A stretch of DNA of 63,928 nt, filler included, from Octopus bimaculoides (lineage: Eukaryota), in NCBI RefSeq assembly GCF_001194135.2. It is 8 parts of 8 records of this genome, joined end to end, with 100 filler letters (N's around TTAATTAATTAA, not from the genome) between each part and the next. Parts side by side here need not be neighbours in the genome. Positions count along the whole stretch, not along the records: positions 1 to 19,860 come from NC_069000.1; 7 more parts are not named here. The stretch is one strand, 5' to 3'. Positions 1 to 63,928 of this stretch are shown one piece after another. Under the pieces are notes generated by a model that did not search any database, was not told where the DNA came from, and saw only the letters and a list, made by a program, of their open reading frames with translations. The position numbers and the translations under genes are program-made. Within the stretch, counting starts at the first letter, position 1; each line of letters opens with the position of its first letter.

Positions 1-31
<31 letters not shown>

Positions 32-719
32 TATGCAGAGAATGCTGTATTGTGTGTACATCCCTAGAAAACACGAAGAAGATTGGAATATTGCTTTTGT
101 CCAGTCGCTCGTTCATCAGACATAATCCGGAGCCAAAATCCAGAATATTATTTACCAGTGCTAGAAATGTCCATCTCTTCAGTGATCATGGGTAACTACG
201 CTAAACAACGCTAAAATCCAAACAACAGAGCTTTTGCATCAGTTCAAGCAACTTTTAAATATTGCATCATAATCCCTTGAGAGTTTCTTTTAAGCACGCA
301 GTGGAAAAGTCCAACAACGGATTATGACGACATACATGAAAGACTGGCGTCGGGCTATTGCGTACGTCAGCAGAAAATTATGCAAGTCTATACTTCTAGC
401 ACAGAAATGTAGACCACATAATTAGTCTACTCTTGAAAAACAACAGGGATATTATCACCGTTTGTAATGTGCATGTTTTTGCCATATAAAAGCGCGAAAT
501 AAAGAAATACCCGATGCCCAGAGGGTTAGGAATGCAATTAAACCGTCAAGATGTAACAGGATATAATCGATTTGCAGGAATAATAAATGTCGATGTCACT
601 CACATCTTCATAAGAAGCTGTTCGAAAATGTCTTCGTTGTATTGCTTTACTTAAAATTCTTAACGAGAATAAATACTCTGAATTTCTATTTGTCTGATGT
701 TATTTATATTTTTTCACAG

Positions 720-771
720 AACCGTTTCATCTCCAAGAAATCTCTTGACGATAAACCTGATGACACACCAA
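720..771 (+). CDS. Internal 52-nt exon of short-chain collagen C4-like paralog A (NRFISKKSLDDKPDDTP)
   Basis: ttttcacag acceptor and gtaag donor; phase 0 to phase 1 joins the 2821 exon in frame; conserved at 7894-7945 (one synonymous, one R/H change). Confidence 0.65.
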
Positions 772-1639
772 GTAAGAACTAATTTTATATCGTACAGGAC
801 GACAACATGGAAGATATGTTCGGGAATGAGATAAAATATTTAAAAAGTAGTCAATTTTCAGTTCAACAGTGTTTAGCTGAAGTCATTTACCCGTGTCTCC
901 TTACCTTTATAATTTATAATTTCACCAACGTTGAATTGGCTCTACATCACTATTCATATTTCTTCAGGAATATATACTAAGATTAAATTTATTTAAAAAT
1001 ATATTCTACTTTACAATAATTTCCTTAATGAAATGTAACTCTATTATACTATGGCATTAATTGTGTGTATATGAGTATGTGTGCAGGGCTACGTCCCCCT
1101 CTTCATCTGCGAACCCAATGCCGAAGCTGGCGCTTCACTGTATTTATATCTACAAGTTAGCACACTGCTCAGTCTTGTGCTTTCAATCACCCGAGAATAG
1201 AGACCCGAAATAATGATGTTCCATTTTCATGCAGAGTGTATGTTAGTCATCCCTGACTTGGACCACTCAGCAACCAACACATTCAAAGCTAACAATGCTT
1301 CTACTGAAGTCCAACATTCACATTGAAAATGTTTGGCTTTTACACAAATACAAACGATTGGGCCTCCGTATAAGTATTTTACGGCAAGCAGTATTTTCCC
1401 CTTAATCTCACCTTCCTGGTAAATCATCCGCAACATGTCAAATAACCCGTAACCTTATTCCTTTTCGTGATTTACAGCGTATTCCCCTTGGAAATACTTC
1501 AATGTTTCCTCGAAGATCTACCTTTGAACGAATATCTGGTCGGGTGTACTGCGTCCAGGACAGTAATTTTGGGCGCAGGTACCCTTATAAATAACCGTAT
1601 CTTAAAACAATATTTATATCATAGAGAGTCCGTTTCCTG

Positions 1640-2030
1640 CACAGAAGGCTAGCATGGCCGCCCCATTAAGTTCAGTGACGACATTCCGCCTAATCAATCC
1701 TTCTTACGGTTATCAATAGCAAGGTGTGCACTCAAGTCTCCTTGCAGGACAAATGACTTTACCCCAGATATATTTAAATCTGAGGTGACTTCGTTAAGGA
1801 AGGTGTTGTATGTGTCCTCGCTTTTTGTTGCATTTACGTGCTGCAGTCACAGCGGTCCTTCATTCAACCTTAGCTTCAAGAGTTTGATCCTCACACCTAG
1901 TGGTATTCACTCCATAATACAATCCGAAAGCCGGGGATTGAGAGTGTCCTAATCCCAACTGTACAGACATTGTTGGCACCACACTTGCGTAGTGGAGTTT
2001 CAAGCCTATATCCAAGTGTACGCTATCGGA
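1640..2030 (-). mobile_element. Degenerate LINE remnant (possible APE endonuclease fragment) in intron of paralog A
   Basis: Minus-strand translation has many stops but includes QGDLSAHL, resembling the GDFNAH motif of APE endonucleases; weak. Confidence 0.3.
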
Positions 2031-2820
2031 ACAACGAAATTTTGTAGAGGAGACACCGATTATATCTAACTAGCAGATTATATCTAACAATTTTGACATT
2101 TTAATTCTCAATTATTAACGGTTATTCTCTTCTTGACCTGCTTTGGGCTGCTGGGACCGCAAATTTTGTACTCCCTCCCCAAACATCCCAAATTACATTG
2201 CAGATTTCTTGCTGGTTGCACCAGCATTGGGTGTGGTGAGTAATATATTTATTGAATGGGTTCCTCTACTCAAGATCCGGATGCGATACCTTTTAACTCA
2301 CTCGACAGATGATGCGGTATGGTTGTTCTTTCGAATCTTTTTCATATTGTAGTTATGATGGCCTTATTTGCGCCAAGCACCAAGCTGATATTTATAACTG
2401 ATCGATGTATATTCGCATCAGGTGCCAAGAATTGATAATATTGAATACATATCTATTAAAAAAGAATTTTGACATTATTCTTTTGAGAAATATATATGTT
2501 CACATCCAGCTTAACGTACATAAATACATCCATTCATAGGGGAGACAAATACACATTCTGATATGCTGAGATTAATCTCCGAAATCTTTGACATCAACGT
2601 CAACAGTAGGCTCAATAGACACATAACTTTGTTCTTCCTTTATAATTTATTCTTATCTTTTACATCTGTCATTCTGACTTTCATTCATTCACTCTTTCTT
2701 TCTCTCTTAAATTCTATATTTCTCTCTTCTCTATCAATTCCTTCCCATCCAACAACCTGCTTTCTTGATGATTCACTAATTCTTTCTTTCAAACTACATT
2801 GTTTCATTTAAATTTCACAG

Positions 2821-2895
2821 GACCAGGTGTTGGATCACTGTATACCCGGTGGGGCAGAACAACTTGTCCTCCTCATTCAAAACTTGTATATGAAG
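2821..2895 (+). CDS. 75-nt exon of short-chain collagen C4-like paralog A (PGVGSLYTRWGRTTCPPHSKLVYEG)
   Basis: tttcacag acceptor, gttagt donor, phase 1/1; encodes the family's Y-x-RWGR-x-x-CP...LVY-x-G N-terminal motif. Confidence 0.9.
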
Positions 2896-4434
2896 GTTAG
2901 TATACTCTGTAATTCTGTCCTCTCTCTCTCTCTTCTTTTTCTGTTTCTCCTATTCTCTCTTTGTGTCGTCTCCTTTCTCTCTCTACCTCTCTCTCACGCA
3001 CACACACTCACTCTTTTCCGGGTTGTCTGATATAAACATACACAAACCATCTTATGATATATTACGTTTCAAACGATACCTATAGATTCCATAGAGACTA
3101 CACAAGACTGCTTACTTCTTTGTAGGTATTTGGTCAAAACAGAATTTTATATGTTGTCTATTAAGGACCAGGTGAAAAGGATGTTGTCTAACCTCAGAAT
3201 ATAGATATCTGTAAGTTAAATTACAAATAGGGGATAGACTGAAGTCCAGTGTAGCGAACAAGAATTCCAGGCTGGCTAGCTATGGATTGTAGATATCAAA
3301 TGCTGAGTCTGTTAACTGTTGTTATCAACTGAAGTGGTTACAAGCGGTGAGATTGTACGTGAGTGACCACAGGTGAAGGCTGACAGCTTGAGTAACATTA
3401 ACTAGAATGTCCAATGAGTGTAATCATGGCCCAAATTGAACACGGTCTATTGGAATTGATGACAATGACTGTAAATGTTTAATGAAATGAACACAAAATG
3501 TATAATGTGGACTGGACAAGCCACATACTGTAACTAATGGGAAAAACTGATTGAGGGCTGTATTTATTAAGTAAAATATAGAGAGACTAAGTATTACTGA
3601 GAGAACACAACTGAGTACAGAGTGCACTTCTATTCTTCTCCGCCTCAGCGAAATCGTCCTATACCTCAAATCTTTCTCTTTTCGTGCACCACCTCACCTC
3701 ATTAATTGTCCAGTTTATCTTTGTAAAGTAATTCTGACATTTCCAATTCAAAGCAGCTGCTTACCACCTTTTCTCTAATCAACCTCACATCCTTTGAAAA
3801 TACTCTTAATCTGTTCTCTATAAACCCTACGCATATTATTTATCGGTCGCCGACTCAGCTGTCCATTCATCTTAAGCAATATGTCCTCACTGAACTTCAC
3901 AATTCTCCACCCCCACCTCGTTCATGTATTGCATGAAATAAAGTCTGTGTGATCAAAATGAGTATGTACGCCTGACTGGTCCGAGACTAACCGATAGGTT
4001 TAGCCACCCACACGCGTTTGGTCGACTCAACANNNNNNNNNNNNNNNNNNNNNNNNNNNNNNNNNNNNNNNNNNNNNNNNNNNNNNNNNNNNNNNNNNNN
4101 NNNNNNNNNNNNNNNNNNNNNNNNNNNNNNNNCTAACATCACACACAAACGTCTACCCCATGCAATACACATCACAACCACATATACCTACCTGTATACA
4201 CACAACATATATACATGAAGAGAAGACAAACGCACAGCTGCGAACTCATGCATACTCTCATACAGCAACACTCAGCTTACACTCACATAAACACTAACAC
4301 ATACACCACAATTCGTTCACGAGTGAGGATAAGATAACTTCTTTTAAGTGTCTACCTGTAATCAATGCTTCTGTTATTTCATATATAACTTTACTTTATA
4401 TCTTATTTACTTGATATATACTTATCTATTCTAG

Positions 4435-4934
4435 GTGTGGCTAGTGGAGAATGGTGGGACCACTCAGGTGGCGGAAGTAATCTCTTATGTCTACCTAACG
4501 ATCCGATTTGGGCCAATTATACTACAAAAGTTGAAGAAGGAGGTTTGATTTATGGCAGTGAATATCAACTTCAAAATTACGACACTAATAAACTCTTTTC
4601 TTTTGCTAACGCTAAATCACTTAATAATCACAACATTCCGTGTGCTGTCTGTTTGACACGACAACCTGCTGTTGTTATGATGTTACCAGCCAGGACACAG
4701 TGTTACCCTGGTTGGACAACTGAGTATTCAGGATATTTGATGACCAATTATCACGGATATAAGGGCAGACAAGAATATGTCTGTGTGGACTATGCACCAG
4801 AAGCTGATCCAGCCGGTTACAGAAACGAAGATGGAGCTTTATTACATTTCGTTCAGGCTGTTTGTGGTTCATTGCCATGTCCACCGTATGTCAATGGTCA
4901 AGAATTAACCTGCGTTGTGTGCAGTAAATATTGA
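4435..4934 (+). CDS. Terminal coding exon, spongin short-chain collagen/NC1-related ('short-chain collagen C4'-like) domain protein, paralog A
   Basis: ctag acceptor; motifs GGGSNLLCLP, PCAVC, PARTQCYPGW, EYSGYLM, YVCVD, CGSLPCPPY, LTCVVCS; stop TGA at 4932-4934. Confidence 0.92.
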
Positions 4935-4978
4935 ATAGAAATTAAATTCATTTCCATATGAAAATATGTGTGAAGTAC

Positions 4979-4984
4979 AATAAA
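4979..4984 (+). terminator. Candidate poly(A) signal of paralog A
   Basis: AATAAA 44 nt after the stop codon; also present in the inverted paralog C flank. Confidence 0.45.
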
Positions 4985-5500
4985 TAATATAAAATTTTAA
5001 TTGTGTTACCTAATATTTTCCTTAAAATACGTCTATCGTTAAAATAAAACGTACTAGTATTCAGAAAGAATTCGTTTAACAGTATTTTCTGTTCTGTCTC
5101 ATAATTCAACAAACCACCAAATAAAGCACCACCATATAAGTATATCAGCTTTTTTTTTTTTCACAGCCTTAGAAAATCTTATACTTGACGCTACTGGGTT
5201 TTTAGATTACAACTCGGATTCTGACAAGGACCATGAACCACCACATTACGTAGCACAGAAAATACACGGTCGCTTCAACAACAACCAGTTACTTTGACAC
5301 ATACCATTCTATTTGCCATTGATAATCAGCAAAGCCTTCCGCTCCGTTCCTACCTCTCATCTATTTAAGTTATTTATCATCACCTTTAGAAATATCACAA
5401 AATGTTCTAAGGATCTGAGACTGGAATTTACATGAACTATCTTTCAAAAAGCAGGATAACTAAGTATTGGTTCTCCCAACCTGTATCTATATACCCTTAC

Positions 5501-6360
5501 CAGTGGTGTAGCTAGGGTAAATGACGCCCACGGCAAAGCCAAAATTTGTGCCCCCNNNNNNNNNNATTTCCAAACCTAACCCATCCAACCCATTTTAAAG
5601 AGAAAACGAAACAGTTATTTAGCCAGAAAATATTCATAAAATTTATTTATTCAGAAAGTAGACATTGACTATTTTAAAGGAGTCTCTTCTAGCTTTCTTC
5701 GACGCGAAGTTGTCAATGATACAATCGAAAGTGGTGTTCTTCACGTCTTCTCGCTCGATGCTCAGCAACGCGATGTCACGGAGTCTTCCTTGTGTCACAG
5801 CAGCTCGCAGGAAGGATGTGATCAGGTTCAGCCTTCTGAAGGATCTCTCGCAACCAGCAATGGAAACAGCTCCTGTCAGCAGAATTTGTATCGCGACACG
5901 AAGATTAGGGAACACACTCTCATCTCCATATTGGACGATAAATTGGAGAAGCTCCTCAGGATTTGATATTTGGAAGTGTTCGCGACCTGCAAGTAGCATT
6001 CTGCAATCGAGGATTTCTTCGAAAAGTTCGGTTGCATCAATATCATTGCTGTAGACATTTCCAAAGGTATTGCAATGTGTCTGGAAATCGATCCACAAAA
6101 CTGCCATTACGCAGAAACTGGACATCGATAAGGAAGCCAAATTTGGCGTCAAGATCGTGCGGCCGGGAAAACCTCGCGTTCATTTCTTTAAGAAGACGGT
6201 CAATGGCCCCATACATTGTTTTTTGCGTGTTATTTTTTGTTGTCAGCTCAGCGTTGATGGAAACATCGTGAATTACACATTGAGATCTTGGACATGGCTT
6301 GACGTCAACTTGCCACCTTCTGCAAATGCTCAGTCTTTTTTCGAGTGAATCAGCCACGAA
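5501..6360 (-). mobile_element. Truncated hAT DNA transposon (transposase C-terminal dimerization domain, ZMYM1-like) with one terminus
   Basis: ORF 5643-6152 has FPNLRVAIQILLT...CERSFRRL...QGRL..IALLSIERE, typical of the hAT dimerization domain; CAGTGGTGTAGCTAGGG at 5501 resembles a hAT TIR; second end not seen. Confidence 0.8.
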
Positions 6361-6551
6361 AATTAAATAACAACATTAGTAAATAAACGTAATACATCCA
6401 GAAACTGGAATCCTTTCATTTTACACGTTTCTGTCAGTCATAAATATATTATGCTAATTATTCTGTGACAATATGAAACCACCTCTTTCCAATAATTAAA
6501 CCTGTCATATAAGTTCACACCCACTTTTACAGGTGTAGCAATCCCATTGGT

Positions 6552-6734
6552 TCATAAAGTTACGATAAGATTTATGACAGAGCCGGGTTGTTGTGCGCTC
6601 AATAAATACGTGGAATTCAGTGACAGGTCTTCACTTAGATCTCGCTCTCGATCTATTGTGGAAGCCACACGAAGTATCACGTACGACCGACAACTGTCAC
6701 CAGAATGGATTTCGCACAACTGTCCAGGAATATT
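6552..6734 (-). other. Unidentified coding-like segment X1 (NIPGQLCEIHSGDSCRSYVILRVASTIDR...); 5' part hidden in N gap; possibly pseudogenised
   Basis: 23/29 aa identical to X2 (15800-15886) with 8 synonymous versus 6 non-synonymous codon differences; 7-nt insertion and GT>CT change where X2 has its stop/GTAAGT. Confidence 0.45.
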
Positions 6735-7106
6735 NNNNNNNNNNNNNNNNNNNNNNNNNNNNNNNNNNNNNNNNNNNNNNNNNNNNNNNNNNNNNNNNNN
6801 NNNNNNNNNNNNNNNNNNNNNNNNNNNNNNNNNNNNNNNNNNNNNNNNNNNNNNNNNNNNNNNNNNNNNNNNNNNNNNNNNNNNNNNNNNNNNNNNNNNN
6901 NNNNNNNNNNNNNNNNNNNNNNNNNNNNNNNNNNNNNNNNNNNNNNNNNNNNNNNNNNNNNNNNNNNNNNNNNNNNNNNNNNNNNNNNNNNNNNNNNNNN
7001 NNNNNNNNNNNNNNNNNNNNNNNNNNNNNNNNNNNNNNNNNNNNNNNNNNNNNNNNNNNNNNNNNNNNNNNNNNNNNNNNNNNNNNNNNNNNNNNNNNNN
7101 NNNNNN

Positions 7107-7164
<58 letters not shown>

Positions 7165-7166
7165 TG

Positions 7167-7200
<34 letters not shown>

Positions 7201-7893
7201 TATATGTACCTTTGCAAATAGATAGATAGATAGATAGATGAAAACATATCTCGATCGACTGGCATACAATTTCGTTAGATTAAATAATGGGAAAATTCTA
7301 TAATACTTTCACATAATCACAAACAAATATTATTGTTAAACAAATGTTAAGATTTGTAGACAGTAATTAATTATAATATGCTCTTACGTGATCTGCATTG
7401 GGTTTTACTGAAAAATAGAAAGGAATGAATTGGGAAATGACTATATGCAGAACAATTGTACAATAAAAGCAATTTGAGTTATTGTTAATGACCAACAATA
7501 GATTAGGACGGCGTACATGAAAGTTTGGCGTCGAGCTATTGCGTACGTCAGCAGAAAATTATGCAGGTCTACATTTCTGTGCTAGAAATGTAGACCACGA
7601 AATTAGTCTACTCTCAACAAAACAACAGCGATATTAGCTCCGTTTATAATGTGTATGTTTTTGCTATGTAAATGCATGAAATAAAGAAATACTTGATACC
7701 CAGAGATCTAGGAATGCAAGTAAACCGCCAAGATGTAACAGGATATAATCGACTTGCTGGAATAATATATGTCGATGTCACTCACATCTTCATAAGAAGC
7801 TGTTCGAAAATGTCTTCATTGGATTTTAGATTCTAAACGAGAATAAATAATGTGAAATTTTATTTGTTTGATGCTATTTTAATTTTTTCACAG

Positions 7894-7945
7894 AACCATT
7901 TCATCTCCAAGAAATCTCTCGACGATAAACCTGATGACACACCAA
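7894..7945 (+). CDS. Internal 52-nt exon of paralog B (NHFISKKSLDDKPDDTP)
   Basis: ttttcacag acceptor and gtaag donor; homologous to 720-771. Confidence 0.65.
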
Positions 7946-9805
7946 GTAAGAACAAAAACATTAAGAAGTGTTCGGGGATGAGACTAAATATTAAAAAAGT
8001 ATTCAGGTTTCAATTCTACAGTGTTTAGCTAAAGTCATTCTCCCGTATCTCCATACCTTTATAATTTATAATTTCACCAACATCGAATTGGCTCAACATC
8101 ACTGTCCATATTTTATCAATAATATATACCAAGACACTTGCATAAATTTATTTAAAAGTATATTCTACTTAACAATAATTTCCTTAATGAAATGTAACTC
8201 TATTATACTATGGCATTAATTGTGTGTATATGAGTATGTGTGCAGGGCTACATCCCCCTCTTCATCTGAGAATCGAATGCCGAAGATGGCGCTTCAATGT
8301 GTTTATATCTACAATTTAGTAAACTTTTCAGTCTTGTGCTTCCAATCACTCGTGAATAGAGACCCGAAATAATGATGCTCCACTTTCATATAGAGTGTAT
8401 GTCATCCTGTCTTGGAGCACTCGGCAGCCAACCCATTCAATGCATGTTGGAGGCGACCCTGCGGTGAGTCAGGTCGCAACATGTCGTCTGCAAATGGCAG
8501 TCAACCGATCTCATACAGATGACCAAAGATACCTCTACCACAATGGCTGCGCATGTCCATCCAGATCATAAAAATTATGAAAAGGAGGACTAACAATGCA
8601 TACTTATATTGAAGTTCAACATCCACATTGAAAACATCTGGCTTTTACACAAATACAAATATTTGGGCCTCTGTATATGTATATTACGACAACCAGTATT
8701 ATCCCCTTAATCTCACCTTCCTGGTAAATCATCCGCAACATGTCAAATGACCCGTAATCTTATGCCTTTTCGTGGTTTACAGTGTATTCCCTTTGGAAAT
8801 ACTTCAATGTTTTCTCGAAGATCTGCCTTTGAACGAATATCTGGTCGGGTGTACTTTGACCAGTATAGTAATTTTGGGCGCGACAATTTCACTACATATC
8901 TTTTCCAGACATCTAGTATAGACTTCCCTATAATTAGAGCAAACTCTTAGGTCTCTGCTTAAAACATTTGTGATTATCATCCCTATTACTATTACCTTGG
9001 TGTCCAGAGGTCTGATCCACCTAGCATACATGGGTCACTCATAGAATACGTTATCGGAGCAGCGAAATTTTGTAGAGGAGACACCGATTATATCTAACTA
9101 TTTTGACATTTTAATTCTCAATTATTAACGGTTGTTCCCTTCTTGACCTGCTTTGGGCTCCTGGAACCGCAAAGTTTGTACTCCCTTCCCAAACATCCCA
9201 AATTACATTGCAGACTTCTTGCTGGTTGCACCGGCATTGGGTGGGGTGATCCAGATGCGATACCTTTTAACTCACTCGACAGATGATGCGGTATGGTTGT
9301 TCTTTCGAATCTTTTTCATATTGTAGTTATGATGGCCTTATTTGCGCCAAGCACAAAGCTGATATTTGTAACTGATCGATGTATATTCGCATCAGGTGCC
9401 AAGAATTGATAATATTGAATACATATCTATTAAAAAAGAATTTTGACATTATTCTTTTGAGAAATATATATGTTCACATCCAGCTTAACGTACATAAATA
9501 CATCCATTCATAGGGGAGACAAATNNNNNNNNNNNNNNNNNNNNNNNNNNNNNNNNNNNNNNNNNNNNNNNNNNNNNNNNNNNNNNNNNNNNNNNNNNNN
9601 NNNNNNNNNNNNNNNNNNNNNNNNNNNNNNNNNNNNNNNNNNTTTTACATCTGTCATTCTGACTTTCATTCATTCACTCTTTCTTTCTCTCTTAAATTCT
9701 ATATTTCTCTCTTCTCTATCAATTCCTTCCCATCCAACAACCTGCTTTCTTGATGATTCACTAATTCTTTCTTTCAAACTACATTGTTTCATTTAAATTT
9801 CACAG

Positions 9806-9880
9806 GACCAGGTGTTGGATCACTGTATACCCGGTGGGGCAGAACAACTTGTCCTCCTCATTCAAAACTTGTATATGAAG
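9806..9880 (+). CDS. 75-nt exon of paralog B (identical to 2821-2895)
   Basis: cacag acceptor, gttagt donor, YTRWGRTTCPP motif. Confidence 0.88.
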
Positions 9881-10919
9881 GTTAGTATACTCTGTAATTC
9901 TGTCCTCTCTCTCTCTCTTCTTTTTCTGTTTCTCCTATTCTCTCTTTGTGTCGTCTCCTTTCTGTCTCTACTTCTCTCTCTCTCTCTCTCTCTCACGCGC
10001 GCACGCACGCACTCACGCACGTTACGCACGCACACACACACACACATGCACACACACTCTTTTCCGGGTTGTCTGATATAAACATACACAAACCATCTTA
10101 TGATATATTACGTTTCAAACGATACCTATAGATTCCATAGAGACTACACAAGACTCCTTACTCCTTTCTAGGTGTTTAGTCAAAACAAAAATAAAAAATA
10201 AGAAATAAGTGGAAATTTTACCGGTGAGTGTGTTAAATTTTAAGGCACAATAAGAAAATGACTCTCCCCAGACACAACAGAATATGCTTCAACACACGAA
10301 ATCACATAAAAAATCTTGCAAACCAAATCCCAAAACGAAAGAATTTTAAATGTTGTCTAGTATTGACCATGTGAAAAGGATGTCGTGTAACGTGCACGTG
10401 AACATAACCACAGAGTATAGATATCTGTAAGTTAAATTACAGATAGGGGCTAGACTGAAATCCAGTATAGCGATCAAGAATTCCAGGTTGACAAGCTATG
10501 GATTGTAGATGTCAAATGTTGAGTCTGCTAACTGGTTATTAATTGTACTGGCTACGGATAATGGAATTGTACGTGAGTGACCACAGGTGAAAAGTGGCAG
10601 CTTGAGTGACAATAACTAATGTGCAAAATGATTGTAGTCATGGTCTATTGGAATTGATGACAGTGACTGTAAATGGTTAATGAAATGAACGCACAATGTA
10701 CAATGTGGACTGGACAAACCACATACTGTAACTAACGGAAAAAGCTAACTGAAGGCTGTATTTATTGAGACAAATATTGTGAGACTAAGTATTACTGAGA
10801 GAACACAACTGAATACACAGTGCACTGCAATTCTTCTCCGCCTCACCGAATTCGTCCTATACCTCAAATCTGTCTCTTTTCATGCACCACCTAACCTCAT
10901 TAATTGTCCAGTATATCTT

Positions 10920-11650
10920 TGTAAGGTAACGCCGACACTTCCAATTCAAAGCTACTGCTTCCCATCTCTTCTCCAACCAACTTCACATCCTTTGAAAATG
11001 TTGTGAATCTGTTGTCTATAAACCCTACGCATATTATTTATCGGTCGCCGACTCCGCTGTCCATTCATCTTCAAGAATATGTCCTCACTGAAAATCACAA
11101 GATTACCCTCCCCACCCCACACTGTTCATATATTGCATGAAATAAAGTCTGTGTGATCAAAAAGAGTATGTAGGTCTGACTGGTCTGAGACTAACCGATA
11201 GGTTTAGCCACCCACACGCGTTTGGTCGACTCAACANNNNNNNNNNNNNNNNNNNNNNNNNNNNNNNNNNNNNNNNNNNNNNNNNNNNNNNNNNNNNNNN
11301 NNNNNNNNNNNNNNNNNNNNNNNNNNNNNNNNNNNNAAGGTAACGCCGACACTTCCAATTCAAAGCTACTGCTTTACATCTCTTCTTCAACCACCCTCAC
11401 ATCCTTTGAAAATGTTATGAATCAGCTCTCTATAAACCCCACACATATCCTTTATCGCTTGCCAAATCTGTTGTCCATTCATGTTAAGCACTACGCCATC
11501 AATGAACTTCACAATTCACCCTCCTCACCCCCACCCAGTTCATCTATTGCATGAAATAAAATCTGTGTGATTATAACAACTATGTAGGCCCGACTCGTCC
11601 TAGACTAACCGATAGATTTAGCCACCCACACCCGTATGATCGACTAAACA
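10920..11650 (+). repeat. Intronic tandem duplication (~320 bp unit, two copies) in paralog B
   Basis: aaggtaacgccgacacttccaattcaaagctactgctt starts both 10923 and 11337; both copies run to the ...tttagccacccacac...cgact motif; single copy visible in A (3715-4032, followed by a gap). Confidence 0.7.
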
Positions 11651-11938
11651 ATAATTCATCACCTCTTACTCACAAATTCTCTGCATCTCGCCGTCTTTCG
11701 TATTCTTCTACTCACACCACCTACAATTTCTATCACCAACAATTTTTCCATTCAAGCGCGAACGACATCTTTTCCATTTCGGGAAAACACGACTACATGC
11801 GTTACAAAATCCCTTTCCTTTTTCTGTCTACTGATATCCACGCAGAAACATCTACCCCATGCAATACATATCACAACCACAAATACCTACCGTATACAGA
11901 CACACACACACACACACACACACACGTATATATATATG

Positions 11939-12354
11939 TATACATAATTAAAATTAGGGTTCAGAAAAATCTGCTTCACCACACACCAAAATTAGAAATA
12001 GTAGTTAAAACTACTATTATACTACCATAATATATCTCTCAGACAGTAGCACTCGCAACTCACACAAGCAAAAAGAAAAAAATCTATCCGGCTTTGATTA
12101 ACTGTATACGCGTTTCAGGATTAAAGAGGATATAAGATCGGGTAATATAATTTACACCTCTTTAACCCCGAAACGCGTATAAAGTTAACCAAAGCCGGGT
12201 AGATTCGTTATTTTTTCTTTTTGCTTGTGTGAGTTGCGAGTGCTACTGTCTGAGAGATATATTATGGTAGTATAATAGTAGTTTTAGCTACTATTTCTAA
12301 TTTTGGTGTGTGGTGAAGCAATTTTTTCTGAACCCTAATTTTAATTATGTTTAT
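11939..12354. mobile_element. Foldback/MITE-like element, ~190 bp inverted arms, inserted in a TA run
   Basis: 11939-12130 is a near-perfect reverse complement of 12157-12354; absent from the equivalent site of paralog A (~4200-4215). Confidence 0.85.
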
Positions 12355-12703
12355 AATCATAAAACTTTTGTATAAGTTTACCGATAATGTTTTTTAACAC
12401 ACCGAACTACTTGGTAAACTTACTAATTATTAATTAATTATTAATTTTTACCCTATATCTGTAAGAATATATATATGAAGAGTAGACAAACGCACAGCTG
12501 CGAACACATGCGCACTCTTCCACTCACATGCACACACATGCACAGCTTCCACTCACATGAAGACTAACATATACACCGCAATTCGTTCACACATGAGTAA
12601 ACACGACTTCTTTTAAGTGTCAAATTGTAATCAATGTTTCCGGTATTTCATGTATAACTTTGCTTAATATCTTTTTTCCTTGATTTATTCTTACCAATTC
12701 TAG

Positions 12704-13203
12704 GTGTGGTTGGTGGAGGATGCTATGACCACACAGGTGGCGGAAGTAATCTTTTATGTCTACCTAACGATCCCATTTGGGCCAATTATACTACAAAAGT
12801 TGAAGAAGGAGGTTTGATTTATGGCAGTGAATATCAACTTCAAAATTACGACACTAATAAACTCTTTTCTTTTGCTAACGCTAAATCACTTCATAATCAC
12901 AACGTTCCGTGTGCTGTCTGTTTGACACGCCAGCCTGCTGTTGTTATGATATTACCAGCCAGGACAGAGTGTTATCCTGGTTGGTCAACTGAGTATTCAG
13001 GATATTTGATGTCCGGTCATCACGGAGAAAAGGGCAGACAAGAATATGTGTGCGTGGACTATGCACCAGAAGCTGATCCAGCCGGTTACAGAAACGAAAA
13101 TGGAGCTGTATTCTATTTCGTTCAGGCTGCTTGTGGTTCATTGCCATGTCCACCGTATGTCGATGGTCAAGAATTAACCTGCGTTGTGTGCAGTAAATAT
13201 TGA
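12704..13203 (+). CDS. Terminal coding exon, short-chain collagen C4-like paralog B
   Basis: attctag acceptor; 500 nt like A; same Cys framework plus one extra Cys (GGGCYDH); stop TGA at 13201-13203. Confidence 0.92.
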
Positions 13204-14372
13204 ATAGAAATTAAATTCGTTTCCATATGAAATTATATCGGTGAATTACAGGAAATAATATAAATTTTTGTGTTACCTAATATTTTCTTTAAATTATATC
13301 TATCATTAAATAAACAGGTGCATTAGTTTTCAGAAAATATTGAAGACTATACAAAAGAGGCGACATAGAATGCCAGAAATATCCTCAGAAAAAATCTAAA
13401 TCAGTCGAATAATTCTAATAAACACGTTGTAAGATTTCAGCTTACCAAATTTAACGTTGAAATAAAATGTTATTTCGTTTAACAGTATTTCGTTTTCTGT
13501 CTCATGATTCAGCAAAGCCCCAAATGAAGTACCACCATAGAATTATATCATCTTTTCCTGCACAGCCTTAGAAAGTCTAATACTTGACGCTACTATCTCA
13601 GACATCTTGGTTTTCAGATTACAACTCGTATTCTGACAAGGACCATGAACCACCACATTACTTAGTACATAACATGCCTGATTCTTTCAACAACAACCAG
13701 TTACTTCTACGCAAACCATTCATTCTATTTGCCGTTATTAATCAGGAAAGCTTTCCGTTCCATTCCTACCTTATATCTTATAAAACATATTTATCATCTA
13801 CTTAAATATCACAAAATCTTTATTCTAAGATTTCTGAATCTGTGGAGTTTAGATGATCAATCCTTCAAAAGGCAGTAGAAATAAGTATTGGTCCTCCCAA
13901 CCCAAATCTATATCACAACCTTCCCACCTCTCCACAAAATAAAACACAAATGAAATTCGATGCACAGAACACTCACATCATACAATAAACGAATGGTTCG
14001 GCTAACAACATCACGTTGCAATAAACATTGAAGATTACTTAGTGTTTACAATCCGCTGTAATTATTGTGATGGGCAAATCCGGATTCACTTCTCTTGATT
14101 ACGAATATTTTCCTAAGTGTAAATTCAAAACAAATTCTGAAAATATGGACGCTGGTAGATCTTCAAATTTTTCTTTTAATTCAGTAGTTAATGATGCCTC
14201 ATAATTAGATGGTTAAAACAACCGACATGTGTTTAAGCTGTACAGAGCATGCGCAGCTGCATATGCAACCCATCATTACAAAAGGAAAGTGATGGGGCTA
14301 TGATGAAATTTGATATGGTTGTAAGATTTATTTTGTAGCTTATTTCAAATTAACGTTAGTTCGAGGGCGAAA

Positions 14373-14535
14373 TTGAGAATATGTGGCCTGTGTGTTTTCT
14401 GTACCTTGTTTATCATTTTGTGCATGTTTTTTTGCAACGTCATGTACCCAGATATGCATCTATATATACATGTAGATGAAGGTATGTACATACATGTACA
14501 TATATATGCATATACTCATATATTATTTATATATA
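14373..14535 (+). repeat. Fragment of interspersed repeat family also at 26560-27000 (+) and 52290-52680 (-)
   Basis: Shared gtacccagatatgca...tatatgcatatactcat block. Confidence 0.65.
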
Positions 14536-15793
14536 NNNNNNNNNNNNNNNNNNNNNNNNNNNNNNNNNNNNNNNNNNNNNNNNNNNNNNNNNNNNNNNNN
14601 NNNNNNNNNNNNNNNNNNNNNNNNNNNNNNNNNNNNNNNNNNNNNNNNNNNNNNNNNNNNNNNNNNNNGTGTAAAGATGTATTTATTTACACATAGGTTT
14701 ATTTAAATATTCATATATGAGTGTACTTGTGAATAAGTATGGGAGCATATTTGTGTAGATGTATTTTTTATATATAAAAAAATGCATGTCCATATTTAGA
14801 TGTATGTGTGTGTGTAAATATACATGTGTGTATATGATTGTGTATACAAGTTTATGTAGATGATAAAAAAATAATAATAACAATAATCTCAGATAATCAG
14901 TATTTGGTTGGGTATCCAAAATTACTTAATACAGCTGTGAAACATAGAATTGTACGTGTGCATGATGGTGTGTGTACTGGATTAAACAAAGCGTGTGACG
15001 GGTTGTACGTGTAGATGATAAATATGTTTTATAAGGTGGTGCCCCAGAATAGCCGCAGTCAAATGTGTCAGTCAGGTATAAGAATAAAAGAAAAGAATTG
15101 AATATATATATATATATANNNNNNNNNNNNNNNNNNNNNNNNNNNNNNNNNNNNNNNNNNNNNNNNNNNNNNNNNNNNNNNNNNNNNNNNNNNNNNNNNN
15201 NNNNNNNNNNNNNNNNNNNNNNNNNNNNNNNNNNNNNNNNNNNNNNNNNNNNTGTGTGTGTGTGTGCATGTGTGTGTGTGCGTGAGAGAGAGAGAGAGAG
15301 AGAGAGTAGGGATGGTCATAAACATTCGCAGTATACAAGAAATTTTCATTAACAGTAAGTAAATTTATTATCTCGAATGAAACTTAATACGAAGATGTTA
15401 CGAACGAACTTAGAATAACATTGGATTGCAATAAGTTAAATATTATGTAGAAAGTACTTCCCTCAATGAATATGAAAACTGCTTCGTAGACAGGTTTCCA
15501 CAAAAAACAAATAAAAAGATAAAAACATTCGGATATAAATTATAATTCTCCTTCAAACTGGAATTTTTGTCCCATTTTACAAGTTTATGCCAACGTCATC
15601 AAAATATTTTCCGAATTATTGTGCGATAATATCAGAGAATTTCTAACCAATAATTAGATCTGTCCAATAAGCTCACACCCACATTTTCAGTTCTGGCAAT
15701 CTCATTGGTTCATAAACTTATGATACGATAGGCGGCAGAGAGGAGTTATTGTGCGTTCGGTAAATAAATAGGTTGAAAGCCTCAGCTCAGAAC

Positions 15794-15976
15794 TTACATT
15801 CGAGGAATTGTTGAACCAAAGCGCAATATCACGTACCGACGACAACTATCACCATAATGGATTTGGCACAGCTGACCAGGAATATTTCGCAGCGTTATTC
15901 CATCTCTTCGATCATAACAGCGAAATACCAAAACGTATGCGGGCAAGACAGTGAAAATTACATAAATATAAATCAT
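15794..15976 (-). CDS. Unidentified small ORF/exon X2 (MIYIYVIFTVLPAYVLVFRCYDRRDGITLRNIPGQLCQIHYGDSCRRYVILRFGSTIPRM)
   Basis: Open frame conserved with X1 and synonymous-biased. Ends at TAA overlapping a perfect GTAAGT donor, so it may be an internal exon. The true start is uncertain. Confidence 0.5.
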   Translation of the reverse strand: MIYIYVIFTVLPAYVLVFRCYDRRDGITLRNIPGQLCQIHYGDSCRRYVILRFGSTIPRM

Positions 15977-16166
15977 CCGTGAACTATAGTTTCGAAATTA
16001 ATATTCTCTTACCGAAAATATCTGTTTCTTGTCAGCACGAACTGTAAGGTAAATATAATTTTCAGAATCTCATACAAGTTGTTCCCCACTGGTGGTGAAC
16101 GCGCATGTGGTTCTGATAATTACATTTAATTGTAAAATTAATATACATACATACATACCTATATAT

Positions 16167-16553
16167 ATATTAATAGTTATCACTAAGCTAACGTGGCTTT
16201 CCAGGAAAATAGGACGAATGCTGCCGTTGATTAGCTCCAAGAGACCTTCGCTTCTAGCTAGCTATGTGACACACGAACTTGCGTCCATTATAACCTTCGA
16301 ACAGACGGTCAGCAACGACGCCTGGTAGGTTCGGTTACTCCAAATTGATAAAGGGCAACCACCCCGAAACTAGTCTGTGGATGTCAGACCATCAAGGGGA
16401 AGCTGCTGACCTCTCCTGTTCGAAGGTTATGATGGACACAGGTTCGTGTGTCACATAGCTAGATAGAGGCGATGGCATCTTGGAGCTAATCAACGGCAGC
16501 ATTTATCCTATTTTTCTGGACTGCCATGTTAGCTTGGCGATTATTATTAATAT
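16167..16553. mobile_element. MITE-like element with ~145 bp terminal inverted repeats
   Basis: 16167-16315 is the reverse complement of 16404-16553 with scattered mismatches; AT/TTAA-rich ends; no coding capacity. Confidence 0.85.
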
Positions 16554-16669
16554 CCAGTACCGCTGCCGTAGCCTCCTTTAGAGAGATTTAGAAATGTTTA
16601 TATATATATATATATAAAACACTAGCAATTTCGTCTTGGAACTAAGGTTAATTTGAGGTAAACTACAAA

Positions 16670-18960
16670 ATAAATCTTGAGGCCATGTCAGATTTCAGTA
16701 TAGCCCCGTCACTTTCCTTTTGTAATGATGGGTTGCATATGCAGCTGCGCATGCTCTGTACAGCTGAAACACATGTCGGTCATTTTAACCATCTAATTAT
16801 GTTGCATCACTAACTAGTGAACTAAAAGGAAAATTTGAAGATTTAACAGCGTCCGTATTTTCTGCAATTGTTTAGAATTTACATTCAGGAAAATATTCAT
16901 AATCCAGAGAAGCGAATGTGGATTTACCCATCAGAATGATTACTATGTGATGTTATCCGAACCCTTATTTTCGTTTATCTGAGAAGTATATTCTTCACAC
17001 TCCAACATACGATCATGAATGCTATTCCGTATAACGTGACAGTCACAACATCCCAACCTTCTTTCGAACAGTATCTGTGCTTGCCCTGACTATATTTGCT
17101 CTCTTTGCTCTGACTTTTATGTGTGTTGTAATCGTTTTACATGAACTGTATTTAATCTTCTGGGATTTATCCTTTCTTCGAATCTGATATGTTTATGCAG
17201 CTGAGTGAAATAAAACGTCGTATTTGATGATCTCTGCTGTTGATTTCTTTCATTTTGTGTCTTATTTTCTGGAGAGGTGGGAAGGTTGTGGTATAGATAC
17301 AGGTTGGGAGAATCAATATTTAGTTCTCTTGCCTTTTGAAAGATAGTTCGTGTAAATTCCAGTCTCAGAAATCTTACAGTGAAAATTTTGTGATATTTCT
17401 AAAGGAGATGATAAATATCTTAAATGAATGAGAGGTACGAATAGAGCGGAAAGCTTTGCTGATTATCAATGGAAAATAGAATGGTATGTGTCAAAGTAAC
17501 CGGTTGTTATTGAAACGAAGGTGTATTTTCTGTGCTACGTAATGTGGTGGTTCATGGTCTTTGTCAAAATCCGAGATGCAATTTTAAAATCCAGATGTCT
17601 AAGATTTAGATTTTTTTTTAAGGCTGTGCATGAAAAGATGATATAATTCTTTAGCAGTACTTTATTTAGTGGTTTGTTGAATTATGAGACAGAAGAGAAA
17701 ATATTGTTAAACGAAATATCATTTTATTTTAGTTTTGAATATTTTCTGAAAACAAGTATAACATTTTATTTTAACGACAGGCGTATATTAAGGAAAATAT
17801 TAGGTAACACAATTAAAATTTTATATTATTTATTGTACTTCACACATATTTTCATATGGAAGCGAATTTAATTTCTATTCAATATTTACTGCAAACAACG
17901 CAGGTTAATTCTTGACCATTGACATACGGTGGACATGGCAATGAACCACAAATAGCCTGAATGAAATACAATAAAGCTCCATTTTCGTTTCTGTAACCTG
18001 CTGGATCAGCTTCTGGTGCATGGTCCACACATACATATTCATGTCTGCCCTTATGATAATGAGCCTCTGTCATCAAATATCCTGAATATTCAGTTAACCA
18101 ACCAGGGTAACACTCAGTCCTGGCTGGTAACATCATAACAACAGCAGGTTGTCGTGTCAAACAGACAGCACACGGAACGTTGTGATCATAAAGTGATTTA
18201 GCGTTAGCAAAAGAAAAGAGTTTATTAGTTGGGTACAGGTCTATTTGATATTCACTGCCATAAATGAAACCTCCATCTTCAACTCCGGTAGTATAATTGG
18301 CCCAAATAGGGTAAACATAAGAGATTACTTCCACCACCTGTGTGTTGAAATAATTGTCCACCAGCCACACCTAGAATTGGTCAGAATAAATCAAGTNNNN
18401 NNNNNNNNNNNNNNNNNNNNNNNNNNNNNNNNNNNNNNNNNNNNNNNNNNNNNNNNNNNNNNNNNNNNNNNNNNNNNNNNNNNNNNNNNNNNNNNGTTAT
18501 CTTATCCTCACGCGTGAACGAATTGTGGTGTATGTGTTAGTGTTTATGTGAGTGTAAGCCGTGTGTTGCTGTATAAGAGTATGCATGAGTTCGCAGGTGT
18601 GTGTTTGCCTTCACTTCATAATTATATGTTGTGTGTATACGAGAAGATATTTGTGGTTGTGATGTGTATTGCNNNNNNNNNNGTAAACATAAGAGATTAC
18701 TTCCACCACCTGTGTGTTGAAATAATTGTCCACCAGCCACACCTAGAATTGGTCAGAATAAATCAAGTAAAAATGATATTAAGCAAAGTTATATATGAAA
18801 TAACGGAAACATTCATTACAAGTAGACACTTAGAAGAAGTTATCTTATCCTCACGCGTGAACGAATTGTGGTGTATGTGTTAGTGTTTATGTGAGTGTAA
18901 GCCGTGTGTTGCTGTATAAGAGTATGCATGAGTTCGCAGGTGTGTGTTTGCCTTCACTTC
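16670..18960 (-). repeat. Inverted duplication of ~12480-14330 (paralog C unit)
   Basis: Reverse-complement similarity through terminal exon, upstream intron and >1 kb of 3' flank (e.g. gtacagagcatgcgcagctgcatatgcaacccatcattacaaaagg at ~14240 vs ~16715-16762). Confidence 0.9.
17879..18370 (-). pseudogene. Terminal exon of paralog C with 8-nt deletion/frameshift as assembled (pseudogene or assembly error)
   Basis: attctag acceptor at 18371-18377; 492 nt versus 500 in A/B; CCT AAC GAT CCG is reduced to CCCT near 18308-18311; remainder in frame with all Cys kept. Confidence 0.75.
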
Positions 18961-18961
18961 A
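18683..18961. other. Gap-bounded duplicate of 18311-18620 (probable assembly redundancy or haplotype)
   Basis: Identical to the non-N parts of 18311-18620 and flanked by N runs on both sides. Confidence 0.8.
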
Positions 18962-19827
18962 NNNNNNNNNNNNNNNNNNNNNNNNNNNNNNNNNNNNNNN
19001 NNNNNNNNNNNNNNNNNNNNNNNNNNNNNNNNNNNNNNNNNNNNNNNNNNNNNNNNNNNNNTGCATAAGCTATATTTATGTGTGTGTTTGTGTGTGAGTG
19101 CTTAAACTATGAGTATGTATGTATGTATTTTTGCATGTGTGAATGTTAGCATGTGTGTATGAGTGTGTGTGAGGTTGAGCATGTGCGCGCGCGTGCGTGT
19201 GTAAGCTATGTGTGTATATTGTCTGTGATCATGTGCGCGATGTATGTGTTAAAGTTAGTTTTTGTGTGAGTGTAAGGTGTGTGTTGCTGTATGAAATCGC
19301 GTATATAAGTTCGAAGTTCTGCGTGGACATAGTTTTAATATATATGCATATGTGGTATGTTTACGGGTAGGTATTTGTGGTTTTGAAGTGAATTATGATG
19401 GATTTTGATGTCTGTGTGCGGGTGTCACTAGTTTGAGAAAGGAAGGAGTTTGTGCAAAGCCTGTAGCTGTGTTTTCCGAAATGGAAAATATGTTGTTTAT
19501 ATGTGGTGTTTACTCCACGTTGAACACTCTGTGTTTATTTCAGTCTCTATTTACGACCTGTTGTCACTGTAATGAACGTTTACCATTTAGTTTAGCCAGC
19601 ATTTGCTGTCATTGCGTTTTTTAACAATGTGATGCACTATAAGCGAATACGCGTGTCTACGAAACAGAAGGAGAGGATGGGAAAGCGTGATAAAGAGAGT
19701 TTGTGAGAAAGAGTATGACCGTCAATGTGTGTGAGAAAGAAAGAGAGACAGAGAGTGAGGAAGAGAAAGAGAGAGAAAGAAAGAGAGGAAAAAGGTGAAA
19801 GGGAATAGAAGTAGGGAATCTACTAAC

Positions 19828-19860
19828 CATCATACACAATACCTGACGAAGGTGGACAGC
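19828..19860 (-). CDS. 3' part of the penultimate exon of paralog C (SCPPSSGIVYDG), truncated by gap
   Basis: Minus strand reads gc tgt cca cct tcg tca ggt att gtg tat gat g|gttagt; homologous to TCPPHSKLVYEG|gttagt, same phase-1 donor. Confidence 0.8.
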
Positions 19861-19960
19861 NNNNNNNNNNNNNNNNNNNNNNNNNNNNNNNNNNNNNNNN
19901 NNNNTTAATTAATTAANNNNNNNNNNNNNNNNNNNNNNNNNNNNNNNNNNNNNNNNNNNN
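19861..19960. other. Artificial scaffold join N44-TTAATTAATTAA-N44 (also 39447-39546, 51432-51531, 53523-53622, 55725-55824, 57543-57642, 61916-62015)
   Basis: Seven identical 100-bp constructs with a six-frame stop linker centred in Ns. Confidence 0.95.
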
Positions 19961-20400
19961 TATATACATATATGTGTATGTGTGTGCGTATTGTTATAAA
20001 TATATCAATTAATAAATATATGGTTATGATTACGTATGCATGCTAATGTATGTTTATAAGCACACATACATGCACACCACACACACATACACACACACAC
20101 TCATACACACACACTCATACACGCACACTTATGAACGTATGTATCTATGAAAGGCACTTATCGCTCTTGGATTTATTTACATCGATTGCATATATATTTG
20201 AAAAAATAAAAATATATCGTAAAATCTTTCCCCAGCCAGTTTTTGTACGCGCATCGCTGGTTAGTACAACCCATTCGCATAAATACGATCACACACACAT
20301 ACATGCGCGCGCACAGACATGCATATTTGTACGTGTGTGTGATCTAAAAAAGTTCACAAACTGTTACTCAGTGTTTCACATCACCAATCATCAGAAAACT

Positions 20401-20862
20401 GAACTTTTGAACAATACAATGGTTTATAAATGTTTATAATTGGTAACTTGATAATTAGCAAATCATCTAATAGACATTTAGCGCTGATCAGACAGAGGGT
20501 TACGACTTTCCAAATTAATGGAATCTTTTGCATAAAATAACTGACGGACGAATAGCAAAATAAACATTAAAAGCAAGGAAACGCTGAATAAATCTGAATA
20601 ACACAAATCTCATTGTACGGGGTAATAGTTGCAATATTTACAGCAAATGGAAAATAAAAATTAGCTAGAAATTAAGAATTTACGAAAAATATATAAGTCA
20701 TTAAAAAATAAAAATGATGAATGATTATTGCAAAGCAATTACATAATTTTGTCATAGTGAAAATTGAGTGAAAGTGTTTGTGTAAAAGTAAACGAAAGAA
20801 AAAGAAGGGTAAAGGAAAAAGTAATGCTGGAAAGATAGAACGAAGAGTTAAGCGTTGCTATA
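20401..20862 (+). repeat. Left arm of diverged ~460 bp inverted repeat (partner 22801-23258)
   Basis: cttttgaacaatacaatggtttataaatgtttata, tagaaattaagaattta and gtaaaggaaaaagtaatg all recur reverse-complemented and collinear in 22801-23258. Confidence 0.75.
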
Positions 20863-20890
20863 CAACCTTAGTTATATTGATAGTATGTAC

Positions 20891-20952
<62 letters not shown>

Positions 20953-22800
20953 NNNNNNNNNNNNNNNNNNNNNNNNNNNNNNNNNNNNNNNNNNNNNNNN
21001 NNNNNNNNNNNNNNNNNNNNNNNNNNNNNNNNNNNNNNNNNNNNNNNNNNNNNNNNNNNNNNNNNNNNNNNNNNNNNNNNNNNNNNNNNNNNNNNNNNNN
21101 NNNNNNNNNNNNNNNNNNNNNNNNNNNNNNNNNNNNNNNNNNNNNNNNNNNNNNNNNNNNNNNNNNNNNNNNNNNNNNNNNNNNNNNNNNNNNNNNNNNN
21201 NNNNNNNNNNNNNNNNNNNNNNNNNNNNNNNNNNNNNNNNNNNNNNNNNNNNNNNNNNNNNNNNNNNNNNNNNNNNNNNNNNNNNNNNNNNNNNNNNNNN
21301 NNNNNNNNNNNNNNNNNNNNNNNNNNNNNNNNNNNNNNNNNNNNNNNNNNNNNNNNNNNNNNNNNNNNNNNNNNNNNNNNNNNNNNNNNNNNNNNNNNNN
21401 NNNNNNNNNNNNNNNNNNNNNNNNNNNNNNNNNNNNNNNNNNNNNNNNNNNNNNNNNNNNNNNNNNNNNNNNNNNNNNNNNNNNNNNNNNNNNNNNNNNN
21501 NNNNNNNNNNNNNNNNNNNNNNNNNNNNNNNNNNNNNNNNNNNNNNNNNNNNNNNNNNNNNNNNNNNNNNNNNNNNNNNNNNNNNNNNNNNNNNNNNNNN
21601 NNNNNNNNNNNNNNNNNNNNNNNNNNNNNNNNNNNNNNNNNNNNNNNNNNNNNNNNNNATCCATTTTACCGGAAGTTATGACGGAAAAATCGGATCTTGT
21701 GAATTTTCCGAAAGTCCCCTCCTCGCCCCCACCCCCATGGTCGTCAGCGCGCATTTTTTTTTTCATATTCGTACTCTACATACTTGTTAACACCCACCAG
21801 GCTGGTTTATTTATTATCTTTTTGGTTCCCGGGTGAAGATCTTTATATTGACCATATAAGCTATATGCATGATCGATGAAAAGCGAAGTAAAGTCAAATA
21901 TTATAAATTATTAAAGCATTACAAAATGGATCGTGTGAAGATGAAACATGATGATCTGAAGAAATCGATGCTAGAACAAGAAGTCATCCAAAGTATCCAA
22001 AGTGATAATAACAAAATATAAATAAAACCATTAACAATACGTAGTAGGGAGAAATAATTATATACAGTATCTGTTCAGTAGAAGCGGCCTCGGCATCAAA
22101 AATGTCAATGTCTGTAGCAATGGGCTGTGTGACAGAAAGTTCAGGACAAGTAACCTAAATAGGTACAACTCACACTTATAATGGTATAGCCATCCTTCTA
22201 ACTATAAATACCAGTTCCGTAGACACGCGCCAGTTAGCCAGCAACGAGCCAGACAGGCAGTTTCGTGATCGAGATGGTGACCGCTGTGAGCCAAGAGACC
22301 AGACAGTACCAGTTGCAGACCACGAAAAGACGAGATAGAAAAACGACACAACCCAACGGAATGATGAACGCACGCACAGACACAAAATATGGCTCTTGTA
22401 TTACCTTGCCCCATCAATATTATCTTTCCTCCGTTTTTACTTCGCCGACTCGAAGTAGTTGGCAACTTTATGTAGCGCATATTTGTTTCAAGTATCCAAC
22501 AAAGTAAATGCAACTGTGACCAAATAAATAATGTAAACCACTTCCCTATTTTTTCTTCATCCTTTTCCTTCGATGCCGTTTCATCACACCAGCATCATCT
22601 TCTACACCCGACAACTTACATTGAACCATCAGCAACACATTTCACTACATTCAGGATACTTTTGTTGTGCATTCTATAGATACGAAATTTAAGAATTCCA
22701 TAGCTGCAACAGTTTTGGCATTTTCCCGTATTTCCGATTTATTTTTGTTTTCATCGCACCCAAAAAGTAGCGTATGCTTTCTAATTGCTCATCCCTCCCC

Positions 22801-23258
22801 TATATCAACGTTTAACTTTCCCATCCCTTCTTCAAACATTACCTTTTCCTTTACATTTTTTACCCTTTATTTTATCTTAGACAGCCTCTTTTTCACTCAC
22901 TGTTTACTACCTCAGGCTTATATATGTATCTTTAATATTCATTTTATCTCATTCTTAATGATTTATACGTCTTAAATTCTTAATTTCTACAAAGGTATTT
23001 TTCCTTTGCTGCAAAATATGCCAACTATTGCTCTACATAATACAATTTACATTTCTCATTTTTACTCACCTTTTACTCATTTATTAGGTATTGTTTTTCG
23101 TCAACGGCCAATCTTATAATCCATCACATTCCATTAATTTTGAAATTCCATAACTACCTGTCTAATCAGCGTTAAATGTTTATTTGATGATTTACCAAAT
23201 AATAATTACTGTACCATTTATAAACATTTATAAACCATTGTATTGTTCCAAAAGGTCA
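22801..23258 (-). repeat. Right arm of diverged inverted repeat (partner 20401-20862)
   Basis: See left arm; starts ~420 nt downstream of the ovo stop codon on the minus strand. Confidence 0.75.
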
Positions 23259-23387
23259 ATCTGTCATTAGTTTGTAAAGTTTTTCAACTTCAATAAAACA
23301 CAATATTTTACTTTACATTTAGTATTATGTACACACATACACGCGTGCGCATGCACACACACATATATGTATATATGTGTGTGTGTG

Positions 23388-23441
<54 letters not shown>

Positions 23442-23676
23442 CATGCTTACATTCATAAGTACATAACTACATGTTTTAACAATAACATACACTAATTTTG
23501 TTCTTCATACTTTCAATATAATACATTTTAGATACTCTTGTTTGTGATATTCGTCAAATGTGGTTAATCGGCTCAACCAGGAACATCATAGTCACCGCTA
23601 TCATAACCCCGAACCATCTCCTCACACAATCTTTAATTCTTCCGCCCCATTCCACCCATACCACCCATTTGATGCT

Positions 23677-24003
<327 letters not shown>

Positions 24004-24019
24004 TCAATTCTACTCTCAC

Positions 24020-24060
<41 letters not shown>

Positions 24061-24299
24061 TCATGCACGCATACATACATACATACATACATACATACAT
24101 ACATACATACATACATACAACAGCAACAAAAATAAATGCATTAACTGAAAGTGAAGAAAACAATATCCTACGTGTTGGAAGTGAGCTCCTTGGGAAGTAC
24201 TCTGTTCCTGATGACCTCTCAAACAGCCTCAAATCAGCATAATTTAAAGAAAACCTGGACGTGAAATGCTCAGCATACCCCCCACCAACCCACTCACCC

Positions 24300-24880
24300 A
24301 AAGAAAAATAAGACCATGCTTGGGTATGTTTCTCATTGACTTGAAGAAGATAGTAACACTGACATAGAGAGAAGCCTCTCTCGGACTCGTAACCGCTACA
24401 TCACACTTCGAAGACTATGCATTTGCACTCCAAGAACAGGTGATTGATACTAAATACCTAATCAACAAAAGAGACAGCGAAGCCCTTGGAGTTCCAAGAT
24501 ACAATCATAATTGTAGATTATCATATTTCTGTGGAAGAAATCACACATGTGATGAGTAGCTGCCCAAAAATGTCATCAAGATTACTATCTCCCGATGCGA
24601 TATGATGTTGTCGCAAAAACAATATACAATGCCATTCAGAAAAAAAAAAAGACTGTCCTGGAATATATATAGAGCGTCCCACTGTTATTGAATATGTACA
24701 CAAATAACTGCACAAGGAATACTGGTGGAAATATTTGTCAAGTGTAAACATAACAGACCGGATATTGTTGTTTGAGACAGACAAAGAAAAGTATGTCATA
24801 GAGGTTAGTTGTCCTACTAATGTGAATATCTCTTTGAAAATCAAAGAGAAAGACACTAACAATGGACAACGGCTGCCACA
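24300..24880 (+). mobile_element. Degenerate 3' fragment of RLE-type (R4/NeSL-like) non-LTR retrotransposon
   Basis: Broken frames give FEDYAFALQEQVIDTKYL, YYLPMRYDVVAK and KHNRPDIVV (PD-D endonuclease); related to 30800-33380. Confidence 0.7.
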
Positions 24881-24904
24881 TGTCAGATATCGAAATGATC
24901 GCAG

Positions 24905-25009
24905 AGCAACGTGAAATAAAGTGTTTTGCTCAAGAACACAACGCAACGCCCGGCCTGGGAATCGAACCTACGGTCTCGCAATCGTGAGTGCAACACCTTA
25001 ACCACTAAG

Positions 25010-25012
<3 letters not shown>
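24905..25012 (-). mobile_element. tRNA-derived SINE 5' fragment
   Basis: Minus strand ggcttagtggttaagg (A box) and ggttcgattccc (B box) followed by gttgtgttcttgagcaa; same family at 28850-29178 and 34525-34850. Confidence 0.7.
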
Positions 25013-25081
<69 letters not shown>

Positions 25082-25290
25082 ACAAATACACACACACAAA
25101 TACACACACATACATACATACATGCATACACACATACATACATACATACATACATACATACATGCGCATGAACCAGCTTAAGGGGTTGTCTTGAGGCCAT
25201 GGTGGAAGATGAAGACGGTTACTTTGAGTAAACTGTTATCTCTCGGTCATTATCTTTTGATTTTTGGAATGGGATATTGCGCTTTCTTGG

Positions 25291-25340
25291 GATATTATCC
25301 TATGAAGTTAAATAGCTATTTAACTTCATAGGATAATATC
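25291..25340. repeat. Perfect 50-bp palindrome with no spacer
   Basis: gatattatcctatgaagttaaatag|ctatttaacttcataggataatatc equals its own reverse complement. Confidence 0.95.
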
Positions 25341-26559
25341 ATAACTTAACATCACTTCTCATTTACTCTGCTTTCTAACGGTTTCAAGACCGATATGCTA
25401 TACAGTTTCATTACGTATCATGTCTTTTCAACTTGTTTATATACATGTAATTCTAGGACAACTATGAATGTTGTCTGTTTACTGTCTGCTATGAATTAAT
25501 CTGACCATGAAAAGATACAATATTCCATATTTTATAATATGCATGAGTTGGTCTGGATATTGCATCGAAATGTTCATAGGTCATAATAAAGCTTTTACAA
25601 TGGATCATCTTTTAGCTCTTATTTAAATTGATATACATACAAAAACTCACATGTGAGAATTTTGCTACGTTGATAACAGATACAATATTTTTACCAAATT
25701 TTGNNNNNNNNNNNNNNNNNNNNNNNNNNNNNNNNNNNNNNNNNNNNNNNNNNNNNNNNNNNNNNNNNNNNNNNNNNNNNNNNNNNNNNNNNNNNNNNNN
25801 NNNNNNNNNNNNNNNNNNNNNNNNNNNNNNNNNNNNNNNNNNNNNNNNNNNNNNNNNNNNNNNNNNNNNNNNNNNNNNNNNNNNNNNNNNNNNNNNNNNN
25901 NNNNNNNNNNNNNNNNNNNNNNNNNNNNNNNNNNNNNNNNNNNNNNNNNNNNNNNNNNNNNNNNNNNNNNNNNNNNNNNNNNNNNNNNNNNNNNNNNNNN
26001 NNNNNNNNNNNNNNNNNNNNNNNNNNNNNNNNNNNNNNNNNNNNNNNNNNNNNNNNNNNNNNNNNNNNNNNNNNNNNNNNNNNNNNNNNNNNNNNNNNNN
26101 NNNNNNNNNNNNNNNNNNNNNNNNNNNNNNNNNNNNNNNNNNNNNNNNNNNNNNNNNNNNNNNNNNNNNNNNNNNNNNNNNNNNNNNNNNNNNNNNNNNN
26201 NNNNNNNNNNNNNNNNNNNNNNNNNNNNNNNNNNNNNNNNNNNNNNNNNNNNNNNNNNNNNNNNNNNNNNNNNNNNNNNNNNNNNNNNNNNNNNNNNNNN
26301 NNNNNNNNNNNNNNNNNNNNNNNNNNNNNNNNNNNNNNNNNNNNNNNNNNNNNNNNNNNNNNNNNNNNNNNNNNNNNNNNNNNNNNNNNNNNNNNNNNNN
26401 NNNNNNNNNNNNNNNNNNNNNNNNNNNNNNNNNNNNNNNNNNNNNNNNNNNNNNNNNNNNNNNNNNNNNNNNNNNNNNNNNNNNNNNNNNNNNNNNNNNN
26501 NNNNNNNNNNNNNNNNNNNNNNNNNNNNNNNNNNNNNNNNNNNNNGTACATATACACAT

Positions 26560-27000
26560 AATTTTTCACGTCTGGCCGCATAGCCTTTTCCGTTTGTTTT
26601 CCTGTCTTGTTTTCTTTTCCGTTTGTTTTCCTGTCTTGTTTTCTTTTCCGTTTGTTTTCCTGTCTTGTTTCTGTCCGCTACTACATTCCTCCATGGTACA
26701 AATTTAGTTTGTGTATACAAATTTAATTTGCGGTCCATGGGAAGAGCCATTTTAACGAGGCGTCCTGCCCTACTCTTCGAAACGCCTGTATTAGAATGGG
26801 GGTATCTGATGAAGGAAAATATTCTCTATGTAGCCTGTGTGTTTTCTGTACTCTGGTTATTATTATTTTTTTGTCTACGTTTTGTTTGCAATGTCCTGTA
26901 CCCAGATATGCACCTATATATATACAGGTAGACGTAGGTATGCACATTACCTGTACGTATATATGCATATACTCATTTATTATTTGTTTTACATGATCGA
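26560..27000 (+). repeat. Interspersed repeat (unclassified) with internal 29-bp tandem triplication
   Basis: Inverted copy at 52290-52680, fragments at 14373 and 27340; ttttccgtttgttttcctgtcttgttttc repeated about three times at 26586-26670. Confidence 0.75.
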
Positions 27001-27493
27001 ACGCCTGCGTCATCCCTGTAAGTAGTTTTTTGAACTTTATATTTTCTGACGCGACTCTATCTATCTCTATCTCTATAACTTTTTTCCCCCTCTCGTTCTT
27101 CCTTCTGTTACTACTACGTATCTCTCTCTACCCCTCTCGTTCTTCCTTCTGCTACTACTATATTTCTCTCTTCCTCTCTTTCTCTCGGTGCTCACCTATT
27201 TTCTACTTCCTCCCCTTGTTTCTCCCTCTATCACTCTCTCTCTTCCTTACCCCTGACTGGTCACATGTTTCCGGTCACTAATCCTTTTCTTCCTTAGCTA
27301 TCGCCGAGCAAACACGCGAACTTCGTCCCGCTTCCAGTTCGTGCCTCACAGCGTTCATATACACATAATTTTTCACGTCNNNNNNNNNNNNNNNNNNNNN
27401 NNNNNNNNNNNNNNNNNNNNNNNNNNNNNNNNNNNNNNNNNNNNNNNNNNNNNNNNNNNNNNNNNNNNNNNNNNNNNNNATATATATATATAT

Positions 27494-27524
<31 letters not shown>

Positions 27525-27739
27525 ATATAAAAGAAATATAAGAATAAATGAAAGGAGCAAAAATACTGGAGATTCAGTATACACCACGTGCAAAATTATG
27601 AGTTGAAAATATGTGGAAAACATATATATAAAAAGTGGAAGAAAAATGGCTTCGTTTCACATAGTTTAATATCATTTTAAATCACTCCCATACATATCAA
27701 CCCACAACCCCAGAAGCAATGAAGCATACAACACAATTA

Positions 27740-28260
27740 TACAAAATCTCCCTCTGCTCATCAAGACCCGAAAATGAACAACATTCTAAATACACTCCTC
27801 AAATGCAAAAGACAACACAAATCACTCAAAAGACTCCTAACAAATGCAAAACTATACTCAATACATACGATACCAACAGTTGAAAAGTGCAGGCCTAACG
27901 GAAGGCTCGGAATTCACATTCCAGGAAGGATAAAAATTCTCAATTAAGACCAGCTTCACATGTGCTTCCCAGAACCTTATCTATGTCCTAACATGCTCAA
28001 GTTGTGGTCGCAATTATGTAGACCAAACGAGCTTTACTTTCAGACGCAGAGTCATGCTGCATAAAGAACAGATTCATTTTTCACAATACCGGCAGATAGC
28101 CATGAGCAAACATATCGTCAGATGCGCAAGAAATACAACGCCGAATTTCCATATCTTTTCATTATACCAATGCAAAGATTCAATCTCCTTACAAGAACGC
28201 CTAAACAAGGAAAACCTGTTCACAGAAAGGTACAGACCACACCTTAATATACAAATTTGA
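27740..28260 (+). mobile_element. Penelope-like element, GIY-YIG 3' fragment
   Basis: NLIYVLTCSSC..., HKEQI..., LYQCKDSISLQERLNKENLF..RYRPHLN; same family as 47140-47630. Confidence 0.8.
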
Positions 28261-28384
28261 CCACTTCAAAAATTATACTGAGGAATTAGTTGTCCCCCTT
28301 GCCACCTGCTACCTCCCTTGGTCCACTCATTCTTATTTTTCAAGCATCCAAAGCTTTGTGAGTGGATTCAGTACACGGAAACTG

Positions 28385-28590
28385 AAAGAAGATATATGTG
28401 TATATTTGTGTGTGCGCGCGCACGCGTTTGTACCCCCACCATCGCTTGACAACTGATGTTGCTGTGTTTACATCCCCCGTAACTTAGCCGTTTGGCAAAA
28501 TACACCTATAGAATAAGTACTGGGATCGATTTATTCGAGTAAAGACGGTGCTCCAGCATGACCGCAGTCACATAAACGAAAGAAGTAAAA
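28385..28590 (+). mobile_element. SINE-like interspersed repeat (family of 55475-55690, 55838-56006, 63250-63480)
   Basis: Shares gtaacttagc...gatagaataagtact...gatt...cga...aaaggcggtgctccagcatggccgcagtca blocks; same orientation as the 63250 copy, inverted relative to the 55.5-56 kb copies. Confidence 0.7.
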
Positions 28591-28849
28591 CAACAAAAAC
28601 TATGCCATTTTATCCCTGAGCAACGCCGGGTATCTCTGCTTGTGTATGTATATGTGTATGTTTATCTATACACTTACATAAACTTACATACACACATGGC
28701 AATTCTTTGTTGTTGGATACACGACGTCATTCACCCACACAACCTTTCCACGTGACATAGATAAAGAGCTAGGCTGAAAAAGAAGGTGAATGATGTTGTT
28801 CCCTCATACCAACACTCTGTTGACCAATATCGAAGGATCGCCTGTATAT

Positions 28850-29178
28850 ATTAGACCCTTTCGGTCATGAATGACCATGGGATTGCACCTAGAAAGTTCC
28901 ACTCGAAACACAAATCCAGGCAAGCGTGTTTATGGAAGACCAGCAGTTGCCCATGCATATCAGCTTCTCCCTCTCCATACCACAGATGTTATCCAAGGGA
29001 TGGGCAGAGGCTGATACAGCTTGGCACTGGTGACATCATTTCTACAGTTGTGTGAACTGGAGTAACGTGAAATAAAGTATCTTGCTTAAGAACAGAATGC
29101 ACGGACCGGTCCAGGAATCGAAGTCGCTACCTCATGATTGTGAGCCCGCTGCTCTAACCACTGAGCCATGCGCCTTAA
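28850..29178 (-). mobile_element. tRNA-derived SINE
   Basis: Minus strand aggcgcatggctcagtggttagagc...cttcgattcctgg head followed by gttcttaagcaagatactttatttcacgtt. Confidence 0.7.
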
Positions 29179-29260
29179 CGTGTATGTGTACGTATGTATG
29201 TATGTATGTATGTATGTATGTATGTATGTATGTGTGTGTGTGTGTATGCGCGCGTGTGTG

Positions 29261-29298
<38 letters not shown>

Positions 29299-29410
29299 TA
29301 TTCCCACATACCAACCATAACAATCCGACATAATCAACCGAGAAGATTGCATGATTGATAGGCTTCGGGTCTAAAGAAAGGCAAAACAAAGCATGCGCGC
29401 GCGCACACGC

Positions 29411-29511
<101 letters not shown>

Positions 29512-29843
29512 GATAGATAGCTAGAGAAAGAGAAGAGAGGGGGTGCTAAATGGCATTTCTTTCAGAATAATTTCGTATGAAGGTGTGTTTCAGACAATAG
29601 TAGAGAGGTATAATGTGGTGAGTTGATGGTGTTGGATTACTTCTTAATAAGTAGACAATATGTCTAAGAATGTTTATATGGAAGAAAAATCAGTGATGGA
29701 CGTTGTGGTGCTCATGTATTTCCCATGATTATTAAGGATATTAGTGAAGTGAAATAGTAAAGACTGAGTTTCGAAAACCATTTGCAAGGAGTTCATATCT
29801 GACCTAAACAAATTCACTACTACCACATTCTTGTATTATAAAC

Positions 29844-29881
<38 letters not shown>

Positions 29882-30733
29882 TGTATGTGTATGAGTTTGT
29901 GCGTATGTATGTGTGTTGTGTATGTGTGCGTGTATGTGTGTGTGTCAGTATTTCACTGGGTGTCCGAATATTTGAGAAGTTTGTTGCGTAGCTTCTTGAG
30001 CAAATGTCTTTTCCTATACCTCGGATGAACAAAAGCTTTGTAATTGTAACCGGTCAGATAGAAACTGTTCGATGAATACTTTGGAGCCACAACTATCAGC
30101 CTTGTTAAACAACTGGTTAATCTTCAGGTGAATTAACTGAAGGAGCCTTTTATTCACGATCATAGTGATCTTCGACTGAAACTTGAATTTACCACGCAGA
30201 GAGTTACTACAAACAACATGGCTGGACACAACATCAACAACACAACTGATGAACGGAACGAAAACAACAGCTCAACAGGTAGACAGATTCTTTCTAGCTG
30301 TAGTTATTACAAAACCGTAATTACAAAACTCATTTCCCTTGGAGTTATAAATTGAATGCTGCTACAAAAAGTGAAATAAAACACTGCTGTTTGCTATATG
30401 AATCGATTGACATCATATTGGGACGATCTGCATCCAGAATTAAATCATTTTACTGCGAAGCAATTATGCCAACAAGCAAGATTTGTAGAACATAGGAAGA
30501 AAGTTAATGACTAACTTTATTAAAAAGAAAAACTATCTGAAATTAACCTTCTTCCCAACACTATAAACGAAAACGAAAATGTGAATGATGTGAGCGACAT
30601 TCTAACAGATTCTATACTGCCTGGTGGCCAAACTACATTCATGACTAAAGTAACTGATCACTGTGCCCTAACTATGACTACAGTAAATAGAAGGCGTAAC
30701 CGTAGAGATTATTGTAGTGGTAGTAGTAGTATG

Positions 30734-30780
<47 letters not shown>

Positions 30781-30799
30781 CAGGATTATATATTAGTGA

Positions 30800-33380
30800 A
30801 ATGTGCCCTTGCTGAAATTTTCCGAGAAAAAATAACTTTGGCTTTGAAGTACTCCCTCAAAGAGAGAGTATTCTCTACCAAAGTAAGTAAAAAACCACCA
30901 GATACGGTATTAAAAGCTGTTGACGAAATTGGTGATAAACCCTCACCTCATTTTGGCAGATTAACGCCTGTCTATATGCTCTGTCAACTACTGCAAAACA
31001 GTACATGAACGGCATTCAAAAAGTGAACAAAACCGAAACAATAAAGAAAGTACTATCATGGGTTTGAAGACAGAGAAAAAAGATAACTGGTCATGTAATG
31101 GTGCTTATTGCGTGCAAACAAGCAAATCACTATACGTCCTGCCAACAGAAAGTAAAGAAGGAGATAAAACTGATGTTTGGAGACAGCAAAAAGAGGACAC
31201 TCATTTGCAAACTAATTACCCTCAAACAGAAGCTAAAAGCTGTCGGTGAGAAACTCCGACATGAAAAGAGAATAACCAAGAGAAAAACCATAAACAAAAT
31301 ATTTAACCGGAACCAGGTAACATTATACAGAGACATGAGAGGAGAAACAGTAAACATCACAGGAACTCCTTCACGAGAAGACATAACCTCCTTCTGGAAG
31401 AAAATCTGGTGTGAAGCATAGGAATTTAACCAAGATGCTTTGTGACTGGCAGCAATTCGAAAAAGTAATTGTCCCTGTATTACACCCAAGACATACAACA
31501 TTGATGGTGAAACTCTTGCAACTGAGATGCAGAAACTTCAGGATGGAAAAGCACCTGGAAGAGACTTGATTGTTGGATATTGGTACAAGAAGCTTACCTA
31601 CCGACCATATCTAATCAACCTGTACCAGCAAGCTCTCGATGGGGTCAATAGCATACCACACTGGTTAGCTCTGGCAGAGACAAAACTGATCCTCAAGTGC
31701 AGAGCCACTCACATGGCAAAAAACTACCGGCCAATTGCATGCCAAAAGTTAATGTATAAGATATATACAGCATGTTTGAATCTCTTCCTCCAAGACCATT
31801 GCGAAAGCAATAATATCATCACAGCAGAACAAGCAACTGAGAAGAAAGGAGTCTAGGGATGTGCCGAGCAATTGTTAATAGACAAAACTGTAATGTCAAA
31901 GGTGCAGGAGAAAGAACCTAGTTCCAATGTGGCATTTGACTCTGTTCCCCACTTATGGATGCTAGAAGCCCTTCAACTTGCTAAAGTTCAAGTGAGCCTG
32001 ACTTCATCACGGGCCACAAACTTGAAATTAAACACAAGGAGTGACTGTATTATCACTGATAGAATACAGTATCGCAGAGGTATATTCCAAGGGGACAGCC
32101 TCTCTGTGATGCTGTTTGTGCTTTCTGTAAACGTTTGTCATTCATGTTAACGAAGTTTGAAGGATATCTCACTGGTTCACAAGGAAACAAAAATTCCCAA
32201 ACTACCCACTGTTTCTTTGTGGATGACTTGAAACTACATGCAAAGAATATGCATGAGATGAAAAAGAACCTTGACTTGGTTGCAACATTCTCAAAGGATA
32301 TAGGGTTGATATATGGTTGTGAAAAATAGAAAACTGTAAACCATACTAGTGATATCTCCATCGATGACTTAACTCTTTCCCTTGTATCTGATGAGGAATG
32401 TTATAGGTATCCTGGAGTGGATGAAACCATATCTTACAATGGCACCTGTAACAAAACACGTGTCACTAAAGAATATAACAGGTGAGTAAAGAAAATTTGG
32501 ACCTCAGAACTCTCTGCATTCAATAAAACTGTGGCCCACAATGTGTTTGCAGTGCCAGTACTTACTTATACCAACATTTGGGCTACTTGATTGGACGCTT
32601 GATGAGATCCGAACCATTGAAAACTAACAAGCGTACAATTTCCACATCACCAGTGACGTAGACAGCCTCTACCTAAAATGAAAACAAGGCATCAGAGCCT
32701 TAACATCAGTCCAAATTACCTTTGAATGTCGTATCATTCCGCAACATCTTTTAGCCATCAAGTGTCGAAGTGTATCCCTTGACTAAGTTTGCATACACGA
32801 GGCTGATAACATTATAAGACTTAGAAGACAGCTCTTAGAGCAGCATTCCTTGTCTGATAATCTTAAATACATACCCAAAGAAGTCGCACAACTTTGCCAC
32901 AACGCATCATCAGATAAAAGGATGAGCGTATATGAGTAGAAAACCATGCATGGATATGCTAGTAGAAAGCTCCGAGATGATAGTAACATTGAGCATCAAA
33001 TCAGTCTATCATGGACCAACAACCGGATTAGTACCTCCCACTTTGAAGGGTATGTGTTTATAATCCAGGAACAGGAAGTGTCAATCAAATACCTGATGCA
33101 CAAAAGGGACAAGCATGCAGGAAAAGCAGTAGAATGTGACAACCGATGTAGACTTTGTGGAGTTAGCACCGAAGATGTCACCCACATCATAAGCAGTTGT
33201 CCGAAAATGTCATGACGGTATTATTTACCGATGAGACATGATGTTATAGCTAGGACACTGTATAACGAAATCCGTCGAAAGGATAACCCCAAGGACAATG
33301 AAATAAGTACCTAAGTATAGTGGAAGCCATAGCCACTCATGATAAAATACTAGTGTAATGTCTCAGTGAAAACCTCAATA
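30800..33380 (+). mobile_element. Degenerate RLE-type (R4/Dong/NeSL-like) non-LTR retrotransposon: RT plus CCHC finger, inside the ovo intron
   Basis: KAPGRD, NYRPIAC, GCAEQLLID, AFDSVPH, RRGIFQGDSLS, FVDDLKL, CRLCG..EDVTHIISSC; many stops and frameshifts. The 5' part may extend to ~30200. Confidence 0.9.
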
Positions 33381-33884
33381 AAATGTAAATATACATACAT
33401 ACAAAAATACCCTGTCGAAGTTCTCGAAATTTCAATGACAGAGGCTTGGATCTAGGTTAGAGACCAGCTCTTTCTCTATTGGCAAAACATCTTGAAATAA
33501 AACTGAATAATGACATGCATGCATGCAAAAACTTACACAAACACGTACTCACTCATATATGGACACACACTTCCATAACTAATTTAATTTAGAATGTAAA
33601 ATTTACTTTCCCACGAAGCTCAATGAATATGACACAAGAGTGGAAATTCAAGACCGCTATGAAATTCAATAGCTTTTTCACTATAATATACAGTTCATCG
33701 AACAAAATGGCTACGCTCAATTTAAAAGTTACTAAAAGTCGTCTGCAATACGGATTTTGTCTACCTCTTTCTATGACTCGACTCACCTAACATGAACTGG
33801 TTTACTTGAGCTCTATGTCGTGAGAATTTAAATGACAGTCATAGAAAACGAAAAAGAATATATTAAGAATGTCTTCTTTTTGAC

Positions 33885-34500
33885 TTGTCATTGTTGTTAC
33901 GGCAAACAAAATGTTAAGCGGTAGTTAGTTACGTCACTTTGCACTCATTGTTCAAATTCACGGATCAACTTTGCTGTTCTCCTTTCGGGGACAATAAAAA
34001 TAAAATACCAGTGAAGTACCGGTATCGATTTAATCGACAAACACTCTAAAATTTCAACCCTTGTGACTATGTTAGAAGCAATTGCTATTATTATTATTTT
34101 TGGCGAGTCGGTGTTTTTTTTACAGCATTTTACGTTCTGAGCTCAAATACCACCGAAGTCAACCTTGCTTTCATCCTTTTGAGCTCGCTGAAATAAATCA
34201 AATACTGGGGTCCATGTAACCGAATATATCCCGCTCCAAGTTTCAGGCCTTGTGCCTATAGTAGAAAAGATTATTATTATTATTGGTGACCTAGCTGTAT
34301 GGTTCGGATGTTGGACAGAATACTTAGTGGCACTTATTACGGCTCTTTACACTTTGAGTTGAAATATCGACGAGGTCGACTTTGTCTTTTATCCTTTCGA
34401 GGTCGGTAAAAGAAAATACTAATCAAGTACTTGGGTTAATGTAATCGACAAGCCCTTTTCTCTCAAATTTGCTGGCTTTGTATCAAAATTAAAAGGAATT
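33885..34500 (+). mobile_element. Cluster of three degenerate tRNA-derived SINE copies
   Basis: Repeated ttctgag.tcaaat...gaggtcgactttg.cttt.atcctttcg...gataaa...ggggtc.atgtaatcgac blocks as in 53908-54138. Confidence 0.7.
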
Positions 34501-34524
34501 AATATTACGAGCGAAAAAAAAGTC

Positions 34525-34850
34525 GTTAGTGTTGGCACTCCGTCGGTTATGACAACGAGGGTTCCAGTTGATCCGATCGACGGAACAGCCTGCTCGGGAA
34601 ATTGACGTGCAAGTGGCGGAGCACTCCGCAGACACGTGTACCCTTAACGTAGTTCTCAAGAAGAGTCAGAGTCACACGGAATGTGACAAAACTTGCCCTT
34701 TGAAATTTAGGTACTACTTATTTTTGCCAGTGGACTGGGGCAATGTGAAATAAAGTGTCATACTCAGGGACTTAACGCGCCGCCGGGAATCGATCTCACG
34801 ACCTTACAATTATGAGTCAGATACCCTAACCACTGAGTCACGTGCCATCA
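34525..34850 (-). mobile_element. Near full-length tRNA-derived SINE
   Basis: Minus strand gactcagtggttagggta (A box), gtgagatcgattcccgg (B box), body ending ...gacggagtgccaacactaac. Confidence 0.75.
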
Positions 34851-35083
34851 CTAGTGTTGGAAACATTACAAAGGAAACAACTAATACTGAAGTCCCTGGA
34901 TGACTTCTCTTTATGAAGTATTTATGTACAGCTAATTCAATGCTGTTGACTCTGGTACGATCCGTGATTCTATGTTTCCTCAAATAAATGGTGGCGTGTC
35001 ATTCTTATTTCAAGTTTCCATTGAATAAATGCTAAAATTTCTGTAATATAAAAGTAAACGTAACAAAATTTTACGCACACACA

Positions 35084-35147
<64 letters not shown>

Positions 35148-35226
35148 CNNNNNNNNNNNNNNNNNNNNNNNNNNNNNNNNNNNNNNNNNNNNNNNNNNNN
35201 NNNNNNNNNNNNNNNNNNNNNNNNNN

Positions 35227-35458
<232 letters not shown>

Positions 35459-35835
35459 TTATACCATGTACACACACACCGAAACACACATACACGCACA
35501 CATACAACGGGGAAAAAAGAGAAAAAGAGTAAAATGTTAAAATATATTTGAAACTGTAAAACAAAGAGGCAAGACATAACAACCTCGCATACATACATAC
35601 ATACATACATACATAAATGCATACATGCATGCATGCATACATACATACATACATACACACACACATACATACATACATACATACACACATACATACATAT
35701 ATACATACAAACATACATACATACATATACATACATACATACACACATACATATACATATATACATACACATACATACATACATACATACATACATACAT
35801 ACATACATACATAAATACACACATACATACATACA

Positions 35836-36329
35836 TAGGGAGAAGTCACGAAAAAACAACAGACGAAGACAGGTGGTGTAAATAACAAAAGGATGTATTA
35901 GTATAACGCTCGGGAATAGAGAAAGTCTTTAACATTTCGAGCCTACGCTCTTCAACAGAAAGGAACACAGAAAGAAACAAGGAGAGAAAAAATATATGTG
36001 TAGTGGTCAGCGACCTATACATACATACATACATACATATACATACATACATACACACATACATATACATATATACATACACATACATACATACATACAT
36101 ACATACATACATACATACATACATAAATACACACATACATACATACATAGGGAGAAGTCACGAAAAAACAACAGACGAAGACAGGTGGTGTAAATAACAA
36201 AAGGATGTATTAGTATAACGCTCGGGAATAGAGAAAGTCTTTAACATTTCGAGCCTACGCTCTTCAACAGAAAGGAACACAGAAAGAAACAAGGAGAGAA
36301 AAAATATATGTGTAGTGGTCAGCGACCTA

Positions 36330-36360
<31 letters not shown>
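35836..36360. repeat. Exact tandem duplication (~312 bp unit) of an interspersed repeat plus (ACAT)n
   Basis: agggagaagtcacgaaaaaacaacagac...gtggtcagcgacct at 35837-36016 recurs at 36149-36328. Confidence 0.85.
35927..35962 (-). ncRNA. Degenerate minimal type I hammerhead-like motif (second copy 36239-36274)
   Basis: cttt-CTGTTGA-A-GAGC gtag GCTC-GAAA-TGTT-aaag: stems I and II pair, but the core has A6>U and C15.2>U. Confidence 0.35.
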
Positions 36361-36361
<1 letters not shown>

Positions 36362-36454
36362 ACTAGGGGATCATATATCCGAGAAAGAAGCACACTCTAA
36401 AAGTTAGAGCAGTGATGTATTTACTTGAAGTTAATATAATTATGTCCGGTCATA

Positions 36455-36515
36455 CAGTGACAGGTGGTTTCGCATCAATAAAGCGCTTAGCTTTATAAAC
36501 GACTCGTCAGAGTCC
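36455..36515 (-). ncRNA. Putative hammerhead ribozyme motif in the 3' pLTR region of the adjacent Penelope-like element
   Basis: CTGACGA-G...ataaagc taagc gctttat...C-GAAAC-cacct-GTC on the same strand, ~350 nt downstream of the GIY-YIG end; stem I pairs poorly. Confidence 0.45.
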
Positions 36516-36859
36516 AATGGCAGCGAGCATATAGCCTCTCTTTGGACTGGAGTTAGAAAACCGTTTCGACCAGTTAATCTCTGCAAGCAAAATGATAATA
36601 TATACTTACTCTTAAATGGTGCTTACACTGAGGCTTAAATAAGACTAGATATCTCCCTTAGACCCGCCCGGTTGGAAAATACGGACTTAAAAGGCGAACA
36701 GGGAATCTCTGAATATAGGAATCTCTGTTCCGGTCTGCAACCACTTCTTACAACTCTAATCGACGAACAGGGAATCCCACGCCTGCATCATGTAGCTAAT
36801 GAAATGGGGACAGGGGCTATAGATCTTATGTCTTGACTTTAAGAGAGGTTTCCAGGCCC

Positions 36860-38380
36860 AGCGAGTCTTAGAGTCTTTGTCCAGCGAGTCTTAGAGTATT
36901 TGCCCGATTTGGTATGCAAAGCTTGCAACGTCCTCTCCCGTTTATATAGGATGCTGGCGACTCTACGATCCTCCATTTAATATAGTCTGGGGTTCCTTCA
37001 TCCTTAACGCTCCACACATGGCTGGCCAGAGATGTGATGTAACATATTTCCGGAACACTAAAAGAGGACCTGTGGTTGTACAAGCACGCTTAAGGTGGTT
37101 CTGGCGGACTTAATGTATCTCCGAACTTGAGTGCTAGTTGTGTTCCCGCCTCTGGCGTATCTTCCGTTGGCTTCGGGCCTGGAGTTGCTGATGCTGCTAC
37201 TGCTGGAGTGTCATCGGTGCTGTTATTACAGGGCGTCAGTTCGACGAGATCGCTGCCGCTGTTGCCGTTGCAGTAGCCATCCCCGGCCGTAGTGTTGGTG
37301 TTGCTGCTGTTGTTGCTGATGGTGTTGTGGCTGCCGTTGCTGTTAATTCTGGGCGTAGGACTGGTGGCTCCGCCAGTGCTGACGTGGTCATCAGCTCTGG
37401 CTGGAGCACTGGTGCTTGTACTTCGGTCGTTGCTGGTGTTTCTGCCGCCATTTCCCCCTCCACCGTCACCATTGTTGTTGTCAGTGTTGCTGGATGAGCC
37501 GCTGCAGTTGTAGTTGTCGGTGTTGGTGTTTCTGCTGCTTAATGCATTGCTGCGCCCCCGCAGTTACCATTGTTGTCGTCGATGTTGTTGGATGAGCCGC
37601 TGCTGCTACTACGCTGATTGTTAAGGCTGGATATCACCACAGCCCCATACACGACTCCCTCAACCCCGGATTCCCCATGCCCCCCCAACTGGGCAGTCAT
37701 TGTGCTCCCTGCATGAGCAACCAGCTCCTGCTCGCGTATTATGGGTGTTTTCCAATATTCTTTTTATGATGGGTGTGCAACTAAAGGAGATCCTTAGGTT
37801 CTGCCTATTCGACAAATGTCAGGACCTGTGTGCCTGCGTGAAGTGCTTGTCTACTAACCTAAGGCACATTCTTTCCACAAATGTTTAAACGCCGAGTGAG
37901 AAGGGTGGGACAAACCAAACAACATTTCGGCGGCGTTTCCTTTTGCGGGTGTTAGAGCTCGGCATATACGAGACGTGGTCCTTAAACCCATTGGACGCCA
38001 GGGCGTCATTGTAATAGGTGTCGCGACGTCGAAAATTTCTTAAATCGAGGACAGATTCGATATCATCTTGCTGACACCCTTCACAAGGTTCATCAACACG
38101 ATAGGTGGGTAGCAAGAGGCTGTGCTGATGTAGAACAGCCTCTCGTTTAGCTTGTGGTAGGGCCTGTATGAACCGGAGCCCAAGTCTAGCGTGACACCTA
38201 GGAAGTCTACGATGGTGAGGCTGGTGTCAATTGTTATTTTAAGTCCCATGAATCCTAGGGCACTAGTAACGTCCTTTCTTAGTCTATCAAGGGTGTGCCT
38301 ATTGGCTCTTCTAGAAATGGCCAGAGCGTCATCTCTGTAGAGACCAAAGAAGACTAAAGGGAACTTCTTCCCAAACATTA
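36860..38380 (-). mobile_element. Penelope-like retroelement (RT C-terminal part, thumb, GIY-YIG), degenerate
   Basis: GLYRDDALAI, VDFLGVTLDL, RRRNVVWFVPPFS, CPVGG, GVVY...YI, YNHRSSF, HVWSVKD, IKWRI, GRCKLC. Confidence 0.9.
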
Positions 38381-38505
38381 TATGCCCGCAACCACTGGGT
38401 TTTGAAGAAGTCGTCTATAAAATTAAGCACTTTATGGATGCGAAACCATTGGTTACTCTATGATCAGACATAATTAACTTCATGTAAATACATACATACA
38501 TACAT

Positions 38506-38579
<74 letters not shown>

Positions 38580-38804
38580 NNNNNNNNNNNNNNNNNNNNN
38601 NNNNNNNNNNNNNNNNNNNNNNNNNNNNNNNNNNNNNNNNNNNNNNNNNNNNNNNNNNNNNNNNNNNNNNNNNNNNNNNNNNNNNNNNNNNNNNNNNNNN
38701 NNNNNNNNNNNNNNNNNNNNNNNNNNNNNNNNNNNNNNNNNNNNNNNNNNNNNNNNNNNNNNNNNNNNNNNNNNNNNNNNNNNNNNNNNNNNNNNNNNNN
38801 NNNN

Positions 38805-38840
<36 letters not shown>

Positions 38841-38854
38841 TTATATTTACGAAG

Positions 38855-39012
38855 GGCGTCTTTCAGCTTCCTTCTACCAAATCCATTCACAAGGCTTTGG
38901 TCGGCCTGAGGCTATAGTAGAAGACACTTGGCCAAGGTGCCACGCAGTGGGACTGAATCCAGAACCATGTGCTTGGGAAGCAAGCTCTTACCACACAGAC
39001 ACTCCTGCACCA
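38855..39012 (-). mobile_element. SINE (family also at 45440-45570 +)
   Basis: Minus strand gtgtggtaagagcttgcttcccaagcacatggttctggattcagtcccactgcgtggcaccttggccaagtgtcttctactatagcc. Confidence 0.75.
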
Positions 39013-39131
39013 CAAATATATATATATACATGTGTGTGTGTACATATATGTGTACATATATATGTGTATATATATGTGTGTGTATATATGTGTATATATA
39101 TGTATATATGTATACACATATATATGTGTAC

Positions 39132-39181
<50 letters not shown>

Positions 39182-39396
39182 ATCTATATATATATGCATA
39201 TATATATGTGTGTATATATATGTGTACACGTATATATCATTTTCATCGATGAGTTCATGAAACTTGGTTCTTTTCCCTAAAACTATATATTTATATTTCA
39301 TACTGTGAAACTTAATTTAATTTTAATTTTTAATAAATTGAGTTTAATTGAGTTTTTACCTGTAAATTTGGATTTTTATCCCTAATATTATTATTA

Positions 39397-39434
<38 letters not shown>

Positions 39435-39982
39435 GTATATATATATNNNNNNNNNNNNNNNNNNNNNNNNNNNNNNNNNNNNNNNNNNNNTTAATTAATT
39501 AANNNNNNNNNNNNNNNNNNNNNNNNNNNNNNNNNNNNNNNNNNNNCCCACCTCTCATCCCACCCACCTCTCCTCTCCGGCTCCGACTCCTACTTCTCTG
39601 TACTTCTCTTCACTCCTACTTCTCTTCACCCCTACTCTTTCTCTCTTCTCTCTTACTCTCTCTCTCACTCTCTTCTTCTTTCTTCTCTCTTACTCTCTCT
39701 CTTCCTCTCTTCCTCTCTTCCTCTCTTCCTCTCTTTCTCTCTCCTCACTTTCTCCCTCCTCCCATACCCACCTTCCCTCTCTCTTATATCCACCTTCCCC
39801 TTCCCCCTTCATCGTCACCCCTTCCCCTTTATCGTCAACCCTCCCTCATAAGCTCATCCCACTCCAACACACTCCTACCCTANNNNNNNNNNNNNNNNNN
39901 NNNNNNNNNNNNNNNNNNNNNNNNNNNNNNNNNNNNNNNNNNNNNNNNNNNNNNNNNNNNNNNNNNNNNNNNNNNNNNNNNN

Positions 39983-41175
39983 GCCCTGATGGATTCCCAG
40001 CAATCCTTCTAAAAGTATGTAAGCGAGTCCTAACAAGACCACTGCAGTCCCTCTTTCAGAACTTCCTTGCAACTGGCAAATTTCCAAGCAAGCTGAAGGA
40101 GAATAAAATATGGCCTATTCATAAAGGAGGTAGCAGAACTGAGGCCAAAAACTACAGACCTATCTCTCTGATCTCGCACATCAGCAAGGTCATGGAACGA
40201 ATCGTCAGAAGAAAACTAATCACCTTCCTTGAAGAAAATGACGTGCTGCCTGACACCCAACATGGTTTCCGATCAGAAAGAACCTGCCTGACTCAGCTCT
40301 TACAACACTATGACTGGGTACTGAAACAGCTGCTCAACCACTCAAATGTGGAAGTGATATATCTCGACTTTGCAAAGGCCTTTGATAAAGTCGATCATGG
40401 AATGATGTCACAAACTGCGTGATCTCAGCATAGTTGGAAAATTGGGAGAATGGCTTCATGACTTTCTGAAGGATAGAAGTCAGGTGGTAGTAGCCAATGG
40501 GGCAACCTCCAATGACACACAAATAGTGAGCGGTGTTCCGCAAGGCACTGTTTTGGGACCACTACTGTTCATAATGGCCCTCTCAGACATGCCTTCAGCC
40601 ACACAGAGAGCCACGGTCACAAGTTATGCAGATGACACAAAAGTCTCACAGGTAATACAGAACCCTGAAGACACTATGCACCTGCAATGTGAGCGGGATG
40701 AAATATACAAGTGGGCTGAAAAGAATAGCATGCAGTTTAATGCTGAAAAGTTTCAAACCTTGTGTTATCAGCATGCAAATCTAAATGCAATATCCATATG
40801 TATTTACACTGGACCTGGAGGGATTGCAATCGCAGAGGCACGGTCAGTGCGAGACCTGGGCATTTACATGAGTAATGATGCATCCTTTCATATGCATGTT
40901 GCTAAATTGGCTGACCGGATGGATTCTAAGGACTTTTAGAACAAGAGATCAGAAAACCATGATGGTCCTCTGGAGGACACTTGTCCTAAGCCACTTTGAC
41001 TATTGCTCTCAGCTATGGTCACCAGCAAGTGTCAAATTAATCTCAGAACTTGAGGCAATCCAACGAAGCTACACGAAGATAGCCTCTATGCAGCATATAA
41101 GGTATTGGGAAAGACTCAAGAGATTAAGTCTCCATTCCTTAGAGCGTAGGCGAGAAAGATATGCCATAATATACA
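39983..41175 (+). mobile_element. CR1/L2-group LINE RT fragment
   Basis: PDGFPA, NYRPISL, QHGFRS, YLDFAKAFDKVDHG, SGVPQGTVLGPLLF, YADDTK, HFDYCSQLWSP, SLERRRER; several frameshifts. Confidence 0.9.
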
Positions 41176-41518
41176 TCACAATAGTAACAACAATAATGTA
41201 ATGACTATCACCCCAATAATATAAATATAATATATGTATCTGTATTTGTATGTATGTATATATATGTATTTCTCTTTTTATGTGTATTTTCAGTTCTAAA
41301 AAACTGTACCCCTCTCAAACTCCATTATTTTTCGATTATACTATTATTTCTCTTTCTCTTTTTATGCATTCTCTAATAAGAATATTGTACTACACCTACT
41401 AATAACTAATTCTGTTATAAGTATGTACATGCATATATACACGCATGTGGGTATGTATATGTATGTATGGGTGTGTATGTATATATGTAAATGTATATAT
41501 ATATATTTATAGATGCAT

Positions 41519-41640
41519 AAATTAGCCCTATGAACTTCTTTGACTGTCTTATAAAACTCTCTAACGAACCACATATTCATATATGCCTAAATTAACCCTA
41601 TAAACTTCTTGGACTATCTTATAAAACTCTCTGACGAAGC
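41519..41640. repeat. Two-copy ~70 bp tandem repeat
   Basis: taaatta(g/a)ccctat(g/a)aacttctt(t/g)gact(g/a)tcttataaaactctct(a/g)acgaa occurs twice. Confidence 0.8.
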
Positions 41641-42446
41641 CTAAAGGCATACCCAACTAACATAATTTTATCTACAGATTACTACAATACACTGAAAAGA
41701 TGGAAATAACATATGGGATACTGTGACCTCTTTGCTGAAACAGCTGTAAGAAACTGCTCTTCTTTCTCTATTCTAGAAATTGCTAATACTTTACACGTAC
41801 TTATATATTATCTGGACTGTTCAAAATAAATAAATAAATAGACATTATATAATGTCTAACAGCTGATGAATACTACCTCTGGATTCCCTCCATTTTCTTT
41901 TTACTATATAAATTAAGGGTAAAACCACTTATTACCCTCACCTAATTATTATACTCAGTGGGGTAATTGCCACGCAATAACCAACACTTGTGTATTAATT
42001 AGGTTTNNNNNNNNNNNNNNNNNNNNNNNNNNNNNNNNNNNNNNNNNNNNNNNNNNNNNNNNNNNNNNNNNNNNNNNNNNNNNNNNNNNNNNNNNNNNNN
42101 NNNNNNNNNNNNNNNNNNNNNNNNNNNNNNNNNNNNNNNNNNNNNNNNNNNNNNNNNNNNNNNNNNNNNNNNNNNNNNNNNNNNNNNNNNNNNNNNNNNN
42201 NNNNNNNNNNNNNNNNNNNNNNNNNNNNNNNNNNNNNNNNNNNNNNNNNNNNNNNNNNNNNNNNNNNNNNNNTATATATATATGTGTGTGTGTGTGTGTG
42301 TGCGCGCGCGCGTGTGTGTGCGCGCGTGTGTGTGCGCGCGTGTGCGTGTGTGTGTCTGTGTGTGTCTGTGTGTGTCTGTGTATGTATGTATGTATGTATG
42401 TATGTATGTATGTATGTATGTATGTATGTATGTATGTATGTATGTA

Positions 42447-43375
42447 TGAAACAGCTGTTTGACCATTCAGATCTCAGCGTGACATACCTTGACTTCGCAA
42501 AGGCATTTGATTAGGTAGATCATGGCATGATAAGCTACGAGGCCTTGCCATTGCTTGTAAACTGGGAGATTAATGCCGGAAAATTTGAAGCACTGCACTA
42601 TCAACTCTCGAATACAGTATAATCTACATTTATAGGACTCGAAGGCACTAGAATCCCAGAGTCACAAGCAGTGAAAGACTTGAGGATCAGTGTGTGCAAT
42701 GATGCGTCATTTCATATGCACATTAGCAAGATGGCAGCAAAGTGCAGACAACTGGCAGGATGGATTCTGAGGTCCTGCAAGACAAGAGACCAAGAAACTA
42801 TGTTGATCCTGTGGAGAATCTTTGTTTTCAGCCGCCTGGACTACTGCTCCCAGATATGGTAACCACATAGTGCCAAACTAACAGCGGAGCTTGAAGCAGT
42901 CCAATGCCACTACGCTAAAAAGATTGAAACAGTGTAGCGGATGAGCTACAGGGATAGGCTGAGAAAACTACAGCTTTACTCCCTGGAGCGAAGGCGTGAG
43001 AGATATGCAATAATATATATACGGAAAATCCTAGAAGAGCTAGTACCTAACTTTGGCATTCAGTGTTATACAAATACCAGAACTGGCTGCCATTTTATTG
43101 TACCAAAGCTACCATCCACATCTAAATTCAGGACCAGGTACTGCAATAGTCTAGGGTTCAAAGGCCCACAGCTCTTCAATTCCCTGCACCAAAAATTAAG
43201 AAATTTGTGTAAGGTGGAAGCAGATGTCTTCAAAAAGGAACTAGACATGCTCTCCACAATACCGGATGAACCAACAGCTCGACATGAGGTACAGACGAGG
43301 GCAGCGAAATCAAACTTCCTTATACACCAAATGTACCAACAGCAGGGACAAAGTCACATACAAGAATGGTGATGT
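42447..43375 (+). mobile_element. Second CR1/L2-group LINE fragment (internally deleted, 3' end)
   Basis: YLDFAKAFD, RLDYCSQIW, LQLYSLERRRERY, GPQLFNSL, IPDEP. Confidence 0.85.
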
Positions 43376-43739
43376 GAAATACCCAGAGTGAAGTAGTCAG
43401 AAAGACTATGGTGGTGCTTCAGCATGACCAAAGCCGCATGGATGAAACGAGTAAAAGGCTAAAATAGTATATATATATGGTGATTGTCTACTCCTTATGC
43501 AGAGTTTGACCACCTCCTGTACCAAACACCTTAGCACCATCAAGGCATGTGATGTAGCTTTTTAAACCAGACAATATTCTGAAGAGACACCCTCATAGAT
43601 TGCACATCCGATTTGGACCACCAAGAGCTGCAGATAAATTCTGGTCTTTGTGTCTTAAAATGTCTTTTGAAGCCTCTGTTAGATTTGCAAACCTTCTGGC
43701 ATATCCAGAATTCACAAGGACAGCCAGGTACTTGGAAGG

Positions 43740-44400
43740 CTGAAAGTGAAAGTCTTCCAGCAGAAAAGCATCGGACTATGACAAAGCTCAAGATCTAGTC
43801 GTCTCTACACTACTCTATGGATTTCAAACGTGGGCACCATACCGCCGGCACATCAAACAGCTGGAACAGTTTTACATTAGAAAACTGCGTAAGATCATAG
43901 GCATTTGTTGGCTTTGTGTGACAAAGTGCTAGGCAGAGCTTGTTCAACAAGCATTGAGTCAACGTTGCTGAAAGCTCAGTTACGCTGGATTGGCCATGTC
44001 ATGAGAATGACTGACAACCGTATACCTAGAGAGCTGTTGTACGGCGAGCTCACACAGAGCTCAAGCAAACTAGGAAGACCTAAACAGGTACAAAGACGCT
44101 CTGAGATGTAACCTAAAGTGGAGTGGCATTAGCTCACGCGAACTACAAGCTTCTGTCACAGACAGATCTGCGTCAGGGCCTCTCACCTCACGAGCAGCAA
44201 CTACCTTCGAAGAGGACCGGTGACAACGTGTCAACGCTGCAAGAGAAAACCGTCACTGGGCCGTATCCGCCTCAACCCAATCAACAGACAATGGCTGTGA
44301 TATCTGTGGACGCCTGTGTGCTTCTAGCTTTGGAGTGCGGAGTCGCATGCTCTTTCATCGCTGAGAATACAGACTTTGTCGTCATCGGACACCGATGAAC
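43740..44400 (+). mobile_element. RTE-clade LINE 3' fragment
   Basis: LLYGFQTW, QLRWIGHVMRMTDNRIPRELLYGEL, GRPK and terminal CDICGRLCASSFGVRS finger. Confidence 0.85.
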
Positions 44401-44566
44401 TACCTATCACAGGTCTGTGATAAGTAAATTATTATATTATATTACATTATATTATTATATGATTGTAAATAAAACATGAAAATCAAAGTTGGAATTTCTT
44501 TGGGTAATATATTCATATATATACAATCACACATAGATGTGTATATATATACGTGTGTGTGTGTGT

Positions 44567-44615
<49 letters not shown>

Positions 44616-45142
44616 TGGTCTATGTAGCTAAATAGTTGCATGATCCCCCTTGCAAGAAAGATTATAGAGTAACCTCTCTTTACAAAATTTCTCGAAGCAT
44701 CTGTGTCATGAAACGTGATTCCTAATTATTCATGAAGCTTGGCGTTTCTCTTGGAAGTTTCTAGAATGTCTAGCGTTCCATTAATAAAAATAGCTTGCTA
44801 ACCCTGCTCTTCGCTTCTTAGTCGATTAGACATAGAGTCATTCACGTCATTGCTATGTCCGTCTATTTCTCTACGCTACATGACTGAAAACCACCACTTA
44901 GCTGTTATTTCTACATTTTTTATCTCTGGACTTTTTTGCATAGATTACTTCATTCAACTAGATTCTACATTTTGATTCCATGTATTATCACCGATAAAAG
45001 AAAATATATATTTTTTTATGTAGTGAATATATAGATCTTGAATTTATTCTTCATCTCTTTATGAACTATTGTAATAATATGCTCGAAGCTACATCAACAC
45101 CTTGTACTGACTATATATTTCCACTACACACATATATGTACT

Positions 45143-45186
<44 letters not shown>

Positions 45187-45439
45187 CACATGTATTTATA
45201 CACACACACACACGCACATATATATGTATATACACTCAATTGTAGGATTCATTAGAATCTAGGTATTTTTATTTTTGACTTGTTTCAGTCATTAGACTGC
45301 AGCCAGTCATTTATTTTATCAATTCATGTTTCTGTTTATCTTCAAACAAGGCAGCACCATCTCGGATTTTTCTACATATATAAATATGTGTGTGAGTGTA
45401 TGTACGAGAGTTTGTGCGAGCGCGCGAGCGTGTATAAAT

Positions 45440-45566
45440 ATGAGAGTGACTGTCTGGTAAGAAGCTTGCTTCTCCACCACATGGTTCCGGCTTTAGTCCC
45501 ACTGCGTGGTACCTTGGGCAAGTGTCTTCTACTATAGTCTCGGGCCGGCCAAAGCTTTGCGAGTGG

Positions 45567-45570
<4 letters not shown>
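45440..45570 (+). mobile_element. SINE fragment
   Basis: ggtaagaagcttgcttctccaccacatggttccggctttagtcccactgcgtggtaccttgggcaagtgtcttctactatagtctcgggccggccaaagc. Confidence 0.75.
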
Positions 45571-45635
<65 letters not shown>

Positions 45636-46449
45636 TAGATAGATAGATAGATGTAAGGAAAACAGAAAATGGAGATACAATTGATGAATAACGATTGACA
45701 TCAATTATNNNNNNNNNNNNNNNNNNNNNNNNNNNNNNNNNNNNNNNNNNNNNNNNNNNNNNNNNNNNNNNNNNNNNNNNNNNNNNNNNNNNNNNNNNNN
45801 NNNNNNNNNNNNNNNNNNNNNNNNNNNNNNNNNNNNNNNNNNNNNNNNNNNNNNNNNNNNNNNNNNNNNNNNNNNNNNNNNNNNNNNNNNNNNNNNNNNN
45901 NNNNNNNNNNNNNNNNNNNNNNNNNNNNNNNNNNNNNNNNNNNNNNNNNNNNNNNNNNNNNNNNNNNNNNNNNNNNNNNNNNNNNNNNNNNNNNNNNNNN
46001 NNNNNNNNNNNNNNNNNNNNNNNNNNNNNNNNNNNNNNNNNNNNNNNNNNNNNNNNNNNNNNNNNNNNNNNNNNNNNNNNNNNNNNNNNNNNNNNNNNNN
46101 NNNNNNNNNNNNNNNNNNNNNNNNNNNNNNNNNNNNNNNNNNNNNNNNNNNNNNNNNNNNNNNNNNNNNNNNNNNNNNNNNNNNNNNNNNNNNNNNNNNN
46201 NNNNNNNNNNNNNNNNNNNNNNNNNNNNNNNNNNNNNNNNNNNNNNNNNNNNNNNNNNNNNNNNNNNNNNNNNNNNNNNNNNNNNNNNNNNNNNNNNNNN
46301 NNNNNNNNNNNNNNNNNNNNNNNNNNNNNNNNNNNNNNNNNNNNNNNNNNNNNNNNNNNNNNNNNNNNNNNNNNNNNNNNNNNNNNNNNNNNNNNNNNNN
46401 NNNNNNNNNNNNNNNNNNNNNNNNNNNNNNNNNNNNNNNNNNNNNNNNN

Positions 46450-47630
46450 ATTTCCTGGACATTCTTTTGAAACCTTTCCTAAGTCACATCAAAAGTTTCA
46501 TTAGAGATGATCTTGACATGCTCAATCACCTCCCTAAAACAACAAACGAGGAGTCACTCTTGGTTTCTTTTGACGTGATCAACCTTTATACAAATATCCC
46601 TCATGAATATGCTATTGAGGCAATTAAATTCTGGCTGCAGAAACACCCAGAAACATTTCCTAATTGCATCAGCACAACCTTCATTATAGAATGACTTAAG
46701 TTCATTCTGACCAACAATTACTTCCTGTTTGCAAACACATACTTTCGCCAAAAATGTGGTATCGCAATGGGTACCAAAGCTGCAACAGTCCTTGCGAACC
46801 TCAAAATGGGTTTTTTAAAATTATCCCTATATGAAATCTCACGCCAGAAATTTGGACACCTTTTCTACATCTACTTAATGAATAACTGGAAAAGATACTT
46901 GGATGCTTGTTTCATTATATGGAAGGAATCCTATGAAAAACTTCAAGAATTCAAAACCATACTTAACAACATACATCTCAGCATTCAATTCACTATGGAA
47001 TTCATTCAACAAACATCATCTCCCTTTTCTTGATCTCTTAATTATAAAAACACCTAATAACCAAATCACAACCGACATCTACCACAAACCTACTGACTCA
47101 CAACAATACCTCCTTTTCAGCTNNNNNNNNNNAAGTCCTTAAATGCAAAAGGCAACACAAATCTTTGAAAAACTCTTAACCAATGCCAAACTACATACAC
47201 CACTTCCACCCCCATCAGTTAAAACATGTGCACGCCCTAATTGTGGCACCTTCCCATACCTACTTGAAGGCTCTGAATTTACCTTCAAACGAGGAACGAA
47301 GTTTAAAATCAAAACCAATTTCTCTTATTCCTCTGGGAACCTCATTTATGTCCTCACATGCGCAGGTTGCCAACACTACTATATCGGATAGACGAGCCTC
47401 CCGTTGCGTAGAAGAGTAGCAGTCCATAAAGAACAAATAAATCTCCCTCAACACCGCGAAATTCCACTCAGTGGCCATATAGATTCTTGCGCCAGAAACA
47501 AAAACCCTAAATTCCTTATATTCCCTTTCTATCAATGTAAAGACAGAATCTCCACACAAGAAAGAATCAACAAGGAGAATCTTTTCATAGAGAAATTCCA
47601 ACCACTTCTTAACACACAAACCCCTTAGTG
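46450..47630 (+). mobile_element. Penelope-like retroelement (RT plus GIY-YIG), degenerate
   Basis: LVSFDVINLYTNIP, GIAMGTK, WKRYLDACFIIW, LPFLDL, TDIYHKPTD, NLIYVLTCAGCQHYYIG, RRRVAVH. Confidence 0.9.
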
Positions 47631-48441
47631 ACCATATTTCTCTAGGAACAGACATAAACTTCCTGTTGACAAAGAGTCCATCACTCCAACTAAAGAGTAT
47701 AAAACCCACAGAATTGTCTTCCCTTACACACACTTCCTGTTTTGACACCACACTTCCTGCTTAACACATAAACCTTCAGCCCCTTTTCTTTTTTTAAACC
47801 TAACACAACTTTCAATTCCATGCAACCTAATTTTTCCAACTATTATCTACATGGATTACCATTGAACTTTAAAAGCTTAAAGACAATATAATGTATTGGT
47901 ATATTTATGTTTTTATAGATTATTTTTTTACTTTTTTTGTAAAAAACATTTTCATTCTCCCTCTTCTTGAAAATTTGCCATGCAATGAAAGCCGGTTAGA
48001 AATCTATATTAAAATAAGCTTTCAGTTTAGCATTCTGCCTTATTATTATTTTTCATCTTCCTATTATTTCTCCACGTGTGGTTAATCACAACCCCACTAT
48101 TTACTGACTTATATATATATGATATATAAAGCTCGTTCACCTTCAGATTTACGCTGCGCTATCCAGTAGTATTATTATACGTACTTCCAGGTTTGTGTTT
48201 GGGTATCTGTCGTGTGGGAATTGGTAACTGCAAAAATTGAAGTCAGCAAGAAGGGGTACGGTTGGACATTTATTTTTTATTCACCACAATTGTTTCGACG
48301 CAAGGTAGTTCTCTAAGCATGCAGGTACTTGATTATGTAACTGTTTCACTGCATTATAAAATCTCGTAGTGTTTTCTTAGGTGATATGTAAATATTGTCT
48401 CCGTAAGTTTAAAATCCTCGGCTTGAAGAACATTCTATCTG

Positions 48442-48822
48442 TCTGTTGTGGCCTGAATTAAGTAGTAGTCACTGAGCTTCTGAGGGTGCTTTGTTGTTGA
48501 AAGGCCGATGGCAACTGCTTTGAATATGTAGATCTAGTGGGATAATGATTCTGGTACTGTAAAAATGGTTGCCGTTTTAAAGGGATTGGTATTTTATTTC
48601 TTTGTGCTGCTGATTTGTTCTTCATAGTTCGTTATGCATGAGAAACAAATCAACAGTACAAAGAAATAAAATACCAATCCCTTTAAAACGGCAACCACTT
48701 TAACAGTACCAGAATCAGTATCTCACTACATCTACACATTCAAAGCAGTTTGCCAACGGCCCTTCAGTAACAAAACACCCTGATAAGCTCAGTGACTACT
48801 ACTAAATTCAGGTCACGACAGA
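48442..48822. repeat. Foldback: ~180 bp inverted arms with ~12 nt spacer
   Basis: 48442-48630 is an imperfect reverse complement of 48643-48822 (e.g. gttgccgttttaaagggattggtattttatttctttgt versus acaaagaaataaaataccaatccctttaaaacggcaac). Confidence 0.85.
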
Positions 48823-48916
48823 TATTGTGACTATATCAGGTATCTTTTGCAAAAAAAAAACCTTCTAAATATACATGAATATGCATTGCCCCAGCATGTC
48901 CGCAATCTAAACATGT

Positions 48917-48987
<71 letters not shown>

Positions 48988-49329
48988 ACGTATAAATTCT
49001 CTTTCTATATACATGCGTGTGGGTGAAGAATGAGAGAGTGGGGAGAGAAAATAGGCTTGTAAATGTCGGTCAATATAACATACAGCTAAAATAATGGTGG
49101 AGGTAAGTGATACTTTGGTCATGTTGAATGTGGGGTGACACCCCATTTACCCTTGGGGTAGGTTTGTAGCTGAGTGGTAGATGTGAAAACGTTCTATATA
49201 ATATTGTAACTGAACACTCTCAAATTTTAGATGCAGGTCTCATTTTCAATCAACATATTGCAGCATAAACACTCACCCTCTTCGAGAATATTCTTTACAT
49301 TACTCTGACATTATTTCATGTTGTCCATC

Positions 49330-49434
<105 letters not shown>

Positions 49435-50154
49435 TTTTTTCTCTATGCGTGTGTATGCTTATACACACAGTCTGACACATCATTTTCTAACTTAAATTAA
49501 CCAAAACGTCATTAAAAATTGAATGAAGAGGATATGCAGAAAATATTCCTTTGTAATCCCGTCTCCAATCAGTCTTATGACATGTCATACCAATTAGTGT
49601 TTATTCTCTCTAAATATCTGCCAGTCATCTTGTCTGGCAAGTAATTACGCTTTGTTGAGAAGGCCTAATAAGACTAAAACATACGACCGTGCTTATCAAA
49701 GATCGGACTCCCTCACATGCAACAACCGTATATCCTTAAACAATAACATGTCCATCTTATCAAAAATATTGAAGACACTTTCATTTACAGATGCCATATC
49801 ATCAATTTGTAAAGCAATCAAGAACTGCCCCCAACTTATTACTATAACCACTGGATAAACACTTAAGAAATACAGAACTGCACTATTAGAGAAAAACTAA
49901 AATTCGATTATATCAACATGGAAGTAGAAGTGACAATATTGATGTATTGCAGGCAGAACTGGAAAAACTCATCAATTCACAAACCTCCTTGTACACCCTT
50001 TCTGGTTTCTCATAGAAAACACGTAAACTCATAAAAGAAAAAAAATCGTCATTAGAGATGTTAATACAGTTCTATATTTAAGAGATGAGCAATTATGTAT
50101 ATTGTTTACATTATTCACATTTGACAGATATTTGTTCTCATCTTGTCTGTTGCT

Positions 50155-50200
50155 AACACAACGTTTCGGCTGATATACCTCTCAGCCTTCATCAGGTGTC
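50155..50200 (-). ncRNA. Putative minimal type I hammerhead ribozyme (Penelope pLTR type)
   Basis: gacac-CTGATGA-A-ggctga gaggtata tcagcc-GAAAC-GTT-gtgtt: 5-bp stem I, 6-bp stem II, intact core, palindromic AACGTT in place of stem III. Confidence 0.65.
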
Positions 50201-50293
50201 TTGGGGAAATTTCGAACCTGGGTTCTCATTCCTAAGGTATTTTTCGAAGTTGTAGTTATTATTATTATTATTTTTATTATTATTATTATTATT

Positions 50294-50367
50294 GTTCAGT
50301 AGTTGTATTTTTATAACGTGCTTTCACTTCACTACCGAGCGTAGCTCTGTGCGCCTTGGGTATGTGC

Positions 50368-50370
<3 letters not shown>
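50294..50370 (-). mobile_element. 77-bp 3' end of a Dong/R4-like element embedded in (TAA)n
   Basis: Reverse complement of 61795-61868; TTA repeats on both sides. Confidence 0.75.
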
Positions 50371-50445
<75 letters not shown>

Positions 50446-50593
50446 NNNNNNNNNNNNNNNNNNNNNNNNNNNNNNNNNNNNNNNNNNNNNNNNNNNNNNN
50501 NNNNNNNNNNNNNNNNNNNNNNNNNNNNNNNNNNNNNNNNNNNNNNNNNNNNNNNNNNNNNNNNNNNNNNNNNNNNNNNNNNNNNNNNNNNNN

Positions 50594-51431
50594 TATTCAT
50601 GAATGGATGTTGTTTTCACAGCGATAATGCTCTTCTCAGTACATGAGTTGTTCCAGTTAACACGATTTTTTGCACTTCCTGTAGGGATGGTAAGCCTGGT
50701 ATCATTTTCAAATAGGTTTCAGTACCTTTTTTTTTGTCATTCCTAGAGATCCTACAATCACTGGTATGGTAGTCGCCTTGAGGTGCCACATGTTTTCAAT
50801 TTCTATTAGCGAGTCTTTATATTTACTGATCTTGTCAAATTCTTTCGCCGCTATATTATGATCACAGGGAATACTCATGTCAATTAATAAACATACCTTT
50901 TTTGTCTGATCTTTTATAATAATATCAGGTTTATTAGCTTTTATAGCCTTGTCGGTATGTACGGGGAAGTCCCAGGGAATCGATACATTTTCTCCCTCAG
51001 TCATAGCTTCAGGATGGTGTTTATACCATTTGTCAGCGGTCTTGATTTTATGATGCTGAGTTGACCAGTGCAAATACTGGTCAACTCTGTCATGTCTTGC
51101 TTTATATTCTACCGGTGCTAAGACTCTACACCCTGAGATTAGGTGGTCTATAGTTTCAATCGCATCGTTACAGACTCGGCATTTTGGGTCAGCTCTATTT
51201 TTTATCACATTGGCTTGGTAGTTCCGGGTTAATAAGCTTTGGTCTTGAGCAGCCAATATGAAACCTTCACTCTCTGCTTTTAGCCCTGAGCTTCGTAACC
51301 ATTGGTGCGTGCGTTTCTTGTCGACATCGGCTTGTTTTCTACGAGCCACATACTTGGCATGCAGAGGTTTCTGTTCCCATCTGCTAGCTAATTTTTCATG
51401 TGCTTTTGTCTTTACAATTAATTTTATTTTC
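50594..51431 (-). mobile_element. R4/Dong-like RLE retrotransposon C-terminal region
   Basis: EGFILAAQDQ, CRVCNDAIETIDHLISGC (CCHC), RHDRV, NKPDIII, IDMSIP, IPVIVGSLG; frameshift in an A-run near 50730, then QKIVLTGTTHVLRRAL* (stop 50616-50618). Confidence 0.9.
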
Positions 51432-52289
51432 NNNNNNNNNNNNNNNNNNNNNNNNNNNNNNNNNNNNNNNNNNNNTTAATTAATTAANNNNNNNNNNNNN
51501 NNNNNNNNNNNNNNNNNNNNNNNNNNNNNNNATATATATGTATATATATGTATGTATATATGTATATGTATATATATCTATATCTATATATAGGTATGTA
51601 TATAAATATGTTCGTATATATATATAAAAAATACAAAATGGGACAAGAACACAAAACATCCAGACAGGTGATACAAGAAAGGGACAACAAGAGATCCAGA
51701 TAGACGATACAAAGAAAACAAGGGCGGGTCATTCGGAGTTTTCTTCCCTCAGCCAAGTTCCAGATTATCTTGGCTGGTTATACTCAAGATTGCTCCAATC
51801 TGGCCAGCCCCAAGGAAAAACTAAGCTAGAAGCACTAGATTCCTTGGAAGTAAGCAGCGAATGTATACATAAACAAGGACGGAAAAATAAAACGGAGAAG
51901 GTTACACAAATGCAAATAACAGGACATAACAACAGGTGTCTTTCGACTAATGACGAATTAAATTAAGCTGGCAGGTGTGGAAGTAAAGCCTTACGGTTGG
52001 GATACAAGATTTCACAGGCACAGGGAAGAATATAGATGTTGCATGAACGATGGCCGAACCAAGAAAGGTCAGGCTTGGCCGAACACCAGTACATGGGGAG
52101 AGAAGAGAGAGAAGCAGCAGCAGAGGGACAGAAGAAATAAGAAGGGCTGAGAAAAAATGACGGACACAATGAAGTGAAAAGTGGAAGGAAAGTGAGCATG
52201 AAGAGAAGGCAATGAAATGTGAGAGGGGGGGATGAAAGAACGAAGTGTGGAATGAACGAAGTAAGCGTGAAAGGGCTGATAGAAAGAGA

Positions 52290-52680
52290 GAAAGAGTAAA
52301 AGAATAGAGTCATTTCTATATATGCATATATATGTTTGTATATATGTATATGTATATATATATATATACAAATAGTAAATGAGTATATGCATATATACGT
52401 ACAGGTATGTGCATACCGACATCCACCTGTATGTATAGGTGCGTATCTGGGTACAGGACATTGCAAACAAAACGTAGACAGGAAAACACACAAGCCACAT
52501 AGAGAACATTCTCCTTCATCAGCTACCCCCGTTTTAACACCGGCGTTTCGAAGAGCTGGGTAGGACGCATCGTTAAAACGGCTCTTCCCATGGACCGCAA
52601 ATTAAATTTGTATACACAAATTAAACCTTGCCATGGAGGAGTGTAGTGGCGGACAAAAAACAAGACAGGAAAACACACAC
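52290..52680 (-). repeat. Inverted copy of the 26560-27000 interspersed repeat
   Basis: gtgtatacaaatttaatttgcggtccatgggaagagcc...cttcgaaacgcc...ctgatgaagga shared. Confidence 0.8.
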
Positions 52681-53622
52681 ACACACACACATATACANNN
52701 NNNNNNNNNNNNNNNNNNNNNNNNNNNNNNNNNNNNNNNNNNNNNNNNNNNNNNNNNNNNNNNNNNNNNNNNNNNNNNNNNNNNNNNNNNNNNNNNNNNN
52801 NNNNNNNNNNNNNNNNNNNNNNNNNNNNNNNNNNNNNNNNNNNNNNNNNNNNNNNNNNNNNNNNNNNNNNNNNNNNNNNNNNNNNNNNNNNNNNNNNNNN
52901 NNNNNNNNNNNNNNNNNNNNNNNNNNNNNNNNNNNNNNNNNNNNNNNNNNNNNNNNNNNNNNNNNNNNNNNNNNNNNNNNNNNNNNNNNNNNNNNNNNNN
53001 NNNNNNNNNNNNNNNNNNNNNNNNNNNNNNNNNNNNNNNNNNNNNNNNNNNNNNNNNNNNNNNNNNNNNNNNNNNNNNNNNNNNNNNNNNNNNNNNNNNN
53101 NNNNNNNNNNNNNNNNNNNNNTTTTGTCAACATGGTTTACATATAGAAGTACAAAGTACATAAGGAATTAGAGGATGAACAGAAGTTTAATCTTACAGCT
53201 GTTTCGGCCTAGTTTTGGCAGGCCCCATTCTATCCGAATATTCCTTTCCGGAGTGATTATCGGATGACATTTTGAAATGGGGTTACATGCCCGAACCTCT
53301 AGGCCTCTTCAGAGATTCACAAAGGGTTACATACAGATGTAGAGCAAGAGGTAAAAACAGAGGTGTGGTAGAGACCAGAAGAAAAACAACAGCAAAAATA
53401 AGATAGAAATAAAAATAAAAAATAAAATTGAAATCAAAATATAAATAAAAGTAAAAATAAAAATACAAATAGGGGTACAGCAGGAAAAAAAATAATAATA
53501 GTAGTAAAAAAGAATACATAAANNNNNNNNNNNNNNNNNNNNNNNNNNNNNNNNNNNNNNNNNNNNTTAATTAATTAANNNNNNNNNNNNNNNNNNNNNN
53601 NNNNNNNNNNNNNNNNNNNNNN

Positions 53623-53665
<43 letters not shown>

Positions 53666-53907
53666 TACTCACGCATACATACAATAACTACCTACCGACC
53701 TAACTACATGCAATCATGTATAATACTCACAAATATTACAAGAATATTTTTTTAATGTTGCTGAAATAAAATACGAACTCCAATTATTTGAAAGATATTG
53801 TTGCTGTTGTTATTGCTGTTGTTGTTGTTGTTGTTGTTTTCATCATCATCATCATCATCATCATCATCGTCATCATCATTAAATATTATTGTTCTTAAGG
53901 TGACGAA

Positions 53908-54230
53908 GGCGTCGAGCTGGCAGAAACGTTAGCATACCGGGCGAAATGCTTAGCGGTATTTCGTCTGCCGTTACGTTCTGAGTTCAAATTCCGCCGAGGT
54001 CGACTTTGCCTTTCATCCTTTCGGGGTCGATAAATTAAGTACCAGTTAAGCACTGGGGTCGATGTAATCGACTTAATCCCTTTGTATGTCCTTGTTTGTC
54101 CTCTCTATGTTTAGCCCCTTGTGGGCAGTAAAGAAATAGGTATTTCGTCTGCCGTTACGTTCTGAGTTCAAATTCCGCCGAGGACGACTTTACCTTTCAT
54201 CCTTTCGGGGTCGATAAAAAAGTACCAGTA
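53908..54230 (+). mobile_element. tRNA-derived SINE plus partial tandem copy
   Basis: gagctggcagaaacgttag (A-box-like), gagttcaaattcc (B box), ggggtcgat core; second partial copy from 54139. Confidence 0.8.
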
Positions 54231-54249
54231 TCAACTGGATTTCCCGTAT

Positions 54250-55010
54250 GTAACAATGTGAATATGAGCAAACAACGTCCATGTTCAGATCTTCTATATT
54301 GTATCCAGATAGAGTATTTTGTCAGCTAGCTGGTAGGGGTGGTGGGCATAGGTTGTTCCCCAGTTTAAAGTGGTAGGCAACAGAGACCGCAAATTTGTGA
54401 TTTCTACAATCGATCTAGGTAGGCTGCAGAGATAGAGACGCAGTTACTGGAAGCTGAACGAATTTATCCCGGAGCGCCAAGCTCATAGAGAGTGAATCAG
54501 CGAATTAGTTAAGTAGGCGTTGGTGGAGACAGTCGTCGAAAACCGATAATGACAAGTCGCGAAAACGTCTATTAGAGCTGAGTTAATTTAGTAAGAAAAT
54601 AGCGATAGTTCTAAACTAGAGGAAGGTCTACTTAAGAATCTAGAAGAGGCACTTAGGAAAGTCATAGCAACAACGATTCTGGTGGTATCTGCCTTTGATC
54701 AATACTTCAGTGCAAAGCACGAAACGTGCGTTGTCAGAACTAGGGGATGTGCACTATCCCCTGAGGAAACAAAATCCGTTCGATAGGATTGAGTGGCAGT
54801 GGTAGAACGTGAAAACAATGCCACAGTTTGATATTTGACGAATCGGCAGGGACACAAGAAGCATATAGATCGATTCCAAGCAGACGAGTTGCGGCTTTTC
54901 ACAAGATCTTCGCTCAATGTCTTGGTTGGATAGCGAGTCGGAGACAAAGGTAGACTTCACTGTCTACCTCGACGAACTGTCGCGGTTCTCGACTGTGGAT
55001 GCGACCTGGG
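54250..55010 (+). mobile_element. Degenerate L1/Tx1-like LINE ORF2 fragment
   Basis: DLGRLQR*RRSYWKLN matches the WKLN motif after the endonuclease of L1/Tx1 elements; many stops. Confidence 0.55.
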
Positions 55011-55259
55011 GTTAAACAACAAAGAAATAAATATCCAGGTAATGGAACCCTAAATACATAATATCTGGGTATGCGATGGAATGGTCATGGCTGGAACACT
55101 TTTGAGGCAACTTGAAGCCATACAACATTAAAAACATTATTACCAAATACTACATCCTCCTCCACATCCCTATTTGGGGGCGCTTCATCAGAAACGGTGT
55201 ACCCGTTTGTTTCTGTCCACAGAGAAAGACTGTACTTTAATATATATGCAAAACAAAAA

Positions 55260-55440
55260 GCGGCGAGCTGGCCGAAACGTTAGCACGCCGGGCGAAATGC
55301 TTAGCGGTATTTCGTCTACCGCTACGTGCTGAGTTCAAATTCCGCCGATATCGACTTTGCCTTTCATCTTTTCGGGGTCGATAAATTGAGTACTGGAGTC
55401 GATCTGATCGACTGGCCCCTTCCCCGCAAAATAGCAGCCA
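55260..55440 (+). mobile_element. tRNA-derived SINE (same family as 53908)
   Basis: ggcgagctggccgaaacgttagcacgccgggcgaaatgcttagcggtatttcg...gagttcaaattccgcc. Confidence 0.8.
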
Positions 55441-55474
55441 AATCACTCCCCAAGTCATCCGCTTCTGACTTACT

Positions 55475-55685
55475 CTTTTACTTGTTTCAGTCATTTGACT
55501 GCGGCCATGCTAGAGCACCGCCTTTAGTCGAGCAAATCGACCCTAGGATTTATTCTTTGAAAGCCTAATACTTATTCTATCGGTCTTTTTTGCCAAACCA
55601 CTAAGTTATGGGGACGTAAACACACCAGCGTCAGTTGTCAAGCGATGTTGGGGGGACAAACACAGACACACAAACATATACACAC

Positions 55686-55724
<39 letters not shown>

Positions 55725-56006
55725 NNNNNNNNNNNNNNNNNNNNNNNNNNNNNNNNNNNNNNNNNNNNTTAATTAATTAANNNNNNNNNNNNNNNNNNNN
55801 NNNNNNNNNNNNNNNNNNNNNNNNTATATATATACTCTTTTACTCTTTTCAATCTTTTGACTGTGGCCATGCTGGAGCACCGCCTTTAGTCGAGCAAATC
55901 GACCCCAGGACTTATTCTTTAGAAGCCTAGTACTTATTCTATCGGTCTCTTTTGCCGAACCGCTAAGTTACGGGGACATAAACATACCAGCATCGGTTGT
56001 CAAGTT
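55475..56006 (-). mobile_element. Two SINE-like repeat copies flanking a scaffold join
   Basis: tttgactgcggccatgct.gagcaccgcctttagtcgagcaaatcgaccc...gcctagtacttattctatcggtc at 55490 and 55855; inverted relative to the 63250-63480 copy. Confidence 0.75.
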
Positions 56007-56386
56007 TACTTGTTTGTACATTGACCGCTGAAAACACTAAATAAAATTGATAATATTTCAGGTTTATCATATCATTTAAATTGATTTGACAATTCCGCAG
56101 ATAACCGTGCACTTATTTTCCGAAAACGGATTGGTGGTGTATTGGCTCCTATTTCTAGCAATCCACGTACTGATTATTTCACCGTAGTACTTTTTACAGA
56201 GTGAAAAAATACTCCACCTATCACTCACTCAACCTCCAACTTTCTCTAACTTTATACATTACATTTACTCCTTTGAAGTCTCTGCAGGGCATCTGCTTTT
56301 TCTCTGTCAATACGCCCCTCTCTATGTCTCTATCTCTCTCACGATCTCACTTTCTTTCTCACGATCTCATTCTCTCTCTCACGATC

Positions 56387-56449
<63 letters not shown>

Positions 56450-56779
56450 ATGTATATGTCTTTCTCTCTCTCTCTCTCTCTCACTACCTCTACCCCCTTT
56501 TCTCTTTAGAGAAAGAATACACGAGAAACGGACACAGAAAGGGGTTTGACGCCAGACCTCTGTTTTCTCTCTGTCTATATGTCCCTCTCTGTGTCTCTAC
56601 CTCTCTCACTATCTCTCTCCCTCTCTCTCTTTCTCTCTCTCTCTCTGTTTGTACATGTGTCTCTCTCACGCTATTTCTACCTATATTTCTCTTTAGAAAA
56701 AAATACGTGTGGCAGATAGACAGTGGGTTAGGAAGAAAAAACAAGTGAGACAACGGGAGGATGTAGGCAGCCACATCTT

Positions 56780-57507
56780 TAAATCTATCAACAAAGTTGT
56801 CGAGGAGGCGATGCTGTTCATTATCTAGTTGAAGCCCTCAACAGTCTGCTACCGTCTGGTATGCCACCACACAACCTTGAATTGAAGAAGAGCACAGTCA
56901 TTTTCCTAAGAAACCTGGATCAGCCAAGATTGTGCAATGGTATACGTATGGTTGTGACTGAAATACAGTCTCACATTATCGAACCAAAAATCCTCACTAG
57001 ATGTAGTAAGAGAGATATTGTATTTATACCTAAAATACTACTGATACCAACAGATGTCCCCTTTCGTTTCAAACAATTGCAATTCTCAGTGAGAGTCAGT
57101 TATGCATTGATCATTAACAAGTCCTAAGGTCAAACACTGCAGGTTGTCGGTCTCCATCTAGAAGAGGGTTGTTTCTCATATGGTCAATTGTATGTAGGTT
57201 GTACTAGAGTAGGAAGCCCAAAGAAACTCTTCATATATGCTCCAGCGAAAAAGGTTAAAACCATTGTATAAACTGAAGTTCTGTAAATGTTTTATAATTT
57301 TCGTACAATACATTTCTCTATTATTATCTATGTTACTTTCTGTATTTAGATATTCTAAATAAATTTGTAAAATTATGTTATGCAATATTTAAATTCCTTC
57401 TAACAATTTTTATTGTAAGAATAATGGGCATTACGACATAAGCCAATATGTGCCTTATGAATAGATCTCAAAACCGCAGAGACCGAGCCGAAGGCTAGGT
57501 GGTCCGC

Positions 57508-57510
<3 letters not shown>
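56780..57510 (+). mobile_element. Helitron 3' fragment (PIF1-like helicase C-terminus, possible terminal hairpin)
   Basis: PPHNLEL, LRNLDQPRLCNG, FIPKI, LQFSVRVSYALIINKS*GQTL, FSYGQLYVGCTRV; GC-rich hairpin-like gaccgagccgaaggctaggtggtc at 57481-57504. Confidence 0.85.
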
Positions 57511-57542
<32 letters not shown>

Positions 57543-57899
57543 NNNNNNNNNNNNNNNNNNNNNNNNNNNNNNNNNNNNNNNNNNNNTTAATTAATTAANN
57601 NNNNNNNNNNNNNNNNNNNNNNNNNNNNNNNNNNNNNNNNNNTATATATATATACGTGTATCATCTTGAATATAGCTTGCTGCTCTGCAGGGACACTCCC
57701 ATCCATTGTTGTCGACTGGAAGAGCTTGGCAAATTCCGACAGTAATTTCCTCCCCTTGCGTCTACGGAGGAACATTGACGCTACGAGGGAGTGTCTGCGA
57801 ACTTTTGGCTCGCACGGTAACGACGAGCATTCTACTCCTCCGTTATCCGTCCATATTTATAATGGGTGGCGTGCACACGAGACGAGGTTGCACCTGTAA

Positions 57900-58262
57900 T
57901 CATTTCAACCACACACACACACACACACAAACATATACACAAACAAACAAATATATATACATATATATAATGTAAATGATACATTTCGTACTCAATTCCT
58001 TAAAGCAGAGCTAACCGAATGTAATTTAATATATAATCAAGGATATTCTCGTAAAATATACTAGGAAGTGAGAGTCTCTATTAATTACCTAGAATATACT
58101 CTGGAATGTAAACGAGAATATATATTTCATATAAATATAAATATAAATAAATATATATATGTATATATATTTGTATGTACGGTTGTATGCATATTTCATA
58201 CATGCACACAAACACACATAAATCATGTGTACGTGTGTGTGTGTGTGTGCGTGTGTGTATGA

Positions 58263-58322
<60 letters not shown>

Positions 58323-58447
58323 ATGTATGTATGTATATGCATTTCTTTGTGTATAGTGTATTTGTGCGTGCATGTATATATATATATACAATTATATATA
58401 TGTATGCACATATATATATGCATACATATATACATATGTATGCGTAC

Positions 58448-58479
<32 letters not shown>

Positions 58480-58548
58480 TTATATTATTATTATTATCAT
58501 TGATGTGTGTGTTTGTGTACGTAAATATAGCGTAACAGAGATAATTAA

Positions 58549-58625
<77 letters not shown>

Positions 58626-58853
58626 CATATACTTATATATAGATTTAATGTATATATATTTACATTTATATGTATATGTGTGGGCGTATTCGTGTATGTA
58701 TACATATATCGTATATAAATGTATATTCTTTAATTCGGTGATTAGCTTACATATTTGAATCAATCTCGTTTTCCACAACAGTATTAATTCTATAAAATAA
58801 TAACCAAAATACGGAACTTAACGTATGTATATATATATAGAAACGGGTTTGTG

Positions 58854-58894
<41 letters not shown>

Positions 58895-58900
58895 NNNNNN
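57900..58900. repeat. Compound (TA)n/(CA)n/(TATG)n low-complexity tract; one example of dozens (e.g. 20893-20952, 30721-30780, 35590-35835, 49333-49430)
   Basis: Direct inspection. Confidence 0.95.
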
Positions 58901-59779
58901 NNNNNNNNNNNNNNNNNNNNNNNNNNNNNNNNNNNNNNNNNNNNNNNNNNNNNNNNNNNNNNNNNNNNNNNNNNNNNNNNNNNNNNNNNNNNNNNNNNNN
59001 NNNNNNNNNNNNNNNNNNNNNNNNNNNNNNNNNNNNNNNNNNNNNNNNNNNNNNNNNNNNNNNNNNNNNNNNNNNNNNNNNNNNNNNNNNNNNNNNNNNN
59101 NNNNNNNNNNNNNNNNNNNNNNNNNNNNNNNNNNNNNNNNNNNNNNNNNNNNNNNNNNNNNNNNNNNNNNNNNNNNNNNNNNNNNNNNNNNNNNNNNNNN
59201 NNNNNNNNNNNNNNNNNNNNNNNNNNNNNNNNNNNNNNNNNNNNNNNNNNNNNNNNNNNNNNNNNNNNNNNNNNNNNNNNNNNNNNNNNNNNNNNNNNNN
59301 NNNNNNNNNNNNNNNNNNNNNNNNNNNNNNNNNNNNNNNNNNNNNNNNNNNNNNNNNNNNNNNNNNNNNNNNNNNNNNNNNNNNNNNNNNNNNNNNNNNN
59401 NNNNNNNNNNNNNNNNNNNNNNNNNNNNNNNNNNNNNNNNNNNNNNNNNNNNNNNNNNNNNNNNNNNNNNNNNNNNNNNNNNNNNNNNNNNNNNNNNNNA
59501 TATATATATATATATATATATACATACATACATATATATATATGTATATATTTAAATAAATACATACGTATGTACAAATGTATGCATATACTCATATATG
59601 TATGTGTGCATGTATATATTTATGTGTGTAAGTATACATAGAAACATTTATCCATATATACACGTGTACGCACACGTATATGTATATATATATCCGCGGA
59701 AGCAACACCGATGTCCTCTCAACGATTAGCCAGATATGATTTTTAAAACGAGAATATCTGAAATAAACTCGACTGCTCT

Positions 59780-59990
59780 CAAAAAATTAAGTAAAAAGCA
59801 AACGGGAAAAATAATTCAGAATCCTTGTCCGGTACTGGATCGATCCCAAAATCTAATCAGTTCGCGCCAGTTAGTAGGCTAAACATCCCTGAAAGCTTCA
59901 TCGGGATCCATTGAGCGGTTCTTGAGATATCTTGTCCACGGACGAACAAAGAAACAAGTAAAACGACAAAGAGCGTAATTTAGGACGGAC
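59780..59990. mobile_element. Probable non-autonomous Helitron/Helentron-derived (HINE/DINE-like) repeat
   Basis: ccaaaatctaatcag...aaagcttcatcgggatcc...ttcttgagatatcttgtccacggacgaacaaa resembles the aaatttcatcaaaatcc...gagatat...acagacagac core of these elements; recognition from memory only. Confidence 0.45.
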
Positions 59991-61597
59991 GGCAGACGAG
60001 GACAAACAATCGAACAAAATATGGCCTTGTGGCCAAGGAGACGAGAATAGTCGGTAACATATATGTGCATATATNNNNNNNNNNNNNNNNNNNNNNNNNN
60101 NNNNNNNNNNNNNNNNNNNNNNNNNNNNNNNNNNNNNNNNNNNNNNNNNNNNNNNNNNNNNNNNNNNNNNNNNNNNNNNNNNNNNNNNNNNNNNNNNNNN
60201 NNNNNNNNNNNNNNNNNNNNNNNNNNNNNNNNNNNNNNNNNNNNNNNNNNNNNNNNNNNNNNNNNNNNNNNNNNNNNNNNNNNNNNNNNNNNNNNNNNNN
60301 NNNNNNNNNNNNNNNNNNNNNNNNNNNNNNNNNNNNNNNNNNNNNNNNNNNNNNNNNNNNNNNNNNNNNNNNNNNNNNNNNNNNNNNNNNNNNNNNNNNN
60401 NNNNNNNNNNNNNNNNNNNNNNNNNNNNNNNNNNNNNNNNNNNNNNNNNNNNNNNNNNNNNNNNNNNNNNNNNNNNNNNNNNNNNNNNNNNNNNNNNNNN
60501 NNNNNNNNNNNNNNNNNNNNNNNNNNNNNNNNNNNNNNNNNNNNNNNNNNNNNNNNNNNNNNNNNNNNNNNNNNNNNNNNNNNNNNNNNNNNNNNNNNNN
60601 NNNNNNNNNNNNNNNNNNNNNNNNNNNNNNNNNNNNNNNNNNNNNNNNNNNNNNNNNNNNNNNNNNNNNNNNNNNNNNNNNNNNNNNNNNNNNNNNNNNN
60701 NNNNNNNNNNNNNNNNNNNNNNNNNNNNNNNNNNNNNNNNNNNNNNNNNNNNNNNNNNNNNNNNNNNNNNNNNNNNNNNNNNNNNNNNNNNNNNNNNACA
60801 CACACACACACACACACATTGATAAAGCTATGATGATTCTGGGTTTTTTTTTTTTTTCACACCTGAAGATTAAGTAAACAGCTCTTGAATATTACCAAGT
60901 GTCACTATGATATAATTTCTTTCAAATTTTCTCCGCCCACTTGGTGTGTAACTGTAGCTCTGTAAACAGTTATTTTGCTGAAAAATGTAACATTAAAGTC
61001 AACAGTTTTGGAATAACGTTCATTTCCTGTGTGCTTCATCAAAGCTTTTCTTTTCATTTTATTTTTCATATAATATTACCAATGTGTTGTGCAGCTATAG
61101 ATGACTTTACCATTGTTTTTATTGAATTACTTATATCTGAGCAGACGTGTTATCAAAGACATTCCATCGAATACGATTCTACATATTTCGCCAGGCATAA
61201 TATATCTAGGCCTACATAATCCAATGTATCCTATTTAAAAATATTGTATGGTAATCTAGCTGCTATTGCTACCAGATTAGCAAACCACTTAGACATTATC
61301 CCCTTTATTGAATAGTTTACGCTATCTAGAGGTGTGACCGGAATACACTTCCTGATAAACAGTAAGAAATTCCCTAACCACACCTAATATTTCCATGGAG
61401 GGGTAAACAAGATAGTACTTCATAGTTTTAAGACGAAATTTCTTTCAAAAGAAATCTGATCCGTCCCATATTTAATATCTAATAATATAGCATACTTCAA
61501 GTGGCAGAACACATCAAGGTCAGCATTTCTGAATGTCCCTAAAAGCGTGTGGTTTAAAATTACACTTTATAAATGATAATGATAATAATAATAATAA

Positions 61598-61868
61598 AAT
61601 CTAAAAACAGAAACAATTCCTATCATAGTAGGTGCCTTACGTATAATAAAAAAATATTCAGACAAATACATAACAAAAACACCAGGACTTACAAATATAT
61701 ATAACATACAGAAAATTGCACTACTGGGCACCGCACACATCCTACGCAAAACACTTTCAATACAGTAACCATAAGAGCACCACAGCAAACCACAGCACAT
61801 ACCCAAGGCACACAGAGCTGCGCTCGGTAGTGAAGTGAAAGCACGTAATAAAAATAAAACTACTGAAT
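61598..61868 (+). mobile_element. 5'-truncated R4/Dong-like element inserted in (TAA)n
   Basis: TETIPIIVGAL...PGLTNIYNIQKIALLGTAHILRKTLSIQ* plus 3' UTR; ATA/TAA repeats on both flanks. Confidence 0.85.
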
Positions 61869-63202
61869 AATAATAATAATAATGATAATAATAATGATGA
61901 TGATGATAATAATAANNNNNNNNNNNNNNNNNNNNNNNNNNNNNNNNNNNNNNNNNNNNTTAATTAATTAANNNNNNNNNNNNNNNNNNNNNNNNNNNNN
62001 NNNNNNNNNNNNNNNTACATACATGCATACATGCATAATACATACATACATACATACACACTTTCACACACACACAGAATAAAGAAACAAAGGGTGAAAA
62101 CATTTTCAGTGATGTTTATTTCGCTTACGTGTGTTTCAAATAGTTCGGCAAGTTGTACCAATCGAAATTGAGGTTTGCGTGCTTAATAGATCCTTCTGTT
62201 GATTGATTAATTAACCGAATTTATGTTTTTACTTGATTTGTTCATCGATGATGGAAGGCAAACAGAAAAGAAAAATCACACAAATATACGCGCGCCCGCA
62301 CACATGCAGGCACACACACACACACACACACACACNNNNNNNNNNNNNNNNNNNNNNNNNNNNNNNNNNNNNNNNNNNNNNNNNNNNNNNNNNNNNNNNN
62401 NNNNNNNNNNNNNNNNNNNNNNNNNNNNNNNNNNNNNNNNNNNNNNNNNNNNNNNNNNNNNNNNNNNNNNNNNNNNNNNNNNNNNNNNNNNNNNNNNNNN
62501 NNNNNNNNNNNNNNNNNNNNNNNNNNNNNNNNNNNNNNNNNNNNNNNNNNNNNNNNNNNNNNNNNNNNNNNNNNNNNNNNNNNNNNNNNNNNNNNNNNNN
62601 NNNNNNNNNNNNNNNNNNNNNNNNNNNNNNNNNNNNNNNNNNNNNNNNNNNNNNNNNNNNNNNNNNNNNNNNNNNNNNNNNNNNNNNNNNNNNNNNNNNN
62701 NNNNNNNNNNNNNNNNNNNNNNNNNNNNNNNNNNNNNNNNNNNNNNNNNNNNNNNNNNNNNNNNNNNNNNNNNNNNNNNNNNNNNNNNNNNNNNNNNNNN
62801 NNNNNNNNNNNNNNNNNNNNNNNNNNNNNNNNNNNNNNNNNNNNNNNNNNNNNNNNNNNNNNNNNNNNNNNNNNNNNNNNNNNNNNNNNNNNNNNNNNNN
62901 NNNNNNNNNNNNNNNNNNNNNNNNNNNNNNNNNNNNNNNNNNNNNNNNNNNNNNNNNNNNNNNNNNNNNNNNNNNNNNNNNNNNNNNNNNNNNNNNNNNN
63001 NNNNNNNNNNNNNNNNNNNNNNNNNNNNNNNNNNNNNNNNNNNNNNNNNNNNNNNNNNNNNNNNNNNNNNNNNNNNNNNNNNNNNNNNNNNNNNNNNNNN
63101 NNNNNNNNNNNNNNNNNNNNNNNNNNNNNNNNNNNNNNNNNNNNNNNNNNNNNNNNNNNNNNNNNNNNNNNNNNNNNNNNNNNNNNNNNNNNNNNNNNNN
63201 NN

Positions 63203-63249
<47 letters not shown>

Positions 63250-63252
<3 letters not shown>

Positions 63253-63480
63253 CATATATGTCTGTGTTTGTGTCTGTGTTGTTTGTCCCCACAACATCAC
63301 TTGATAACCGATATTGGTGTGTTTATGTTCCCGTAACTTAGCGGTTCGGTACAAGAAACGGATAGAGTAAGTACTAAGCTTACAAAGAATAAGCCCTGGG
63401 GTTGATTTGTTCGACTTGAACCCTTTAAAGCGGTGCTCCAGCATGGCCACAGCCAAATGACTGAAACATGTAAAAGAATA
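63250..63480 (+). mobile_element. SINE-like interspersed repeat
   Basis: cgtaacttagcggttcgg...gtaagtactaagcttacaaagaataagccctgggg...gcggtgctccagcatggccacagccaaatgactgaaac; reverse complement of the 55475 family. Confidence 0.75.
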
Positions 63481-63928
63481 AAAGAATGCACACGCATTCA
63501 GGACATGCGAATAACAATATTCCTACACACAGACACAGACACACACACACACACACACACACGGTTTGACACACGCGTGCACCCTACTGTGTGTGTGTGT
63601 CAGTGTTACGGTATTTCATAGTTATAGCTTCCTACACACATACACCAAACACAGACATCATCATCACCACCAGCACCACCACCACCATTATAGTCGTTAT
63701 CGTCATCATCATCACCATCATCATCATCATCTGCGCCGTCGGCGTTCAGGTTTCCATCCTGATTCTGTAGAATGGTGCTGAAAAAATAACTGCTATCCAC
63801 TTTCACAGCTAATCAAACATGTACAAGGGAAGCCTTCCATCACAACATTACACACGTATTATATACATACATGCATACATACACACATACACACACACAT
63901 TCATACATACATACATACATACATACAT

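What the first reader, a model, noticed from the sequence alone, without database searches (positions are those of the whole stretch)
15794..16041. Unrecognised small Cys-containing gene or exon (X2) with a purifying-selection signature, interleaved with the C4-like genes
Across 29 alignable codons of X1 and X2, 15 are identical, 8 differ synonymously and 6 non-synonymously, and both Cys (C-x7-C) are kept. The same region has stops in the plus frame of X2, so the minus frame is the constrained one. I cannot assign the peptide to any family. Three models: (a) a 60-aa single-exon peptide with a hydrophobic N-terminus and an RR dibasic site; (b) an internal exon, with a 29-nt mini-exon at 16013-16041 (ttacag...|gtaag) spliced in frame through a weak AAG acceptor at 15906 (FVLTRNRYFRDGITLRNIPG...) and leaving by the GTAAGT donor at 15792-15797; (c) a displaced 5' exon of the C4-like genes, though its phase-2 donor does not fit the 52-nt exon directly. 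Co-duplication with the C4-like genes makes a linked two-gene module the best candidate here for an undescribed system.
Basis: partly seen in the sequence, partly recalled or inferred. Interest (0 to 1): 0.7.

Follow-up and report, generated by a model that had tools for sequence, protein, structure and literature searches.

The report
C4-like gene's first exon, read backwards
The supposed new small cysteine-peptide gene is the promoter, 5' UTR and first coding exon of the neighbouring octopus "short-chain collagen C4-like" genes translated on the wrong strand, and the copy at 15794-16041 is a broken, silent relic of that exon, so the finding is ordinary.

Summary

On the + strand, X1 (ATG 6705) and X2 (ATG 15857) encode MDFAQLSRNISQRYSISS..., the N-terminus of annotated octopus short-chain collagen C4-like proteins. 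In O. vulgaris, O. bimaculoides and Argonauta loci the annotated gene start falls exactly on this ATG. In two O. sinensis array segments, each C4 last exon whose downstream flank is held is followed by one exon-1 copy.

RNA contigs splice the X1 exon, and a 98%-identical X2-type paralog exon, to the 52-nt exon 2 at the predicted junction.

The minus "ORF" lies codon-on-codon antisense to this exon and runs on through the 5' UTR to about the transcription start. Its "synonymous" AGA/CGA and TTG/CTG changes are sense Ser and Gln third-position changes.

In wider comparisons the sense frame shows synonymous excess (7:2). The antisense frame does not (0-3 synonymous against 7-17 non-synonymous) and carries stops in Argonauta, in two O. 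sinensis copies and in the expressed paralog.

X2 keeps only 62 of exon 1's 144 nt. An unrelated repeat fragment (15919-16081) supplies the ATG, the hydrophobic N-terminus and the "mini-exon". Almost no reads come from X2 itself.

The parts
15794..15976 (-). It is a chance open frame made of three unrelated pieces: antisense of the 5' UTR (15794-15856), antisense of the first 62 nt of the exon-1 coding sequence (15857-15918), and a repeat fragment that supplies the ATG and the hydrophobic N-terminus (15919-15976).
15857..15918 (+). X2 coding relic: the ATG and the first 20 2/3 codons (MDLAQLTRNISQRYSISSII) of exon 1 of a short-chain collagen C4-like gene. The other 82 nt of the 144-nt exon and its donor are missing.
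   Evidence: tblastn with P0007, 85% over aa 1-20. Homology to exon 1 of other species stops at exon nt 60-61. Almost no RNA reads carry the X2 letters.
15519..15856 (+). X2 proximal promoter and 5' UTR. It holds CCAAT (15647, 15664), CACACCC (15674), ATTGG (15704) and a TATA-like TAAATA (15761-15766). The transcription start is inferred at about 15790-15810.
   Evidence: Homology to 6367-6704. Motifs are conserved among Octopus copies. RNA coverage of the 98%-identical paralog starts here with no clipped ends. The promoter role is an inference.
15919..16081 (.). Fragment of an unrelated mid-copy interspersed repeat that truncates X2's exon 1.
   Evidence: DNA depth is about 100-180 against about 1 for single-copy flanks. 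Other copies of the repeat continue past 15918 with a different, mutually consistent sequence. A few reads at >=97% cover the X2 side at single-copy depth, and at least one fits the whole 101-nt stretch. The fragment is absent from loci L001-L005.
6705..6734 (+). X1 coding part: the ATG and first 10 codons (MDFAQLSRNI) of exon 1 of C4-like gene B. The remaining 114 nt of the exon lie in the N gap 6735-7106.
   Evidence: ORF 6705. An RNA contig of 1327 nt is exact over 5574-6734, then carries 114 nt, then exon 2. The sequence equals the N-terminus of P0007.
6367..6704 (+). X1 proximal promoter and 5' UTR of gene B, with CCAAT 6489, CACACCC 6516, ATTGG 6546 and TAAATA 6603. RNA coverage rises at about 6660.
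   Evidence: It is 89-91% identical to 10 O. sinensis copies and 1 O. vulgaris copy.
7894..7945 (+). Gene B exon 2 (52 nt, NHFISKKSLDDKPDDTP), with AG at 7892-7893 and GT at 7946-7947.
9806..9880 (+). Gene B exon 3 (75 nt).
12704..13203 (+). Gene B exon 4, the last exon, encoding the C4-like domain.
720..4934 (+). Gene A exons 2-4 (720-771, 2821-2895, 4435-4934). Its exon 1 lies upstream of the window.
17879..19858 (-). Gene C in inverted orientation. Exon 4 is 18371-17879 and an exon-3 match lies at about 19858-19826.

Best explanation
X1 and X2 are two copies of the 5' end of short-chain collagen C4-like genes. Each holds a proximal promoter, a 5' UTR of about 45-65 nt, and the start of a 144-nt first coding exon. 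That exon encodes a short N-terminal tail and a hydrophobic signal-anchor (MDFAQLSRNISQRYSISSLIAFGVLLVLTIVIL...). All of this is on the + strand.

The genes have four exons (144, 52, 75 and 500 nt) and sit head to tail in an array. The first exon of one gene therefore lies 2-5 kb downstream of the last exon of the previous gene, which is why X looks 'interleaved' and 'co-duplicated'.

There the codons lie exactly on the sense codons, with antisense position 1 opposite sense position 3. Sense synonymous changes such as CAA/CAG and TCT/TCG then appear as antisense synonymous TTG/CTG and AGA/CGA. The sense exon also happens to lack the codons (TTA, CTA, TCA) that would read as stops backwards. 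The open frame runs on by chance through the 5' UTR and ends near the transcription start.

X1 is the working first exon of gene B in the window. X2 is a dead relic: it keeps the promoter, the UTR and 62 nt of coding sequence, is then cut off by a repeat fragment, faces an inverted gene copy, and gives almost no RNA.
For: Shown:
- The + strand translation of X1 (with its RNA-derived extension) is MDFAQLSRNISQRYSISSLIA..., and of X2 is MDLAQLTRNISQRYSISSII. These match aa 1-20 of P0007, P0019, P0020, P0022 and P0026.
- In L003 (Argonauta hians), L004 (O. bimaculoides, two genes) and L005 (O. vulgaris), the recorded gene start coincides with the base that aligns to ATG 6705/15857.
- In 164 kb of the O. 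sinensis array, each C4 last exon whose downstream flank is held is followed after 2.7-4.9 kb by one exon-1 copy. All 14 copies in four species keep the 48-codon sense ORF.
- A 1327-nt RNA contig is window 5574-6734 exactly, then 114 nt, then exon 2.
- A 307-nt RNA contig (depth 300) starts as the X2-type sequence (3 differences over 15787-15918) and reaches exon-2 sequence at record 215 by extrapolation from the match at 225. That is exactly 144 nt after the ATG.
- A 161-nt contig joins an exon-1 end (GKIEEKSKT) to exons 2 and 3 of gene B exactly.
- Exon 1 ends in ...AAAACG|GTAAGT in the orthologs, and exon 2 is preceded by AG. The transcripts are therefore + strand.
- RNA coverage of the paralog fades out at about 15790-15810 with no clipped ends and no joints, as at a transcription start.
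- In wider comparisons the sense frame shows 7 syn: 2 nonsyn (P 0.0002-0.0006). The antisense frame shows 0-3 syn: 7-17 nonsyn.

Inferred: the promoter motifs and the exact position of the transcription start.
Against: - In the 60 nt upstream of the ATG, where there is no sense coding, the X1-X2 pair still shows 6 synonymous to 6 non-synonymous antisense codons (P about 0.013 for one frame). I treat this as chance plus uneven conservation, because none of the 14 other pairwise comparisons repeats it. Those pairs are not independent of one another.
- The RNA raw-read libraries are unstranded, so strand is known only through the splice sites.
- The rest of X1's exon 1 and its donor lie in an N gap and are known only from RNA contigs, whose exon 2 differs at 3 bases from gene B's (NRF instead of NHF). 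That contig may therefore be a composite or come from a variant allele.
- Direct read support for the X2/repeat junction at 15918 is thin, about one read per run that fits the whole stretch.
Confidence: 0.95

Rival explanations
1. In addition to being exon 1 of the C4-like genes, the segment carries a real overlapping antisense small ORF. In O. sinensis and O. vulgaris this would be the 63-aa MKNHDRQNEKNPKSYERRNGITLRNIPGQLCEIHSGDSCRSYVILRVASTKDRDARFKLKTCN, translated from a divergent or antisense transcript.
For: - The antisense frame is open in 7 of 10 O. sinensis copies and in the O. vulgaris copy, with an ATG.
- The X1-X2 pair shows antisense synonymous excess even in the 5' UTR part (P about 0.013).
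- The unstranded libraries cannot exclude an antisense RNA.
Against: - The frame has stops in Argonauta (3), in 2 of 10 O. sinensis copies and in the highly expressed paralog (NE*KAKS).
- It is largely rewritten in O. bimaculoides, with 0-2 synonymous against 13-17 non-synonymous codons per 60-63-nt part.
- RNA coverage stops at the sense transcription start, so the 3' part of the ORF is barely covered.
- The word-seeded protein search collected no candidate for the 60-aa ORF, and Pfam gave no hit.
- The copies within a species are about 90% identical in DNA, so intact frames among them carry little weight.
Confidence: 0.03
2. X is a fragment of a transposon ORF, for example part of the hAT element next to X1, dispersed independently of the C4-like genes.
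For: - X1 abuts a hAT transposase C-terminal fragment (5643-6230 minus; Pfam Dimer_Tnp_hAT, E = 3.6e-4). Both lie on one RNA contig.
- X has several copies in the genome: DNA depth is about 5-13 against about 1 for single-copy flanks.
Against: - None of the 14 copies in the other species has the hAT fragment beside it.
- X1/X2 homology ends at 6367, about 135 nt short of the transposase-like match (from about 6230) and 10 nt short of the upstream ORF that runs into it (6357).
- Every copy found sits at the start of a C4-like gene and encodes its N-terminus.
- The copy number fits the size of the gene family rather than that of a dispersed repeat.
Confidence: 0.01
3. X2 is not dead. It is a live alternative promoter and first exon, spliced to something further downstream.
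For: The promoter motifs, the TATA-like box and the ATG are intact in X2.
Against: - Nearly all RNA reads over 15787-15918 carry the paralog's letters. At 15904 this is 146 of 147 reads in run X22. All of them leave X2 at 15918.
- The exon's donor is gone.
- The next C4-like unit is inverted.
Confidence: 0.02

Closest known systems
Short-chain collagen C4-like genes of octopods (NCBI models such as P0007 O. vulgaris, P0019/P0020/P0022 O. bimaculoides, P0026 Argonauta hians)
   Same: The + strand of X encodes their N-terminus. X sits at their annotated start. It is spliced to the same 52-nt exon 2. The four-exon layout is the same (144/52/75-78/500 nt).
   Different: X2 is a truncated, unexpressed copy of exon 1 only. 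The window's own genes are 76-86% identical to the listed models rather than the same genes.
Shadow (antisense) ORFs of coding sequences, a known artefact of gene finding (my own knowledge, not tested against the literature here)
   Same: The frame is open on the opposite strand in exact codon-on-codon register, and its apparent synonymous changes mirror the sense third-position changes.
   Different: Here the open frame continues about 60 nt beyond the coding part into the 5' UTR. In X2 it is also lengthened by a repeat insertion that happens to supply an ATG.
Collagen IV NC1 (C4) domain proteins
   Same: Only the name given by the sources to the last-exon domain.
   Different: Pfam gave no C4 (or any other) hit for the window's last-exon ORFs at E <= 1, and no PDB sequence matched. 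I do not claim membership of the collagen IV NC1 family here.

Membership tests
Exon 1 (5' UTR + start codon + signal-anchor) of short-chain collagen C4-like genes | The + strand ATG-initiated frame matches the N-terminus of annotated family members. | tested here: met
   X1 plus its RNA extension is identical to P0007 aa 1-21. X2 is 85% identical over aa 1-20.
Exon 1 (5' UTR + start codon + signal-anchor) of short-chain collagen C4-like genes | It lies at the annotated gene start in loci of other species. | tested here: met
   In L003, L004 (two genes) and L005 the gene start at 10001 or 23785 is the base aligned to 6705/15857.
Exon 1 (5' UTR + start codon + signal-anchor) of short-chain collagen C4-like genes | It is spliced to exon 2 in RNA at the end of the 144-nt exon. 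| tested here: met
   Met for X1 (1327-nt contig) and for the X2-type paralog (307-nt contig). Not met for X2 itself, which has lost the donor and gives almost no reads.
Exon 1 (5' UTR + start codon + signal-anchor) of short-chain collagen C4-like genes | The sense frame is under purifying selection across copies and species. | tested here: met
   All 14 copies keep 48 open codons. Sense synonymous excess reaches 7:2, P 0.0002-0.0006.
Exon 1 (5' UTR + start codon + signal-anchor) of short-chain collagen C4-like genes | One copy per gene in the tandem array. | tested here: met
   In L001 and L002, 8 of the 9 C4 last exons are followed after 2.7-4.9 kb by one copy. The ninth lies at the locus end, so its flank is not held.
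   There are stops in Argonauta (3), in 2 of 10 O. sinensis copies and in the expressed paralog. The second Cys region is rewritten in O. bimaculoides.
   0-3 synonymous against 7-17 non-synonymous codons in the comparisons that span O. bimaculoides or Argonauta, P 0.04-1.0.
   No joints and no clipped ends at these sites. Coverage ends at about 15790-15810. Strand could not be read directly because the libraries are unstranded.
   It lies in the repeat fragment 15919-16081, which is absent from every other copy.
Transposon-derived ORF | Dispersed independently of the C4-like genes, with similarity to a transposon protein. | tested here: not met
   All 16 copies examined sit at C4-like gene starts. 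No Pfam hit. A whole-genome census was not possible with these tools.

The most novel reading that the evidence does not exclude
The promoter and first-exon region of the octopus C4-like genes might also encode, on the opposite strand, a lineage-restricted peptide of about 60 aa with a C-x7-C loop. It would be an overlapping antisense gene, young and confined to the O. vulgaris/O. sinensis group and the window's species. This would explain the antisense synonymous excess that remains in the 5' UTR part of the X1-X2 pair.
Probability: 0.02. Interest if true: 0.45.

Novelty: already known. Interest (0 to 1): 0.05.

Why it matters
There is no new system here. The value is corrective and has three parts.

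- A purifying-selection signature from one pair of sequences can be the mirror image of selection on the opposite strand. The warning sign was that most differences fell on first codon positions (11/5/9).
- In a head-to-tail gene array, the 5' exon of the next gene can pass for a separate gene 'interleaved' with the family.
- The work yields a clean four-exon map of three short-chain collagen C4-like genes in the window. It also identifies X2 as a truncated promoter/exon-1 relic at an inversion junction, which is useful for annotating this octopus array.

Tried and rejected
- Pfam scan of the X1 and X2 minus ORFs and of the three last-exon ORFs: nothing at E <= 1.
- Word-seeded protein search with the 60-aa ORF: no candidate collected.
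- Rfam scan of the whole window: nothing.
- PDB sequence search with a full C4-like protein: nothing.
- hAT-transposon origin of X: rejected, because the hAT fragment is absent beside all copies in other species.
- Exon with a GTAAGT donor at 15797: I considered this seriously after seeing RNA coverage drop there. I rejected it because no read is clipped or joined at that site, and because the drop fits the start of + strand transcripts.
- A search for the rest of exon 1 downstream of the repeat fragment in X2 (15919-17000): only low-complexity hits.
- A wide RNA lay over 7700-13300 was swamped by microsatellite reads. It gave only the exon 2-3-4 contigs.

Full report
**1. The observation**

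The 60-aa minus-strand ORF at 15794-15976 is present. It has a partial second copy, X1, at 6552-6734, which is cut by the N gap 6735-7106.

RNA contigs that run into the N gap gave 10 more X1 codons. The count is then 20/10/10 over 40 codons.

I placed the same substitutions at random sites. This gave P(syn >= observed) of about 0.0016 and P(nonsyn <= observed) of about 0.0004. None of the other five frames did as well.

Two oddities showed at once.
- The X1/X2 similarity (72% over 378 nt) runs about 290 nt past the ORF's stop.
- The differences fall 11/5/9 on antisense codon positions 1/2/3. The 'synonymous' changes are largely the rare first-position kind, AGA/CGA and TTG/CTG.

**2. Layout of the window**

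Self-comparison shows two direct units, A (311-5492) and B (7492-14375), which are 84-88% identical. A third unit, C, is inverted (19497-16626). Each unit carries a 165-aa last-exon ORF.

That ORF hits 'short-chain collagen C4-like' proteins of Octopus sinensis (84%), O. vulgaris (80%), O. bimaculoides (76%) and Argonauta, and more distantly of bivalves, Capitella and Branchiostoma. X1 follows unit A and X2 follows unit B, both in the same orientation.

**3. Read evidence at X2**

*DNA reads laid at >=80% likeness*

| Interval | Depth | Reading |
|---|---|---|
| 15546-15627 | about 1 | single-copy level |
| 15669-15914 | about 5-13 | small family |
| 15915-16078 | about 100-180 | separate interspersed repeat that begins at 15918 |
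| 16120-16500 | thousands | highly repeated element |

*RNA reads*
- Nearly all reads over 15787-15918 carry three fixed differences: 15804 G>T, 15875 A>T and 15904 C>T.
- All of them leave X2 at 15918. They come from a 98%-identical paralog elsewhere in the genome, not from X2.
- Their coverage fades at about 15790-15810 with no clipped ends and no joints. A transcript end looks like this. A splice site at the GTAAGT does not.

**4. Related loci**

I fetched the genomic loci of five annotated C4-like proteins.

In 164 kb of the O. sinensis array there are ten X1-type copies, 89-91% identical to X1. Each C4 last exon whose downstream flank is held is followed by one copy 2.7-4.9 kb downstream.

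In the O. vulgaris, O. bimaculoides (two genes) and Argonauta loci, the X match sits exactly on the recorded start of the C4-like gene. Locus position 10001 or 23785 aligns to window 6705 and 15857.

The + strand at these positions reads as follows.
- X1, with its RNA-derived extension: ATG GAT TTC GCA CAA CTG TCC AGG AAT ATT..., that is MDFAQLSRNISQRYSISSLIAFGVLLV.
- X2: MDLAQLTRNISQRYSISSII.

The proteins begin MDFAQLSRNISQRYSISSLIAFGVLLVLTIVILHQDSRIGKMEEKSKT (P0007), MDFAKLSRNISQRFSISS... (P0019) and MEISRISRNISQRCSIAT... (P0026).

X is therefore the first coding exon of the C4-like genes with its 5' UTR and proximal promoter.

**5. RNA proof of the join**

- A 1327-nt contig in run X17 (depth 88) is identical to window 5574-6734. 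It then carries 114 nt, which is exactly the rest of a 144-nt exon 1. It then continues into exon 2, 7894-7945.
- A 307-nt contig (depth 300) begins as the X2-type sequence. Its match to exon 2 starts at record 225 (window 7904). Extrapolated back, exon 2 begins at record 215, exactly 144 nt after the ATG at record 71.
- A 161-nt contig in run X25 joins an exon-1 end (GGAAAATCGAAGAGAAATCGAAAACA, GKIEEKSKT) to exons 2 and 3 of gene B with no mismatch.

In the orthologs exon 1 ends ...AAAACG|GTAAGT. Exon 2 is preceded by AG (7892-7893) and followed by GT (7946-7947). The spliced RNAs are therefore + strand.

**6. Gene map of the window**

| Gene | Strand | Exon 1 | Exon 2 | Exon 3 | Exon 4 |
|---|---|---|---|---|---|
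| A | + | upstream of the window | 720-771 | 2821-2895 | 4435-4934 |
| B | + | 6705 into the N gap | 7894-7945 | 9806-9880 | 12704-13203 |
| C | minus | outside the window | not mapped | about 19858-19826 | 18371-17879 |

X2 retains the promoter, the UTR and 62 nt of exon 1. Nothing downstream to 17000 matches the other 82 nt or the donor.

**7. Why the minus frame looked constrained**

The antisense codons lie exactly on the sense codons: 15916 is antisense position 1 and sense position 3.

In the 20 codons that overlap the coding sequence, the sense frame has 5 synonymous changes (Gln CAA/CAG twice, Ile twice, Ser TCT/TCG) and 3 conservative replacements. Read backwards, four of the eight differing codons come out synonymous: Leu TTG/CTG twice, Arg AGA/CGA and Gly GGA/GGT.

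The wider comparisons settle which strand is constrained.

| Comparison | Sense frame (syn : nonsyn) | Antisense frame (syn : nonsyn) |
|---|---|---|
| X1 vs O. bimaculoides | 7:2 (P = 0.0002) | 1:8 |
| O. sinensis vs O. bimaculoides | 7:2 (P = 0.0006) | 2:7 |
| O. bimaculoides vs Argonauta | 7:10 (P = 0.002) | 1:16 |

The antisense frame has three stops in Argonauta, a stop in 2 of 10 O. sinensis copies, and a stop four codons upstream of Tyr in the expressed paralog (NE*KAKS). The second-Cys region is rewritten in O. bimaculoides. All 14 sense exons in four species remain open.

**8. What is not fully explained**

In the 60 nt upstream of the ATG, the X1-X2 pair alone still shows 6 synonymous to 6 non-synonymous antisense codons (P about 0.013 for one frame, about 0.08 after allowing for six frames). 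No other pair shows this. I take it as chance on top of uneven conservation of the 5' UTR and core promoter.

Conserved CCAAT/ATTGG and CACACCC motifs, and a TATA-like TAAATA 96-102 nt upstream of the ATG, are visible in the alignment of Octopus copies. Their role is an inference.

**9. Comparison with what is known, and verdict**

The genes are annotated in three octopod genomes and Argonauta. One family member was reported among O. vulgaris ink proteins (PMC10142993).

Neither Pfam nor PDB sequence searches link the domain to collagen IV NC1. The 'C4' label is therefore the sources' name and not something I tested.

The finding is the known first exon of a known gene family read on the wrong strand. 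The specific copy reported is a truncated relic. Models (a) and (b) and the 'two-gene module' are not supported. Interest is low.

Noticed in passing
window 5643-6357 (minus): A C-terminal fragment of a hAT-family transposase lies between gene A and gene B's promoter. It includes AIDRLLKEMNARF... and CERSFRRLNLITSFLRAAV... (Pfam Dimer_Tnp_hAT, E = 3.6e-4) and has one frame break. It is absent from the corresponding place in O. sinensis, O. vulgaris and O. bimaculoides. One RNA contig (1327 nt, depth 88) runs through it into exon 1 and on to exon 2, which suggests read-through or an upstream start in that sample.
   Followed up: partly
window 16120-16560 (inverted arms 16167-16304 and 16416-16553): A pair of inverted arms, 87% complementary and 111 nt apart, belongs to a very abundant element. 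DNA read depth is in the thousands where single copy is about 1. There is no Rfam match and the element was not classified.
   Followed up: partly
window 15919-16081: A mid-copy repeat fragment (depth about 100-180). Other copies of it continue past 15918 with a mutually consistent sequence (...CCTAATGGTTCTCAAATGAAATT), so the copy here is truncated. The family was not identified.
   Followed up: partly
window 18311-18396 = 18683-18768 and 18496-18618 = 18839-18961: Two 100%-identical direct duplicates flank N gaps inside and beside gene C's last exon. They look like assembly artefacts, with gap edges duplicated, rather than biology.
   Followed up: no
window 7898 (gene B exon 2): The reference reads CAT (NHF). 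The most abundant RNA contigs read CGT (NRF), as in gene A's exon 2. One lower-depth contig matches the reference exactly. This could be allelic or paralog variation, or contigs that mix copies.
   Followed up: no
window 11939-12081 / 12211-12353: A 143-nt inverted repeat, 97% complementary and 129 nt apart, lies in intron 3 of gene B. A weak reverse-strand tblastn match to exon-2/3-like sequence lies at 12241-12167, in the spacer and one arm.
   Followed up: no
window 9944-10060 and 11896-11926: CT/CA-type microsatellites attract thousands of RNA reads and false back-joints. They swamp any wide read-laying over gene B.
   Followed up: no
P0001 (205 aa, metaclust) vs window 4437-4934: By eye, an older gene model is identical to gene A's last-exon ORF up to ...TCVVC. 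It then continues (TLENLILDATGF...) instead of ending in SKY*. This may be a mis-spliced model or an alternative 3' end.
   Followed up: no
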